Part shown: piece by piece, positions 1 to 59,916 of the stretch
Numbering within the stretch: position 1 is the first letter of the stretch
How the letters are laid out: each line of letters opens with the position of its first letter
Source: a virus
Lineage: Duplodnaviria; Caudoviricetes
Strand: one strand, 5' to 3'
Length of the DNA stretch: 59,916 bases
IMG/VR virus record: IMGVR_UViG_3300033067_000350
Coordinates: 1-59,916 of that record
Made by a program: the position numbers and the translations under genes
The notes under the pieces: generated by a model
What the model was told of the DNA's origin: nothing
Seen by the model: the letters and a program-made list of their open reading frames with translations, nothing else
The model's database searches: none

Positions 1-271
1 CAGCACGTCCACCGCCAGCTATGAAACAACGCCAACACATCTTGAGACCACATGCCGTATCCAATGCCCACTTACCATCATTATACTCATCGCAATTCTC
101 ACACCTTCTATCCATTGGAATCAACAACCCATTCTCTTCAGCCCTCTCCATACTCTCATAGAGAGCACGATCTGCTCCACACCTCCAATCGCACTTTCTC
201 CCCAACTTCCTTCGCAGTGCTTCATCAGCCATCTTCTGGCCTTTAATAACATCACTCGCTCTATCACCCAT
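1..271 (-). CDS. Hypothetical Zn-finger-like protein, truncated by the window edge
   Basis: Not in the ORF track. ATG at 271 after GGGGG; reads MGDRASDVIKG...CENC...CWRC...GGGRA and stays open to base 1. Confidence 0.6.
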   Translation of the reverse strand, partial: MGDRASDVIKGQKMADEALRRKLGRKCDWRCGADRALYESMERAEENGLLIPMDRRCENCDEYNDGKWALDTACGLKMCWRCFIAGGGRA

Positions 272-291
272 TTCAAACCCCCAATCTTTCA

Positions 292-502
292 GGTTAAGTT
301 GTGCACAAATCTATTTTTCGTTAGCCTCTGCATTCCACATCTAGATACCATAGATAAAACTTTGACACTGGACCGCTGTGACATTCAATCTGACATACAG
401 TATGTGCAAATCCGCAATACCTAACGTTTATTCCCGCTGGCATTAGACTGCAAGTGTGCAGACTTTCGGCTAACTTAAATTTGTGCACAACTCTACCTCA
501 CA
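292..502. repeat. ~210-bp element bounded by inverted TTGTGCACAA-core repeats (copy 1)
   Basis: 292-312 and 479-502 are exact reverse complements of 34247-34267 and 34066-34089. Confidence 0.85.
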
Positions 503-951
503 ACAACAACCTGTCCCGCAAGGCCGCCCAACTCATTCAATTGCCATGGCTGAACCCATACTGAGAGTCTCTTGCTGTCCCTGAGCACGATGGTAGCCAT
601 ATTCAGCAACGACATCAACACTTCGGACCTATTGTGCACCCGGCTCCATTGTTCTGCTGTAATGTACCCCAGTGCTGTTCCCCTCTCATCCTCAGCCTGT
701 ACGCACCCACTCACCCATCTGAGCACCAGTGCTGGAGTACCTCTAGCCAGCAAGTCACATATGACCAGTTTCTGAATATTGCTGGTCTCGTCATTGACTT
801 TCAATTCGATATGTCCGGTCCACTTCTTGCCATATACCTGCAGGTCTGGCCACCCGCTCTTCTGCATAGCGTGGCCGTGCACCTTGAACGCAACTCCGCC
901 AGACCCTTCGATAGCTGTCACGATTTGCTTACCAAAATCGCTCTCAAGCAT
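493..951 (-). CDS. VRR-NUC / Holliday-junction-resolvase-like PD-(D/E)XK nuclease
   Basis: ESDF...GGVAFKVHG...GWPDL...HIELK motifs. Start moved to MLESDF. Confidence 0.75.
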   Translation of the reverse strand: MLESDFGKQIVTAIEGSGGVAFKVHGHAMQKSGWPDLQVYGKKWTGHIELKVNDETSNIQKLVICDLLARGTPALVLRWVSGCVQAEDERGTALGYITAEQWSRVHNRSEVLMSLLNMATIVLRDSKRLSVWVQPWQLNELGGLAGQVVVVR

Positions 952-1762
952 GTAACACCTGCTTGTACTGGGCATAACTTACGCCCTGCAAAACAATGAT
1001 CACGTCATCCTCCCACATATCTTGTAGCTCTTCAGCTTTAGCCATGCGAGCTTCAACGCTACTAAACTCTGATCCCATCACAGTGATGATTGGTGTAATG
1101 CCCCACGCTAACACATCATCAATGCTATCCCTGGTCTTTGCTTCCCAATTCTTTACTGACCCGCAAATGTAACCAGGCTCTAGCACAGTAAACGGGTTAG
1201 CAACCCGTCTTGCTGGGTTTGGTTCAAATCCCCACTTAATACCAACACCCAGCCCGTTAGCGCACTCAATACATCTAATCAGTGCTGTCATCCCTGCCAC
1301 TTCTGTACTCTCTGAGTCTCCAATACCATCCCAAATCAGAGTGCTGTTAGGCAGCTTTTCTCGCAGCATCTTAGTATGACCCATCATCTCCATCAGAACA
1401 CCCATTGGGTCCTTCTCATCCCTAGCAACCTTGGCCGGCCCACCAGTATACAAAAATGCCTGGACAACTCCTGGGCTCTCAAGGAACCTAGTCAGACCCA
1501 TTACAACTTCTATTGGGGCCCCATCAATATAGTGCGGAGTGAGGGGCACATTATCCAACACAATCCTGTTAACATCTCTACCAAACGGGCTGGCCAGCCA
1601 GAAGCTGCCGTACCCGTCATCAAGTTGTTCCTGCAGCTCTTTACACAACCAGTTGAAGGTATCTTCTCTGTACCCCTTCACAAAGTGGCCATACCCAGGG
1701 TTTATGTGCTTGCCGGCATCATTCTTAGACGTGTCAGCACAACTGATTCCTCTGATGATCAT
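944..1762 (-). CDS. Hypothetical protein
   Basis: 272-aa ORF abutting neighbours; no recognised motif. Confidence 0.7.
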   Translation of the reverse strand: MIIRGISCADTSKNDAGKHINPGYGHFVKGYREDTFNWLCKELQEQLDDGYGSFWLASPFGRDVNRIVLDNVPLTPHYIDGAPIEVVMGLTRFLESPGVVQAFLYTGGPAKVARDEKDPMGVLMEMMGHTKMLREKLPNSTLIWDGIGDSESTEVAGMTALIRCIECANGLGVGIKWGFEPNPARRVANPFTVLEPGYICGSVKNWEAKTRDSIDDVLAWGITPIITVMGSEFSSVEARMAKAEELQDMWEDDVIIVLQGVSYAQYKQVLHA

Positions 1763-2539
1763 TCAATAATCCTCCTGAGGGAAACATGCCCCTCTAAATG
1801 CACATCCGCCGTAATTGGAGCACTCTTTCAGATTACACTCGACAGCGTCCTTATCAGTTACGCTCTTCAATTCAAGCATTTTGCCAGCAATATCCTTCAC
1901 TTTATCCCACTCTTGCTGGATACGATCACCCTCAACAGTGACTTCAACTTTGTGAACAGATGGTGGGTTCTTACATAAGATTTTGTGTTGTACCTTACAA
2001 CCCTTATCAAACCCGCTCATTTTGGCGTACACTAACAGCTGAGTGTTGTCCTTCAGAGTCTCTTCAGTCTCTGCCCACCTCATGCTGGACGTTGACTTGT
2101 AATCAACAACCACACCCCTATGATCTACAAAGTCAATGAACCCGACAATGCGAACATTCGGCACAACCTCTTTGTCAAATGCATATTCGACATCAAACTT
2201 ACCATCAACAGCAAACCACCCATCCTCTTGGGCCCGATGGACCAACATCTTGGCCAGAGCCTGTTCATTGTTGGTCAACCTGCCAGTCTCTTTGCCTGTA
2301 TATCTGTCAAAGGCATATTCCCACCCTGCTGGGAATATGTTCTTGCCTTGAACTGCTCTTTCCATACACGAGTGGATGACAGTGCCAAACGTGTTGGGAG
2401 TGCTGGAGGCACCCCTACGCATGACTCGCTCCCACCACCACTTGCGTGGGCAAGCCATATACGTCTCAATCTGTGTGACACTTATTTTTAACACGATCGA
2501 CCTCCAGCAAGTTATTGATCTTCTCAGAGCAATGGTCAC
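1763..2539 (-). CDS. Cas4/RecB-like PD-(D/E)XK exonuclease
   Basis: SVTQ..YMACPRKW, FGTVIH, GFID..VVDYKS, QLLVY and a C-terminal Cys cluster. True start probably near 2494. Confidence 0.85.
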   Translation of the reverse strand: MTIALRRSITCWRSIVLKISVTQIETYMACPRKWWWERVMRRGASSTPNTFGTVIHSCMERAVQGKNIFPAGWEYAFDRYTGKETGRLTNNEQALAKMLVHRAQEDGWFAVDGKFDVEYAFDKEVVPNVRIVGFIDFVDHRGVVVDYKSTSSMRWAETEETLKDNTQLLVYAKMSGFDKGCKVQHKILCKNPPSVHKVEVTVEGDRIQQEWDKVKDIAGKMLELKSVTDKDAVECNLKECSNYGGCAFRGACFPQEDY

Positions 2540-2669
2540 AAATACAAGTATAATTACATCTGATGCTACTCCATATCTCTACAAATCTGTCACCCTCATC
2601 CATCTCTTTGCCGCAACAAGAGCAATACGGCCTGACGCCATCAATGTCACCCAATACAAACTTAGTCAT
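2466..2669 (-). CDS. Small Zn-ribbon protein
   Basis: CSCC...CDHC. Confidence 0.6.
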   Translation of the reverse strand: MTKFVLGDIDGVRPYCSCCGKEMDEGDRFVEIWSSIRCNYTCICDHCSEKINNLLEVDRVKNKCHTD

Positions 2670-2677
2670 GGGGCACC

Positions 2678-3301
2678 TCAATGTAAGCACATAACGCATT
2701 TACATCCATCTGGGTGGGGCTCAACTCTTGGCCGATTAAAATTGTCCAGCCACCGCCTAACAATCTGTACACAATCCATAGCATCTTCAATAGCAGTATG
2801 GCTCACACCTCCAATGATACCAGCACGCTTCTTACACTCTTCAAGGTCTGGAGGGCACTCATCAGTTGGCCTCAACATCAACGTACCCACATCAATAGCC
2901 CTGTGCTTGTGCTTAATTGCTGGGTAGCCCCAACCAGGCAGCCTGCGCAAGAATCTCATATCAAAACCCATGACATTCTTGCCACATGGTACAAACCCTT
3001 CTCTGCCATACATATGTGACTTGAGCCACCTGCTAATGGTGGGGACAATCGTATCTTCTGTAACAGACAGATACTCCCCAGACATGATTTTGTCCATTAT
3101 GCCCTGATTCATACGCATAGCAGTATCTTCGCCACAATACTGTTGCCCATCACGTGGCCTAATGTACCAGTGATTGACATCAACCTTTGGTGGGGTGTCA
3201 ATCTGCACCTCAGCATGAATCATAGCCAACTCTACCATCTGGCAGGTATTTGGATCCAATCCAGTTGTTTCACAATCAATAGCAATAAATCTCATGACCA
3301 T
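2678..3301 (-). CDS. DEDDh 3'-5' exonuclease (DnaQ/oligoribonuclease-like)
   Basis: IDCETTGLD, GKN..FD, IDV, HTAIED motifs. Confidence 0.9.
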   Translation of the reverse strand: MVMRFIAIDCETTGLDPNTCQMVELAMIHAEVQIDTPPKVDVNHWYIRPRDGQQYCGEDTAMRMNQGIMDKIMSGEYLSVTEDTIVPTISRWLKSHMYGREGFVPCGKNVMGFDMRFLRRLPGWGYPAIKHKHRAIDVGTLMLRPTDECPPDLEECKKRAGIIGGVSHTAIEDAMDCVQIVRRWLDNFNRPRVEPHPDGCKCVMCLH

Positions 3302-4245
3302 GTACCCCTTGAGCCATCGGTGTCCGCACCCAACTTGGTGAGTGCAAACATTGTACCTGCCTTAACAGTAACTGAGCCGCTCGCCGCAGTCTGATAGAAT
3401 CGCGGTATCAACGTACCTGCTGTACTGGTCTTAATAACCCCAACAACTTGGATACATGAACCAGCAGTTGTATTAGCAGCAGTAGCAGCCAAATGTGTTG
3501 TAGTTGTTCTAGCAGCATGATTGCTGGTAGTCTGAGACGAGTCCATAGCACCCTTGTGTCCTATGGTTCTGTAGTTGATTGCCGCAACGCCTACAGTGCC
3601 GCCAAATCCCACCCCTATGGCGTGAGATGTGGTGCCGTTAACCATATACAACTCACCTTCAAACCTGTATAGTGAGTTGGCCTCAAGGCTGACTCCGCCA
3701 GCAGTTGGGAACCATGGCTGGTCGTTGGTATCATTCACTCCGCTGGCGTCAGCATTAAGTCTCTTCCACAATTCAGGAGGGGCATAACCCCAGGACTGGT
3801 CACCCTTTAGCACAGTCAGAGCGGATGCTGACCCGCTGCCTAGTCTTGCTGTAGCTATAGTGCCTGAGGTGATTTCAGACGCAGCATGATTATGAGAAGC
3901 AGCAGCAAAATCCCCAGTGTTAGATAGGGATGCTGAACCAAGACCCAGAGTTGTCCTCTGCGCAGCCGCATCGGCATCATCAAGCAGTGCCTTACCAGCC
4001 GTTGTAACATCACCACCCATCTTCGCAGTACTAACCACGCCATTGTCAATAGTATAAACGCTGCCACTGCCGCTGATAGTGATGTCACCTTTGTCCCCAT
4101 CTGCCGGTCCTGTTGACGCAATAGTAGCCCATTTACCATCTTTTCTGAGATATTGGTTACCATGAGTTGCGTTGAATATCATGGTGGTGCCGTCAGGCAT
4201 AATCAACCCGTATTCACCATTCGACTCAAATGATCCGATGGCCAC
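3292..4245 (-). CDS. Tail-fibre-like protein outside the structural module
   Basis: Gly/Ser/Thr/Ala-rich; GDKGDIT, LLDDADAAAQRTTLGLG and HNH fibre-type motifs. Confidence 0.65.
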   Translation of the reverse strand: MAIGSFESNGEYGLIMPDGTTMIFNATHGNQYLRKDGKWATIASTGPADGDKGDITISGSGSVYTIDNGVVSTAKMGGDVTTAGKALLDDADAAAQRTTLGLGSASLSNTGDFAAASHNHAASEITSGTIATARLGSGSASALTVLKGDQSWGYAPPELWKRLNADASGVNDTNDQPWFPTAGGVSLEANSLYRFEGELYMVNGTTSHAIGVGFGGTVGVAAINYRTIGHKGAMDSSQTTSNHAARTTTTHLAATAANTTAGSCIQVVGVIKTSTAGTLIPRFYQTAASGSVTVKAGTMFALTKLGADTDGSRGTWS

Positions 4246-4248
4246 TAC

Positions 4249-4488
4249 TCACCTCACGATCATAGAGAATAGGAACAACATCGCAAACACAAAAACAATG
4301 ATTATCTGAGCATACCTCAGCTTGTCCATAGCTATCTCTGTTTTGGCCTCAAGAATAAGCAGTTTGGCATCAGGATGTTGCATGGCCAGATCGTAGTTTA
4401 TCCAGTCATCAGCACTACCATATAGTGCCATCCTCTCAGGGGAGTTGAGGTACACTTTGATCCAGAATTTGGCCTCTGACTCGTTCAT
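4249..4488 (-). CDS. Small membrane protein
   Basis: C-terminal hydrophobic helix; ATGA overlap with the upstream gene. Confidence 0.6.
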   Translation of the reverse strand: MNESEAKFWIKVYLNSPERMALYGSADDWINYDLAMQHPDAKLLILEAKTEIAMDKLRYAQIIIVFVFAMLFLFSMIVR

Positions 4489-4964
4489 TGTCTGCCCTCG
4501 TTGACTATCCAACCTGCCCACAACATTGTGCCGTAATCCCAGATGCCTTTACTTGTCCATTTGTATAACAAGTAGTTTGCTCTATTGGGATGCATACCTA
4601 TTTCATTGATCATATCCTGAATGCGTCTGAAGTTGTAGCGGTCTGTACCACCAGTCCTATGTTGTTTACACAATCTGAGAAATTCACGTTCATCCCATCT
4701 GATGGCTCCATGCAAGTTAGTATCTCTGTATTGGAATTTGAAAGCCAACAATCCTGCTGTAGTCACAAGTTGCACTACACATCCTAATCCCTCATCCGAT
4801 ATCAGAGTACCTTCAACCCACGTGTATTGTTGATTGAGCCAACCTTTTCTTTTGGGTACTGCTGATTTAGCTACTGGGATGTGCGGACTCAGTATCTTAT
4901 GAGGGGACACTATGGGGTAGTATGGGTGATTATCAGACAATTTCATTAGCACTCTGACCTTCAT
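4485..4964 (-). CDS. Hypothetical protein
   Basis: 4-bp overlaps with both neighbours. Confidence 0.65.
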   Translation of the reverse strand: MKVRVLMKLSDNHPYYPIVSPHKILSPHIPVAKSAVPKRKGWLNQQYTWVEGTLISDEGLGCVVQLVTTAGLLAFKFQYRDTNLHGAIRWDEREFLRLCKQHRTGGTDRYNFRRIQDMINEIGMHPNRANYLLYKWTSKGIWDYGTMLWAGWIVNEGRQ

Positions 4965-5326
4965 ACCATCTTCTCCACAGCCTCAATGGCTTCGTCCAAA
5001 TCTCTGCTGTTCCTCAGAATATGGAGCACTTTGTCTTTGAGCTTGAGGTTGGATTTACCAATAGGGTTTTGTTTACGCTGAGCCCCGAACGATGTTACCA
5101 CTTTGGGTTTGTTAAACGATTTTAACAACAAATCCCTGGCAGCAGTCAACCTTTTGAACAGACCTGGGTCCCCTCCCTGATCTGGGTGACACCTAGTCTC
5201 CATCACTCTTCTGTGATATGCTTTACGCACATCATCTGGTGTGATCTTGCCTTGCAGCTTCATTGCTGTCATAGCTTTGTCTAGATCAACGTCCACAACC
5301 CCTAACAGCCATTCGTCATCTGTCAT
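4961..5326 (-). CDS. J-domain (DnaJ-like) co-chaperone
   Basis: VRKAYHRR...HPDQGGD...F..L..ARD.L; HPD motif intact. Confidence 0.85.
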   Translation of the reverse strand: MTDDEWLLGVVDVDLDKAMTAMKLQGKITPDDVRKAYHRRVMETRCHPDQGGDPGLFKRLTAARDLLLKSFNKPKVVTSFGAQRKQNPIGKSNLKLKDKVLHILRNSRDLDEAIEAVEKMV

Positions 5327-5652
5327 GGGCGTAATTCCTTAAAAGCTATGCCTGAGGCATTAAGACCCATTGCAGCCAATCTCATGGCTTGTTTAACATC
5401 CTTGGCTTGGACTTGTATTTCTACAGTCATTTCCCCAATGGGACCTTCTACAACAGCTTGAAGGGTATGCATCGGCATACCTTTGAACAGTTTTTCAATT
5501 CTGGCGTACATCTCTGCGTTCAGAGCCTCAAAGTCAACAATGGTGACTACTGATTCAGCTTTAGCCAACCAGTTCTCAAACGGCTCACCAGCATCCTCTA
5601 TGAAGTCATCAAGATTGGAGGCATTGTCAATCAATTTGGCTTTGATAGACAT
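5323..5652 (-). CDS. Hypothetical protein
   Basis: GAGGAG ribosome-binding site; overlaps neighbours. Confidence 0.65.
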   Translation of the reverse strand: MSIKAKLIDNASNLDDFIEDAGEPFENWLAKAESVVTIVDFEALNAEMYARIEKLFKGMPMHTLQAVVEGPIGEMTVEIQVQAKDVKQAMRLAAMGLNASGIAFKELRP

Positions 5653-6217
5653 TTGATTTCAACTCCTCATGGGCCCTAGCCATTTCAGCTGCTGGGATGA
5701 ACAACTTATCCCACCCACTACCTCCGGCACAAGCAAGCCACCCATCTCTACTGGTTCTGTAAATGAAGTCTTTAGTGATCCAAACAGACTCATGCCCTGT
5801 AACTCCACCCTTTACAATTGTGAAGGATTTGAGCGGCCCATGGATTTGAGATAGAAAATCGGTCAACATAACCCGAACAGCAACCTTTATTGGGTTGGCA
5901 AATTTGTTCTCAAATGTCTTACAATCCACAGTTGAGGTGCTGATGTTGCGGCTTCTCTCTGCTTCAATTACCAAACTTGGGGCTATGTATACTAATTTGT
6001 GACCCAAAGCAATCAGCCTAGTTGCTTCTGCCATGCTGCCCTTGAAAAGAGTATTTGAGATGGGCTTGCCTGTCACCCAATTTCTGTGAGTCTCAATAGT
6101 AGCCATCATGTGAGGGCTAGCCAGCACGCCGTCTGCTTCATGCCTTTTGATGGCTATAATGGCATCAATGGGGTCATCGTTGTCGTGGACGCAAATGATT
6201 TTCATTCTATCTTTCAT
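5627..6217 (-). CDS. Hypothetical protein, probably leaderless
   Basis: ATG lies 5 nt after a TATACT -10 box; no Shine-Dalgarno. Confidence 0.65.
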   Translation of the reverse strand: MKDRMKIICVHDNDDPIDAIIAIKRHEADGVLASPHMMATIETHRNWVTGKPISNTLFKGSMAEATRLIALGHKLVYIAPSLVIEAERSRNISTSTVDCKTFENKFANPIKVAVRVMLTDFLSQIHGPLKSFTIVKGGVTGHESVWITKDFIYRTSRDGWLACAGGSGWDKLFIPAAEMARAHEELKSNVYQSQID

Positions 6218-6222
6218 ACCCT

Positions 6223-6250
6223 AGTATACCCTCAAATTTGAGGAAGTCTA
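6223..6250 (-). promoter_or_regulatory. Sigma70-type promoter with palindromic spacer
   Basis: TAGACT-16 nt-TATACT; spacer contains CCTCAAATTTGAGG. Confidence 0.6.
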
Positions 6251-6256
6251 ATCAAG

Positions 6257-6559
6257 TCACTCTTGTTCTGTCTCTTCTTGGTCATCACAATCGTATTCTT
6301 CATCGTCTTCCAATTCATCACCGGAATCTTCTGATGGTTCGTCGTCATCTATCCAAGTGGTGTCCTCATCATCATCTTCCTCTTCAAATTCCTCAAACTC
6401 ATCGTTATGTGACTCATCACATCTAGTGACGGCAACAACCTCAGTACAAACTCTGGCTGTCATGAACTCTGACTTAACAACCTCTTCATCAGGGCTGTCG
6501 CTTTCAAACAAGTCAACCAGATTGACGCCATCCTTGACGTATTCCACATCATACAGCAT
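6257..6559 (-). CDS. Highly acidic small protein
   Basis: GGAG RBS; C-terminal half is mostly Asp/Glu. Confidence 0.75.
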   Translation of the reverse strand: MLYDVEYVKDGVNLVDLFESDSPDEEVVKSEFMTARVCTEVVAVTRCDESHNDEFEEFEEEDDDEDTTWIDDDEPSEDSGDELEDDEEYDCDDQEETEQE

Positions 6560-6673
6560 TTAATGCTCCGTTAGGTGTGTGGCAGAATCTCGTTATAGGC
6601 CTGTGCACACACCCCCATATCTCTACATGGCCTATACGCTAAAAACTTGCTGTGCACACATTCTGCACAGGTT

Positions 6674-9013
6674 TTACGCTATCTGACAAGCTCCACCGCC
6701 GCACGCGGCCTCCATAATTACGGCTGTGGAATCCTCAACTTCAATCATTTGTGAGTAGTCAACAGGCTTGTAATTCTTAATCAGCTCAGCCCACTTGTTG
6801 GCGTCATCGACACGCACCTCTTCACGAGGCATGAAAGGATTGCCCTTGTCGCTGGATCTGGGCAGGAAGGACATGGCTTGAATGCGATGGCGATTGTCCC
6901 AAACCATCTTAAACACTTCATGCCATTCTTCTGGATCCACTACAACAGTACTGCTGACATTGTGAGTCAATCCTGGGCTGTGTCCTGTATAAACAGTGCC
7001 GGGCACAATCCAATTCTCATAGGTATTGAACACATAGTCCAAGAATGTGTGGGCCTTCAAGCCCTTTACAGTGATAGCCCCTTCAGGAGCCTCCACTGGG
7101 AAGGTAAGGCACCAGTCCCCATTTGGCTTTTCTGTAACCATATGAGGATTGAGTCCCTTGAAATATTGGGCAACAGGCTCATGTGGATTAGCAGTGATAC
7201 GTCTGAAATACCTCTTGGCATGATGAGGATGGATACCGCTGCCGATCATACCCAAAGCAAGACTTGCTGTACCGCTGGGCTTAACCGTTGTGACCCTAGC
7301 AGCTTGCTTAATACCAATATGGCTGGCTACAATAAGGTTGGCTTGTGTAGCTCTGACAGCCATCTCCCTTACCACCTCAGGATTGAAAGACATTGCTGGA
7401 TTATCCATCATGCCAGTCATGCCGATACCCAGCAATGCTTCGCGTTTGGCCAGCAACTCTGTTGTCTCACCCAGATACGGGAATGAGGTATACGATGCCT
7501 GCAAAGTGCCGATGAAGGCAGCAGTCTCAGCCGCCTCATAGCACTGCTCTGGAGTGAGATTGCGGGCCATGTTAATCTCGCACAAATTACAGAAGCTGAA
7601 TCCGGTCTTGACCATGCAAGTATTGCCGTTTGGGTGCTTGCCTTCCGTCAATCCTTGACTAGACAAGAAGTGGTAGTCATTCTCATCTAGCGGCTCAACA
7701 CACATAACAGGATTGAGACCAATCTCGCCACACGGGTTGGTTCCATAGTCCAGATTGTCTGTCAAGAAGAATCCTGGCTCACCATAGTGCTTAACAGCAA
7801 AGTCAAAGCACTGTTTGAATTGGTCCTTGCCGCAAGGTTTGCCTGACTCATTGATGTCCTGTAAATCAGACCTCAAGAACACAGCACTGTTGTTAGCCAT
7901 TTCACGTTGGGCATTCTTGCCACCCCAACTGAAGTGCTCTGGAGTCTTGCAAGTCATCATCTCTTCATCATCAGGACTGAACAAACTGATGAGGCTTGAT
8001 CTACGGACGCCGCCAGCTAGTACAGCCTCAGCACAATGACACAAAATATCATGACACTCAATTGGTCTCAATTTGCGGCCGGCGGCATTGGAGAGGATTT
8101 GCCTAATGATCTCAATGGTGCGTTTAAGCGGCAAATGACCCGGTGCTTTCCCACCGCTGGTCTTGAGCGGAGACCCCTCAGGATGGTTCTCGATGATGCT
8201 CTTGTAGTTGAATTCAATATACATGCCGTTGATTTGGGCGGTAATGAGAGCACTAATAGCACTACCCCAACCTTCAATGCTGTCTTCGACATCATAGTTG
8301 ATAACCTGGCTCTTGTCCACCACTCCCATAGCAGGAAGTTTAGCAACATGCTGCTTTTGTACGCTAAAACCAACTCCACACCCGCATAGCAGCAAGTACA
8401 AAGACTCCCCAAACACCTCTGGCCTATCAATCAGTGTGAAAGAGCAATTGTACATTCTGGCATGGTGGGCCTCAATAGCAGCACCGCCAAATTGCATACT
8501 GCGCATACTGGGCATCACCCTCTTGTCGTACACAAGCTTGAAGTGCCTCTTGATCACACCTTCAAGTGAGGGGAATCGTTTGATATGCATAGCCTCAACA
8601 CGGGCCACAGTCTCATGATACAACTCACGTCTTTTCTGCTCAGGCAGGTGTCTAGCGTATTTGCTGGCATGAATGTAGTCTGTGACCGCATTTTCTGGGG
8701 CTTTGTGAAGACGAATGGATGCCCTATTTTCTCTGTACAGAATGAAAGCCTTGGCTGCCTTGGGGCTAACCTTCATAAGTGCCTTCTCAGCCTCATCCTG
8801 AATGTGCTCAATGTGGATTGGTGGTACTGCATCACCCTGCTTAGCAAAATAGTTGGGATGGTTGCCAATGATCTGGCATACCGTGTCTGTAGCTTGCTCA
8901 GCTAAGTCAGGATCATCACCCACCTCAATGAGTGCTTTCCTAATGGCGGCCTCAATCTTGAAGGCATCCCACTCAACCAGAGACCCATCACGCTTTTGTA
9001 CAGGCATTTCCAA
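6674..9013 (-). CDS. nrdJ: Class II (B12-dependent) ribonucleotide reductase with N-terminal ATP cone
   Basis: VQKRDG cone, PSMRSMQFGG, YNCS, TNPCGEI, TTVKPSGT, C-terminal ACGGGAC. No small-subunit gene seen. Confidence 0.93.
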   Translation of the reverse strand: MEMPVQKRDGSLVEWDAFKIEAAIRKALIEVGDDPDLAEQATDTVCQIIGNHPNYFAKQGDAVPPIHIEHIQDEAEKALMKVSPKAAKAFILYRENRASIRLHKAPENAVTDYIHASKYARHLPEQKRRELYHETVARVEAMHIKRFPSLEGVIKRHFKLVYDKRVMPSMRSMQFGGAAIEAHHARMYNCSFTLIDRPEVFGESLYLLLCGCGVGFSVQKQHVAKLPAMGVVDKSQVINYDVEDSIEGWGSAISALITAQINGMYIEFNYKSIIENHPEGSPLKTSGGKAPGHLPLKRTIEIIRQILSNAAGRKLRPIECHDILCHCAEAVLAGGVRRSSLISLFSPDDEEMMTCKTPEHFSWGGKNAQREMANNSAVFLRSDLQDINESGKPCGKDQFKQCFDFAVKHYGEPGFFLTDNLDYGTNPCGEIGLNPVMCVEPLDENDYHFLSSQGLTEGKHPNGNTCMVKTGFSFCNLCEINMARNLTPEQCYEAAETAAFIGTLQASYTSFPYLGETTELLAKREALLGIGMTGMMDNPAMSFNPEVVREMAVRATQANLIVASHIGIKQAARVTTVKPSGTASLALGMIGSGIHPHHAKRYFRRITANPHEPVAQYFKGLNPHMVTEKPNGDWCLTFPVEAPEGAITVKGLKAHTFLDYVFNTYENWIVPGTVYTGHSPGLTHNVSSTVVVDPEEWHEVFKMVWDNRHRIQAMSFLPRSSDKGNPFMPREEVRVDDANKWAELIKNYKPVDYSQMIEVEDSTAVIMEAACGGGACQIA

Positions 9014-9176
9014 GGATTTTCTCCAATTCAGGATTGATAACTTCAGTCAATCCACATACCCATCTGAAAGACCCGTCCCTCAGTTGGATGTAGTATCCAG
9101 TCTTGCTCCAGATAACCCCATCTGGTAAGTCCATATGTGAGATCAATTCCACGTTCATAATCCAGGGCCCATCCAC
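8988..9176 (-). CDS. Hypothetical protein
   Basis: Fills the gap in the operon. Confidence 0.45.
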   Translation of the reverse strand: MDGPWIMNVELISHMDLPDGVIWSKTGYYIQLRDGSFRWVCGLTEVINPELEKILGNACTKA

Positions 9177-9205
9177 TTAAGGATTGGGCCCCAGTGAGGA
9201 GAGAG

Positions 9206-9490
9206 TCAATTGTATTGCATCCAAATCAAACCAGGCTGCCAACGCAGAGCTTTGAGATGGTGACTCTTGTATCTCTTGATGAATGCCCTCTCTTTGTAAT
9301 TGGGCTTACAACACTGGACTACAAACTCAAGTCTGCGTTTATTAGGCAACCCTGTACGCTTGTACTTGACTCTGGTAACCCTGACTACAACGTCTTTGCT
9401 GATGAATTTAGTAGCCCTGTGCAGGTATTTGAGGTTACTGAACTCACCAATCAGTTCCGTCACCGCATTTGAAAAATCAATAGTCGTCAA
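9206..9490 (-). CDS. Basic hypothetical protein
   Basis: TTG start after AGGTG; in operon. Confidence 0.55.
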   Translation of the reverse strand: MTTIDFSNAVTELIGEFSNLKYLHRATKFISKDVVVRVTRVKYKRTGLPNKRRLEFVVQCCKPNYKERAFIKRYKSHHLKALRWQPGLIWMQYN

Positions 9491-9494
9491 TTTG

Positions 9495-10448
9495 TCACCT
9501 TATAACTATGTCGCCATAGTCCCTATAAATCTTCAACCTGGGTTTGTCGTGATGGCTCCAACCATGCAACTCCCCCATATATTCATTCGGGAACACATCC
9601 TTGCGAGCACCCAGTATCATGGCTCTAACAGTGTCATTCTTCTCCATAGCAACTTCCAACATCAAGTCAATATCGCACCCAAGATAGTAGTCACCTCTGT
9701 GTAGACTGTAGAAGCCACAACAACAAGTCTCCAGCAAGGCTAAATCCCTGTCGACAGGGACGTCATGATGTAGGCACTGTTCCATCAAATCTAATGAGGC
9801 CTCATCCAGAGTCTTGATTGCTGCCTCACTGTTGTCATCTTTGTCAGGCATCCCGCTGAATAGCAGGTTGAGTGCCTTGCGAGGGTTGCTGGAATTGGCA
9901 TGACCCATGTCTGGTGCCGTCAGGTTCAGTCCGCACACCTTCCCCAGCAATTCGCATCCCTTGTAGGCTGCCCACCTGCCATTGTTCCAAACCTCTTGAA
10001 TAGTATGGCCGGCGCATTGCCAATTGAATTGACTGGTGCTGATTACTGCCCCGCCTCTTTCAAGAGTGCCAGGCTTTTGGAATCTCTGCTCAGCCCACCT
10101 AACCCATCCACCTGCTTTACGCACTTGCTCACACTGGCTGTCCCAATGTTTGCGAATGTTCGACCCTCCCCTCAAACCTCTGCGTTCCAATTTAATTGGG
10201 TACAAGGCTTGCTCAGCAGAGATGTCAGAACACTTGCAGTTGTTGTCCAGATAGGCTTGTAGTGCTGACCTCAGATTGTACCAGCACATATACCAGAAGC
10301 AAAACTCAATGCGCTGCTCTGTATCCATTTGGAATGAGTTACAGATATTGCGTAGCACTGGGTACATTGGATCAGCATCGTTGATCTCAATGTATACCTT
10401 GCTGAAAGCCATGAAATCGGACCAGAGTTGGTGTGGCTGTTTGTTCAT
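9495..10448 (-). CDS. Amino acid:DNA transferase (aGPT-Pplase2 / AADT family)
   Basis: DADPMY, ERRGLR, HhH-like GRWAAYK..ELL, ETCCC, YYLG.DID. Adjacent to a P-loop kinase. Confidence 0.8.
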   Translation of the reverse strand: MNKQPHQLWSDFMAFSKVYIEINDADPMYPVLRNICNSFQMDTEQRIEFCFWYMCWYNLRSALQAYLDNNCKCSDISAEQALYPIKLERRGLRGGSNIRKHWDSQCEQVRKAGGWVRWAEQRFQKPGTLERGGAVISTSQFNWQCAGHTIQEVWNNGRWAAYKGCELLGKVCGLNLTAPDMGHANSSNPRKALNLLFSGMPDKDDNSEAAIKTLDEASLDLMEQCLHHDVPVDRDLALLETCCCGFYSLHRGDYYLGCDIDLMLEVAMEKNDTVRAMILGARKDVFPNEYMGELHGWSHHDKPRLKIYRDYGDIVIR

Positions 10449-11008
10449 AGTCCGGCATTCTCTTTTGCTTGATTAACCACAGCATTTACGATTGTGTCTC
10501 TATCAAAATTGGCCACGTTCCTGCCTGCGTCAATCAATCTCTTCTTCAGCCTTAGAATGGCCTCATGGCGTGGAATGAGAGTTTGATTGGGGTCAAAAGG
10601 CTTGCTGTTGTTCTTGGCTTTGCGTCTCTCCAGCACACTAGCAATGCAATCCGCAACTGGAGTCTCAAGGAACCAGAACCAGTAGTCATCATCCAACTCT
10701 CTGGCCAGGGCCTCCCATCTAGCGTAGACAGAAGCGACAATGGACCCTTCTACAATCACAGTTTTGTATTTTGGGTACAATGCTCTAATGGCTTCAGTGA
10801 TAGCATCTTGTTTGGTGATACCATCAGCACCTCCGCATTGAGTATCATAGTGCCCGATGATTGCTGTTTGTAAATCTGGCACTACGGTGAATGGCACGTC
10901 TTCAATTGTGGATTGAAGAGTCCATTGCTCATTGCCATACAACTTCAACATTTGATGGATGGGGTATGACTTGCCCGACCCATTTGTACCGCGAATATCA
11001 AGGATCAC
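10445..11008 (-). CDS. P-loop kinase (5-hmdU DNA kinase P-loop subunit-like)
   Basis: IRGTNGSGKS, IGHY..CGGADGI, VEG, C...V..RR. Confidence 0.8.
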   Translation of the reverse strand: MILDIRGTNGSGKSYPIHQMLKLYGNEQWTLQSTIEDVPFTVVPDLQTAIIGHYDTQCGGADGITKQDAITEAIRALYPKYKTVIVEGSIVASVYARWEALARELDDDYWFWFLETPVADCIASVLERRKAKNNSKPFDPNQTLIPRHEAILRLKKRLIDAGRNVANFDRDTIVNAVVNQAKENAGL

Positions 11009-11232
11009 TTGTCACCCCACGATCTGTGTAAAGTCATTGAAATTAGAGACGCAAACAACCATTGGTCCCCATTCTTCATATGTTTGGCCACTATCAGTAT
11101 TGCTAGTGTGAGAACCACAATAACAAACATTTTGAATAGCCAACTGAGTAACTCATGTAACCACCGACGGTATGCCATTGTTGTACCTCTTATCACAACT
11201 TGGATCGTGAGTCTGTCCTGTTTTATGCCCAC
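11005..11232 (-). CDS. Small membrane protein
   Basis: Hydrophobic helices; true start may be internal. Confidence 0.5.
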   Translation of the reverse strand: MGIKQDRLTIQVVIRGTTMAYRRWLHELLSWLFKMFVIVVLTLAILIVAKHMKNGDQWLFASLISMTLHRSWGDK

Positions 11233-11371
11233 AAAATGAGCAGTATTTCACATGCCTATTGTCCCAGCACTCTTTATGGGCAAATTGTCCACCACGTTTC
11301 ATACTGCCATCCCCATTCCCTACTATTGTAGTTGAGGGCGCAATTACTTTACCACAAATGGAGCAAATCAT
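11153..11371 (-). CDS. Small Cys/His Zn-finger protein
   Basis: CSIC..HKEC..CSFC..H..C; GAGGT RBS. Confidence 0.6.
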   Translation of the reverse strand: MICSICGKVIAPSTTIVGNGDGSMKRGGQFAHKECWDNRHVKYCSFCGHKTGQTHDPSCDKRYNNGIPSVVT

Positions 11372-11375
11372 TACC

Positions 11376-12440
11376 TCACTCCGGCATGGACTTCAAAATG
11401 TCATTCAACTCAGCCACTTGACTGTCATTCAACAGTCCTTTATGCTTGTTGATAAATGCCCGCAGTCTTTGTGATGGGGTACCCACACTAGGGATGAAGA
11501 ATCCTACAGCACGCCAGAGGATAGATTTGAGGCCATCTGGCACCAGTTGAAACTTCTTACCAGCTGCCATAGCCTGTGAGATTTCAGATTGAGTGCTGAC
11601 AGGGATGGCATCGCCGAATGACTTAGTATATGCAGATACAAGTCTGGTTTCAACAGCACTAGACTTGGGCACATGATAGTTGACATACTCAACATCCTTG
11701 GCCTTGTCATTGATCAGCTCAAGCAGTACGTCATCCCCAAATTCGGCATCATCGTGAGGGATGCTAGTCCAGATACGGCTGGTCTCATAAGCCAGATTGA
11801 ACCCATCAATCATACCCCTGTCCCGGTCCAATTTCACTCTGTCTGGACTGAAATTGTACCCATACTTGAACCCCTCAGCTTTGCAAACAAACAAACCTTG
11901 TATGTACATCATACCAGGCTTGTCTTTGATAGGCTTGTTTACAGGCAGATTGGGATCAAAATTGCCTTCAATAGCCTTTGTAGTAGCATTCTCAATGCAA
12001 AACTCCACCCCATCTTGTGATACAATACCGTTATCAAACTCTCTGTCTGAGATGTCTATGGTCAACACTTCAGAATCAAACTCTTCTGAGTACCTCAGGG
12101 CTGGTACCCATAGCTCACTCCCTGTGTAGATTTTAACAGCGTGCCCCAATCTGCACAAAACCAGCAAAGCCAGTTTGAATCCCTCGCCAAACTGACCAAT
12201 TTGGGTATCATCGCCTTGCTTAGTAGTTTGACCCAGTAGCAGCATCGATCTGCTAAGTGCTGGCCCGCCATTGTTGATTCTAAGTGCTGGAGTGACCCCA
12301 TGTACGTTGTAATCGTACACTTCCATGAAGTGACCCTTAGACTTAGCATCTAAGGCATTTTGAAGCAACTCTCTGAGGGCTTCCCAGAGTCCCCAGTGCT
12401 TTACGTAGTTAGTGGTCATTGACAATTGAATCGTCTTCAT
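11376..12440 (-). CDS. GHKL (Hsp90/MutL-type) ATPase domain protein
   Basis: ALRELLQNALDA, NNG, IGQFGEGFKLA, GVEF boxes. Confidence 0.85.
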   Translation of the reverse strand: MKTIQLSMTTNYVKHWGLWEALRELLQNALDAKSKGHFMEVYDYNVHGVTPALRINNGGPALSRSMLLLGQTTKQGDDTQIGQFGEGFKLALLVLCRLGHAVKIYTGSELWVPALRYSEEFDSEVLTIDISDREFDNGIVSQDGVEFCIENATTKAIEGNFDPNLPVNKPIKDKPGMMYIQGLFVCKAEGFKYGYNFSPDRVKLDRDRGMIDGFNLAYETSRIWTSIPHDDAEFGDDVLLELINDKAKDVEYVNYHVPKSSAVETRLVSAYTKSFGDAIPVSTQSEISQAMAAGKKFQLVPDGLKSILWRAVGFFIPSVGTPSQRLRAFINKHKGLLNDSQVAELNDILKSMPE

Positions 12441-12805
12441 GTTAATCCTCCCCAAACACTTAACGAGTCACCAACCGTTTGATGCCCAAAGAATTTGTAC
12501 ACCCGTTGTTTCAGACCCAGTCTCAGCAACATTTCACAAGCCAAAGCAAAACAACCTTCTGTGGTTTTGGGCTTTACTATGGTTTTGCCCTTTTGAGGTT
12601 GTAGTACAATATACAACATCAGTCTATCAGTACACAAGACATCGACATCTTGAACTTTGGCGATTGTGAGTCTATACCCATCCAAAGTATCAAATATGTT
12701 GACCCTGTTAGCTAGTCTACCCAATTCTGATACTGTGTAGGTCTTGGATATGGCTAGATGGGCCCTAGACTTCAACACGTTGTCTTCTTCAGGGTAGTAA
12801 CTCAT
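12437..12805 (-). CDS. Hypothetical protein
   Basis: ATGA overlaps on both sides. Confidence 0.6.
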   Translation of the reverse strand: MSYYPEEDNVLKSRAHLAISKTYTVSELGRLANRVNIFDTLDGYRLTIAKVQDVDVLCTDRLMLYIVLQPQKGKTIVKPKTTEGCFALACEMLLRLGLKQRVYKFFGHQTVGDSLSVWGGLT

Positions 12806-13734
12806 TTGATGTACTTTGATCTGGGTCTGCCCTGACCCAGTCTGGCCCTCTCATACTTGTCAAATTCACAGAGGGAATGTTCAATCTCTCTGATTTCAAA
12901 CGGCGGCCACTGATGCTCTCTGGGTGTGTCAGGATATACTGTAGCTCCATCAAAAGCAACAGGGTAGTGTCTCAACACCTCAGATTCTAGGCTACTCAGT
13001 ACCTCAGGTGCTTTGAGCCAGAGCCACTCCATAGATTCATAGGATTCTTCCAACCCTAGTCTACGCAGTCCTCTTTCAGCACCGTTGCCGGGGTTACCCC
13101 ACGTGAGCTTATCGGGTGCCTCCGTCAGCAAATTCCACCTTAAATCGCTGGTAATTTCATAGGATGTGAAATCACCGATCAGTGGAGTCAGCAACAACAC
13201 ATTAAAAGCATTCTGCAGAGTCTTGCCGTCAATGATCTGTTTAGCAATGTTGTCCTGTGAGTTCCATACTTCTTTGAGCATTCTCAAATAGGTGGACACC
13301 TTGGTCTCTTTGGGTGCACCTCTCACCATGTGTGCTGAGGTCCACATTCTGCCGCCTTCAGCATGCAGCTTCAGCATGTATTCTTCTAATTGCTCAAAGG
13401 CAGTCACAAAACCAAGTGCTGAAGCATGAGGCTCATAATTCCAAATGCGATACCACCACGTGTTAAACACTATCAATCCAGCCAATTCAGGCCAATGGCC
13501 AGTCAGATAGTTGTACACATACTGCTTCTCCATCTTTCTGAGAGCAATTGTGCCTGGATCCAACTCTCTAAATACGTTTGTGAATTTGTACGTATTCATG
13601 ATTGGGTCATCAGTCCATGGCCTAGGCACATTGCGGCTTCTCTTCAGATAGATAGAGTGACGCTCATCCATCCATTCAAAGAATCCTTGAATAGTTGAGC
13701 TTGCTGGAATGAAGTCTTCACGTAATTCTTTCAT
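12802..13734 (-). CDS. 5-hmdU DNA kinase helical subunit (aGPT-Pplase1 family)
   Basis: ERH.IY..R..PWTDDPI...YKFTNVFRELD, G.F.SYE..SD, GA.RGL, EHSLCEFDKY.R. Confidence 0.88.
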   Translation of the reverse strand: MKELREDFIPASSTIQGFFEWMDERHSIYLKRSRNVPRPWTDDPIMNTYKFTNVFRELDPGTIALRKMEKQYVYNYLTGHWPELAGLIVFNTWWYRIWNYEPHASALGFVTAFEQLEEYMLKLHAEGGRMWTSAHMVRGAPKETKVSTYLRMLKEVWNSQDNIAKQIIDGKTLQNAFNVLLLTPLIGDFTSYEITSDLRWNLLTEAPDKLTWGNPGNGAERGLRRLGLEESYESMEWLWLKAPEVLSSLESEVLRHYPVAFDGATVYPDTPREHQWPPFEIREIEHSLCEFDKYERARLGQGRPRSKYIK

Positions 13735-13901
13735 GACTCCCTCACGATTGTGCCGTTAGCACTCCAGAAAATGGCCTCACCCATGGCTTGATTAATGTCG
13801 ATCGGCTTACCAGCACAATAGGTGAGGGTCTGTACAAACAGTCTGTTGTATGATTCTTCCAGCAACTCCATCTTACTCACTTCTGCTTTTTCGTCTACCA
13901 T
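13731..13901 (-). CDS. Hypothetical 56-aa protein
   Basis: Below the ORF-track cutoff. MVDEKAEVSK...IVRES, overlapping both neighbours. Confidence 0.55.
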   Translation of the reverse strand: MVDEKAEVSKMELLEESYNRLFVQTLTYCAGKPIDINQAMGEAIFWSANGTIVRES

Positions 13902-14512
13902 AGGATGATACCCTTATCAAAATCTTCATATGATGCCCCAGACTTATACTCAGAGATCATCTCATCATCGATGATCACTCTACAATCTGGCAGTACCTCA
14001 GCAATCTCTTTGGGATTGAACCTTGTGAAGACTGGGCCTGGTGCTGAATCCTTAGCCTCTGTGTACATAAAATAACCAACACCATGAGTACACATGTATC
14101 TCATGGTGGTTACCAATTTCAAACAATCCATCTTGTGGTTGCCTTGTGTGTAGGCTAGTGGCCCAAGTATGAACCCGTAGTCAAACTGAGGTTCATCTCT
14201 AAACAGCGGCAGACAATCTTCTGCCACGTGGAAGTTACCACCCTGCCACTTCTGCTTACAAACCTCAATAGCCTCACTGGAACAATCGAATCCAGTATAG
14301 TCAAAGGATTTGTAACCACAAGTCTTGAGGTTGTAAATCAAATCGCCTTTGCCACATCCTGCATCCAGTATTCTGACCCGTTGCTTGGGCATATTGAGGT
14401 GGCGGATGCATATTTGATGGATGCGATCTGCCTTCTTGGCAGACCACATATCAATGACCCTGTTTGGGTCTTTTGAGACAAATCCGTTGATGCGTTTGGC
14501 AATGTGATTCAT
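13895..14512 (-). CDS. Class I SAM-dependent methyltransferase
   Basis: ILDAGCGKG, YTGFDCS, FDY motifs. No DPPY/NPPY/PCQ DNA-methylase motif. Confidence 0.88.
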   Translation of the reverse strand: MNHIAKRINGFVSKDPNRVIDMWSAKKADRIHQICIRHLNMPKQRVRILDAGCGKGDLIYNLKTCGYKSFDYTGFDCSSEAIEVCKQKWQGGNFHVAEDCLPLFRDEPQFDYGFILGPLAYTQGNHKMDCLKLVTTMRYMCTHGVGYFMYTEAKDSAPGPVFTRFNPKEIAEVLPDCRVIIDDEMISEYKSGASYEDFDKGIILW

Positions 14513-14515
14513 AAA

Positions 14516-14588
14516 TGGGCCTTATTGGATTTGAACCAATGACCTGCCGATTATGAGCCGGATGCTCTCACCGCTGAGCTAAAGGCCC
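14516..14588 (-). tRNA. tRNA with CAT anticodon (Ile2 or Met)
   Basis: GGGCCTT/AAGGCCC acceptor, CT-CAT-AA loop, GGTTCAAATCC. CCA not encoded. Confidence 0.9.
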
Positions 14589-14603
14589 ATGCTATTGTCT
14601 ATA

Positions 14604-14676
14604 CAGGATCAGCTGGACTTGAACCAGCAACCTGCGGCTTAGAAGGCCGCTGCTCTGTCCATTGAGCTATGATCCC
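14604..14676 (-). tRNA. tRNA-Arg(TCT)
   Basis: GCGGC-CT-TCT-AA-GCCGC arm; full cloverleaf. Confidence 0.93.
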
Positions 14677-14678
14677 AT

Positions 14679-14757
14679 TGGGAGGCAGATACTGCAACGT
14701 CCCAATTTGCTGAGCGATAATAGGCAGAGTTCACCTTTCGGTTTATCTGCCTCACCA
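14679..14757 (-). ncRNA. Unrecognised structured RNA
   Basis: GAGGCAGATA/TATCTGCCTC closing stem with an internal ACC-GAAA-GGT hairpin. Confidence 0.5.
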
Positions 14758-14760
14758 GGT

Positions 14761-14875
14761 TGTCTCCTGGAGTGTACTCAGTTGCCCGCGGCAGGTCTTT
14801 GAAACCATCATGCCCTGTTTATGTCTTCATTTCCTAAGACGGGCGGCAACCATCGATGCAATGCTTCTCGGACAA
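14761..14875 (-). ncRNA. Unrecognised structured RNA
   Basis: Nested TTGTC/GACAA, GTTGCC/GGCAAC, GCCC/GGGC and GTCTT/AAGAC stems. Confidence 0.45.
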
Positions 14876-15235
14876 TGGAGCCGTGGGGAATCGAACCCCA
14901 GTCTCACAATCCAACTCAAGGTGCGTCTACGGGTGTATCCTGTGATTGTTTCTCGCCAGGTGCTCAGCCACAAGCAGCTGCTGCCTAGCCAACCCAGATA
15001 TCCTCTCATCCTGTCGTCGTCCAGATTGCCCCGACAGAACCAGCCGATGTCAATCCACAGCATATCGGCGTCAGCTGTGGGTCTACTCAGGCCGCCATCC
15101 GCATGGGCTGGGCGTTCTGAGTTGGGAAACTGAAGTTGCCAGTTACGGCTGATGGCCCATTTATTGAGTGTAGCCATCATTACTCAACCCGCTGCTTGCC
15201 TCCATTTGAATGTGATCGAATACCATGTCGGCCCC
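14876..15235 (-). ncRNA. ssrA: tmRNA
   Basis: 360 nt. GGGGCCG/CGGCTCCA acceptor with the G3.U alanine wobble; T arm GGGGTTCGATTCCCC; TAACT resume signal then tag GNFSFPTQNAQPMRMAA* (15140-15087). Confidence 0.95.
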
Positions 15236-15240
15236 GAAAC

Positions 15241-15476
15241 AGGTGCACTGAATGCTTCCATCCAGCACACCCTAGCGCACAGACACCTGAGGGGTCCAGC
15301 CACCGATCTAGCAGCCTCGCCTCCACCTAAGTTTGGTGGTCGTGGGTAATGAGCCCACTACAACAGTCACACGCCAGGCTCCATTGGGCTTTCGCCCCAA
15401 ATCCCCTATTGCACCTCTGCATTTTGTCCATTGGCCGGTAAGCCAACAAGAGGATGACTACTCAGCAACAGCAGAG
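15241..15476 (-). ncRNA. Unrecognised multi-branched RNA
   Basis: AGGTGCA/TGCACCT, AGGGG/CCCCT, AGCCT/AGGCT and CTCTGC/GCAGAG stems plus several short hairpins; no minus-strand ORF in the track. Confidence 0.5.
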
Positions 15477-15498
15477 TCTAGAATGCTATTGGTTCATA

Positions 15499-15552
15499 GC
15501 CTGTGACACGGCATACAGCCGTGTTTCGGCCTAGTGGCCTCATCAGACAGGC
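15499..15552 (-). ncRNA. Hammerhead ribozyme (type I)
   Basis: GCCUGU-CUGAUGA-GGCC(ACUA)GGCC-GAAA-CACGGC(UGUAU)GCCGUG-UC-ACAGGC: complete core, three perfect stems, GUC cleavage triplet. Confidence 0.95.
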
Positions 15553-15554
15553 GA

Positions 15555-15587
15555 TCACTTCTTCTTGCCTTTACACTTTTTACCCAT
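15555..15587 (-). CDS. Lysine-rich micropeptide MGKKCKGKKK
   Basis: AAGGAG RBS 6 nt upstream; stop codon abuts the hammerhead. Confidence 0.4.
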   Translation of the reverse strand: MGKKCKGKKK

Positions 15588-15607
15588 GATGGGCTCCTTA
15601 TGTTAAA

Positions 15608-15681
15608 TCAGGGTAGCAGGATTTGAACCTGCGGCCTTCTGGACCCAAACCAGACGCTCTACCAAGCTGAGCTACACCCTG
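15608..15681 (-). tRNA. tRNA-Pro(TGG)
   Basis: CAGGGTG/TACCCTG acceptor; TCTGG-TT-TGG-GT-CCAGA arm. Confidence 0.93.
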
Positions 15682-15685
15682 TAAA

Positions 15686-15946
15686 ACCAGTCCCACGGAT
15701 GGACGCAGGACTGGTCGGTCTGCAACAACCTTAAAGTGATTAGTTCATAAATGGTCCTCCAAAGCAACCACACTAGCTACTTACTGTAGCATTAACCACT
15801 TAGTTCATTGACGTTAGTCTGTTGACTCCGCACAGACATCATTCAATCACATAGGGGCGGGTTTGTACCCACATAACCTTCATTGGTTTAGCTTTACGCC
15901 TAGTTGCCTAGGCTAACCATAGCTGCTGGGCATCTGCATTGGTTTA
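15686..15946 (-). ncRNA. Unrecognised hairpin-rich RNA region
   Basis: GCCTAG-GCAA-CTAGGC, GTGGGT-ACAA-ACCCGC, GTCTGT/ACAGAC, GCTAC/GTAGC, AAGTGGTTA/TAATCACTT and ACCAGTCC/GGACTGGT stems. Confidence 0.45.
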
Positions 15947-16372
15947 TTACTCCAAATGAGATTTGACCTTGCGCCAATACTCAACAGTTGCCTGTTTTCG
16001 ATCGCCATTGGGCCCGCCATTCCATCGGCGTGCCTTGACTTCATCAGACTCATTGTTGCTGTAATGATTGGTGTAGATGCAATACATCTGGATTGACTTC
16101 TGCCTGTCTGTGCGATCAGTGTATTGGTACCCCAACCCAGAGATTCGGTTGACATCGTCAACCATCTGCTCTGTGATTTGGAGGCATCCCACTGACTTAC
16201 CGCCGTCGCCAACAGCCCCATCATCCCCAGCACTCTCAACTTGGATGATCGCCTTGACAAGTTTGTCCTCCTGCTGGTATCCGGCAACAGCCAGAGCACC
16301 CATAGCTAGCCCAGCCAAGGCAACTGCCACACTAATCCTTCGCATCCTGTTCCCTTTCAACATTAACTCCAA
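15947..16372 (-). CDS. Lysozyme-fold transglycosylase/muramidase with signal peptide
   Basis: AIIQVES.G...GD.G.S.GCLQI and ARRWNGGP motifs; N-terminal hydrophobic segment. Confidence 0.8.
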   Translation of the reverse strand: MELMLKGNRMRRISVAVALAGLAMGALAVAGYQQEDKLVKAIIQVESAGDDGAVGDGGKSVGCLQITEQMVDDVNRISGLGYQYTDRTDRQKSIQMYCIYTNHYSNNESDEVKARRWNGGPNGDRKQATVEYWRKVKSHLE

Positions 16373-16532
16373 GACGGTGGATGAACTCTAACACCTCATC
16401 TATGACCTCATCATCATAGTCCAATCTCAAACTGTCTTCAATACTGACTACATCAGGCAGCTTAACAAATGGATCATCCATCAACCTATCAGCTAGCCTG
16501 GTCAGCCTAACATAATCTGGCTCTTTAGGCAT
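16332..16532 (-). CDS. Hypothetical protein
   Basis: Acidic 66-aa ORF in operon. Confidence 0.5.
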   Translation of the reverse strand: MPKEPDYVRLTRLADRLMDDPFVKLPDVVSIEDSLRLDYDDEVIDEVLEFIHRLGVNVEREQDAKD

Positions 16533-17347
16533 CTGTCCACTCCCTTGTCTGTTCTGAACCTCTTGAACCTTGGGAATTTCAATGCCCCATTGGCAGCTAA
16601 TCCGCTGTAGATCACCTCAACTACCATGCCCATGTATTTACCGGCATTGGCCCAAATCAAATCCCTATCAGCATCCGTGAAGCCAGCACCTACTTTACAA
16701 ATGGGAGCTAGGGTATCTCCATCTTTCAGTGATACCTCAATAGCTCCCATTCTGCCGGCATGTCTACCCTCCCCAGGTAACACTCCAGTCACAACACAAT
16801 CAACAGTTCTGATAGGTTTGAGTTTGTACCACCCATGATAGTGCCCAACCTTCAATACCCAACCCTCAATCGACCGTTGAGTGGCCATATTTAACAGATT
16901 AGCCACATCTGTGGTAGTAAATGGGCCCTCATAAGTCTCAGGCACCTCAAATCCCAAAGATTCCAAAATGGACAACGCAGTTGTTAGCTGTGTTGCCCTC
17001 AAATCCTCACCGTGAAGGAATGGCAGAGCAAAAGGTGACAGCTTCAGTCTGCGATCACCATCAATCAACAGAGTCTTGACGCTGGTCTCAGGTATGTCAA
17101 TAGCATGCAATTCGCAATCCAGCACTGTGTTGACCGGCAACTGTATCACTTGCTCCCTGATGTGCTGGATCTTGCTCATCAATGGCCACAAATCTGACTT
17201 ACCCTCCCTGGTGTTGGCTACAATACCAGAATCTTTGACTGCAACAAATACACGCAGACCGTTCATCTTCAACTGGGCATATTTGACCTTAGTCAAGTGA
17301 TGCCCAGCATACTCATCTGCGTGCAGCAAATCCTTATGGTTGAACAA
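16502..17347 (-). CDS. ATP-dependent DNA ligase (minimal)
   Basis: QLKMNGLR, LDCEL, EGWVLK, WYKLKP, VGAGFTD, LKFPRF..FR.DK. Confidence 0.92.
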   Translation of the reverse strand: MFNHKDLLHADEYAGHHLTKVKYAQLKMNGLRVFVAVKDSGIVANTREGKSDLWPLMSKIQHIREQVIQLPVNTVLDCELHAIDIPETSVKTLLIDGDRRLKLSPFALPFLHGEDLRATQLTTALSILESLGFEVPETYEGPFTTTDVANLLNMATQRSIEGWVLKVGHYHGWYKLKPIRTVDCVVTGVLPGEGRHAGRMGAIEVSLKDGDTLAPICKVGAGFTDADRDLIWANAGKYMGMVVEVIYSGLAANGALKFPRFKRFRTDKGVDRCLKSQIMLG

Positions 17348-17348
17348 G

Positions 17349-26026: not shown

Positions 26027-26532
26027 GGTTGCTCCTGTTCCAAATTGCGGTGCCAATTCTTTGCCGACCTGCCCAAACTTATTGCCCTAGCAATATTGGG
26101 CGGTCTGTAATTTAGCCCCTTGTTCTTCATTCTGGGGTCTGCCTTAGACCTCACTGATTTGGACATATTACTGGCGTGGACTTCTTCATCAACATACTCG
26201 CTGGGTATGCCGTATGTAACGTCAGTACCAGTTACTACATATCTCAAATCAGCAGTACCGTCAGCAAGAGCAATCTCATCTCTAACAGCTAGGGCATGAA
26301 TAACCTCACTCAACTCTTCAACCATCAGGTGGGTTCTGTAAAGCCGTTCATCACCATGATGCTGCGAGTTTAATCCAGGTTGTTTGCATTTTTCAGCAAT
26401 TTCTGCTAGGTGCTTACAAATGTCCAATAGAATGCTGGTGTCGTCAAGCACTCTATTGGACCTTAAATCCATATTGCATGGGAACCCATGCTTCTTATGG
26501 AATGATTCCACATCAGTATTCATCGTCCGCAT
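26023..26532 (-). CDS. MazG-like all-alpha NTP pyrophosphohydrolase
   Basis: V..FH, EELSE, ADG.ADLRYV, EVH.SNMSK, K...Y.PP. Confidence 0.85.
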   Translation of the reverse strand: MRTMNTDVESFHKKHGFPCNMDLRSNRVLDDTSILLDICKHLAEIAEKCKQPGLNSQHHGDERLYRTHLMVEELSEVIHALAVRDEIALADGTADLRYVVTGTDVTYGIPSEYVDEEVHASNMSKSVRSKADPRMKNKGLNYRPPNIARAISLGRSAKNWHRNLEQEQP

Positions 26533-29413
26533 TTGCCACTCCAGTTGCTGGAATCTTGCCCATCTTCATGTCTTTCAACAAAGTGATGAATTCTGGTGTT
26601 TTAACGTACCACCTCTTCACTCTGTACAACGCGTGTTTTCTCACCAACATAGATAGCAAACCTCTGGCTATCTCTCCATCCACTTCACACCAATCCTGAA
26701 GGTCAATCAATGTGACTTCATCGGCGTGTAACAGATGGTCCACCAAATCCTTTGGGTGTTTGGTGGCCAGCAAATTCCTTCTTACCACAGCACCGTCGAT
26801 GATGGAGTCGGCAAACTTCTGAGCTGCACTGAAATCCTTATATCCAAACACGCTAGACCCGTACATCCTTTTCAACCAGTTATAGATGAAATTGACGTGG
26901 TCTATGGTGACTTTGAGAATCTGCCTGTTGCCTTCTTCAGTGCTAAACAATCTAGCTGCCAATGCGCAAGATAGTCTGGCTATCTTGAAACGCATAGTAC
27001 CTCTGTCAACTAGGGGCAATGCCTCACTAAACTCAGAGCACAAAGATGCGGCATGATCTATGCAAGCAATCTCGGCATCCCTATCAATTCTGACTTGATC
27101 TGCTGTTCTGGTCCAAGCCCACAAAATCAGCTTACGACACAAATCTGATGTGTACAGGTGTGGGTGTTGGGGCTTATTTTTGGCCAACTTTGAAATTTGA
27201 GAGGGGTCAATCTCATTAGCACTCATAACCAATGCTACATCAAATCGTCTAACATCTTCAAGACTGCCCATCAATTCTAGCACGGTCTCAATGCCAAAAT
27301 TATACGCTGACACTGGTCTATCGCTACGTGGGTTGCTGATCATCAACAATCGTGTGCGAGCATGGGCCATTCTCTTCTCAATCTTGGGTATCTGGGCAAA
27401 CCCTGATGATCTCATATCAGTCAGCTTGCCCAGCACCTCAATTGGCGTGCCTTTGATCTCTTCGCACACAACCAATCGTCTATCATGAGTGGGAATAGCT
27501 CCCCAACTAACCCACCATCTATTACCAGCACTCTGCTGTAGACCGCCCAACAATCCTGCTGTGGTGGCATTCTTGCAATCCACCCTCTCGCCCAGCCCGT
27601 AGTGCCTCATAAGCATCTGAGTTGCTTCTGACTTGCCCTGAGACGAGTCTCCAACTATCAAAGAATTGACCCAGCCATTTCTGTGCTGCCCATCAAATAC
27701 CATGTATAGTGGCGAATGGTAGGTCAAATCAATTAACAAATGGAGATCAGGCCTAAAGTAGATGTGGGTGACATTGGCTTCAAAGTCATCATAGATAGAC
27801 TTGAGTTGCTCTTCAGCACTGCCTTTGAAGATATCAAGCGGTTCCAATTCTGAGTCTTGTGGAGTGTAGGCAAGCAGGCTGTCTTTAGCTTCCGACACCT
27901 CATCTAACAGCAAGCAAGCCTGCTGGTTTCTGGGGTGTGGGAATACTCTGCCTGAGAATGTATATGGAGTATTCAACTCAACCTTATGACCAACCACCAT
28001 AGCAGGCAGAGTCACGTGATCGCTGTTATCGCCGCCAATTTGCAACTGTGGGGTCAGTTTTACATCGATGACGTCGTGGTGGTCCACTACCTGACAAACT
28101 GCTGTTCTGCACGGCGGCATTCTCAAAGACTGAAAGATGGCTTGTCTTTGAGCAGCTGCCGGAGCATTCACCACAGACAAAATGCCAAACGCAGTGCCTT
28201 TCACTGTCAGTGTAACCATACCCGTAGTGGGATCAGGATCAATGGGCCTAACTGGACACCAATGGCAGTGCTGTTGATCTTTGGCGCAATTTACCTTCAC
28301 AGTACGTGGGGCAAGATATGGGGCTTCATCCATAGATTGGACTACAGCCTCAACAATGATCTTCTTACCAACATTCTCAGCCTTTGCTGCTTGTGAGAGT
28401 TTCACCTCAACAGCTATAGGCTCAATGATGTCGTCTTCCAACAAATCTGAGACATACTTAGTACCTGACTGAATCAGTTTGGCCCAGTCATCATCAGTCC
28501 TGCCTTGGGCCTCCCAATCATTTATGTCGCCCTTTGGATGGGCATTAATATCCAATGGCAATTGGATGATTTCAACTGATTCAGCATCGTAACAGATTTG
28601 GGCAGCAACTTTTCTAGCTGCTGTCTTGCCTCCCAAATCAATATCCATGCAAATCAGAACCTTCTTGCCCTTCAACAGTTTGTTGAAGTCCCTATCCCAA
28701 GCACCTTCGCCAGCAGTGACTGCTACAGCACCTACTCCAAATTTGTTGAGTCTATGCTTAGCAACTAGGGCTTTGCATTCCCCACCACAAATCATCACTG
28801 TGGGGAATTCAGTCTGCTCAACTTGGAACAGCCTAATCTGGCTGTATCCCTTCAAATTGCGCATCTTCTCAGGGCCTGGTGCCCCGGGTTTGTACAAACG
28901 GACGTTTACAACATTCCTATCCTTGTCATAGACGGGGATAGTAATGCGTCCATCATTATACCCTATTCTTGCCTCTCTAAGCATGTCATCAGTGATGGCA
29001 CGCTTTCTGAGGGCTGCAAGTAATGGACCAGCACTCCAAACCTTCTCATGCCATCTCTCAATCAATTCCTGATTGACAGCTTTGACTTGAGTCAGTTCAT
29101 ACCTGTTGGACAATTCTTCTACAACCGATGCCCTATCAACATGTTTGCCTTCCTTCTTAGCAATGATATGCTGGATGAGCGATATGATATCACCCTTGGC
29201 ACCACATGTTGCAGCTTGGCATTTCCAAACATTGCGTTCAGTGTTCAATTGCAATGAGGGCGTCTTGTCCTCATGCACTGGACACTTACAATTCACTTCA
29301 TTATCGTTTTGAGGTTCAAATGGCCAATTCAATCTCTCCAATTCTGTGAGAGCATGAATATTTTCAATTGGTAGTTTGGTACTCAACTTGTCGCTCCAGG
29401 GATGGAAAACCAT
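26513..29413 (-). CDS. Primase-helicase fusion: CHC2 Zn finger + TOPRIM + MCM-like AAA+
   Basis: CPVHED.TPS..C...C; GECK..D.D..G..KGDIND; C/C/C/C Zn site; GDSSQGKS, GL.GG, EE, SNP, RRFD. Confidence 0.85.
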   Translation of the reverse strand: MVFHPWSDKLSTKLPIENIHALTELERLNWPFEPQNDNEVNCKCPVHEDKTPSLQLNTERNVWKCQAATCGAKGDIISLIQHIIAKKEGKHVDRASVVEELSNRYELTQVKAVNQELIERWHEKVWSAGPLLAALRKRAITDDMLREARIGYNDGRITIPVYDKDRNVVNVRLYKPGAPGPEKMRNLKGYSQIRLFQVEQTEFPTVMICGGECKALVAKHRLNKFGVGAVAVTAGEGAWDRDFNKLLKGKKVLICMDIDLGGKTAARKVAAQICYDAESVEIIQLPLDINAHPKGDINDWEAQGRTDDDWAKLIQSGTKYVSDLLEDDIIEPIAVEVKLSQAAKAENVGKKIIVEAVVQSMDEAPYLAPRTVKVNCAKDQQHCHWCPVRPIDPDPTTGMVTLTVKGTAFGILSVVNAPAAAQRQAIFQSLRMPPCRTAVCQVVDHHDVIDVKLTPQLQIGGDNSDHVTLPAMVVGHKVELNTPYTFSGRVFPHPRNQQACLLLDEVSEAKDSLLAYTPQDSELEPLDIFKGSAEEQLKSIYDDFEANVTHIYFRPDLHLLIDLTYHSPLYMVFDGQHRNGWVNSLIVGDSSQGKSEATQMLMRHYGLGERVDCKNATTAGLLGGLQQSAGNRWWVSWGAIPTHDRRLVVCEEIKGTPIEVLGKLTDMRSSGFAQIPKIEKRMAHARTRLLMISNPRSDRPVSAYNFGIETVLELMGSLEDVRRFDVALVMSANEIDPSQISKLAKNKPQHPHLYTSDLCRKLILWAWTRTADQVRIDRDAEIACIDHAASLCSEFSEALPLVDRGTMRFKIARLSCALAARLFSTEEGNRQILKVTIDHVNFIYNWLKRMYGSSVFGYKDFSAAQKFADSIIDGAVVRRNLLATKHPKDLVDHLLHADEVTLIDLQDWCEVDGEIARGLLSMLVRKHALYRVKRWYVKTPEFITLLKDMKMGKIPATGVANADDEY

Positions 29414-29419
29414 TCATGC

Positions 29420-29538
29420 AGTTTCCCACATGAATGGTTGGGGGTGGTAATCCCAGTCGCCCAGCCGTGTATGAGAGGGGCAATTAGCCCGACAGTTTCA
29501 CCTTACCTGGGCCCCACTGCTACCTACGTGGAAGCAAC
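29420..29538 (-). promoter_or_regulatory. Structured intergenic leader upstream of the primase-helicase
   Basis: TTCCACGT/ATGTGGGA, TGGGG/CCCCA, CCCAG/CTGGG, GTCG/CGAC and GGGC/GCCC nested stems. Confidence 0.4.
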
Positions 29539-30423
29539 TTATCCAACATCGCCATCGACATCGGTTGACTCAACACCCTGATTGTTGCCCTCATTAGAGT
29601 GGACAACTCTCATCTTGCCTTCCTTGAAGAGTCTGGAAAGCTCAGCGTATCTGGACTGGAACAACTCCGCATCCTTCTCATCGATGACGGGATTATCAGC
29701 AGCCTGGAAGTCCAGACCATACCAGTTACCCAAGTCCCCCTTCCTGATGGTGGGCTGGAAGGCCCAAACCTGAGCCCAGAGTGGCACCTTCACACGCTCC
29801 TCAACCAGCTCTTCTGGGTTGTTTGGATTTGGAGTGCGGATAGTATGGCGACGCATGCTGATAGAGTTAATCAGCTGACGGCCATTATAGAATTCACCAC
29901 GCTCCATGCCCAGAACAACTTCAGTGCCGGCCAACGGATGGTCACCATAGATGACGCAAGTCCAGCAAAGGTGCTCAACATAGCTGTAATACTTCCTCTC
30001 ACGATCAGGCTTACCAGCATCCCCCGGATAGACCTCAGTGCGAGTGTCAGCCGTCTTGCTCTTCAAAGCAATTGGATGGGTCTCATCATAGACTGGGCCC
30101 TCAACAATCAATTGATCCTTGTCCTTATTGTCGGCCCACTTCATCCACTCTCTGTGGAAGAACAGTGGGACCAGCAAGAATGGGGCATCACCTTCCTGCC
30201 AAACCAGAGCATCACCAGGTCGGACAATGACGCTGCCCTCACCAAACTTCTTCTTCAGATCAGCATCAGTCTGCCCCTGAATGATCTTCAGGCGAGGCAG
30301 CATCACCAAAGACTTCATCGATTCCAAGCTGTCGTCTTGCTTGCCGGCATACTTGGAGAGGAATCCTGGGTTGGTTCCAGTGACCTTGGTAATACCCTTG
30401 TTGTCGATTCTGTCAGTTCCCAT
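29539..30423 (-). CDS. Probable single-stranded DNA-binding protein
   Basis: LPRLKIIQ N-terminal motif, G.WY, acidic C-terminus; sits next to the primase-helicase. Confidence 0.6.
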   Translation of the reverse strand: MGTDRIDNKGITKVTGTNPGFLSKYAGKQDDSLESMKSLVMLPRLKIIQGQTDADLKKKFGEGSVIVRPGDALVWQEGDAPFLLVPLFFHREWMKWADNKDKDQLIVEGPVYDETHPIALKSKTADTRTEVYPGDAGKPDRERKYYSYVEHLCWTCVIYGDHPLAGTEVVLGMERGEFYNGRQLINSISMRRHTIRTPNPNNPEELVEERVKVPLWAQVWAFQPTIRKGDLGNWYGLDFQAADNPVIDEKDAELFQSRYAELSRLFKEGKMRVVHSNEGNNQGVESTDVDGDVG

Positions 30424-30425
30424 TA

Positions 30426-31004
30426 TTACACCTCTGAATCTTCTTCAATCTTTTTGCGGGTTCTTGTAAACGTACACGTGTATACATCCCATGTCTGACC
30501 AATACCTGGAGGCAGTTTCTTACCATCCTCAATCAACTGAGTCAAACGCTCTGACGTTTGCTCCCAGTCAGGTTTAACCAGACCCTTATCAATGACCTCC
30601 TTTGGAATGCCCAGTGACTCCATATACGCAATGTAGTCCGGGGACCCATATTCTGGAATCTTGCCAATCTTCTTAATTCTGAATGCTGATGCCCTGGCGT
30701 AGTTGCCCTTGATTGAATCAAACGGCTCGCTCATAGCTGCAGCAGCATACTTCAGCACCAATACCTTGCTGATCAACTCTTTTCTGACTTTGCTGTTCTT
30801 GCGCATCTCATCAGACAATTCCTCTTGCTCTCGGCACAAGAATCCCAAGTCAGCCAAATCCACATTTGAGTAGGCATTATTTGCCTTGATACGCTCGTCC
30901 ATCAAACTGAGGTGCTCATACAGTTTATGATGCAAGTCCTTCAGTTGATCAGTCAATTTGAGCAACTCTGTAGTATCGATGGCTGGTTTGCCTAGATCAC
31001 CCAA
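30426..31004 (-). CDS. Hypothetical replication-region protein
   Basis: Helical N-terminus; G..LPPGI near the C-terminus. Confidence 0.65.
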   Translation of the reverse strand: MGDLGKPAIDTTELLKLTDQLKDLHHKLYEHLSLMDERIKANNAYSNVDLADLGFLCREQEELSDEMRKNSKVRKELISKVLVLKYAAAAMSEPFDSIKGNYARASAFRIKKIGKIPEYGSPDYIAYMESLGIPKEVIDKGLVKPDWEQTSERLTQLIEDGKKLPPGIGQTWDVYTCTFTRTRKKIEEDSEV

Positions 31005-31485
31005 GATTCACCTCCGGCACATCTCCTGCTGCACATAGGCCCAAGACAACGACAGATGCCATCCTATGAGTTTTGAACGCTATGGACTCATCAAGATCGT
31101 CCGTCCATCCATTGGGTCCATTCGATAAGTACATATCGCGGCATCTGACATACCACCCGTTACCCGCACCCTCCACGATAGTCTCATCCGTTGTGTATGG
31201 TCTCTTCTCCAGTGAGGTATGTGAAATGGTACATTTGGCGACCATCTCCCGCAATCGTTCAATCTCGGCGTACATGTCCGGTGCCGACGCGATCAGTGCG
31301 GCATTGGCCTCCGCAGCATTGGACGTGTCAGTATGGGCGCAACCCATTTTGATGTGCCGGGGAGTGTCTTCTTCGATACAGTTCGGGATGTTGAACGGCC
31401 ACAGGATTTGGTGTCCGGTCTTGACCTGCACAAGTGATACGCCTTCCCATTTCCACGGACCCGGCGTGTGTTTCATGTCACTCAC
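30997..31485 (-). CDS. Hypothetical protein (HTPGPW...NA.LIA.AP motif family)
   Basis: Common phage motif; GGAGG RBS. Confidence 0.65.
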   Translation of the reverse strand: MSDMKHTPGPWKWEGVSLVQVKTGHQILWPFNIPNCIEEDTPRHIKMGCAHTDTSNAAEANAALIASAPDMYAEIERLREMVAKCTISHTSLEKRPYTTDETIVEGAGNGWYVRCRDMYLSNGPNGWTDDLDESIAFKTHRMASVVVLGLCAAGDVPEVNLG

Positions 31486-31813
31486 ATCCCACCTCCTGCT
31501 GCCCGAAATCAAACACTCTGACTACATATTCAGATGACCCGGCATGAAACATCAACAACTTGAAAGTTTCATACTCTGATGCCAGCACTCCAATGAGTAC
31601 TGGAACAGCCAAATTTGATCCAGTCAAGCATACATAGTCCTTGTTTGGATCAAATCCAATCTCTTTGAGCCTATGCTTGAGCAGCCCTATCAGCCCGTCT
31701 ATATTGAACGGATTGATCTTGTTCCTAGACAAATACACCAGCTCCCCATATGTCTCAGCCTTACTGAGATCAAATTTAGGTGCTGGCTCTGCTAAAATCA
31801 CTCTTTGCAACAT
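31478..31813 (-). CDS. Hypothetical protein
   Basis: DLS.AE.YGEL..FDP..DY..LTG motif. Confidence 0.65.
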   Translation of the reverse strand: MLQRVILAEPAPKFDLSKAETYGELVYLSRNKINPFNIDGLIGLLKHRLKEIGFDPNKDYVCLTGSNLAVPVLIGVLASEYETFKLLMFHAGSSEYVVRVFDFGQQEVGCE

Positions 31814-31822
31814 GTCTATTCC

Positions 31823-33901
31823 CTATTGAATACCAAGGACACTACGCAGAATGTCTTTGATGTCCTGAATTGCGGCAGCGTCTTGCTGCTTCTTTGTTAC
31901 TTCCTTGCGAATATCCTCATCCACAGTGTCTGGTACAACCAGATCTGTGATACGCACATTGGTTCTGGTACCCTTACGATGAGCTCTGTCTTCTGCCTGG
32001 CTTCTGAGAACAGACGACCAATTCTGACTGTAGAAGATTTCATGATCGCAGTAAGTATCAAACCTATCTGGGTTTGCTGGATCATACCCCAGCAAGTTTA
32101 GCCCTGCTCCAGCAGTTTGGGCGTTAGCTACAAACACCTTAACAGCTGGGTTTGTATTGAATTGCTCCACAGCCTTGAATCTATCCGATTCTGAGACATC
32201 ACCATGATATACAACAGATGGGATGCCTTCCTCATCTAGTCTTGCCTTGATGACAGCAATATCATGACGGAATGTAGCCCAAACAATTGTCTTGCCTCTT
32301 GGGTCCCTGCCTTCAGCCTTGAGCAAATCTATCGTTGCATCCAGTTTTGGATTCTTGCCGTTGATGCTCTGAACGGTGTACGGCCTGACTACTGCTCCAT
32401 CAGCATCAGTTTCTTCTTCAAAGACAATGTGACCAGAAGTGATTTGGGCAAGCCTCAACAACTTAGTGAGGACGTGATCGGCTCTGACCGACCTATTCTC
32501 TGAAGACAACAAGTCCCTAATCTCAATAGCCAGTTGGTCTTTCAGAGTGTTGTAGATTCTGGTTTGCTCATCAGTCATCTCAACTTCAACAATGTCATAC
32601 ACCTTATCAGGGAGAGACAACCCTGCTCTCTCTTTGGTGATGCGATAGGTGCATCGTGACAATCTCTCTTGAATGAGAGGAATGTGCTTGATGCCTACCA
32701 ACTTCTCAATTGCGCTACCCACACCCAGATTATCAAGGTGTACATACTTGCCATGGAAAGCTGTGAAATTCTTGTAGAACAAGAATCCAGACATGCCACG
32801 GTCCAGCAATTCCAATTGGGCCCAAAGATCCATGACTGAGTTGGCGATTGGAGTGCCAGTCAGAATAGTAGTCTGACGCACTTTGCCATCCCTCTTCAAT
32901 GTTCTCAATGCCTGCCATCTATTTGTGCGATGATTCTTGACTCCATGAGACTCATCAATGATCAGCAAGTCCCAAGGTGACCTGATTAGCGAATCAAGTG
33001 TGGGCTCAACTGAGTCTTGACCGATGATACATGCACCCCAAGCATACTGGGGTTCATCAGACGTACCATCAAGCTGCCTGCGCACCCTAGTCTCCCAGTC
33101 GCCATCCATGATAGCAACCTTACCAGGTACAACAGCAAACTTAGCAAATTCATTCTGCCAATTATGCCGCACGGCATTGGGGCAAACGATGAGCACCCTG
33201 TACAGGGTTTGTGGCCAACCCTCAATCTTGCCTGCTCGCTTGCGGGCAGATTCTAGACAGACTCTAGCAATGCAGGTGCTGGTTTTGCACGTGCCTTGCT
33301 CCATGAACAGCCCGAATCCCTTTTGGAACAAACTATTAACTAGAGGCACCTTTTGATGGGTTAGAAGCGGGAATTCAGGGTGATCAATGAAATCCTCCGG
33401 CAGCTCAGGCACTACGCCCTCAAGATCAAACCTTGCTGCTCTGACAGCATTAATGTGCTGAGACTGGAATCTAGCCAACAACCCCATGAACAACAGCTTA
33501 GCTGTGTCTGATGTGAAGATCACTTTCTCCATCGGCCAACAAGCATAGATAGCCAACACACTGAAGTCTGTTGCTGCTATGCGCCAGATGTTAGTGTTCT
33601 CTTTTTGCTTGCGTTCAGGCACCATAGCCAGCCACTTAACAGCTGCATTGGTGCTTGGGCCTCTGCGGGACACAAGCATCTTCTTGTCATTATGGGTGAC
33701 AAGATCATTTTCAGAGAATCCCACAGGCATCACACCTGTGTACTCCCTCATGTTCTTGGCTTCAACTATGAATCTGTCCCCATCTTCATCAATGCCTACA
33801 GTCAGATAGTCTGTAGCAAAGATTGCTGGAGGCTGAAAGTGCTCTGAGGTTGCCTTACAAAGCGGGTCAATAATTGATTTGACTGCTTGTGGATTGATCA
33901 T
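31823..33901 (-). CDS. SNF2-family helicase
   Basis: MEQGTCKT, IIDESH, LTGTPI.N, GAGLNL, QAEDRAHRKG. Confidence 0.92.
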   Translation of the reverse strand: MINPQAVKSIIDPLCKATSEHFQPPAIFATDYLTVGIDEDGDRFIVEAKNMREYTGVMPVGFSENDLVTHNDKKMLVSRRGPSTNAAVKWLAMVPERKQKENTNIWRIAATDFSVLAIYACWPMEKVIFTSDTAKLLFMGLLARFQSQHINAVRAARFDLEGVVPELPEDFIDHPEFPLLTHQKVPLVNSLFQKGFGLFMEQGTCKTSTCIARVCLESARKRAGKIEGWPQTLYRVLIVCPNAVRHNWQNEFAKFAVVPGKVAIMDGDWETRVRRQLDGTSDEPQYAWGACIIGQDSVEPTLDSLIRSPWDLLIIDESHGVKNHRTNRWQALRTLKRDGKVRQTTILTGTPIANSVMDLWAQLELLDRGMSGFLFYKNFTAFHGKYVHLDNLGVGSAIEKLVGIKHIPLIQERLSRCTYRITKERAGLSLPDKVYDIVEVEMTDEQTRIYNTLKDQLAIEIRDLLSSENRSVRADHVLTKLLRLAQITSGHIVFEEETDADGAVVRPYTVQSINGKNPKLDATIDLLKAEGRDPRGKTIVWATFRHDIAVIKARLDEEGIPSVVYHGDVSESDRFKAVEQFNTNPAVKVFVANAQTAGAGLNLLGYDPANPDRFDTYCDHEIFYSQNWSSVLRSQAEDRAHRKGTRTNVRITDLVVPDTVDEDIRKEVTKKQQDAAAIQDIKDILRSVLGIQ

Positions 33902-33933
33902 GTGGTTCCTTCTGTTACTATCTAGACAGCTAT

Positions 33934-33962
33934 AGTATATCGGATATCTTTGCTCAAGTAAA
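33934..33962 (-). promoter_or_regulatory. Sigma70-type promoter for the replication operon
   Basis: TTTACT-17 nt-TATACT. Confidence 0.6.
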
Positions 33963-34065
33963 GTGCTTTTTTAGTATTTTCCAACCTTACAGTGACAAAT
34001 TGGTCTGTATGTGAGTACCACCATTTATTGCCCAACATGACCCGCCTGACAGCAAACTTGTTGGG

Positions 34066-34267
34066 TGTGAGGTAGAGTTGTGCACAAATCGTAGTTTAGT
34101 AATCCTCTGCATACTCACCCCATTTGACAGAAAATAATGCATATTGCATGTAAACCCATGTAAAAGGTAAAACCAGTTGGTGTATGCATATGCAGATCCA
34201 GTTAGGTTGTGCATTTAGGGGTGGTAAAGGCTAGGCTATAGAAGTAAGATTTGTGCACAACTTAACC
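34066..34267. repeat. ~200-bp element bounded by inverted TTGTGCACAA-core repeats (copy 2, inverted relative to copy 1)
   Basis: Both ends match those of 292-502 exactly, in reverse complement. Confidence 0.85.
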
Positions 34268-34564
34268 CTAAACCTCTGGTAATGGGACTGTCCCTCTCAG
34301 ACTATGTGCTGTACAATCACCCAAGAATTCAATATTGCCGTCACGAACAAATGAGTGGCAAACTTGAGTCTTCACATCGCCCCTAGGCACCCAAGTGAGC
34401 ATGGAAGGATGAAATGTGGGGCTATTGACGTTCCCATTAAACTCCCATTTGGGTCTGTTAGGTCTGTCAACAGTATTGAATACGTGGTGATGACCACACC
34501 CAGGGCACATAACAGCAAACCCGTACACTCCCTGCTCATCAAAACACGGTATGGCTTTAGGCAT
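34268..34564 (-). CDS. DUF6527-like Zn-binding protein
   Basis: CPGC...H, W.FNG...PTF.PS, CHSFVRDG.I.FLGDC. Confidence 0.75.
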   Translation of the reverse strand: MPKAIPCFDEQGVYGFAVMCPGCGHHHVFNTVDRPNRPKWEFNGNVNSPTFHPSMLTWVPRGDVKTQVCHSFVRDGNIEFLGDCTAHSLRGTVPLPEV

Positions 34565-35568
34565 CAGTTATGCTCCACTTCACATTGACCAAACTTGATA
34601 GTCTTTGTGGCTGCAGTCAACGTAGTGACCGTCAACCACGGATACAAATCAGTGCTGGACGATGGCAGACCGCTGGTGATGGTCTGAACCTTAACCAGAG
34701 TGTCCCAATCAGAACCAATCCAAATCTCAAGAGTAGTGCTGGACGTTGCCTTCATTACAATCAAATACCCAGTATCGGCAGCAATATCAGCAAGTTTACT
34801 GCTGGTCACACCACTACCATTGTAAATGTAGCTGCGCCAGCCAGTATCGCTGGATCCAGTGGAGTATCTTAGCAACACACTATTCACTGCTGGTGTGTTA
34901 GAACCGCTTGGATCAGAGGCAGCCAATCCGCACATAATGCGAAGTGATGCGATGCTGGACCCAGTCTTGATCTTGAAAGCTACAATTGGCTTCCACCTTA
35001 ATTGCACACTGGATCCAGTAGCCCCAGTTGTAAAGATGCTGTTACCTGCCGCATTACCGTTGACAGCAGTAGTGGTCCAAGACTGTAACGGACCTTCTGC
35101 TTCATCAGCAGTATTACCAATGGTACCAGCTGGAGTGGCCCCGGCAGCACCAGTTACTGTTCTTGTGGCCGCCCCTCTGTCAGCATGGCTGCGGTATCTT
35201 CTAGCACCCATTCTGCAAAGTCCAGGCAATTGGTTATCAACGTATTCCCATGCCGCGGCAACGTATCTAAGATGCAGCTGTTCATCTTCCAGCCAGACAA
35301 CCATGCCCTCTTGCGGTACAATGAATGTCCACTGACTGTTATACCAAATAGCCAGTTCACCATCGTGACCACTCCAAGCACCAGTAGCACTTGCCCCAAC
35401 TATGTACACATCCCCTAATGCAGCTGATGGCGGAGTTGACAAAGTCCTGGTGGTGACTCTACAACCCATCAGAGCATCTACAATGTTTAGTGCTGCATTA
35501 TACAGTGCCTCACCATTAGACTGGTTAGCAGCTAAATACGTGAGGCCCAATCTTGGCGTAGTCGTCAT
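34564..35568 (-). CDS. Tail fibre / receptor-binding protein with DUF2793-type N-terminus
   Basis: TPRLGL.YL...Q..YNAAL..D, PP..GD.YIV..ATGAW.GH, W.F..P.EG. Confidence 0.8.
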   Translation of the reverse strand: MTTTPRLGLTYLAANQSNGEALYNAALNIVDALMGCRVTTRTLSTPPSAALGDVYIVGASATGAWSGHDGELAIWYNSQWTFIVPQEGMVVWLEDEQLHLRYVAAAWEYVDNQLPGLCRMGARRYRSHADRGAATRTVTGAAGATPAGTIGNTADEAEGPLQSWTTTAVNGNAAGNSIFTTGATGSSVQLRWKPIVAFKIKTGSSIASLRIMCGLAASDPSGSNTPAVNSVLLRYSTGSSDTGWRSYIYNGSGVTSSKLADIAADTGYLIVMKATSSTTLEIWIGSDWDTLVKVQTITSGLPSSSTDLYPWLTVTTLTAATKTIKFGQCEVEHN

Positions 35569-35575
35569 ATCAACC

Positions 35576-37891
35576 TCATGGACTAAAAGTGCCGTGGAAC
35601 GGTGTACCCTTACCAGCAATGGTGCTGATCTGATAAATCTTTACGGTGCACTTAGTGGTACCTGGTGAGCCGCCATCGTCTGTCTGCATAGTGGAGGTGT
35701 AATTCCAAGTGGTAGTGTCTGACACGGTAACTGATCTGAGTACCTCAGCATCGAAACCTGGACTGGCCAGTATTTCAATCAAGTATTTCTCAGGCAATTC
35801 ATCAGTTGCATATGGCGCACCAGACGGCCCAAACAACCTAAAGAATGATTTGGTGCGTCTATCCCATGTGAATATGTAGTCGCCAGACCCGGCATCATAG
35901 GTCATGCTCACATTGCACGGTGAGAATGGTTTAGCTGATCTACCAGTCAACTCAACATGCACTGGGGTATAGTCTTCCAAGTTGCCCAAAGCCGCAGGCA
36001 TTTTGTAGTGCTCTGTGAGACCCAAATGGGCAGCACCTAGGTCTAGGAATTTGGTACCTCCAGTTTGGACAGCAACAAACATGAGTCCAGCCTTGTGCTT
36101 GCTGGTCAGGTGTTCTGTGCCTCTCAACCCTCTCAACAAATTTGATATGGTGTACACGCCTGTTGAGACCAGGGTGGCAGTCTGGAATCCAATCAGCTCC
36201 CAATCGCCATCTGAAGTTTGTACTAACGCTCTATTGGACCCAGCAATCAACTCATCTAGAGTGCAAGAGTTCAAAGTGCCTTGGTACAAAGTGACTGTGA
36301 GAGAGTTGCCAGTGTCCAAAACCTCTGTGGGGCCATCAGCTAATGCCGTAGAGCACACCCCCATGGTGCTTTCAAGCATCTGGGAGTCTTTTCTAGTGTA
36401 GTTGGTGCCATCAGCACTAAAGTACAAAGCTGCTCCCGCCCAACTTGCTGTAGGGCTAGTGGCACATACAGCATGATACACGCCTATCTTGTCTACCAAA
36501 TCTTTGTGAAGACTGGTGCAATCCATGATAGCTGGAGAAGTTGCTGGTGCTCTGTATGCTGACGATCCAGCACCAATAGCGTTTGACCCTTCAATGTAGT
36601 CATAAGCATCTTGGTCTGTGAGCATACCCTCAACATGGATTTTGAAATTGTGCCCAATAGTTACATCAGCTGCATAGAGAGAATACTCTCTGCCCTCATA
36701 CGTGAACCTGATAATGTCTCCCTCAGATATCTCCAAATATCTTGGTGGCAAATCCACTATTGCTGCGTCTTTTTCAACCTCAGCAGTCCAGATTATGCGT
36801 TTGGCTATCACAGCTGCTGTATCTGGCTTCAGCACTATGGGTACATCAAGGGTAAACTCAGACTTGTTGGGATAATTTGCCCTGACGTATGGTTTGGATC
36901 CCTGTTGGTAGTCATTGTCAGTTGAAATGAACTTTACCACACATCTATACGGTTGGGATGTAGAATCTGGTCTGATTATCTTGAATGGTCTATCTGTATC
37001 AGACCCAGATTCAGATGCAGCCATGAAGTCAATTTCGGTATCTATGATCTTTTCTTCACCTCTGGTAAAGAAAGTCAACACCCCATTTCTGTCTTGACAC
37101 CCCACACCATAAGTCAACAGCATCGGGCCCAGCACTCCTGATGCTTGTTGTGGGCCCGAAATGACCATACCCCTGAAACACTGGGACAATCTGGTCACAT
37201 CGTACTCTGCTGGGTCCCAGCCATATCTTTGTAAGATCAACCCTATTGCCGTACCAAGACTGATGTCGTTGGATTGCTCAACTACAAACGACAAATTTGG
37301 TATTACATTGCCAAAATCTTCAAGAGCCAAATCTTCAATTACAACAATAGCACTGCCTCTGTAGTTGGGCACATTGTCAGCACCCAATACAGCCTGCATC
37401 AAGCTATTGGCTAGAGTTTGATTGCCTAATTTGATGTCTATGGAGGTGTAGTAGTTTGTAGAGCCAGCCTCATCCCATATTACTTTGTCATTAGCAAATA
37501 TCTTTTTGATGGCATTGATCTTTAATGACCCTAACCCTCTAGTATCACATACATGTAATGCCAGGCTTCTGTAGTATTTGTAACTGGTGACCTTCTGACC
37601 TGCACCACCCTTACCACCCACTTCTTCAGTGTTCTCAACTGTCTTGATGTCTGACATCCAAATGACTCTACCACCAACTTTGACTTGTCCTAAACAGAAG
37701 CTGGCTGGTGAGCCTTCTGAAGCAACTGACATGCTCATGTCAGACAGCTTAGGCCCTTGAATTGGGTCAGTTGGGAATAACCACGGTAAAATGAATTGGC
37801 TGTCTATGTATCCGCCGATGGCTGCTCCAATAAAGCCACCGACTGGCCCACCCACTGCACTACCCACTGTCCCTAATGCTATGGTAGCCAT
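35576..37891 (-). CDS. Central tail-tip protein (GTA gp15 / gpJ-like)
   Basis: Hydrophobic Gly-rich N-terminus, GP.L.D, P.YRG.A, FGN.IP, LLRG.RGTE, W.RRT. Confidence 0.85.
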   Translation of the reverse strand: MATIALGTVGSAVGGPVGGFIGAAIGGYIDSQFILPWLFPTDPIQGPKLSDMSMSVASEGSPASFCLGQVKVGGRVIWMSDIKTVENTEEVGGKGGAGQKVTSYKYYRSLALHVCDTRGLGSLKINAIKKIFANDKVIWDEAGSTNYYTSIDIKLGNQTLANSLMQAVLGADNVPNYRGSAIVVIEDLALEDFGNVIPNLSFVVEQSNDISLGTAIGLILQRYGWDPAEYDVTRLSQCFRGMVISGPQQASGVLGPMLLTYGVGCQDRNGVLTFFTRGEEKIIDTEIDFMAASESGSDTDRPFKIIRPDSTSQPYRCVVKFISTDNDYQQGSKPYVRANYPNKSEFTLDVPIVLKPDTAAVIAKRIIWTAEVEKDAAIVDLPPRYLEISEGDIIRFTYEGREYSLYAADVTIGHNFKIHVEGMLTDQDAYDYIEGSNAIGAGSSAYRAPATSPAIMDCTSLHKDLVDKIGVYHAVCATSPTASWAGAALYFSADGTNYTRKDSQMLESTMGVCSTALADGPTEVLDTGNSLTVTLYQGTLNSCTLDELIAGSNRALVQTSDGDWELIGFQTATLVSTGVYTISNLLRGLRGTEHLTSKHKAGLMFVAVQTGGTKFLDLGAAHLGLTEHYKMPAALGNLEDYTPVHVELTGRSAKPFSPCNVSMTYDAGSGDYIFTWDRRTKSFFRLFGPSGAPYATDELPEKYLIEILASPGFDAEVLRSVTVSDTTTWNYTSTMQTDDGGSPGTTKCTVKIYQISTIAGKGTPFHGTFSP

Positions 37892-38316
37892 CTATTTGGT
37901 CCTAACTGAAAGACATGAGTGACTAGTTTACGCCACTTGTCATCAAAATCGTGACGGACTACAGCACCTACAGATTGCCAAGCGTGGACCAACCCAGAGT
38001 CAGTCAATACCCCGATGTGTTGTGGCACCCTCTTTTTGTTAAACGTAAACACCAATATGTTACCGCTCTCATATCCAGCGGTCTCAACCAGGTTATCCCT
38101 AAGCATTGATATCAGAGTGTCACCATCTGGGTATTTGCTGTAGTTGAGTAAATCATAGCACTTGTACCCAGAGTCTATAGCACACTTAGCTATCAAGCCA
38201 ACACAATCTAGTCCAACTCCAGGTAGTCTTGCTCCATGGTGCCACTCAGTACCAATGCAGCTGATAACTTTACGTTGGAACACTTCAAGCCGTGTTTGGT
38301 GTAGAGATGAGCTCAT
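37879..38316 (-). CDS. NlpC/P60 tail-associated peptidase
   Basis: GT.WHH..R..GVGLDCVGL, H.G, VHA. Confidence 0.88.
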   Translation of the reverse strand: MSSSLHQTRLEVFQRKVISCIGTEWHHGARLPGVGLDCVGLIAKCAIDSGYKCYDLLNYSKYPDGDTLISMLRDNLVETAGYESGNILVFTFNKKRVPQHIGVLTDSGLVHAWQSVGAVVRHDFDDKWRKLVTHVFQLGPNRWLP

Positions 38317-39133
38317 TGTTGCCCGGTATTTCTGGGAATCCACCAAAGTTTAACAGATTGCCTTGAAAAGATTTACACGCCTCCTTGGTATGGGCGCATC
38401 CTGGGGTTATGTCAAAGGTATCACCTATCTGAATGGGATACGGCGGTTTGACATACAACTTGTAGTCATTACCAACTTGCTGCTTTATTTCAGAAGTCAA
38501 CCCCAAGTTGTCTCCAGCTGTCCAAGTCAATACTCCATCTGTATAGTACTCATCGACCGGAGTGACAGCAATAGTAGCAACAAATCCATTTGTACCTCCA
38601 GTTGTAACGGTGCCTGTTTGGGTCAATACAGCTAAATTGACTTGGCAAGTATCTGGGTCGCCAAATACATAGTCACAATCTTTGTTCAAATTGCGACCAA
38701 CTTTTCTAGACAACCTGGACTTCAAATCTTCAACTTTGGCTTCCCATATCTCACCATTGAATGAAATCTCCAATATCTTGAGGACATACTCATGGAGTTT
38801 GCCCAACCAAGGGTATTTCCAATTCACCAAAGTGAATTCGTACACTATAGCATCTTTGTACTTGCCAGCAATTAAATCGTCATGGGTGATGAGGGTAGAG
38901 TCCAAATAGGATTTGGCAGTGTAGTTGGCCCCCTCAGCACCATCTTGCTTTTGTCTGGCTGAGGCATTAAACGAGCCTACTGGTGAATACACTTGACCAT
39001 CTACTTCAAGTGCCGTATTATGATCGGTGAATCTGAAAATGACCCCATCCACTCTTTCAATTCGCCAACAAGTGGCAAACCTCAGAGCACCGTTTATCAA
39101 CACAGAGGATAGTGGTGTGCGGATGCTAGGCAT
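38285..39133 (-). CDS. DUF2163 baseplate hub protein (GTA-like)
   Basis: CWRIER.DG..F.FTDH, C...GD..C, GC.H...C..F.N..NFGGFP.IPG. Confidence 0.88.
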   Translation of the reverse strand: MPSIRTPLSSVLINGALRFATCWRIERVDGVIFRFTDHNTALEVDGQVYSPVGSFNASARQKQDGAEGANYTAKSYLDSTLITHDDLIAGKYKDAIVYEFTLVNWKYPWLGKLHEYVLKILEISFNGEIWEAKVEDLKSRLSRKVGRNLNKDCDYVFGDPDTCQVNLAVLTQTGTVTTGGTNGFVATIAVTPVDEYYTDGVLTWTAGDNLGLTSEIKQQVGNDYKLYVKPPYPIQIGDTFDITPGCAHTKEACKSFQGNLLNFGGFPEIPGNNELISTPNTA

Positions 39134-39488
39134 TAGTATTGTCCCATAGTGATGGGGTTCTAGGACACTTGTATTTGGAATCCTTCCATTTGGACCTCAG
39201 GAATACCCCATTACATTGACAGTTGGTACATAATGGGCTGCCGCCTTTAGTCAATACAAACTTGCCGCAAACGTTGGATCTGCAAATCTTCTCATTCTCG
39301 GCAGCTTTATCATCGGTTACATTTCTCACACCTAGGGTAGTAAGCACAACTGAGGTGACTGCTTTGGCCCCATCATTCGCTAACTGTAATGGAGTGCGCA
39401 ATTTGACAGCAATGAACCTAGCCTGTGCTGGTGTTAAGTTGTTTTTGTCCCAACCCTTTTCAGCTATGATGGATTCAAAAGTAATCAT
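39126..39488 (-). CDS. Small Cys-rich metal-binding protein
   Basis: IC...C, CTNCQC, CP..W. Confidence 0.7.
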   Translation of the reverse strand: MITFESIIAEKGWDKNNLTPAQARFIAVKLRTPLQLANDGAKAVTSVVLTTLGVRNVTDDKAAENEKICRSNVCGKFVLTKGGSPLCTNCQCNGVFLRSKWKDSKYKCPRTPSLWDNTNA

Positions 39489-42466
39489 ACACAAATGACG
39501 TCCGCATATTCCCATTTAGCAATACCAGAGCACATTTTGGGTGGATTAGCAATATACCCATCACATGATGGGCTCATCCAACCCTCCGGCACAGCACATG
39601 AGCTGATAATTATGAACGCTACAGATTGATATGGCCCTGGGCAAGTTTCGCAACTCAATCCTCTGTCAGTACACAAAGTATACTCACAACAACCTGGGTT
39701 ATCCCCACCAGCCCAAGTTGGGTTGTCACCAGCAGTACAACCTCCCGCATCCACAACTCTGGGCTGTATGTCATTACCGTCTACAACCTTGCTGGCCCCA
39801 TACACACCAAACAGAGTTTGGCTCCAAGAGGTGCAATCGCAGTAGGGACTTGCGCCACAAGGCCCGCTGGTGTCAGCACACTTACCATATGATGATGTTG
39901 CTGTATTTGGGAAGGTTATGCCAATCCTGTTTGCTTCCACATAAGCAGTAATACTAACAAAGTCCAAAGACTCATCTTGGATAGACAAGGAGTCAAATTC
40001 GATGTTAGTTGAGGTTGTCTCTTCAGTATACACCCCAATGTAACCAGTTGTGAACTCTAAATCCTCAGCCGACAAAGTAGTTGCTGATCCACCAAATGGT
40101 GTAACAGAAGCCTGCAAGTCAGTACCCCAAACATTTAGTTCCAAATCACATATTTGGGTACTCACAGCAGTTATAGTTGCTGTGGCCAACACAGTTTTAC
40201 CAGATGCGTTATACTTACACAGTTGTACGGTCAAATCGGTAGTACCAGCACCTGGTGTTACTGGTTTTACATACAACCCGTACCCGTACACAGTTGGTGA
40301 GCCGTTACCCTTGACAAGTACGCCATGGCCCTTCTCTCTGATCTTTTGGGCTTGTGCTGAGACAGTACAATCCTTTTCATTAGCCCAAGCACCTGGATCA
40401 TATCCTAAACAAGCACGTATGACACCGCTGCCAGCAACTGAGGCACAAGCTATCTCAGGTGTGCTTGCTGACAGGGTCCATGTACCATTCTTGGTCAGCA
40501 AGTCAGAGGTGGCTGCAGAGTCATAGGCATATGAGTAGTTTACTTGGTCAGGATCAGGCTTCAATCTCTCCCACTCAGCTATTCTAAGCAACGCACTGCC
40601 ATTGGGTTGGTAGTCATAATCTTTCAAAGGCATTACATCGCTGTTGGAGTACAGGATGGCTTCCTCACAATAGCTGTCGGCCACAGCACAAGCTGAGTCA
40701 TAAACAACGCTGTCTTTGGTGCATTTCTGAGTTGACTCAGCTAATTGGTAGGTCAGTCCGATGCAGCATTTTGTGTTGTCTCCATATCCGCTATTAGCCA
40801 CACCGCCATCGTAATTATTGAAGCAACGATGAGAACCACCATAGTTTTCAAACGGCTCATCTGGATGCCCTTTACATGGATGAGGGTCAAGGTGCCAATT
40901 ATTGGTCTCACTAGGGTTCTCAGAATCCCTAGTGCCATAGCAATCTATGGGAATGGTCAATTCGCCACAATGCGAAACACTCAAAGTGCCTTCAGCCTCA
41001 TCCCAACCTGGTTCTAATGGCTTGAAGAAAGTGCGTCCGATCCCGGCACCATTTTCCCAGCAAAGATGAGTGTTTATAGTGGATCTTGGTAAATCCCCGC
41101 CAAGGCTCATGGTTCTAGAGACAGTAGAGTGGCCGAAACAGATATTGCGGAATACTGTGCCAGAGCCAGTGTACGGGAATGAGGTAGTCCATGGTGATCC
41201 ATTATCCCATCTGTAATCTTTCCATCTATTATGGGCTCTGATAGTTACTGGAGCATCCCCGCCAGCATAGTCTCTATCAGCCAAAGGCACATAGTCCACC
41301 CCTAATGGCGAGTGGAATCTTGTAACCAACATACAAGCCATAGCTATCTGTGGGTGGCAAAACTTCTTGCTGATTGGATCAACACTATGCCAAGCCCCAT
41401 TCACAAATGGGTCATCTTTGGTGAATGATAATGCAGCATCAGCAGAGCCTGCAGCTTGGAAGTTGCTGCCTTCAACCCAAGACTGGTTGATTTCACTGGC
41501 GAAAACATACACTGCGAAAATTGCACCAAGTGCCCCGCTGTTTGAGTCACATTTACCTCCGCCACCGCATCTATTGAATACAGGCTCGGCACTGACAGTG
41601 TGCTCCATGACAAATCTGATTTCAACAGTGTGGGCCACACCAGTCGCAGCAGCTGTGTAATTGATTACTTTGCGCCAAATATGACGCTTCACTTGCTGAG
41701 CACCATCCCACGTAAATGAGGTCCCATTCCAATGTATGTGGTAAGGATTACGGGTCAATCCATGTGCTGTAGCATAATAGTCCAGCAAGTATGGGTGGCC
41801 ATCATTAAAGATGGCTTGGTAACACTCAGGGCTCAAAGTTTTGGTCAAAGGGTGCAATGGATCAACTTCAAAACAAGCTTGATCCATGGACCAAACCACT
41901 TTATTGGGCATTACGACATCAGCTGCTCTAATGGCCTCTCTATTCCAATTCTTGGCAATACTGACGTCTTGGAACATCGGGGCCAGCACTACTGCTCTGC
42001 CGTCTTCACCATTCAAAGGCAGGGCATTAGCATACTCACAGTCTGTACCCTCAAAACAGAATGGTGAATACGTTGGGTCAGCAACAGCAGCTGATATGCC
42101 TGAGAATGTTGAGTGAGATTCTGTTCTTGCTGTATTAATGGTACGTTTAACAGCATACCAAGTAGATGTGGTTGATCCCATCCATACTCTACAAATCTCG
42201 CCAGCAGACAAAGTGACCAAAGTGGTAGTGTCAGGCTTCTTGACAACCACAGATTGAGTGGATGTGGAATCGTTCAAAATGAAGAGCCACAATCCTCCTG
42301 GGTTAGCAGCGATTTGAGGCCCAAATTGTGACGGCAGGGTCACATTCTGAGATGACCCGCTTGTGTTTTTGAATATTTGAAAGAAGTTGCTATTTTGGTA
42401 CAGTTGTACTGCACCAACTATGGTTGTGAATTTGGACCCGCCATGAAATTTGGACTCTGTAATCAT
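39485..42466 (-). CDS. Large Cys-rich tail / receptor-binding protein
   Basis: ~990 aa in the tail-tip module; dense Cys clusters and a beta-rich lectin-like segment. Confidence 0.7.
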   Translation of the reverse strand: MITESKFHGGSKFTTIVGAVQLYQNSNFFQIFKNTSGSSQNVTLPSQFGPQIAANPGGLWLFILNDSTSTQSVVVKKPDTTTLVTLSAGEICRVWMGSTTSTWYAVKRTINTARTESHSTFSGISAAVADPTYSPFCFEGTDCEYANALPLNGEDGRAVVLAPMFQDVSIAKNWNREAIRAADVVMPNKVVWSMDQACFEVDPLHPLTKTLSPECYQAIFNDGHPYLLDYYATAHGLTRNPYHIHWNGTSFTWDGAQQVKRHIWRKVINYTAAATGVAHTVEIRFVMEHTVSAEPVFNRCGGGGKCDSNSGALGAIFAVYVFASEINQSWVEGSNFQAAGSADAALSFTKDDPFVNGAWHSVDPISKKFCHPQIAMACMLVTRFHSPLGVDYVPLADRDYAGGDAPVTIRAHNRWKDYRWDNGSPWTTSFPYTGSGTVFRNICFGHSTVSRTMSLGGDLPRSTINTHLCWENGAGIGRTFFKPLEPGWDEAEGTLSVSHCGELTIPIDCYGTRDSENPSETNNWHLDPHPCKGHPDEPFENYGGSHRCFNNYDGGVANSGYGDNTKCCIGLTYQLAESTQKCTKDSVVYDSACAVADSYCEEAILYSNSDVMPLKDYDYQPNGSALLRIAEWERLKPDPDQVNYSYAYDSAATSDLLTKNGTWTLSASTPEIACASVAGSGVIRACLGYDPGAWANEKDCTVSAQAQKIREKGHGVLVKGNGSPTVYGYGLYVKPVTPGAGTTDLTVQLCKYNASGKTVLATATITAVSTQICDLELNVWGTDLQASVTPFGGSATTLSAEDLEFTTGYIGVYTEETTSTNIEFDSLSIQDESLDFVSITAYVEANRIGITFPNTATSSYGKCADTSGPCGASPYCDCTSWSQTLFGVYGASKVVDGNDIQPRVVDAGGCTAGDNPTWAGGDNPGCCEYTLCTDRGLSCETCPGPYQSVAFIIISSCAVPEGWMSPSCDGYIANPPKMCSGIAKWEYADVICV

Positions 42467-43413
42467 ACTGCGTACCAAACTTTTGCACTAGAGTTATCCA
42501 CACCTAAAGCCAACTCAGCTGCTTGATTAACAGCCAATACAACTACTGTCGTACCAGTATGCGTCTTGATTGTGAACGAATTAGAGCCAACATTTATGAC
42601 TGTACAAAGTGATCTGCCAGTTGGTAAAGATGCAGGGTCCGGCAAAGATATGACTAGACCAGCACCTGTAGTCTGTACCAGTTGTAATCTGCCATTGATT
42701 AGATTGATGCTGGCATTAACAGATGTGACCAATGAATACTGCCCACCATATGGGTAGTCCTCATCTATCTGTGTCGCATCTTTGATTTCAACCAGTGGTA
42801 TAGAATCGACACTACCAGAATCAAATCCCTCAATTTGTTGCCATAAGGCATTGTCAATCTCTTTACCAAATCTCACAGGTACGTCAAACTCAAATCCGCA
42901 AGTGATGACTACTCCACTACCTGGTGGGCTTACAAACGTAACCACACCAGTGGATGTATCTACTGACCATCCAGATGGTTGATTTACACCATCAAATGCG
43001 ATAACCACAGTACCAGCTACTGGCTTTGTTATGGTCCTAATTACTGTTGATGGGCCGTTTTGATACCTCTTCACCAATTGAAAAGTTGTATCTGATGCAT
43101 CACCAATACCAAGTTGCTGGTCTAGATTAGTTACAGTACCTATTCCAGAAGCACTTGAGTTGTAATCCAAAAAGTCTTTGTATCTGAATCCAAACGCACA
43201 ACCGCTGCGAGCAATGTAGAAGTTGCGTACTGTAGTCACATCCTCCAAATCCTTGATACCCCAAACGACATCATATGCATGTCTTGGAGAATCCCATCTT
43301 TGCACTCTTTGTTCAGCACCAGATGAAGTTTCAATAATGTTGGTATTAAATCCTGGCCCACCTTTGGAGCCATAGCTGATATCAGTCGGGAATCTAACCT
43401 CATGAAATCCCAT
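42463..43413 (-). CDS. DUF2460 (TIGR02217) distal tail protein with C-terminal extension
   Basis: FHEVRFP.DISYG..GGP.F.T, GFR.KD..D, FQL.K.Y, GFEFDVPVRF. Confidence 0.9.
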   Translation of the reverse strand: MGFHEVRFPTDISYGSKGGPGFNTNIIETSSGAEQRVQRWDSPRHAYDVVWGIKDLEDVTTVRNFYIARSGCAFGFRYKDFLDYNSSASGIGTVTNLDQQLGIGDASDTTFQLVKRYQNGPSTVIRTITKPVAGTVVIAFDGVNQPSGWSVDTSTGVVTFVSPPGSGVVITCGFEFDVPVRFGKEIDNALWQQIEGFDSGSVDSIPLVEIKDATQIDEDYPYGGQYSLVTSVNASINLINGRLQLVQTTGAGLVISLPDPASLPTGRSLCTVINVGSNSFTIKTHTGTTVVVLAVNQAAELALGVDNSSAKVWYAV

Positions 43414-44078
43414 CTGTTACCTCATTGATCTGCGCATTCTTCTGATAAGTTGCGGCTGGGATTCTCTAAATTCATTTGGATCTTTAGCCACCACAGTCAT
43501 ATTAACATTGGTGACTCTGGTAGCGTGCCCAGTAACCTCAACACCCAATTTGCCTGATGACCCTCTGGAGAGCGGCATGATCGCTTCAGGACCATTCTCA
43601 CCCATCAGAACAGTCTTGCCACCAGTCATCGGGAATACAGTTGGACCCCCCACTATGCCGCCCCTAGCAAACGGCACCAGACTACCGTTGTTAAACACAT
43701 TGCCATTAGCACTTGCTGGCCCACCTTTGGAGCCATAGCTGATATCAGTCGGGAATCTAACCTCATGAAATCCCATCTGTTACCTCATTGATCTGCGCAT
43801 TCTTCTGATAAGTTGCGGCTGGGATTCTCTAAATTCATTTGGATCTTTAGCCACCACAGTCATATTAACATTGGTGACTCTGGTAGCGTGCCCAGTAACC
43901 TCAACACCCAACTTGCCTGATGATCCTCTGGAGAGGGGCATGATTGCTTCAGGACCATTCTCACCCATCAAACCAGTCTTGCCGCCAGTCATCGGGAATA
44001 CAGTTGGGCCTCCCACTATGCCGCCTCTAGCAAACGGCACCAAACTGCCGTTGTTAAATACATTGCCATTAGCACTTG
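43353..44078. repeat. 363-bp imperfect tandem duplication
   Basis: 43353-43715 versus 43716-44078; 13 substitutions by hand count. Confidence 0.95.
43417..43776 (-). CDS. Chimeric ORF: DUF2460 N-terminus fused to the tape-measure C-terminal domain
   Basis: First 20 aa identical to the next gene; remainder identical to the TMP end except one G/V change. Confidence 0.6.
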   Translation of the reverse strand: MGFHEVRFPTDISYGSKGGPASANGNVFNNGSLVPFARGGIVGGPTVFPMTGGKTVLMGENGPEAIMPLSRGSSGKLGVEVTGHATRVTNVNMTVVAKDPNEFRESQPQLIRRMRRSMR

Positions 44079-46659
44079 CTGGTCCAAAGGCACCCATTAT
44101 GCCTCCGCTGATCCAAGTGCTGAGTTGCTTAGCAACCATCTGCTGGAACACCAACTGTATCACAGCCTTGGTTAATCCTTCAACAGCTTCCTTGGCTGAT
44201 TTAGCCCCAAATATCATATCAGTAAAGGCTTGACCAAACTCGTCACCAATATTATCAGCCAATCCTCTCAATTCTTCCAAATCAACCAGTTTCTCCAACT
44301 CAGCTCTGTACTCAGCAGTGCGTTGTGTAGCCAATTCGCTCTTTTTACCATACATATCTTCTGCTTCGGCTTGGAATCTGGCAACCTCAACAGCAACTCT
44401 GCGTTCCTTGTTACTCAAGAACAAGGCTGCTTGCTCATCTCTCAAAGCCTGAATCTTAGGCAGCATCTTATGGTCCGCCTTAGCATCCTCAAGACTATTC
44501 AATGCTGCTTTGTATTCCTTCAGCACTTTGATAGTGCGTTCTGCCTCTTTGCCGTAGGCATCTTCAGCAGTTGCTTGGGCCAACGCCATCTTCTGAGCAA
44601 TACTACGTTCCCTCTGGCTGCTGGCCAGAGCAATAGCTTCCTCTTTGGTATCATCAATGAGTTTAAGCATCCTGTTGTGGGCTTCCTCATTGACTATGGT
44701 CATGTCCATTTGGCGTTCAATGTACTTGTCAACAGCAGTGCTGGTACCATCTATTGCATCAGTAGCCTCAGAGTTTGCTTTGACTGTTGAAGATGACAAG
44801 TCATACCAAGCACCAATTTGCTTGTTCAGAGAGTTTACCAATGAGTCAGAAGAATTAGCCATGTAATCAAAGAAGCTGTGGCCTTTTCTAGACTTGCCAG
44901 CAAACTCATTACTAGCGTCATTCTGAATGTTGAGGTATGACTGGTCTATATTGGCCTGATCGGCACTGCGCCTGGCCTGGGCTTGCTTCATCAAAGACTC
45001 TTCATCGAATCTTTGGCTCTGATGGACACCACTCAGCACCATGCTAGTACCCATAACACTGGCGGCCAATCCTGAGCCCGGGGCAATTTTGTTGATCCAT
45101 CCGCTCCATCTATTAGCACTCTTGACCAATTCATCAGCAGAGTAATTGATGAAGTCATGCCACAAGGCTTTTAGTTTGATGACCAGCACTTCCCAATAGT
45201 ATTGTATGGTGTTTGCTGCAGTCAGCATCTGGTTGGCTACAAAGTCAGCGATACCTCTAACCCAAGCAAACTCATCATACAAATACTTGCCAAACTCTAA
45301 TGCCATCAAAGCAGTGAGTATGCTGGAAGTAACAGCAAGTGAGCTATTCCAAGTAGCCGTGGCCAAAGTTGCTACAGCCATAGAGCTAGCAATACCAGCC
45401 AACCAAACGCTGACTTGGGTTCCGATCAGTATGCCTAACAACCCAGCAGTCACTTTAATGACTTTGACAACTTCTTCAGCAGTCTCTTTACTACCAATCA
45501 GCTTGTCGTCAAACCCTAACATCAATCTGATGGCGTCAGTAATGATCACCAACAAGTCTTTGAGGCTCTTGCCCAGACCACTATCACCTATCATAATGGC
45601 GGCATCACCCAGAATGTTGATGAATTCCTTGAATCTACCCATAAGGGTGTTCTGCATGATATCCACCAACAGCTTAGTGGATCCAGCAGATTCAAGGTTA
45701 GCTGAAGTCAATTCTTTCAGCCTCTTGATGTTTTGTACTAATGCAGTGGCACCTGAGACCTGCATCACGCCGAATATCTTGGCCATGTCTTCAACAGACG
45801 CCCCAGCCTTGGCCAAATTAGCCATCGCCCCTGTAAATCCATGGGTCTTGATACTGATGTCTTGTACAGTGAGGCCCATAGACTCAAGAGTGGCTCTGGC
45901 TTTGGCTGTAGGATTGATTAGATCCACCATGATACCACGCAAGTTGGTACCTGCCAAGCTGGCCTTAATGCCTCTGTCAGACAACACGCCTGCGGCAGCA
46001 GCTGCCTCTTCAATACTGATGCCTAAGGCACCGGCAGTTGGACCAGCATACTTCATAGCCTCAGCCAAATCTCTCACGTCAGACAATGACTTGTTTGCTG
46101 TAGTGCTGAGGACATCCACCACCCTGTTAGTTTGCTCTGCTGACAATTTGAACTGATTGATGATGTTGGCGGTGTAGTCAGAAGCAGCACCAAGGTCCAA
46201 TTGGTGCGCAGTTGCTAATGCTAAGATGCCTGGCAGGGCCTTGATTGAGTCCCCAGCACTAAATCCTGCCTTGGCCAGAATCAACAACCCTTCTGCTGCT
46301 TGATTTGCTGACGACCTTGAGCTGGCTCCCATTCTTAGAGCAACAGCCTTCATTCTATCCATCTCATTGGCCGTGGCTTCAGTCACGCCTTTGAGTGAGG
46401 CCATAGTCTGTTCAAAATCAGCAAAGGTCTTGATGGCTTCCTTGACTCCCTGTATAGCCAAGAATGCTGAGAAGAATTGCATAGCAACAGTGCGCACAGA
46501 GGACATGATCATCCCAGTGCTGGACAAACTCTGGTTCAGAGAGTTCACACCGCTAGTTGCTGAAGCTGCTGCACCTTTCACCTGCACAGTAGCTTGGATG
46601 AAATCATTGGCTCCTTGTTTCACTTTGGTTGTTCTGATTGCCAGTTCTAGAGTTGCCAT
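43780..46659 (-). CDS. Tail tape measure protein (TP901-type core)
   Basis: Ala-rich helical protein; L.EAMKY.GP.A and S.AGT.LR motifs; C-terminal A.GG..GE.GPEA. Confidence 0.93.
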   Translation of the reverse strand: MATLELAIRTTKVKQGANDFIQATVQVKGAAASATSGVNSLNQSLSSTGMIMSSVRTVAMQFFSAFLAIQGVKEAIKTFADFEQTMASLKGVTEATANEMDRMKAVALRMGASSRSSANQAAEGLLILAKAGFSAGDSIKALPGILALATAHQLDLGAASDYTANIINQFKLSAEQTNRVVDVLSTTANKSLSDVRDLAEAMKYAGPTAGALGISIEEAAAAAGVLSDRGIKASLAGTNLRGIMVDLINPTAKARATLESMGLTVQDISIKTHGFTGAMANLAKAGASVEDMAKIFGVMQVSGATALVQNIKRLKELTSANLESAGSTKLLVDIMQNTLMGRFKEFINILGDAAIMIGDSGLGKSLKDLLVIITDAIRLMLGFDDKLIGSKETAEEVVKVIKVTAGLLGILIGTQVSVWLAGIASSMAVATLATATWNSSLAVTSSILTALMALEFGKYLYDEFAWVRGIADFVANQMLTAANTIQYYWEVLVIKLKALWHDFINYSADELVKSANRWSGWINKIAPGSGLAASVMGTSMVLSGVHQSQRFDEESLMKQAQARRSADQANIDQSYLNIQNDASNEFAGKSRKGHSFFDYMANSSDSLVNSLNKQIGAWYDLSSSTVKANSEATDAIDGTSTAVDKYIERQMDMTIVNEEAHNRMLKLIDDTKEEAIALASSQRERSIAQKMALAQATAEDAYGKEAERTIKVLKEYKAALNSLEDAKADHKMLPKIQALRDEQAALFLSNKERRVAVEVARFQAEAEDMYGKKSELATQRTAEYRAELEKLVDLEELRGLADNIGDEFGQAFTDMIFGAKSAKEAVEGLTKAVIQLVFQQMVAKQLSTWISGGIMGAFGPASANGNVFNNGSLVPFARGGIVGGPTVFPMTGGKTGLMGENGPEAIMPLSRGSSGKLGVEVTGHATRVTNVNMTVVAKDPNEFRESQPQLIRRMRRSMR

Positions 46660-46972
46660 GTGAAGACTCCCTGGCCCAACTCAACCATTCTGAATCAAGA
46701 GCCAATATGGATTCCAAAAGTGATCTGACATCTGAATCTGTAAAGTCAAAGCACCTTAAATATAGCACCACATCTGTGATAGATAAGGGTGCTGCCCCAA
46801 ATCCGTTTACAGGTCGATTCTTATGCAGGGCATTAAATAATGCCATTGGTAATAGATTGTGCTCCCAAAGTCTGGGTCTATTGTCCCAAGATGGAGATGC
46901 CTCACCTCTTGCTTCTCGTCTCTTGAACAATGAGATGATTTCTGGTTTACCCCAAACAAGTGCCCATCTCAA
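46604..46972 (-). CDS. Tail assembly chaperone, frameshift extension (gpT-like)
   Basis: In the -1 frame relative to the upstream chaperone; R..GFG..PLS motif. Confidence 0.75.
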   Translation of the reverse strand: MRWALVWGKPEIISLFKRREARGEASPSWDNRPRLWEHNLLPMALFNALHKNRPVNGFGAAPLSITDVVLYLRCFDFTDSDVRSLLESILALDSEWLSWARESSHGNSRTGNQNNQSETRSQ

Positions 46973-46980
46973 GCACTTGG

Positions 46981-47403
46981 TCAGTTTCCCTCAGCCTCAG
47001 CTTTGAAGTTGGCAGGCTTGTTGCCCAATTCAACCAGCAACTTTCTGAAGTCATCAGAGTCAGTGATGTAAGCCTCAGCAGCTTCCTCAGAATAGGGTAC
47101 TGGTTTAGAGTTTGGCTCATCACTCTCAGTAATGCCCTCCCAATCTACCAAAACATGCTTGGCCAATGCCTTGGCTTCAATGCTTCTGAAGATTTTGAGG
47201 TCATTATCATCAACGACAGCAGTGTCGTCAGCAATACGCTTGGCCAGACTGGAGTGCGGCTGTGCTAACTTGCGCACAGTCTGTAGATACTCAGGGGTGC
47301 CGATTCTGGCAACTCTGATTCTGACTCCTGAGCCAAGATCGTGCCATACGCCATCCTTCTCCAACTTCTTGTCTGTACCAAACATTTTCTTGAAACTAGG
47401 CAT
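46981..47403 (-). CDS. Tail assembly chaperone (gpG-like)
   Basis: Lies between tube and TMP; GVW..IRVAR and L.DWEG..VPYS.E.A motifs. Confidence 0.85.
   Translation of the reverse strand: MPSFKKMFGTDKKLEKDGVWHDLGSGVRIRVARIGTPEYLQTVRKLAQPHSSLAKRIADDTAVVDDNDLKIFRSIEAKALAKHVLVDWEGITESDEPNSKPVPYSEEAAEAYITDSDDFRKLLVELGNKPANFKAEAEGN
46984..46990 (-). other. -1 programmed ribosomal frameshift site
   Basis: G GGA AAC in correct phase just before TGA; the -1 frame continues KLTKCLRWALVWG. Confidence 0.85.
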
Positions 47404-47494
47404 GCCATCCTCCAGATGGGAAATATTCTGCATGGCAAATTGCTATTCCTAGCCTGTGTGCACACAACCCATGCTTTTGTGTGGGGGCCTGTCA

Positions 47495-47530
47495 GAAAAT
47501 AAAACTGCACACCATTCTGGCATGCAGTTT
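47495..47530 (-). terminator. Intrinsic terminator after the tail tube gene
   Basis: AAACTGCATGCCA/TGGTGTGCAGTTT stem followed by TATTTT. Confidence 0.6.
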
Positions 47531-47538
47531 CAGGGGTT

Positions 47539-48699
47539 TTACCACTTAACGACACGGATCATAATACCCTCAGTAGGATGCATGGCGCAGTTGAAGGTGA
47601 GCTCGGCCATGACATCTTGGTTCTGGGCCGGAGCATTGCGCTTGGCGTTGGTGATCTTGACCTCAGGCAACTCAATAATGTAAGTGTTGCTTGAGGCATC
47701 CTTGGCAATGAACGCCAATCTGACGCTGGTAAAGTTAAGACACTTGTCCACTATAGTGTTGCTAGTGAAGTAGGCATTCATGGTCCCGCTGATGTTCAGA
47801 GTACCAGAACCAATACTGATTGGGTACAGAGACGCAACCTTGGTTCTGGTTCTCAAATTGTTGTTGAGGTTGATAGATGCCTGGGTGATGTCAAATGACG
47901 ACAAGTCCAGCAGAATTGCTTGGACGTCATTAGTCGCCGACATCACATCGTTGGTTGGAGCAGAAGTGTATGAGCCATTGCCGATAGTTGCAGCAGCACT
48001 GGCTTCCTTCTGACCCATCAGACCACAAGACATAGTGAGAATCTGTCCTGCAGTGATGTTGAATCCCATGGTGTTAACGCACATACCTAACAGAGCAGCA
48101 AACGTGCTGGCTACGTCATTGTATTTGCGTTCAAACGAGTATGAGCTCAAAGTGGTGCCATTAACAGCTTGAGCACCCATGGAGATGGTACCGCCAGAAG
48201 CCAGAACCTCATTCACGCCGTTACCATTACCGCTAATGGTCATCACGGTAGCAGTAAGGCTGGTGATCTTACCATACCCATTATTGGATGTATTAACAAA
48301 CCCGCTGATCTTCACCCACTGATTGTTTTGATAGGTGTCAGTGAGGAATGATCCAGATGCCCTAGTGATGGTGTATGATCCCGATCCAGCAGCGACAGTC
48401 AAGCTGGGCATCACGGTACTAACTGCAGTGGACCAGCCAGCAGACTGTAAGGCAGCAAGAATGAAATCATCATGAGCACCAGCAGACAGCTCAAGGTTCA
48501 AATCACCCTTGGCGTCAGCACCAACTCTGACGATCTTGCTAACCTGGCGGTCAGACCTAATCTCATTGGAGATGACGGTTTGGGTATCCTGACCCAGACC
48601 CTCACCAGCCATCCTCATGATCTGCAAAGCAGACGATGGGGTCACGCCATACGTGACTTCTTTCACATACGACAATTGTGCTCTATTAGTGTCAGCCAT
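47539..48699 (-). CDS. Major tail tube protein with inserted domain
   Basis: Y..E.TYGVTP, S.EIR.DRQ, SYS.E, NNNL, I.G...AYF. Confidence 0.88.
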   Translation of the reverse strand: MADTNRAQLSYVKEVTYGVTPSSALQIMRMAGEGLGQDTQTVISNEIRSDRQVSKIVRVGADAKGDLNLELSAGAHDDFILAALQSAGWSTAVSTVMPSLTVAAGSGSYTITRASGSFLTDTYQNNQWVKISGFVNTSNNGYGKITSLTATVMTISGNGNGVNEVLASGGTISMGAQAVNGTTLSSYSFERKYNDVASTFAALLGMCVNTMGFNITAGQILTMSCGLMGQKEASAAATIGNGSYTSAPTNDVMSATNDVQAILLDLSSFDITQASINLNNNLRTRTKVASLYPISIGSGTLNISGTMNAYFTSNTIVDKCLNFTSVRLAFIAKDASSNTYIIELPEVKITNAKRNAPAQNQDVMAELTFNCAMHPTEGIMIRVVKW

Positions 48700-48710
48700 T
48701 TTTAATGCTC

Positions 48711-49151
48711 CTACCCAATCTCATCGAAATGGAATGGGCAAATTACATTGATCTGCCAAAATGAATCCGACCTGCCTACAACCCTAAATGATGGAGTGCT
48801 AAACCTCACGTGAGTACCAACAATTACACCTCTGAACTTATCAGCTATGAATTGTGAAATACTCCAAGCATCCCCATCGCTTTTATCGACTGGTACAAAC
48901 ACCTGTGCTATTGACATCCCAGAATGTCGGTGGGTGTTAGATCCAAGTTTGCTAACCTCAACTTGATTGGACTCAACAATGCTGAAAGAAAACCTGACCC
49001 ATGGTGAGTCTGTTTTTGATATTGGTGCGCCGGCATTATCAGTCAAAGGCTCATTGTCATGTTGGGTGTAAAACTGTACAGGTTGCACCCCTGATGTGAT
49101 GTTATCAAAATAGTACTGTCTAATGGCATCTCTGGCTTCTGTTACATTCAT
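48711..49151 (-). CDS. Tail terminator-like protein
   Basis: PWVR, G...QVFVP, WQ.NV..PF; position in the module. Confidence 0.75.
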   Translation of the reverse strand: MNVTEARDAIRQYYFDNITSGVQPVQFYTQHDNEPLTDNAGAPISKTDSPWVRFSFSIVESNQVEVSKLGSNTHRHSGMSIAQVFVPVDKSDGDAWSISQFIADKFRGVIVGTHVRFSTPSFRVVGRSDSFWQINVICPFHFDEIG

Positions 49152-49543
49152 ATTGCCTTCTCCTGCAACTTAGCCAATATGTATGACAGTGTGCCAGGTG
49201 CTGTTTGAGACGAGTGACCTTCTTCAACAATGGTCGTGATGTACTTTGAGTTATTCACAATCCAAATGACGGTTGTATTGGGCTTAATGCCAGATATTAC
49301 CTGTTTGACTTTGGCTAATGCAGGTCCAGATATAGTACCAACTGGTGATGGATCTGGTGTTCCTTCTCCTTGTGGTTTAGCATCAACAGCCATCAACCAA
49401 TTGCCCTTTGCAGTGCCTGTATCCACTGGCGTGGATTTAACAAACTCTGAAAAGGCCCACTCAACCAATGCGCCCACATCTTTATTCAACGATGCAAGCA
49501 CTTCTTTAGTTTCCAAATCAACTTGAGAATTGAAGCTGCTCAC
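49148..49543 (-). CDS. HK97 gp10-like tail completion protein
   Basis: TPVDTG.A..NW, NN..Y, EEGHS.Q..PG. Confidence 0.8.
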   Translation of the reverse strand: MSSFNSQVDLETKEVLASLNKDVGALVEWAFSEFVKSTPVDTGTAKGNWLMAVDAKPQGEGTPDPSPVGTISGPALAKVKQVISGIKPNTTVIWIVNNSKYITTIVEEGHSSQTAPGTLSYILAKLQEKAI

Positions 49544-49902
49544 TTCTTCATCCTCATACCGTAAGCAGCAATATCTTCTCCAGTATAGATGTTGGTCACG
49601 TTGACTACAGTCCAGACCTCACCATCAATAGTGACCTTCAATCCAGCTTTCATAGTTATGGTGAGAGGTGATGCTGCAACAAATGCACCCTGCTCTCCAC
49701 TGACTATGTTATCCCCGGATATATATTTCAAAGTGGCTACATCCGGTGGAGTGATTTTGACTTGTTGGGATACAGGATTGGTTACTGGACTACCAACAGA
49801 ATCAAAGATGACTGAGTCATCTGTAATGGTGACAGACTTACCATACTTGTCTATCAAAGAGATCACTTTGGGGCCAAGTCTGATGTCTAGTGCTGTACTC
49901 AT
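49540..49902 (-). CDS. Head closure (stopper) protein
   Basis: LI.KYG..V, V.IDG..W.V; position in the module. Confidence 0.7.
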   Translation of the reverse strand: MSTALDIRLGPKVISLIDKYGKSVTITDDSVIFDSVGSPVTNPVSQQVKITPPDVATLKYISGDNIVSGEQGAFVAASPLTITMKAGLKVTIDGEVWTVVNVTNIYTGEDIAAYGMRMKK

Positions 49903-50768
49903 CCCAAATAAATCCTATTGGATGATCCTAACACCGGAGCAAGCATGGCATCCACTTTAGGGTATGAATTTGATACCCTCTTGCCGCCACCTTTGTAGGT
50001 GATTGATTCTTTGATGGGGCCAACTTCTATGGACTGAGAGGCAATCCCGCTTTCATCAGTAGTCACTACGCCCAGCAACTCTTCACCTTGCAGTATCAAT
50101 CCAGCGACATACGCACAAGCATCCTTAACTTGCTTGGGTACAACATTGGAGTCAATTCTATAGCCATCCAGATCATCGACAAACGCTCTTGGCCAATCCA
50201 GGGCTTGGTCCAAATCTGTACGTCTCTCAAGCCATCTGCCTTTGTAATTTTGATCCAAATACGATGTGGCTTGGATGAGAGCCAACTCTCTTGAGTCTGC
50301 GCCACCCGCCAAAGTGCCAGATGTGACTTTGTTGGGCAGAGTCAAAACTGAAGAGACTGTTATGGATGAATTACTAGATCCACCAACTAATGCTTGTACT
50401 GTGATTGTGGTATCTGTCAAAGAGGCAGAAACAAGTGGGTCAGCAGTTGACCCAAGATATTGTACCCCAGTTTGACCAGTCCAATTTATGGCAGCAGTCA
50501 GGTTAGCTACCGTCTCAGCAAGAGTGGTGCCAATCTTTACGTCACCGCTGGATGCAAGAGTGGATTTGAAAGTGTATACAGTGGAACCAATGGTGACAGT
50601 TTGACCGTTAGTAGGCTGATTGTAGAATTGTATTGTGGTTGAGCCTTTTTGATCGATCCAGGTGCTCAACGTGCCATTCAAGGTATGGAAAGTGGTCCCC
50701 TCAGCAACAGAAGCGTAGCTGTTGGAGTTGGTTAACCCTTCACCTGTTTCAACTACAATGACTGACAT
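49899..50768 (-). CDS. Head-tail adaptor (DnaT-like family) with ~120-aa insertion
   Basis: VETG.G...NSYASV ... AL..AT.YLD, Q.L.WPR, P..VK.A. Confidence 0.8.
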   Translation of the reverse strand: MSVIVVETGEGLTNSNSYASVAEGTTFHTLNGTLSTWIDQKGSTTIQFYNQPTNGQTVTIGSTVYTFKSTLASSGDVKIGTTLAETVANLTAAINWTGQTGVQYLGSTADPLVSASLTDTTITVQALVGGSSNSSITVSSVLTLPNKVTSGTLAGGADSRELALIQATSYLDQNYKGRWLERRTDLDQALDWPRAFVDDLDGYRIDSNVVPKQVKDACAYVAGLILQGEELLGVVTTDESGIASQSIEVGPIKESITYKGGGKRVSNSYPKVDAMLAPVLGSSNRIYLG

Positions 50769-50804
50769 AAACATGGCCCGGAGTATTAACCCCAGGCCAT
50801 GTGA

Positions 50805-50975
50805 TCACTCGCCTTCGGTCTCAACCTCAGTCTCAACAACTGCTGGTTTGGAGACAACGTATCCTCTGGCCTCATACTCCGGCAGGTCAGACTCGTTGAT
50901 GATAGCTAGCCCAGCTGGACCGCTGACCTCAATAGTCTTGACTACAGTAACACCATTGGGCACTTGCTCGTCCAT
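50805..50975 (-). CDS. Small 56-aa virion-associated protein
   Basis: Below the ORF-track cutoff. GGAG RBS; MDEQVPNG...IINESD...ETEGE. Confidence 0.6.
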   Translation of the reverse strand: MDEQVPNGVTVVKTIEVSGPAGLAIINESDLPEYEARGYVVSKPAVVETEVETEGE

Positions 50976-50993
50976 TATTATTCTCCATTGGGT

Positions 50994-51030
50994 AAAACCC
51001 AGCCCAGAATCATATGACTCTGGACTGAGC
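50994..51030 (-). terminator. Intrinsic terminator after the capsid gene
   Basis: GCTCAGTCCAGAGTCA/TGATTCTGGGCTGGGT stem followed by TTT. Confidence 0.7.
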
Positions 51031-51041
51031 GGAGGATGGAA

Positions 51042-52184
51042 TCAACCAAGGATTCTGGTCGCCAGCTCAGGTCTGACGAGCTTGGCACCCCAAAGGATGT
51101 CAAACTCCCAGGCCACTCTCTTGTACTGACGACTCACTTCAAGACGCAGAACCAGACCAGTCTGTGGATCCTGAAGAGACATGATCTCGTTACCAAGAGC
51201 CATCTCAACAGTATTAGAAGCCAGAGGTCTGGTAGCAAACGCAAACGCATCTCTATGGAAGACCATATTGACCACGTGCGTCGCAGTCTTGGTGATGGCC
51301 ACGTTGTCAGCCACCGCAACCTTCAGGCCTGGGTAGATGGTAATAGTACCAGCACCGCCGGCATAATCGGTCTGGATGGCATAGGTCTGGGTATGACCGG
51401 CAAAGGTAATGATGTCACCCTTGACCAGAGTACCAGTACCAGTGTCCACAACAATGGAGGTGCTGCCAACGGCATAGCCAGCACCATTGTTCACCAAATA
51501 GCCTGATCCAGTACCAGCAGTGTGGGTTGGCACAGCATCGTCGGCATACCAATCGATGCCAAACTTACGGCCAATCTCTCCTTCAATCTTCACCACATTG
51601 TCGCCGACCTTGTCAGCATCGCTGAATTCAGGCAGAGCCAACGCAGCAGCCTCAGCCGCAAAGTCCAGCATACCTCTACGCTGGTCTCTGGGGCACAACT
51701 GGATATTGAGAATCTTGCGAGCGTCAGTAGCAGACTTGACGCCCACGCCAGAACCAAATGGAGTGGTACCAGCAGTGCCGACCACACCATAGACTCCCTT
51801 GTACTCAGCGAAGATGGAGTCATTAACAGCCTTGGCCAAGGCTCTCACAGCCTCTTGGACCTGCATAGGAATGAAGTGAGCGTTGCGGTCAATTTCCACT
51901 AAATCCTTATCAGACAAGAAGAATGGGGAGTTCTGCTTCCAGTTGGACAGAACAACCTGCACCTTGGAAGGCGTGGTATCGCTGCCAGCTGGCGGAGTGT
52001 TGCTGGGAGTCACATCAATGACCGTCATAGCAGAGCTAATCGGCACATCGATGGTATCGCCCTTCTCTCTGGCCTCATCGCTGTAGTCACCATTAACCAG
52101 ACGAGGCATGCTGGCCCGTTCACGTAAAGCCAGCAGTCCACGAGCCAAAATCTTTGGCATAATGGCTGCAAGATTATTAGCCAT
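51042..52184 (-). CDS. Major capsid protein (P22 coat-like)
   Basis: GDTI.VP, LVKGDI.TFAG insertion domain, FHRDAFA.A.RPL, D.LWG...RPE.A. Confidence 0.92.
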   Translation of the reverse strand: MANNLAAIMPKILARGLLALRERASMPRLVNGDYSDEAREKGDTIDVPISSAMTVIDVTPSNTPPAGSDTTPSKVQVVLSNWKQNSPFFLSDKDLVEIDRNAHFIPMQVQEAVRALAKAVNDSIFAEYKGVYGVVGTAGTTPFGSGVGVKSATDARKILNIQLCPRDQRRGMLDFAAEAAALALPEFSDADKVGDNVVKIEGEIGRKFGIDWYADDAVPTHTAGTGSGYLVNNGAGYAVGSTSIVVDTGTGTLVKGDIITFAGHTQTYAIQTDYAGGAGTITIYPGLKVAVADNVAITKTATHVVNMVFHRDAFAFATRPLASNTVEMALGNEIMSLQDPQTGLVLRLEVSRQYKRVAWEFDILWGAKLVRPELATRILG

Positions 52185-52258
52185 ATGTCATCTCCAAACA
52201 AAATTGCGTTAGTTAGTTACACACAGCTGTCCCAGCTGTCGGCCATCCCGGCCTGGTA

Positions 52259-53053
52259 TCAATCAACAACCTTAATGGTGCCATCTGCGATACCTGCCAG
52301 ATTGCGACCCAGGGCGTCCTTATCTCTCCTGCTAATGGTCTTGACAGCCCCAGAACCTACTGGGGTATTGCCCTTGGGAGCACCGGCACCACCGGATGCC
52401 CCAGACCCGCTAGAGCCAGACGCCTCAAAGGCAGATGGGAATTTGGCTGACATTTCCTCAACCAATTGAGGAATAGTCATCAAATCCGTGCCACTGCCAG
52501 ATGGACTAATGCGTGCGTTACCATCTCCATCTACAACTTCAACAGCGTATTGACCGTTGTCTAGCCTCTTCATTCTAGTGGCCGCAAGAGCATGGGGCAT
52601 CAACAGTTCTGGATTGCCTTTCTTCTTAGCAATCTCAGTGCTGAGAGCAGCCAATCTGATGGTGTGGTCCAGCTGCTTAGTGGCAGCATCCCTCTCAGCC
52701 TTGATTGCTTCCTCTTGCTTGGCAAACTTAGCAGCCAACTGAGCTTCTTTGGTCTTGAGAAGTTCAGATGCCTTCTGTTCTGGGGTCATATCGCCCCACT
52801 CAGTGACTTTCTGTAGGGCTTCCTTGGCCTTTTCAGGATCCAACCCTTCAAACTTCTTGATAGTAGAAGTCAGTTGTTCCTTCTCACCTCTGAGAGTCTG
52901 CACTGTCTTCTTCAGACCAGCAACATCCTCAAGAGCCAACCCAGCAACAGCTTCCACATCAAGCACATACTTACCATCGTCACGCTTTTTGTACTCTTTT
53001 TGTACATCAGCAGACAAACCATCAACCGAATCCAAAACAGCCTTAAGTGCCAT
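52259..53053 (-). CDS. Capsid scaffolding protein
   Basis: Y....DGKY.LDV, coiled coil, F...SGSGA.G; immediately upstream of the capsid gene. Confidence 0.85.
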   Translation of the reverse strand: MALKAVLDSVDGLSADVQKEYKKRDDGKYVLDVEAVAGLALEDVAGLKKTVQTLRGEKEQLTSTIKKFEGLDPEKAKEALQKVTEWGDMTPEQKASELLKTKEAQLAAKFAKQEEAIKAERDAATKQLDHTIRLAALSTEIAKKKGNPELLMPHALAATRMKRLDNGQYAVEVVDGDGNARISPSGSGTDLMTIPQLVEEMSAKFPSAFEASGSSGSGASGGAGAPKGNTPVGSGAVKTISRRDKDALGRNLAGIADGTIKVVD

Positions 53054-53089
53054 TCCATCGCTCCTTATTTGATTTGGGTTCCAATCAAA

Positions 53090-53275
53090 TCAAAGTGGTC
53101 CACCACCGGTACCAGTGAAGTCAATAAACCTTTCACTGGACCGTGTACTTGCTGCATTAGCCCTGCCGCCACCATTTGACATTTGTGGTCTTTGTGTAGC
53201 TTTGATAGCAGCTTTGGTCTCATCCTTGAGCGGAATGAGCTTAGCTGGGTATACATTGTATTTAGCAGGCTTCAT
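53090..53275 (-). CDS. Hypothetical small protein
   Basis: Fills the portal-scaffold gap; weak RBS. Confidence 0.35.
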   Translation of the reverse strand: MKPAKYNVYPAKLIPLKDETKAAIKATQRPQMSNGGGRANAASTRSSERFIDFTGTGGGPL

Positions 53276-53296
53276 ATCGGGATTATCGTATTGGTT

Positions 53297-59916: not shown

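Follow-up and report, generated by a model that had tools for sequence, protein, structure and literature searches.

A contig of an uncultured tailed phage from IMG/VR (59.9 kb; estimated completeness 91%), whose whole stretch of 59,916 nucleotides we call the window, carries a genuine cassette of post-replicative pyrimidine hypermodification, made up of a P-loop kinase, an AADT and a helical protein. Cassettes of this kind are known already; here the operon also holds a class I SAM-dependent methyltransferase (MTase). We tentatively propose that the cassette works and that the MTase methylates the residue appended to the base, a reading to which we give slightly less than an even chance. If true, the phage might produce a methylated base that is so far undescribed in DNA.

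In the proposed pathway, the TS-family hydroxymethylase and its MazG-like, P-loop and dCMP deaminase helpers would place a 5-hydroxymethyl pyrimidine in DNA, most likely 5-hmdU reached via deamination of hmdCMP or through relaxed specificity. Homology to tested enzymes suggests that the kinase would then phosphorylate the hydroxymethyl group and that the AADT cysteine would attack C6, whereupon the phosphate leaves and a free alpha-amino acid joins; with glycine the product would be an N-alpha-glycinyl-thymidine-type base. Genomic context points to the last step, in which the rare MTase would methylate the appended residue, either at the secondary amine, yielding a sarcosine-like adduct, or at the carboxylate, yielding a methyl ester and removing the negative charge. 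Other phages remove the negative charge of the adduct by decarboxylation or oxidative cleavage.

The cassette and its transcription unit

The four genes that a sequence-only reading had assigned to one module (MTase, HMUDK_hel, kinase and AADT) are all present on the minus strand (Table 1), and Pfam and PHROG searches bear them out. HMUDK_hel and AADT exceed their Pfam cut-offs. The kinase falls 0.8 bits short of its own (HMUDK_HMUD1, 26.2 against 27), but it is supported by a phrog_800 match at 1.7e-18, a conserved Walker A motif (GTNGSGKS) and 33% identity to PaMx11 gp49, described as a tested enzyme (PMC8989533). It is also 47% identical to the kinase of the related locus L007, whose own score is 44 bits. 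One part of the earlier account has to be corrected: it had these families pyrophosphorylate 5-hmdU, and the product of the 5-HMUDK family is reported to be a monophosphate instead (PMC8989533). Its 'HMUDK helical subunit' stands as the Pfam name, the term of the literature being a clade of aGPT-Pplase. This protein is a putative accessory; it is 32% identical to PaMx11 gp50 and has 846 homologues at E<=1e-20, and PF18723 found no match in any of 14 control genomes.

Table 1. Features of the window discussed in the text (positions from its first letter)
Feature	Position	Strand	Basis
94-aa ORF between AADT and class II ribonucleotide reductase	9206..9490	-	
AADT (aGPT-Pplase2), 317 aa	9495..10448	-	PF18724 38.9 bits, cut-off 26.2
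P-loop kinase, 187 aa, 5-hmdU DNA kinase (5-HMUDK) homologue	10445..11008	-	HMUDK_HMUD1, phrog_800
75-aa ORF with hydrophobic stretch	11005..11232	-	read off translation
72-aa ORF, two CxxC pairs, zinc-ribbon-like	11153..11371	-	read off translation
GHKL (HSP90/MORC-like) ATPase-fold protein, 359 aa	11376..12455	-	phrog_6077 1.7e-76
122-aa ORF (orf122)	12437..12805	-	overlaps neighbours
aGPT-Pplase1-type helical protein (HMUDK_hel), 310 aa	12802..13734	-	PF18723 150.9 bits, cut-off 25
56-aa ORF (orf56) bridging MTase and HMUDK_hel	13731..13901	-	overlaps both neighbours
Class I SAM-dependent MTase, 205 aa, candidate tailoring enzyme	13895..14512	-	Methyltransf_31/25/23
tRNA-Pro, tmRNA, tRNA-Arg, tRNA-Met block, directly upstream of MTase	14515..15681	-	ARAGORN, Rfam
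dCMP deaminase	24029-24472	-	dCMP_cyt_deam_1; PHROG dCMP deaminase
P-loop protein	24456-25037	-	weak Pfam P-loop match
TS-family pyrimidine hydroxymethylase homologue, 359 aa	24977..26056	-	PF00303 82.6 bits
MazG-like NTP pyrophosphatase	26023-26532	-	PRA-PH; PHROG nucleotide pyrophosphohydrolase

Because all genes share one strand and their starts and stops overlap, a single transcription unit is plausible. Short overlaps of 4-7 nt chain the MTase, orf56, HMUDK_hel, orf122 and onward as far as the AADT; a promoter and terminator scan returned fewer sites than shuffled sequence. The unit is larger than first described: besides the four genes, which hold, it encodes a GHKL ATPase, and five small ORFs also lie inside it; these had been overlooked. 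Neither Pfam nor PHROG matched orf56, orf122 or the 94-aa ORF, and tblastn across 84 loci found no relative of orf56; PHROG likewise gave nothing for the 72-aa ORF. For the 75-aa ORF, the start of which is possibly an internal ATG, a sub-threshold DUF5592 hit is the sole Pfam match. The GHKL protein, with weak HATPase_c_3 and Sacsin matches and alignable HSP90 N-domain motifs, is probably a passenger outside the modification pathway. In PaMx11 a homologue is encoded some 14 kb away from the cassette, and many phages that lack HMUDK genes also have one; the 80 HMUDK_hel loci yielded none.

The AADT retains the catalytic Glu-Thr-x-x-Cys, with E240, T241 and C244 aligning with E243, T244 and C247 of PaMx11 gp46, and the residues through which gp46 contacts glycine, D24, W146 and K150, have their counterparts in D26, W159 and K163, the gp46 residues being those described in PMC11472151. 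Since the Glu-Thr metal site, reported to bind thymine O4 in gp46 (PMC11472151), is kept, a uracil-type base appears favoured. Glycine is our best guess for the amino acid added, because a gp47-like FAD oxidoreductase adjoins the AADT in 40 of the 80 nearest IMG/VR AADT loci and a GNAT is found in 7 of them.

The methyltransferase and its neighbours

In agreement with the sequence-only reading, which had seen no PLP decarboxylase, radical SAM, flavin or acetyltransferase step, six-frame searches across the contig for Radical_SAM, DAO, Acetyltransf_1 and PALP found none, and the 40 ORFs scanned with Pfam include no radical-SAM, FAD-oxidoreductase, GNAT, PALP or PLP partner. Some cultured phages of Gordonia and Rhodococcus have cassettes that lack tailoring genes, and minimal AADT cassettes are described for Gordonia, Rhodococcus and Mycobacterium phages (PMC11955845); missing tailoring alone therefore does not make the MTase a tailoring step.

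The MTase itself is a generic class I enzyme (Methyltransf_31 34 bits, Methyltransf_25 32.8 bits) with no DNA amino-MTase or C5-MTase motif visible in its sequence. Its AF2 model (pLDDT 89.8) retrieves, as top Foldseek matches (TM 0.55-0.65), class I MTases of a generic kind that act on small molecules, peptides or RNA; among them are BamL/BpumL, DhpI, ChlM and DesVI, N- and O-methyltransferases with small-molecule or peptide substrates, and also the RNA MTases METTL6 and METTL5. The family is tiny: a search of 1.84 billion proteins gave 5 representatives at E<1e-30, and cultured phages gave no match. GC and GC3 match those of the neighbouring genes.

That this enzyme finishes the cassette's product is a tentative proposal, which we would not put quite at even. 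The MTase gene runs 7 nt past the start of the next ORF, and overlaps of this sort couple its translation to that of orf56 and HMUDK_hel. Two homologues with 50% identity (P0003, P0004) come from contigs whose lengths, 16757 and 15358 bp, recur for the closest homologues of HMUDK_hel (P0010, P0008) and for an AADT homologue (P0283); the co-occurrence is read from these equal lengths, and may simply reflect common descent. In relatives, the site between ligase and RNR is a variable tailoring island, holding kinase, AADT, PALP and radical SAM in L007, and radical SAM/SPASM with a TAGT glycosyltransferase in L006. MTases do accompany related cassettes: a 378-aa kinase-MTase fusion is found with two radical-SAM genes in L012/L013, an MTase abuts HMUDK_hel in L033, and L026 has MTase, HD protein and kinase. 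Of 80 HMUDK_hel loci, no more than 5, from 4 lineages, hold a class I MTase, which is not clearly above the phage-DNA background, and of 80 AADT loci none does. These other MTases are not orthologues of the one studied here (hhalign probability 59-80%).

It is also quite possible, if on the doubtful side, that the cassette is real and the MTase stands outside it, with RNA (the adjacent tRNAs or tmRNA, or host RNA), a small molecule or protein as its substrate. In that case virions would contain the amino-acid adduct without further tailoring, such as the N-alpha-glycinyl-thymidine inferred for the minimal systems of Gordonia and Rhodococcus phages. The RNA block directly upstream (Rfam 88.8 bits for the tmRNA, 67-72 bits for the tRNAs) makes an RNA methyltransferase a real rival: a gap of 2 nt separates the end of tRNA-Met from the MTase ATG, so that the gene, placed beside the cassette in the sequence-only reading and indeed tied to it by the overlap chain, equally adjoins a tRNA/tmRNA block which that reading had overlooked. 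No tRNAs were found at the corresponding site in 14 related loci; block and MTase are an insertion relative to these, and the MTase could have arrived together with the RNA genes. Its single PHROG match, 'tRNA methyltransferase' at 9.6e-06, points the same way, but spans only the generic SAM-binding region.

A family member 37% identical to the MTase (P0129) has a 93%-identical copy in L086, a T4-like fragment of 6 kb, where its neighbours are a T4-type portal gene on one side and gp32 on the other. This fragment contains no hypermodification gene, which suits the RNA reading, as do the METTL6 and METTL5 neighbours, the AADT loci devoid of class I MTases and the minimal untailored cassettes described in cultured phages (PMC11955845). 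L086 also lacks tRNA genes, however, which means that the family has no fixed tie to them, and the translational coupling, the contigs of equal size, the kinase-MTase fusion and the MTases beside HMUDK_hel in related phages count for a role in the cassette. Of the earlier proposal of a methylated adduct, the cassette is confirmed; the link to the MTase is contextual, with the tRNA block and the L086 member counting against it.

The hydroxymethyl precursor

The methylated-adduct pathway proposed above starts from 5-hmdU, as did the sequence-only reading. The AADT metal site is consistent with that base; the hydroxymethylase may point otherwise. The contig has one TS homologue and neither ThyX nor TET/JBP. 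The best solved relative of the homologue is the CMP hydroxymethylase MilA (4.7e-25, versus 3.8e-15 for true TS), and at the E. coli Asn177 position, where TS has the Asn of its PFN, it carries an Asp aligned to that of MilA. As the sole TS homologue bears this cytosine-type Asp, the 5-hmdU precursor is in doubt, and the cassette may act on 5-hmC or draw on hmdCMP that is later deaminated. T4 Cd accepts hmdCMP. An Asn-to-Asp change is reported to switch TS preference from dUMP to dCMP (PMC8670742), but a single residue is no proof of specificity. The Asp is shared with 13 related HMUDK_hel loci, L007 among them, and 50 others, PaMx11 gp51 included, have Asn. In Asn-type L026, L033 and PaMx11 the TS homologue adjoins an HD nucleotidase, in place of which the Asp-type lineage has a T4-like set of MazG, P-loop protein and deaminase. 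Here this nucleotide-pool set surrounds the hydroxymethylase, and the MazG-like protein resembles DR2231.

The Asp and its distribution, the single TS homologue with neither ThyX nor TET/JBP, and the T4-like gene set would fit a 5-hmC pathway, in which the Asp-type enzyme makes hmdCMP, the MazG-like enzyme serves as dCTPase as in T4, and kinase, AADT and perhaps MTase decorate 5-hmC in DNA, the outcome being amino-acid hypermodification of cytosine. We consider it unlikely. The AADT keeps its Glu-Thr site, and the N4 amino group of cytosine would not coordinate the cation; the adjacent dCMP deaminase could convert hmdCMP to hmdUMP. Moreover, TET/JBP enzymes, reported in phages as T-dioxygenases (PMC13229309), lie beside the AADT in 56 of its 80 nearest loci.

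A decayed or incomplete cassette, leaving DNA with the hydroxymethyl base only or an MTase that O-methylates the hydroxymethyl group directly, is very improbable: the sub-threshold kinase score, the GHKL gene and small ORFs that, unlike in PaMx11 and L007, part HMUDK_hel from the kinase, and the 68 of 80 HMUDK_hel loci without detectable AADT would fit it, but all ORFs are intact, catalytic residues and Walker A are kept, and AADT homologues of 62-76% identity on six other contigs argue for purifying selection.

Comparison with known systems

The 5-AcNmdU pathway of PaMx11 is described as comprising gp46 (AADT/PUGT), gp47 (flavin lyase), gp48 (acetyltransferase), gp49 (5-HMUDK), gp50 (helical protein) and gp51 (dUMP hydroxymethylase) (PMC8989533, PMC11472151). 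Kinase, AADT, helical paralogue and TS homologue are common to both phages, as are the AADT Glu-Thr-x-x-Cys and glycine-contact residues and a GHKL homologue in the genome. The contig differs in lacking flavin lyase and acetyltransferase, with a class I MTase in the operon instead, in the Asp of its TS homologue where PaMx11 has Asn, and in the four inserted genes that part kinase and helical genes; protein identities are just 21-33%.

The closest cultured AADT relatives (33-35% identity) are found in Gordonia, Rhodococcus and Mycobacterium phages. Their minimal cassettes (for example in Wooper and Tonitrus) are described as consisting of ParB, TET/JBP, AADT, kinase and helical protein (PMC11955845) and, like the contig, are without PLP, radical-SAM and acetyltransferase genes. 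In these phages hmU arises after replication through a TET/JBP oxidase and its ParB partner, and there is no MTase, whereas the contig has neither partner, a TS-family enzyme in their stead, and an MTase.

Among IMG/VR relatives that have the full set, L007 comes nearest, a metagenomic look-alike of the 5-NedU pathway of Pseudomonas phage M6, with identities of 46% (HMUDK_hel), 47% (kinase) and 40% (AADT). Its genes run HMUDK_hel, small ORF, kinase, AADT downstream of ligase, and its TS homologue is Asp-type as in the contig. In L007 the AADT is followed by PALP and radical SAM; the contig has neither, and an MTase lies upstream instead.

With T4 dCMP hydroxymethylase and MilA, its best solved relative, the TS homologue shares an Asp where pyrimidine specificity is set. 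In the hmC phages known so far, the base is glycosylated; to our knowledge none has a base kinase together with an AADT, and a literature search found no report of this combination.

The chemistry proposed for the MTase has a likeness in tRNA wobble uridines, where class I SAM MTases finish C5 aminomethyl or carboxymethyl side chains on uracil: MnmC methylates nm5U to mnm5U, and Trm9/Trm112 methyl-esterifies cm5U to mcm5U. Pfam and Foldseek detected no specific homology of the MTase to MnmC or Trm9. The substrate here, in contrast to tRNA, would be DNA, in which N-alpha-GlyT is the counterpart of cmnm5U.

Gene content of the cassette

The hypermodification cassette in the window is real. A sequence-only reading had assigned positions to a SAM-dependent methyltransferase (MTase), the aGPT-Pplase clade 1 helical protein (HMUDK_hel), a kinase and an amino-acid:DNA transferase (AADT), and all four genes were found there. 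HMM searches confirmed AADT and HMUDK_hel, both of which score above their curated cut-offs. The kinase falls slightly below its own, matches phrog_800 (1.7e-18) and has a Walker A motif, GTNGSGKS, at residues 7-14; it is 33% identical to gp49 of Pseudomonas phage PaMx11, a 5-hmdU DNA kinase (PMC8989533, Table 1), and 47% identical to the kinase of the related locus L007, which itself scores 44 bits.

Start and stop codons overlap by 4-7 nt along MTase, orf56, HMUDK_hel, orf122 and a GHKL (HSP90/MORC-like) ATPase gene, and again along orf75, kinase and AADT. Because the genes overlap in these two runs, a single operon is plausible from the gene layout; this much of the proposed single transcription unit stands, the promoter and terminator scan being uninformative, as it returned fewer sites than shuffled sequence. 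Five small ORFs inside the cassette have no matches. The 359-aa GHKL ATPase, encoded between HMUDK_hel and the kinase, was considered as an overlooked tailoring enzyme and set aside. In PaMx11 and Ab18-like phages its homologues are some 14 kb away from the cassette; numerous phages, of Vibrio, Pectobacterium, Escherichia and other hosts, encode one (114 records), many of them in the absence of HMUDK genes; and none is found in 80 related loci. We therefore treat it as a passenger. Its family, phrog_6077, is widespread in phages, and one record labels a homologue RIIA.

The 59,916 bp are the complete IMG/VR record, estimated to be about 91% complete, and nearly all long ORFs lie on the minus strand. 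Replication genes comprise DNA polymerase A (PolA), a primase-helicase, an SNF2 helicase, a ligase and a class II ribonucleotide reductase (RNR), and nucleotide-pool genes a thymidylate synthase (TS) homologue, a MazG-like pyrophosphatase and a dCMP deaminase. A 169-aa protein that PHROG labels a DNA binding protein also matches pyrimidine-dimer DNA glycosylase in Pfam, weakly and below threshold. Cultured phages gave no megablast match to the 5-kb cassette region and no nucleotide-level relative.

Features of the window and of islands and loci in related records
Record	Feature	Position	Strand	Match or arrangement
Window	AADT (PF18724)	9495-10448	-	Pfam 38.9 bits, cut-off 26.2
Window	Kinase HMUDK_HMUD1 (PF18748)	10445-11008	-	Pfam 26.2 bits, cut-off 27
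Window	GHKL ATPase	11376-12455	-	phrog_6077, 1.7e-76
Window	HMUDK_hel (PF18723)	12802-13734	-	Pfam 150.9 bits, cut-off 25
Window	Class I SAM MTase	13895-14512	-	generic Pfam MTase families
Window	tRNA-Met, tRNA-Arg, tRNA-Pro	14515-14589, 14603-14677, 15608-15681		directly upstream of MTase
Window	tmRNA	14873-15235	-	directly upstream of MTase; Rfam 88.8 bits
Window	169-aa protein	18698-19207	-	phrog_624, 4.8e-60
Window	tRNA-Leu	23942-24024		between dCMP deaminase and PolA
Window	TS homologue	24977-26056	-	MilA 4.7e-25; true TS 3.8e-15
L006	Island	949-5977	+	radical SAM/SPASM - HMUDK_hel - TAGT-like (TET-associated) glycosyltransferase
L007	Island			HMUDK_hel - 78 aa - kinase - AADT - PALP - radical SAM
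L012/L013	Fusion, 378-aa ORF	L013:15710-16846	+	kinase (HMUDK_HMUD1 27.4 bits) + class I MTase domain (E 3e-05, sub-threshold)
L026	Island			MTase - HD - kinase - MT-A70 - HMUDK_hel - TS
L033	Island			268-aa MTase abutting HMUDK_hel
L086	MTase family member	4470-5129	+	between T4-type portal gene and gp32-like gene

Predicted chemistry and the amino acid transferred

For the first step, the pyrophosphorylation named in the sequence-only reading has to be corrected to monophosphorylation (PMC8989533). Across 80 related HMUDK_hel loci (L006-L085) the usual neighbour of HMUDK_hel is the TS homologue, and within the available DNA and at the sensitivity used no AADT could be detected in 68 of them and no kinase in 62. 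We know of no defined activity for the aGPT-Pplase clade 1/HMUDK_hel family. M6 gp55, which we infer to be a member, was dispensable in the sense that an enzyme mix sufficient in vitro did without it (PMC8989533).

The AADT retains the residues expected of an active enzyme of its family. E240, T241 and C244 correspond to E243, T244 and C247 of PaMx11 gp46, and D26, W159 and K163 align with its glycine-contacting D24, W146 and K150; all six are invariant, the former trio in a six-sequence alignment. The putrescine enzyme of PhiW-14 has a Tyr at the position of gp46 W146. The conserved D/W/K contacts suggest that the co-substrate is an amino acid resembling glycine and not a diamine. The catalytic and glycine-contact residues of gp46 are named in PMC11472151, and the catalytic Cys and a nearby Glu are essential in M6 gp51 and ViI gp247 (PMC8989533). 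The AADT is predicted to transfer an amino acid onto 5-phosphomethyl-dU in DNA.

Gene neighbourhoods bear on which amino acid this would be. The nearest cultured AADTs, at 33-35% identity, belong to Gordonia, Rhodococcus, Mycobacterium and Microbacterium phages. Neighbours at the 80 nearest IMG/VR AADT loci include TET/JBP (56 loci), ParB (54), a P-loop kinase (51), an FAD oxidoreductase like PaMx11 gp47 (40) and GNAT (7). Enzymes of the gp47 type act on a glycine adduct (PMC8989533; PMC11472151), and the AADT family includes diamine transferases too (PMC13458397). Given these gp47-type neighbours in related loci and the conserved glycine contacts, glycine is our best guess. Closer AADT relatives, of 62-76% identity, exist on six other contigs; none was found by a single-protein search of IMG/VR or by an alignment search of JGI metagenome contigs.

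The methyltransferase and its possible substrates

The AlphaFold2 (AF2) model of the MTase (pLDDT 89.8) is a compact class I fold of alternating strands and helices, and the glycine-rich SAM motif LDAGCGKG and the acidic D76 after strand 2 are invariant in the family. Foldseek matched many class I MTases with a probability of 1.0, all generic relatives (TM 0.55-0.65), among them small-molecule and peptide N- and O-methyltransferases (cg3271, BpumL/BamL, DhpI, ChlM, DesVI, TehB) and the RNA enzymes METTL6 and METTL5. PDB sequence, protein atlas and fold searches all returned generic class I MTases from which no substrate could be read. The 205-aa protein has neither a motif IV (D/N/S)PP(Y/F/W) nor a Pro-Cys motif with a target-recognition domain, matches neither N6_N4_Mtase nor DNA_methylase in Pfam, and has no DNA MTase among the fold matches listed.

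The family is small. Four homologues of 45-54% identity were found among 5.8 billion clustered proteins, and when 1.84 billion representatives were searched with a profile, five hits reached E<1e-30, beyond which came a sharp drop to generic MTases. No member was found in cultured phages (tblastn) or JGI metagenome contigs, and searches of IMG/VR with the single protein or two alignments found no relative; a subfamily alignment found one true relative there, the 37%-identical family member of L086, a 6-kb viral fragment that has neither a hypermodification gene nor a tRNA.

If the MTase belongs to the pathway, it would methylate the amino-acid adduct made by kinase and AADT. This role as the tailoring enzyme of the cassette is the single best reading, which we hold at slightly less than an even chance. 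The gene is translationally coupled to the cassette and its base composition matches that of its neighbours, no compositional foreignness being seen. In close kin, co-occurrence is indicated by identical listed sizes of Logan contigs: a length of 16757 bp is listed for the longest contig of MTase homologue P0003 and also for HMUDK_hel homologue P0010 (56%) and AADT homologue P0283 (62%), and one of 15358 bp for MTase homologue P0004 and HMUDK_hel homologue P0008 (59%), P0010 and P0008 being the closest HMUDK_hel homologues; common descent explains such co-occurrence. The remaining MTase homologues lie on contigs of 1.0-6.6 kb, and a 10785-bp contig has HMUDK_hel and AADT homologues (P0007 and P0280) with no MTase homologue listed for it.

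In syntenic relatives (L006, L007, L012/L013, L026, L033), the stretch from ligase to RNR is a variable tailoring island. No AADT was detected at the L012/L013 locus, where a kinase is fused to a putative MTase domain. Immediately upstream of RNR, the fusion has as neighbours two radical-SAM genes, one B12-binding and one of the SPASM type, and a weak 190-aa MTase-like ORF. The L006 HMUDK_hel is the closest in IMG/VR (51% identity); neither kinase nor AADT was detected at its locus, which may be a sugar-based variant. The MTases of L013, L026 and L033 were rejected as orthologues of the window MTase, with hhalign probabilities of 59-80% over the SAM motif only. By two screens, a class I MTase occurs in five of 80 HMUDK_hel loci (L012, L013, L026, L033 and L044, four lineages) and in none of 80 AADT loci, counts from which enrichment of MTases at such loci cannot be shown.

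The alternative is an MTase unrelated to the cassette, acting on RNA or another substrate, with the adduct left untailored. Only 2 nt separate the end of tRNA-Met from the MTase ATG, and this adjacency to RNA genes, including a tmRNA with a 23-residue tag ending in MAA (ARAGORN), keeps an RNA substrate open. As 14 related loci have no tRNA or other RNA genes at this site, SLT, the RNA genes, MTase and orf56 form an insertion relative to them. A weak PHROG label of tRNA methyltransferase, the placement of the L086 family member away from hypermodification genes and the untailored cassettes of cultured actinophages (PMC11955845) speak for this alternative, against which stands the translational coupling. 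We consider this reading a substantial one, if rather doubtful.

The precursor base and comparison with known pathways

The base on which the cassette acts depends on its precursor. The contig has a single TS homologue and neither ThyX nor TET/JBP. Among solved relatives of this TS homologue the best match is MilA, a CMP hydroxymethylase, and at the position of E. coli Asn177, where a uracil-specific enzyme would have Asn, it has an Asp (motif LGLPHD, after the conserved Arg-Ser-x-Asp); aligned with this Asp are the Asn of PFN in Enterococcus and Babesia TS and that of GAN in the PaMx11 dUMP hydroxymethylase gp51. This position dictates specificity, and Asn-to-Asp switches TS from dUMP to dCMP (PMC8670742). 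The Asp is common to nine related loci of the first set (L008-L013, L016, L018, L040) and to the full records of L006, L007, L014 and L017, and Asn is found in 50 other HMUDK_hel loci, PaMx11 included. The TS homologue is paired with MazG, a P-loop protein and dCMP deaminase in the Asp lineage, and with an HD nucleotidase in the Asn loci L026, L033 and PaMx11. Across the whole Asp lineage it accompanies HMUDK_hel, to which L007 adds kinase, AADT, PALP and radical SAM.

No cultured member of this lineage was found. PhiJL001, whose annotation lists an SPO1-like dUMP hydroxymethylase as well as a glucosyltransferase, groups with PaMx11 instead, and the PolA-UDG family of T-modified phages (PMC13697223) concerns SP15-like phages and has no bearing on the window lineage.

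Two routes could follow from the Asp-type enzyme: hmdCMP may be made and then deaminated to hmdUMP, or 5-hmC may enter DNA and serve as the cassette substrate. In gp46 the Glu-Thr metal site binds thymine O4 (PMC11472151). Because this site is conserved in the window AADT, which is akin to TET/JBP-linked enzymes, we favour a uracil-type base as the probable substrate. The same two features speak against 5-hmC as substrate, a variant that overlaps both the tailoring and the untailored readings and that we think unlikely, even with the cytosine-type Asp in the only TS homologue. Less probable still is that the whole Asp lineage puts 5-hmC in its DNA, that the cassette adds an amino acid at the cytosine C5-methyl and that the rare MTase methylates the adduct here; if this is true, such a cytosine, hypermodified with an amino acid and methylated, would be without precedent in DNA. 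Either outcome, cassettes acting on 5-hmC or hmdUMP arising by way of hmdCMP, would extend the known pathway.

To our knowledge, described AADT pathways all end by decarboxylation, isomerisation, oxidative cleavage or acetylation. Whereas the AADT of M6, ViI, PaMx11 and SP10 is accompanied by a PLP enzyme, radical-SAM isomerase, flavin lyase or acetyltransferase, none was found in the window, in agreement with what had been read from the sequence. Radical_SAM, DAO, Acetyltransf_1 and PALP had no match in six frames of the whole contig, in searches that were positive for all 14 control genomes, and no such enzyme was among 40 ORFs scanned with Pfam, which lie outside the structural half; among PLP enzymes, the search covered the PALP family only. 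No paper on a methylation step or a methylated AADT product was found, including in the available text of PMC8989533 and PMC13458397, supplements, which may list such clusters, being outside the scope.

Restriction enzymes and CRISPR nucleases are blocked by phage base hypermodifications, which are also a source of enzymes for DNA labelling and for sequencing chemistry. Should the MTase act on the adduct, a tailoring reaction and a DNA base that are both new would be added to a cassette that otherwise appears to work as the M6, ViI and PaMx11 pathways do, kinase first and AADT second.

Follow-up and report, generated by a model that had tools for sequence, protein, structure and literature searches.

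A 1.4-kb array of RNA genes in the genome of an uncultured phage raises the question of what its long spacers are: parts of an operon that supplies RNAs for translation or sources of further RNAs in their own right. The window, that is, the whole stretch of DNA that was analyzed (59,916 nucleotides), holds a ~60-kb genome in which all genes lie on the minus strand, and the habitat of the phage is probably fresh water.

The RNA genes of the array

ARAGORN and Rfam calls bore out a preliminary description of this locus as a 1.4-kb array of RNA genes and placed it on the minus strand, where it runs in the order tRNA-Pro(UGG), a 10-codon mini-ORF, a type I hammerhead core, tmRNA, tRNA-Arg(UCU), and tRNA(CAU) (Table 1). 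The wording that these are packed with few spacer nucleotides misleads, since only ~640 of 1,431 nt belong to the tRNAs, the tmRNA, and the hammerhead. By a crude greedy ORF call, minus-strand ORFs make up ~93% of the genome, and the array is by far its longest stretch without a credible gene, which argues that the spacers are more than filler. A separate tRNA-Leu (24024-23942, ARAGORN) has its neighbors at distances of 4 and 12 nt, and only 2 nt separate the 3′ end of tRNA(CAU) from the methyltransferase start codon. Searching the minus strand inside the array for sigma-70-like promoters and terminators gave no match; together with the tight packing, this fits cotranscription. Near chance level, and therefore set aside, were AUGAACYAA (3 copies in the array and 4 in the whole window, with 12 of 100 shuffles giving at least 4), AAACCAAUG (two copies), and a 10-nt complementarity between spacer B and the tmRNA 3′ end.

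Table 1. Features of the array, with coordinates in the window
Feature	Coordinates	Strand	Basis or extent
Spacer A, 265 nt	15682..15946	-	SLT-like gene stop codon to tRNA-Pro
tRNA-Pro, anticodon UGG	15608..15681	-	ARAGORN; Rfam, 67.3 bits; no encoded CCA
Mini-ORF MGKKCKGKKK*	15555..15587	-	Translation; GGAG at 15597-15594, 6 nt upstream
Type I hammerhead motif	15499..15552	-	Descriptor match, three-stem fold
Spacer B, 269 nt	15236..15504	-	Leader, predicted hammerhead cut to tmRNA 5′ end
One-piece tmRNA (ssrA)	14873..15235	-	RF00023, 88.8 bits; ARAGORN tag
Spacer C, 195 nt	14678..14872	-	tmRNA to tRNA-Arg
tRNA-Arg, anticodon UCU	14603..14677	-	ARAGORN; Rfam, 72 bits
tRNA, anticodon CAU	14515..14589	-	ARAGORN; Rfam, 69.7 bits

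The three tRNAs of the array were confirmed by two independent programs (ARAGORN and Rfam RF00005, 67 to 72 bits). CCA accounts for 47% of the 670 Pro codons of the phage, matching tRNA-Pro(UGG), and AGA accounts for 43% of its 814 Arg codons, matching tRNA-Arg(UCU); judged by anticodon, the phage's favorite Arg and Pro codons are read by its own tRNAs. The tRNA with the CAU anticodon, in which a G1-C72 pair can be read from the sequence, would be either an elongator Met tRNA or an Ile2 tRNA. None of the three tRNAs, nor the tmRNA, has an encoded CCA, so that this end must be added afterwards to all four.

The tmRNA was likewise recovered at full length (RF00023 model positions 1 to 374, against a cutoff of 47 bits) and by ARAGORN, in agreement with the preliminary description. 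In the Rfam alignment, its acceptor stem is tRNA-Ala-like, with 5′ GGGGCCG opposite 3′ CGGCUCC giving G3-U70, and its T-arm is UGGGG-UUCGAUU-CCCCA. The tag frame given by ARAGORN terminates in ...NFSFPTQNAQPMRMAA (...PMRMAA) followed by a stop codon, and the register of the Rfam alignment points to GGC as the putative resume codon. Open reading frames such as 14827-15180 and 15180-15326 were rejected as spurious, since they overlap the tmRNA. About 2.3% of phage genomes (402 of 18,146) carry a tmRNA, according to PMC9004378. By blastn against 50,697 phage records, the tmRNA matched no other tmRNA, and IMG/VR gave nothing usable for one of its exact 20-mers. A 24-nt pattern of the tmRNA 3′ end occurs in at least 120 bacterial contigs of many phyla. 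Capture of spacer B along with a host ssrA was considered and rejected, as blastn of the array against those contigs matched tRNA-like parts only; the longest of these matches cover the last ~80 nt of the tmRNA at 76 to 78% identity in Phycisphaerae MAGs, a similarity too low to assign a host.

A hammerhead motif and a mini-ORF upstream of the tmRNA

The ribozyme named in the preliminary description, a hammerhead, has a complete core and all three stems, but its score falls under the Rfam cutoff. It reads GCCUGU / CUGAUGA / GGCC-ACUA-GGCC / GAAA / 7-bp stem III / GUC, cut, ACAGGC. Stem I pairs 15552-15547 with 15504-15499, the CUGAUGA core occupies 15546-15540, and stems I, II, and III have 6, 4, and 7 bp, with stem I open (type I). 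The core further includes GAAA and an A15.1-U16.1 pair, the residue at the cleavage site is C and thus not G, and the cut is predicted between C15505 and A15504. The descriptor matched once in the window, and any match at all was found in 3 of 300 first-order Markov genomes. Furthermore, the minimum free energy structure of the 53-nt element (15552-15500) consists of exactly the three stems (−22.9 kcal/mol, z = −3.2), and none of 200 shuffles was as good.

Within the Rfam clan, RF00008 was the best member for this element (23.6 bits against a cutoff of 48.5, E = 0.044). The hammerhead cores of three other phage contigs (L053, L067, and L110) likewise gave no hammerhead row at the Rfam gathering level, which makes this threshold a weak test for phage type I forms. 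Inspection by eye beside stem I spotted no complement of loop II (ACUA), and none of the tertiary contacts between loop II and stem I that speed cleavage at low Mg2+, so that activity at cellular Mg2+ is uncertain. Measured from the 3′ end of tRNA-Pro, stem I starts after 55 nt, the core after 61 nt, and the predicted cut lies at 103 nt, a further 269 nt from the tmRNA 5′ end. Polycistronic RNAs near phage genes are cut by hammerheads, as described by Perreault et al. 2011 (PMC3088659) and in a review (PMC6765202), and the biological role of bacterial and phage hammerheads is called largely open in the review.

As for the micropeptide of the preliminary description, a 10-codon ORF is indeed present, with its stop codon 2 nt before hammerhead stem I, but it is compatible with chance and has no conservation support; by our estimate, 1.4 kb of sequence would hold such an ORF by chance in about one case in three.

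Spacers, hairpins, and relatives

Where the preliminary description counted at least four unrecognized RNAs, we found three spacers with no homologue in the collections searched and with unremarkable folds. They are unrecognized in that the Rfam scan matched no family to them, the rows at E values up to 10 being far below threshold and at chance level. The labels given to them (hairpin-rich RNA, multibranch RNA, and two compact RNAs) could not be upheld: the predicted folds are unstable, with the minimum free energy structure making up 0.06 to 0.8% of the ensemble, and the z-scores of −1.7 to −2.7 (spacer A, −2.7; spacer C, −1.8) lie within the genome background (mean, −0.88; standard deviation, 1.24; 128 windows). 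The tmRNA windows themselves have a z-score of ~0 in this folding-energy screen, so that the screen has little power and decides neither way. Spacers A, B, and C hold no credible ORF, spacer A having none of at least 40 amino acids, and blastn of each spacer against the 50,697 phage records gave no match.

The solid structures in the spacers are solely two strong and perfectly paired hairpins. One, of 13 bp (15716-15685, −21.3 kcal/mol, z = −5.0, none of 200 shuffles as good), closes spacer A and takes in the first two U's of a UUUUA run, of which UUA remains 3 nt before tRNA-Pro. The other, of 14 bp (15272-15241, −21.2 kcal/mol, z about −5), closes spacer B and leaves 5 nt to the tmRNA. Among the 41-nt windows of the genome, the two hairpins rank 11th and 8th, respectively. 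A similar hairpin with a U-run directly follows the capsid gene (51036-50996), others lie at 47538-47498, 29446-29406, and 17982-17942, and the hairpins before tRNA-Pro and the tmRNA are of the same kind as these other gene-end hairpins. At its 5′ end, spacer B has a small hairpin of 5 bp (15500-15485).

Among the spacers, spacer B alone is credible as a discrete RNA, because the predicted hammerhead cut and the start of the tmRNA delimit it, hairpins stand at both of its ends, and its final 140 nt are ~98% conserved in a metagenomic relative: contig record 19 of run X3 has only 3 differences across 15236-15375. Two of the three sit in the 3′ hairpin, with pairing kept in both. While this part is kept, helix P2 of the relative's tmRNA has changed by two compensatory pair swaps (pairing taken from the Rfam alignment), which hints at constraint on the end of spacer B. 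In record 18 of X3, the 91 letters expected over spacer C did not align at 80%. The proposal that tRNA-end processing and self-cleavage act as punctuation between the RNAs is mechanistically sound for one segment, where a cut at 15505/15504 and the RNase P site at 15235 would yield a 269-nt RNA, but is unsupported as a claim that every spacer is a functional RNA. We infer that one piece, this 269-nt leader, is likely a discrete and fairly stable RNA.

Sequencing runs X1 and X2 contain the array sequence with essentially no differences and may be the source sample, and run X4 contains tRNA-like pieces only. Among the sequencing runs listed, none was of RNA. Scans of IMG/VR with single proteins (the methyltransferase, the 5-hmdU kinase, and the ligase) yielded no usable homologue, a methyltransferase scan of JGI metagenome contigs yielded no usable homologue, and an exact 21-mer of spacer B returned nothing usable from metagenome contigs. 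By blastn, the whole array matched 1,569 records, among the matches listed through its tRNA parts only. Relatives by the SLT-like protein (46 loci, 39 to 55% identity) belong to other phage lineages, lack a CTGATGA...GAAAC motif, and were rejected as too distant, as were those by the capsid protein (23 loci, 40 to 66% identity).

Operon, insert, or source of small RNAs

We think it fairly probable that the array is an accessory translation-RNA operon whose spacers are mainly leader, 3′ UTR, and filler of a mosaic insert rather than four functional RNAs in their own right. The block would be transcribed together with the neighboring genes, and host RNase P and 3′-end enzymes would excise tRNA-Pro(UGG), the tmRNA, tRNA-Arg(UCU), and tRNA(CAU). 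The hammerhead may cut its own precursor, uncoupling the part with tRNA-Pro and the mini-ORF from the part with the tmRNA, and the downstream piece would thereby gain a 5′-OH end beside the small hairpin. The two strong hairpins may serve as leaky terminators and, after the RNase P cut, as protectors of the 3′ ends of the upstream fragments. One point against this reading is that transcription might end at the hairpin and U-run directly ahead of tRNA-Pro and of the tmRNA, and no promoter was found from which it could resume.

That the array is part of a mosaic insert is suggested by the capsid relatives and by a repeat. In the capsid relative G001, the gap between the 5-hmdU kinase and the ligase is smaller (~930 bp, against 2,768 bp here), contains no tRNA, and lacks the whole block plus the methyltransferase and SLT-like genes. 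A tmRNA was found in none of the five capsid-relative records searched. In addition, a direct repeat of 15 nt (14508-14522 and 15744-15758, 14 of 15 identical) bounds a 1.24-kb block.

The T4 tRNA region is a phage tRNA cluster with two small stable RNAs of unknown function. Like clusters of the T4 type, the block described here is a gene-free stretch of tRNA-like genes on the coding strand with codon-matched tRNAs, and tRNA-processing enzymes of the host presumably release its RNAs from a longer transcript; unlike them, it includes the motif of a self-cleaving ribozyme as well as three long spacers and sits in a genome of only ~60 kb. The hammerhead resembles the intergenic ones of phages and prophages described in PMC3088659 and PMC6765202 in its canonical core, its intergenic place on the coding strand, and the predicted cutting of a polycistronic RNA. 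Whereas those lie between protein genes, this one is embedded in an operon of RNA genes, ahead of a tmRNA, and among the titles and abstracts listed by full-text searches, none describes a hammerhead in a phage tRNA or tmRNA operon.

Two further comparisons concern ribozymes and noncoding RNAs next to tRNAs. In gut phages, theta (HDV-like) ribozymes abut the 3′ end of a tRNA and have been proposed to trim its trailer (Kienbeck et al. 2024, PMC10879173). These are likewise small self-cleaving ribozymes in a phage tRNA context with a proposed role in RNA maturation, but the hammerhead is of another class, its predicted cut falls 103 nt past tRNA-Pro without abutting it, and the cyclic phosphate would be left on the trailer. 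A more plausible role than theta-like trimming is that the hammerhead cut sets the 5′ end of the downstream RNA. Both bacteria and phages have genes for Y-RNA-like YrlA RNAs (Chen et al. 2014, PMC4201824). The unrelated phage contig L067 carries tRNA-Asp, a hammerhead, YrlA (69.7 bits against a cutoff of 69), and then tRNAs in the same order, so that arrays of such a kind exist elsewhere. Like the YrlA of L067, spacer B would be a non-tRNA RNA that immediately follows a type I hammerhead and has tRNA genes on both sides; unlike it, spacer B has no YrlA (RF02553) row among 17 matches at E values up to 10 and no T-arm-like motif. The stretch GGCGAAAG of spacer B fits the short motif GNCGAAN(0-1)G (PMC4201824), a fit that is expected by chance.

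The reading of the preliminary description, in which tRNA processing and the hammerhead release at least four functional small RNAs from the spacers for decoy or antidefense purposes, seems to us quite improbable. The genome is tightly packed and yet has spacers with no credible ORF, both ends of spacer B would be defined and marked by a hairpin, part of this spacer is ~98% kept in the X3 relative, and in L067 a real noncoding RNA comes right after a hammerhead in a phage tRNA array. Against this stand the unstable folds with z-scores inside the genome background, the failure of X3 sequence past the tmRNA to align with spacer C, and the outcome of the collections searched, in which no spacer homologues, and hence no covariation, were found. 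Moreover, nothing points to a decoy or antidefense role: there is no link to a defense system, and no RNA-binding or RNA-repair gene was seen among the 40 ORFs scanned in the genome.

We regard it as unlikely, too, that the spacers are junk from cassette insertion and recombination and that the hammerhead came in as a passenger on a mobile intergenic module and does nothing for the operon. The block's absence from G001 along with the two adjacent genes, the flanking direct repeat, and the divergence of X3 directly past the tmRNA all agree with such an origin. So does the spread of hammerhead cores with the same stem II, present in at least 120 stretches of unrelated viral contigs (one stem II sequence being sampled), with no tRNA in the locus for 118 of the 129 cores listed. 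However, the core and all three stems are intact here, strong hairpins stand exactly before tRNA-like 5′ ends, and phage genomes seldom retain 700 nt of useless sequence. A third reading joins the Lys-rich mini-ORF, the hammerhead, and the tmRNA into one device, in which terminating ribosomes would cover stem I and so control self-cleavage and the supply of tmRNA. The well-spaced GGAG and the position of the stop codon are in its favor, but by our estimate chance would place a 10-codon ORF with a Shine-Dalgarno sequence in about one of three such regions, this one has no conservation, and we know of no precedent for a device of this kind; we hold it to be very improbable.

A tentative and rather doubtful further reading is that the 269-nt RNA (15504-15236), released by the hammerhead and RNase P and protected at its ends, is a functional phage small RNA that travels with the tmRNA gene and belongs to a wider, undescribed hammerhead-led class, of which L067 and L053 would be other instances. 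Taken together, the hammerhead of this array, the one before a Y-RNA-like gene in L067, and the one in a tRNA array in L053, where the predicted cut falls exactly at nucleotide +1 of tRNA-Tyr, suggest a job for hammerheads in tRNA and tmRNA operons, namely, to give stable RNAs their 5′ ends with neither a promoter nor RNase P. Should the 269-nt leader accumulate, the phage would have a new small RNA with a tie to ribosome rescue; otherwise, the locus would be a usual phage cluster of tRNA and tmRNA genes that carries a ribozyme as a passenger.

Gene content and the minus-strand RNA block

The window is an entire IMG/VR virus record, linear and 59,916 bases long, and has a CheckV completeness estimate of 91%. 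All long ORFs of the window are on the minus strand, and the RNA array was therefore read on that strand, from 15946 down to 14516. The gene products include terminase, portal, major capsid protein, family A DNA polymerase, primase-helicase and ATP-dependent ligase. A thymidine-hypermodification gene set is also present (9495-13734 and 24029-26532), and from its composition we predict that the phage DNA probably contains modified thymidines.

RNA genes were called by ARAGORN and Rfam, which concur on four genes in the array; the tRNA-Pro, tmRNA, tRNA-Arg and tRNA-CAT of the preliminary description were all recovered by both, on the minus strand. On reading the sequence, we found an encoded CCA in none of the four. 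The tmRNA has an acceptor stem with G3-U70 and a tag frame ending in PMRMAA*. The array tRNAs match the codon use of the phage; AGA accounts for 43% of 814 Arg codons and CCA for 47% of 670 Pro codons (47 ORFs counted). The acceptor stem of the tRNA(CAU) (14515-14589) has C4-G69 and C5-G68, which we take to be lysidine synthase recognition elements, and because of these pairs the gene may encode tRNA-Ile2 and not tRNA-Met. ATA makes up 17% of the phage's Ile codons.

Features of the window (all on the minus strand)
Feature	Position	Detail
Spacer A	15946-15682	265 nt
Hairpin	15716-15685	long, perfect; -21.3 kcal/mol, z ~-5; 3 nt ahead of tRNA-Pro
tRNA-Pro(UGG)	15681-15608	ARAGORN and Rfam
tRNA-Pro-to-hammerhead gap		55 nt
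Mini-ORF MGKKCKGKKK*	15587-15555	GGAG 6 nt upstream
Hammerhead stem I	15552-15547 with 15504-15499	GCCUGU pairs with ACAGGC; sequence read
Spacer B	15504-15236	269 nt, hammerhead cut to tmRNA 5' end
Small hairpin	15500-15485	begins 5 nt past hammerhead cut
Hairpin	15272-15241	long, perfect; -21.2 kcal/mol, z ~-5; 5 nt ahead of tmRNA
One-piece tmRNA	15235-14873	Rfam 88.8 bits (cut-off 47, full model); ARAGORN
Spacer C	14872-14678	195 nt
tRNA-Arg(UCU)	14677-14603	ARAGORN and Rfam
Gap between last two tRNAs		13 nt
tRNA(CAU)	14589-14515	ARAGORN and Rfam
tRNA-Leu(UAA)	24024-23942	ARAGORN; fifth RNA gene, outside array
5-hmdU DNA kinase	12802-13734	PF18723, E 6e-44
Second kinase-like gene	10445-11008	hypermodification set
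Amino acid:DNA transferase	9495-10448	hypermodification set
Thymidylate-synthase-like gene	24977-26056	hypermodification set
dCMP deaminase	24029-24472	hypermodification set
MazG-like gene	26023-26532	hypermodification set
Hairpins with U-runs	51036-50996, 50810-50770, 47538-47498, 29446-29406, 17982-17942	long, perfect, 13-15 bp; mostly gene ends

The hammerhead and its counterparts in other phages

Judged by its sequence, the hammerhead is a textbook type I element, with a CUGAUGA core, stem II (GGCC-ACUA-GGCC), GAAA, a 7-bp stem III and GUC preceding the predicted cut between 15505 and 15504. The predicted fold of the 53-nt element consists of exactly these three stems (-22.9 kcal/mol, z = -3.2). 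A descriptor with permissive stem limits (minimum 4, 3 and 3 bp) matched this one site in the window; among 300 first-order Markov simulations of the genome, 3 contained a match. The earlier identification of a hammerhead is thus borne out by a full type I core and three stems but not by Rfam, where the score was below the cut-off (RF00008, 23.6 bits versus 48.5, E = 0.044 in a 1.9-kb search). This low score tells little, because three other phage hammerhead cores also fell below the gathering level. By eye, no tertiary contact between loop II and stem I was seen in the hammerhead, so its activity in vivo is uncertain. The micropeptide described just upstream exists as an ORF with a GGAG, its stop codon 2 nt ahead of stem I, but we estimate that such a Shine-Dalgarno-led mini-ORF arises by chance about once per three such regions, and it has no other support.

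Hammerhead cores with the same stem II were found in at least 120 IMG/VR stretches. Among the matches listed, the descriptor distinguished 130 cores (69 type I, 57 type III and 4 unclassified); a slightly stricter expression gave 129 among the matches listed, of which 118 were tRNA-free across the fetched locus, whereas 3 were situated within 500 nt of a tRNA. Two of these three are type I hammerheads in an informative tRNA context. On a 126.8-kb contig (L053; locus positions 5777-5902, minus strand), the hammerhead is fused to tRNA-Tyr, with the predicted cut exactly before tRNA nucleotide +1 and stem I using the tRNA 5' acceptor strand; self-cleavage here could generate the tRNA 5' end with no need for RNase P. 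The other locus, on a 62.7-kb contig (L067; 5760-6389), has the order tRNA-Ser, tRNA-Asp, hammerhead, YrlA, tRNA-Thr, tRNA-Gly, and the cut lies 11 nt ahead of the start of the match to the Y-RNA-like YrlA (RF02553, 69.7 bits, cut-off 69). A tblastx comparison of both loci with the window revealed no relatedness. Published reports describe polycistronic RNAs near phage genes that are cut by hammerheads (PMC3088659, PMC6765202), tmRNA in ~2.3% of phage genomes (PMC9004378), phage tRNAs adjoined by HDV-like theta ribozymes (PMC10879173) and Y-RNA-like genes carried by phages (PMC4201824). None of the titles and abstracts listed by full-text literature searches places a hammerhead within an operon of phage tRNA and tmRNA genes.

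Spacers, hairpins and a close relative

Some 790 of the 1431 nt of the array are unassigned. The spacers hold no credible ORF, and an Rfam search of the array (E up to 10, 17 rows in all) returned no credible family for them, the few overlapping rows being far sub-threshold and at chance level. Whole-spacer folds had z values of -2.7 (A), -1.7 to -1.8 (B) and -1.8 (C), with MFE structures making up less than 1% of the ensemble. No array window fell under the 3rd percentile of the genome background for 150-nt windows (mean z -0.88, sd 1.24, n = 128); since the tmRNA windows themselves have z ~0 in this test, it argues neither for nor against structure in the spacers. The spacers can still be called unrecognized by Rfam, but neither the proposal of four or more functional RNAs among them nor a decoy or anti-defence role found support in any test run.

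Two long hairpins are predicted to be robust structural features of the spacers, ranking 11th (15716-15685) and 8th (15272-15241) among all minus-strand 41-nt windows. They are in the same class as the hairpin-plus-U-run elements at gene ends, one of which directly follows the capsid gene; these elements are probably phage terminators or RNA 3'-end stabilizers.

A close relative is represented in X3, a sequencing run labelled freshwater metagenome, by two short, low-depth contigs (3-5x), with one contig behind each observation. Record 19 spans 15151-15375 and has 16 differences from the window, 13 of them concentrated within the tmRNA, around the D-loop and on the 5' strand of helix P2. Three lie in its 140 nt of spacer B (~98% identical), and two of these are in the 3' hairpin, with pairing kept (G-U to A-U; G-C to G-U). 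Record 18 spans the tmRNA 3' end and has changes at 14907 and 14908, which form compensatory P2 swaps with 15212 and 15211, respectively (pairing from the Rfam alignment); 91 letters expected over spacer C failed to align. These contigs weakly suggest that the tmRNA is under selection, that the 3' part of spacer B is linked to it and that spacer C is not conserved. The main differences of the relative fall in tmRNA helix P2 (window 14907-14910 and 15193-15227).

Insertion of the RNA block and its proposed processing

No homologue fit for a covariation test of the array was found by our searches. Protein scans of IMG/VR anchored on the methyltransferase, kinase and ligase of the flanks yielded no relatives, nor did JGI metagenome contigs when scanned with the methyltransferase; an exact tmRNA 20-mer (IMG/VR), a spacer B 21-mer (metagenome contigs) and blastn of each spacer and the tmRNA against 50,697 phage records gave no match. 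Because tmRNA was found in none of five capsid-relative records searched (~60% identity; one complete), and because the kinase-ligase gap in the capsid relative G001 is tRNA-free and ~930 bp long versus 2768 bp in the window, we conclude from sequence comparison that the RNA block, together with the SLT-like and methyltransferase genes, is an insert specific to this lineage. Some 1.24 kb of it is bracketed by a direct repeat of 15 nt (14/15 identical; estimated chance expectation, ~0.06). One copy (14508-14522) spans the tRNA(CAU) 3' end and the methyltransferase start codon; the other (15744-15758) lies in spacer A, where it is preceded by GGAGGA and has the sequence AUG AAC UAA. The repeat looks like a gene-start junction duplicated on insertion of the 1.24-kb RNA block.

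The SLT-like gene (15947-16372) adjoins a one-piece tmRNA array in the window, whereas a permuted (two-piece) tmRNA gene was observed in 18 of 46 viral loci (L004-L049, fetched with 4 kb of flank on each side) encoding relatives of its SLT-domain product (39-55% identical). This proximity may reflect either a gene order shared among Melnitz-like marine phages or a linkage that recurs (PMC9004378).

We infer that the RNA block is co-transcribed with neighbouring genes and that RNase P would cleave the four tRNA-like 5' ends, where the hairpins just upstream would serve either as shields for the 3' termini newly formed on upstream fragments or as leaky terminators. Self-cleavage by the hammerhead would occur 269 nt upstream of the tmRNA. 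Because tRNA-Pro would then carry a 103-nt trailer ending in a 2',3'-cyclic phosphate, the cut is unlikely to aid tRNA-Pro 3' maturation. More plausibly, the cut would set the 5'-OH end of the downstream RNA, with spacer B freed as a putative 269-nt RNA bearing a hairpin at both ends. The array is a real, somewhat unusual phage RNA operon, a variant on known kinds.

Follow-up and report, generated by a model that had tools for sequence, protein, structure and literature searches.

The window analysed here is a whole virus record (IMGVR_UViG_3300033067_000350; 59,916 nt), estimated to be 91% complete. PHROGs and Pfam gene content placed it as an uncultivated, siphovirus-like phage of about 60 kb with genes for terminase, portal, capsid, tape measure, helicase, primase, PolA, ligase, ribonucleotide reductase, and a DNA-hypermodification module. 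The minus strand holds every ORF assigned to a family, all five RNA genes, and a hammerhead motif. The motif sits in a non-coding gap of a 1.2 kb RNA-gene island, between a lytic-transglycosylase (SLT-domain) gene upstream and the DNA-hypermodification module. The preliminary description of this DNA had placed the motif inside a tRNA/tmRNA cluster, and the annotation agreed, with tRNA-Pro, tmRNA, tRNA-Arg, and tRNA-Met around it on the same strand. In minus-strand order the features are:

15681-15608, minus strand: tRNA-Pro (UGG), without encoded CCA (ARAGORN; Rfam tRNA 67.3 bits)
15599-15555, minus strand: Shine-Dalgarno AAGGAG (15599-15594), 6-nt spacer, and 10-codon ORF (read directly)
15552-15499, minus (coding) strand: type I hammerhead ribozyme (sequence, MFE fold, descriptor match)
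15505/15504, minus strand: predicted self-cleavage site, after C17 (15505) and before A1.1 (15504) (counted from the sequence)
15498-15236, minus strand: non-coding leader of 263 nt with several hairpins, from the hammerhead to the tmRNA
15235-14873, minus strand: standard one-piece tmRNA (Rfam RF00023, 88.8 bits vs a gathering score of 47)
14677-14603, minus strand: tRNA-Arg (UCU) (ARAGORN, Rfam)
14589-14515, minus strand: tRNA-Met (CAU) (ARAGORN, Rfam)
14512 (start), minus strand: methyltransferase ORF, 205 aa (ORF list; Pfam methyltransferase matches)

The hammerhead starts 55 nt past the tRNA-Pro 3′ end. Between the two lies the lysine-rich 10-codon ORF (MGKKCKGKKK, putatively translated), with its ATG at 15587 and a TGA that ends at 15555. 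On the other side, the leader contains a 14 bp hairpin (15272-15241) that ends 5 nt 5′ of the first tmRNA base. It also contains a TTG-started ORF of 40 codons (15449-15327, minus strand) without a Shine-Dalgarno motif, which we judged non-coding solely because of its start context. ARAGORN called the tmRNA at 14876-15235 with a tag peptide, and its acceptor stem has a G3-U pair. None of the four RNA genes of the island (tRNA-Pro, tmRNA, tRNA-Arg, tRNA-Met) encodes CCA, so the host must add the CCA ends; neither a CCA-adding enzyme nor an RNA ligase gene was found among the 52 ORFs scanned with PHROGs and Pfam, a set that leaves aside about ten small structural-module ORFs. Only 2 nt (14514-14513) separate tRNA-Met from the methyltransferase ORF, and any ribosome-binding sequence of the methyltransferase would therefore fall inside the tRNA.

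On the minus strand from 14300 to 16600, a promoter scan returned two promoter-like sites only, both upstream of the transglycosylase ORF, and a consensus scan returned no terminator; no promoter- or terminator-like site lay inside the island. Because the island is without a recognisable promoter or terminator of its own, it is probably transcribed within a long transcript, and co-transcription of its genes is plausible. Directly 5′ of tRNA-Pro, a hairpin of 7 bp and a 14-nt loop that leads into UUUUAC (15722-15683, minus strand) is weakly terminator-like and was unflagged by the consensus scan. Two DNA runs of one study had identical sequence and offered no variation to read. We rejected a decayed second hammerhead at 15909-15893, hinted at by a direct repeat, since its alignment was not significant (56/500 shuffles were equal).

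Read directly on the minus strand, the hammerhead consists of GCCUGU / CUGAUGA / GGCC-ACUA-GGCC / GAA / ACACGGC-UGUAU-GCCGUGU / C / ACAGGC. Stem I is open with 6 bp, which together with the element order and the descriptor gives a type I topology. Stem II has 4 bp, a loop of ACUA, and a G10.1-C11.1 closing pair, while stem III has 7 bp, a loop of UGUAU, and A15.1-U16.1 as its first pair. All 17 helix pairs are Watson-Crick and the stems are paired up to the core, which is intact (C3-A9, G12 A13 A14, the A15.1-U16.1 pair, and C17, with H17 not G). The MFE fold of the 54-mer was the hammerhead three-way junction (-26.1 kcal/mol, z -3.8, equalled by 2/200 shuffles). Sequence reading, pairing, and fold thus agreed with the complete core and three uninterrupted stems reported in the preliminary description, and an independent count recovered its predicted cut site after GUC, with C17 at 15505 and N1.1 at 15504. 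Hammerhead cleavage leaves a 2′,3′-cyclic phosphate upstream and a 5′-OH downstream (PMC6765202).

The descriptor search found no other hammerhead of any topology in the window besides 15552-15499. One thousand dinucleotide shuffles of the window gave 18 loose matches (stems ≥4/3/3) and none at the observed quality (≥6/4/6). From composition, the expected number per window was 1.4e-5 when liberal loops and G-U pairs were allowed and 2.3e-10 when only Watson-Crick pairs and the tight loops seen here counted, or 3.6 vs 6e-5 over 250,000 windows. Because no shuffle reached the observed quality and only about 6e-5 such motifs were expected across the scan, chance origin of the motif is excluded, even at whole-scan scale. 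A comparison with the Rfam hammerhead models, proposed earlier as a check, yielded no match at a gathering score: RF00008 scored 23.6 bits vs 48.5 with a permuted alignment, RF03152 scored 19.1 bits vs 56.3, and RF00163 did not match even at E ≤ 10. The type I hammerheads of 20/20 other compact loci from phages and genomes also missed the Rfam thresholds (best scores 27 bits vs 34 and 28.2 bits vs 52), and the miss therefore does not weigh against the motif. The limit is the models' own, as they do not cover the compact type I form. The motif is a genuine and probably active hammerhead.

Natural hammerheads owe their fast cleavage at physiological Mg2+ to tertiary contacts of stem I with loop II, and minimal hammerheads are slow at cellular Mg2+. 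We inspected flanks and folds and found no evident stem I extension or pairing of loop II (ACUA), by methods to which non-canonical contacts are invisible. With no such contact in evidence, the hammerhead looks like a compact "minimal" form. When flanks were included, models that leave out tertiary structure and co-transcriptional folding put the equilibrium share of the complete fold with all three helices at 0.01-0.19, down from 0.57; stems II and III persisted.

To place the motif among other hammerheads, we sampled 80 viral loci out of at least 123 matching a core pattern and 50 loci from bacterial genomes. The hammerhead descriptor, which requires uninterrupted stems beside the core and can miss variants, was passed by 32 of the viral loci (48 failed) and 37 of the bacterial ones. 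tRNAs lay within 450 nt in 1/32 descriptor-positive and 0/48 descriptor-negative viral loci, and within 600 nt in 1/37 descriptor-positive bacterial loci, for a combined 2/69 within 450-600 nt. In the viral case (L105) a type I hammerhead is 64 nt upstream of tRNA-Pro-Gln-Trp, and in the bacterial case (L184) the hammerhead is 206 nt upstream of tRNA-Arg, both on the same strand as the tRNAs. We also took a reverse sample of 80 from at least 119 viral loci with a tmRNA- or tRNA-Ala-type 3′ end (222 kb), of which 28 had a tmRNA and 37 had tRNAs. None of the 80 held a descriptor hammerhead, including within 1.5 kb of the 28 tmRNAs. The exact tmRNA 3′-end word occurred in five viral loci that had only 28 nt in common, and a hammerhead was present in 0/5. 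No general association of hammerheads with tRNA or tmRNA genes was seen, in samples small enough to be compatible with a modest enrichment.

The usual context of the sampled hammerheads is a protein gene. Among the 69 descriptor-positive loci (types I and III), an ORF start lay within 40 nt downstream in 40 and an ORF stop within 10 nt upstream in 14, both by a crude ORF criterion, and 22 of the 40 had a Shine-Dalgarno-like motif with the start codon. Three viral contigs (L225-L227) carry the exact 28-nt 3′ end of the tRNA-like domain of this tmRNA, at places where ARAGORN calls no tmRNA or tRNA.

The most likely job of the hammerhead at this locus is to split a long transcript, and we lean, with somewhat better than even confidence, towards a genuine and probably active compact type I hammerhead that makes an intergenic cut in one such transcript. 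The island would be transcribed within that transcript, where the 54-nt motif would fold into the three-way junction and cut itself after C15505. The upstream product would carry the upstream message, tRNA-Pro, the 10-codon mini-ORF, and 48 nt of ribozyme, ending in a 2′,3′-cyclic phosphate. The downstream product would start with a 5′-OH and carry 6 nt of stem I, the 263-nt leader, tmRNA, tRNA-Arg, tRNA-Met, and the genes beyond. Independent of the host, the cut would punctuate the transcript and uncouple its two halves. Mature tRNA and tmRNA ends still need host RNase P and 3′-end enzymes, to which those of tRNA-Pro and the tmRNA would be left.

The predicted cut lies 103 nt past the 3′ end of tRNA-Pro, with another 269 nt to go to tmRNA G1, and at these distances it would give neither RNA a mature end. 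The evidence does not support a dedicated part in maturing tRNAs or the tmRNA. The earlier idea that the ribozyme processes the array can be kept in a loose sense, in that the cut would fall between tRNA-Pro and the tmRNA if the motif is active and the transcript is single. The complete core, perfect helices, sense-strand orientation, and non-coding gap all argue for a transcript-splitting cut. So do the exclusion of chance, the promoter and terminator scans of the island, the frequency of compact type I forms in viral contigs, the protein-gene context of the 69 sampled loci, and the similarly placed type II hammerheads of distant relatives (PolA 38-51% identical). Against it stand the unmet Rfam thresholds, the lack of a detected contact between stem I and loop II, and the drop in fold share with flanks. 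The neighbours also differ from the usual phage context, as the downstream one is not a protein gene and only the 10-codon ORF precedes the motif. No relative sharing the island was found among those compared, so conservation and covariation lend no support.

Hammerheads that flank genes in phages and prophages were proposed by Perreault et al. (2011; PMC3088659) to process polycistronic transcripts. A 2019 review (PMC6765202) repeats the proposal for phages and describes the purpose of bacterial and phage hammerheads as still undefined. Like the intergenic examples presented in the 2011 study, the motif has a canonical core and lies on the sense strand of a phage genome in a non-coding gap, with a transcript-cutting role proposed. 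Unlike them as described there, it is a single copy instead of a gene-flanking set, sits between two stable-RNA genes, and has no evident pseudoknot or loop-loop contact. It also departs from them in its flanks, with a 10-codon ORF on the upstream side and, at the place where a gene usually begins, a 263-nt non-coding leader. Distant relatives of this phage have hammerheads of the intergenic kind between protein genes.

Of the alternatives, the one that fares best makes the hammerhead a dedicated maker of a 5′ end, either excising together with RNase P a functional 269-nt RNA with a 5′-OH (15504-15236) or insulating the folding and maturation of the tmRNA precursor. The downstream product keeps just 6 nt of ribozyme, as expected for such a device, the next 987 nt hold RNA genes only and no convincing protein gene, and the hammerhead was upstream on the same strand in both sampled loci with nearby tRNAs (L105 and L184). 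However, the leader that would form this RNA matched no Rfam family, and its fold was not significantly better than that of shuffles (z -1.66; 12/200 folded equally well). Leader plus ribozyme had no blastn match in 50,697 phage records. The absence of hammerheads from the 28 phage tmRNA loci and from the five viral loci sharing the tmRNA 3′ end also counts against it, and RNase P does not need a prior cut. We regard a dedicated 5′-end maker as unlikely. A more elaborate version would treat the hammerhead and the tRNA-like end of the tmRNA as paired signals, the ribozyme setting a 5′-OH and RNase P a 3′ end, that release a discrete 269-nt phage ncRNA, with ribosomes that terminate on the 10-codon ORF possibly gating the folding of stem I. 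Its logic resembles that of tRNA-like elements that set the ends of neighbouring RNAs, and the locus would then exemplify a broader, undescribed tendency of phages to place hammerheads at the head of stable-RNA cassettes; we think this rather improbable.

An intact motif without a useful role is also conceivable, as a recent passenger of an inserted RNA-gene cassette or as a minimal hammerhead too slow at cellular Mg2+. Relatives of the phage bear on this. Viral contigs scanned with one protein at a time (the 205-aa methyltransferase, the ligase, or PolA) yielded no relative. Homologues of PolA with about 70% identity were recovered (P0002-P0006; longest contigs 13-47 kb), and a search with a PolA alignment yielded 31 metagenome and 9 viral loci, 40 in total, with PolA 38-51% identical among the better ones. 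These 40 loci hold two tRNAs only and no tmRNA, and RF00023 found a tmRNA in 0/7 related virus records (L010, L014, and L019 were outside this search). Five of the PolA relatives carry type II hammerheads, each 0-3 nt past a stop codon:

L007, 4735-4787: type II hammerhead
L010, 13029-13086: type II hammerhead
L012, 2056-2111: type II hammerhead
L014, 12739-12789: type II hammerhead, first of two
L014, 13449-13508: type II hammerhead, second of two
L038, 21556-21611: type II hammerhead

In the loci with downstream sequence available (L010 and both L014 hammerheads), another ORF begins some 20 nt further on. L041 gave one weak hammerhead match. Because the relatives carry type II hammerheads, no tmRNA, and two tRNAs, the wider clade appears to use hammerheads as intergenic marks, but the RNA island seems particular to this phage. 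In the record of another related locus (G003, the record of L039), positions 25022-28150 contain seven short stretches that match the T-arm portion of the tmRNA model and recur evenly, at distances of about 400-1000 nt; they may be tRNA-like minihelices between genes.

The lack of a tmRNA in related records, the two tRNAs only across related loci, and the absence of a hammerhead at the matching place are what a passenger would predict; the single copy in the genome, the undetected tertiary contact, and the weakly populated full fold in context likewise suit a passenger or a slow ribozyme. A 15-nt direct repeat (14/15 identical; 15744-15758 and 14508-14522) flanks the whole RNA island and hints at insertion. 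Its downstream copy takes in both the 3′ end of tRNA-Met and the start codon of the methyltransferase, and its upstream copy follows GGAGG and opens a 2-codon ORF only. The repeat may be an insertion scar of the island, but it is weak on its own, as 7% of shuffles have an equal one. Among the best 30 matches listed for the 2-kb island against 50,697 phage records, matches fell at tRNAs only. Against a role-less motif, 17 Watson-Crick pairs and an intact core are hard to keep without selection, barring very recent acquisition, and the hammerhead orientation matches transcription. We judge a motif without a useful role to be quite improbable.

Less likely still, and in our view very improbable, the hammerhead would serve its upstream side, giving the 10-codon message and tRNA-Pro trailer a structured 3′ end with a 2′,3′-cyclic phosphate, or coupling translation to cleavage through ribosome-controlled folding. 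The ATG follows the consensus AAGGAG at a spacing of 6 nt, the stop codon ends 2 nt short of stem I, and an ORF stop close upstream recurs in 14/69 hammerhead loci and in L007, L010, L012, L014, and L038. However, the putatively translated 10-codon ORF may be fortuitous and has no homologues for comparison, and the upstream partners elsewhere are normal-sized genes. A chance look-alike that is no ribozyme, for which only the unmet Rfam gathering thresholds speak, is next to impossible given the shuffles, the scan-wide expectation of 6e-5 in 250,000 windows, and the same Rfam miss in 20/20 compact type I loci.

HDV-type ribozymes cut at their own 5′ edge. At this locus the motif is of the hammerhead class, as the preliminary description held in assigning it to a different class from the theta ribozymes of phages, and no HDV-type Rfam match was found in the window or region. 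Theta (HDV-like) ribozymes are postulated to remove the 3′ trailer of tRNAs, and genes for a CCA-adding enzyme and a DRB0094 RNA ligase are found enriched in the phages carrying them (Kienbeck et al. 2024; PMC10879173). Neither gene is obligatory. As in that account, a motif of a self-cleaving class lies in a phage tRNA neighbourhood, and the tRNAs are without encoded CCA. Unlike the arrangement described there, the hammerhead is 55 nt off the tRNA and has its predicted cut close to its own 3′ edge, 103 nt past the tRNA, and no CCA-adding enzyme or RNA ligase gene accompanies it among the 52 scanned ORFs. Because of this geometry and the lack of these genes, the analogy to theta ribozymes drawn earlier is weak and holds only loosely. 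Full-text literature searches turned up no primary account of hammerheads within tRNA or tmRNA arrays of phages. One article (PMC13481778) speaks of hammerheads "adjacent to tRNAs in bacteriophages" and refers for this to Kienbeck 2024 and Liu et al. 2024; the former concerns HDV-like ribozymes and its text contains the word hammerhead 0 times.

The hammerhead looks like a known kind of phage transcript-cutting mark in an uncommon position, and not like a new tRNA-maturing device. As a single, unconserved instance, it does not alone change current knowledge. Because it lies between stable-RNA genes that are matured by known host enzymes, it is a clean natural case of an added, host-independent cut, and the extra cut poses questions of transcript uncoupling, 5′-OH protection, and insulation of RNA folding. 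It also illustrates that annotation based on Rfam overlooks compact type I hammerheads of phages; in our test, 0/20 compact loci reached threshold.

Compact type I hammerheads with an open stem I of 5-7 bp are common in viral contigs. The motif resembles sampled examples (L063, L085, L098, L123, and L195) in its length of about 50-55 nt, sub-threshold Rfam scores, open 5-7 bp stem I, short stem II, hairpin stem III, and GUC/GUA-type site. Many of these share the stem II/loop II consensus GnCUUnAnnAGnC, in place of which this phage has GGCC-ACUA-GGCC; the MAFFT alignment of the set was structurally wrong in the 3′ half. Three IMG/VR contigs (L001-L003) carry type III hammerheads with an identical 24-nt block, CUGAUGA-GGCCACUAGGCC-GAAAC. 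Unlike in this phage, their stem III is open and their flanks are unrelated, with blastn matches over 24 nt only; a protein gene follows after about 20 nt, and no tRNA is present within 1.5 kb. Seven of the sampled loci (L063, L075, L076, L085, L098, L120, and L123) form a type I subgroup with the consensus GnCUUnAnnAGnC, in which scores fall below all Rfam thresholds and the 3′ flank is often A-rich at its start.
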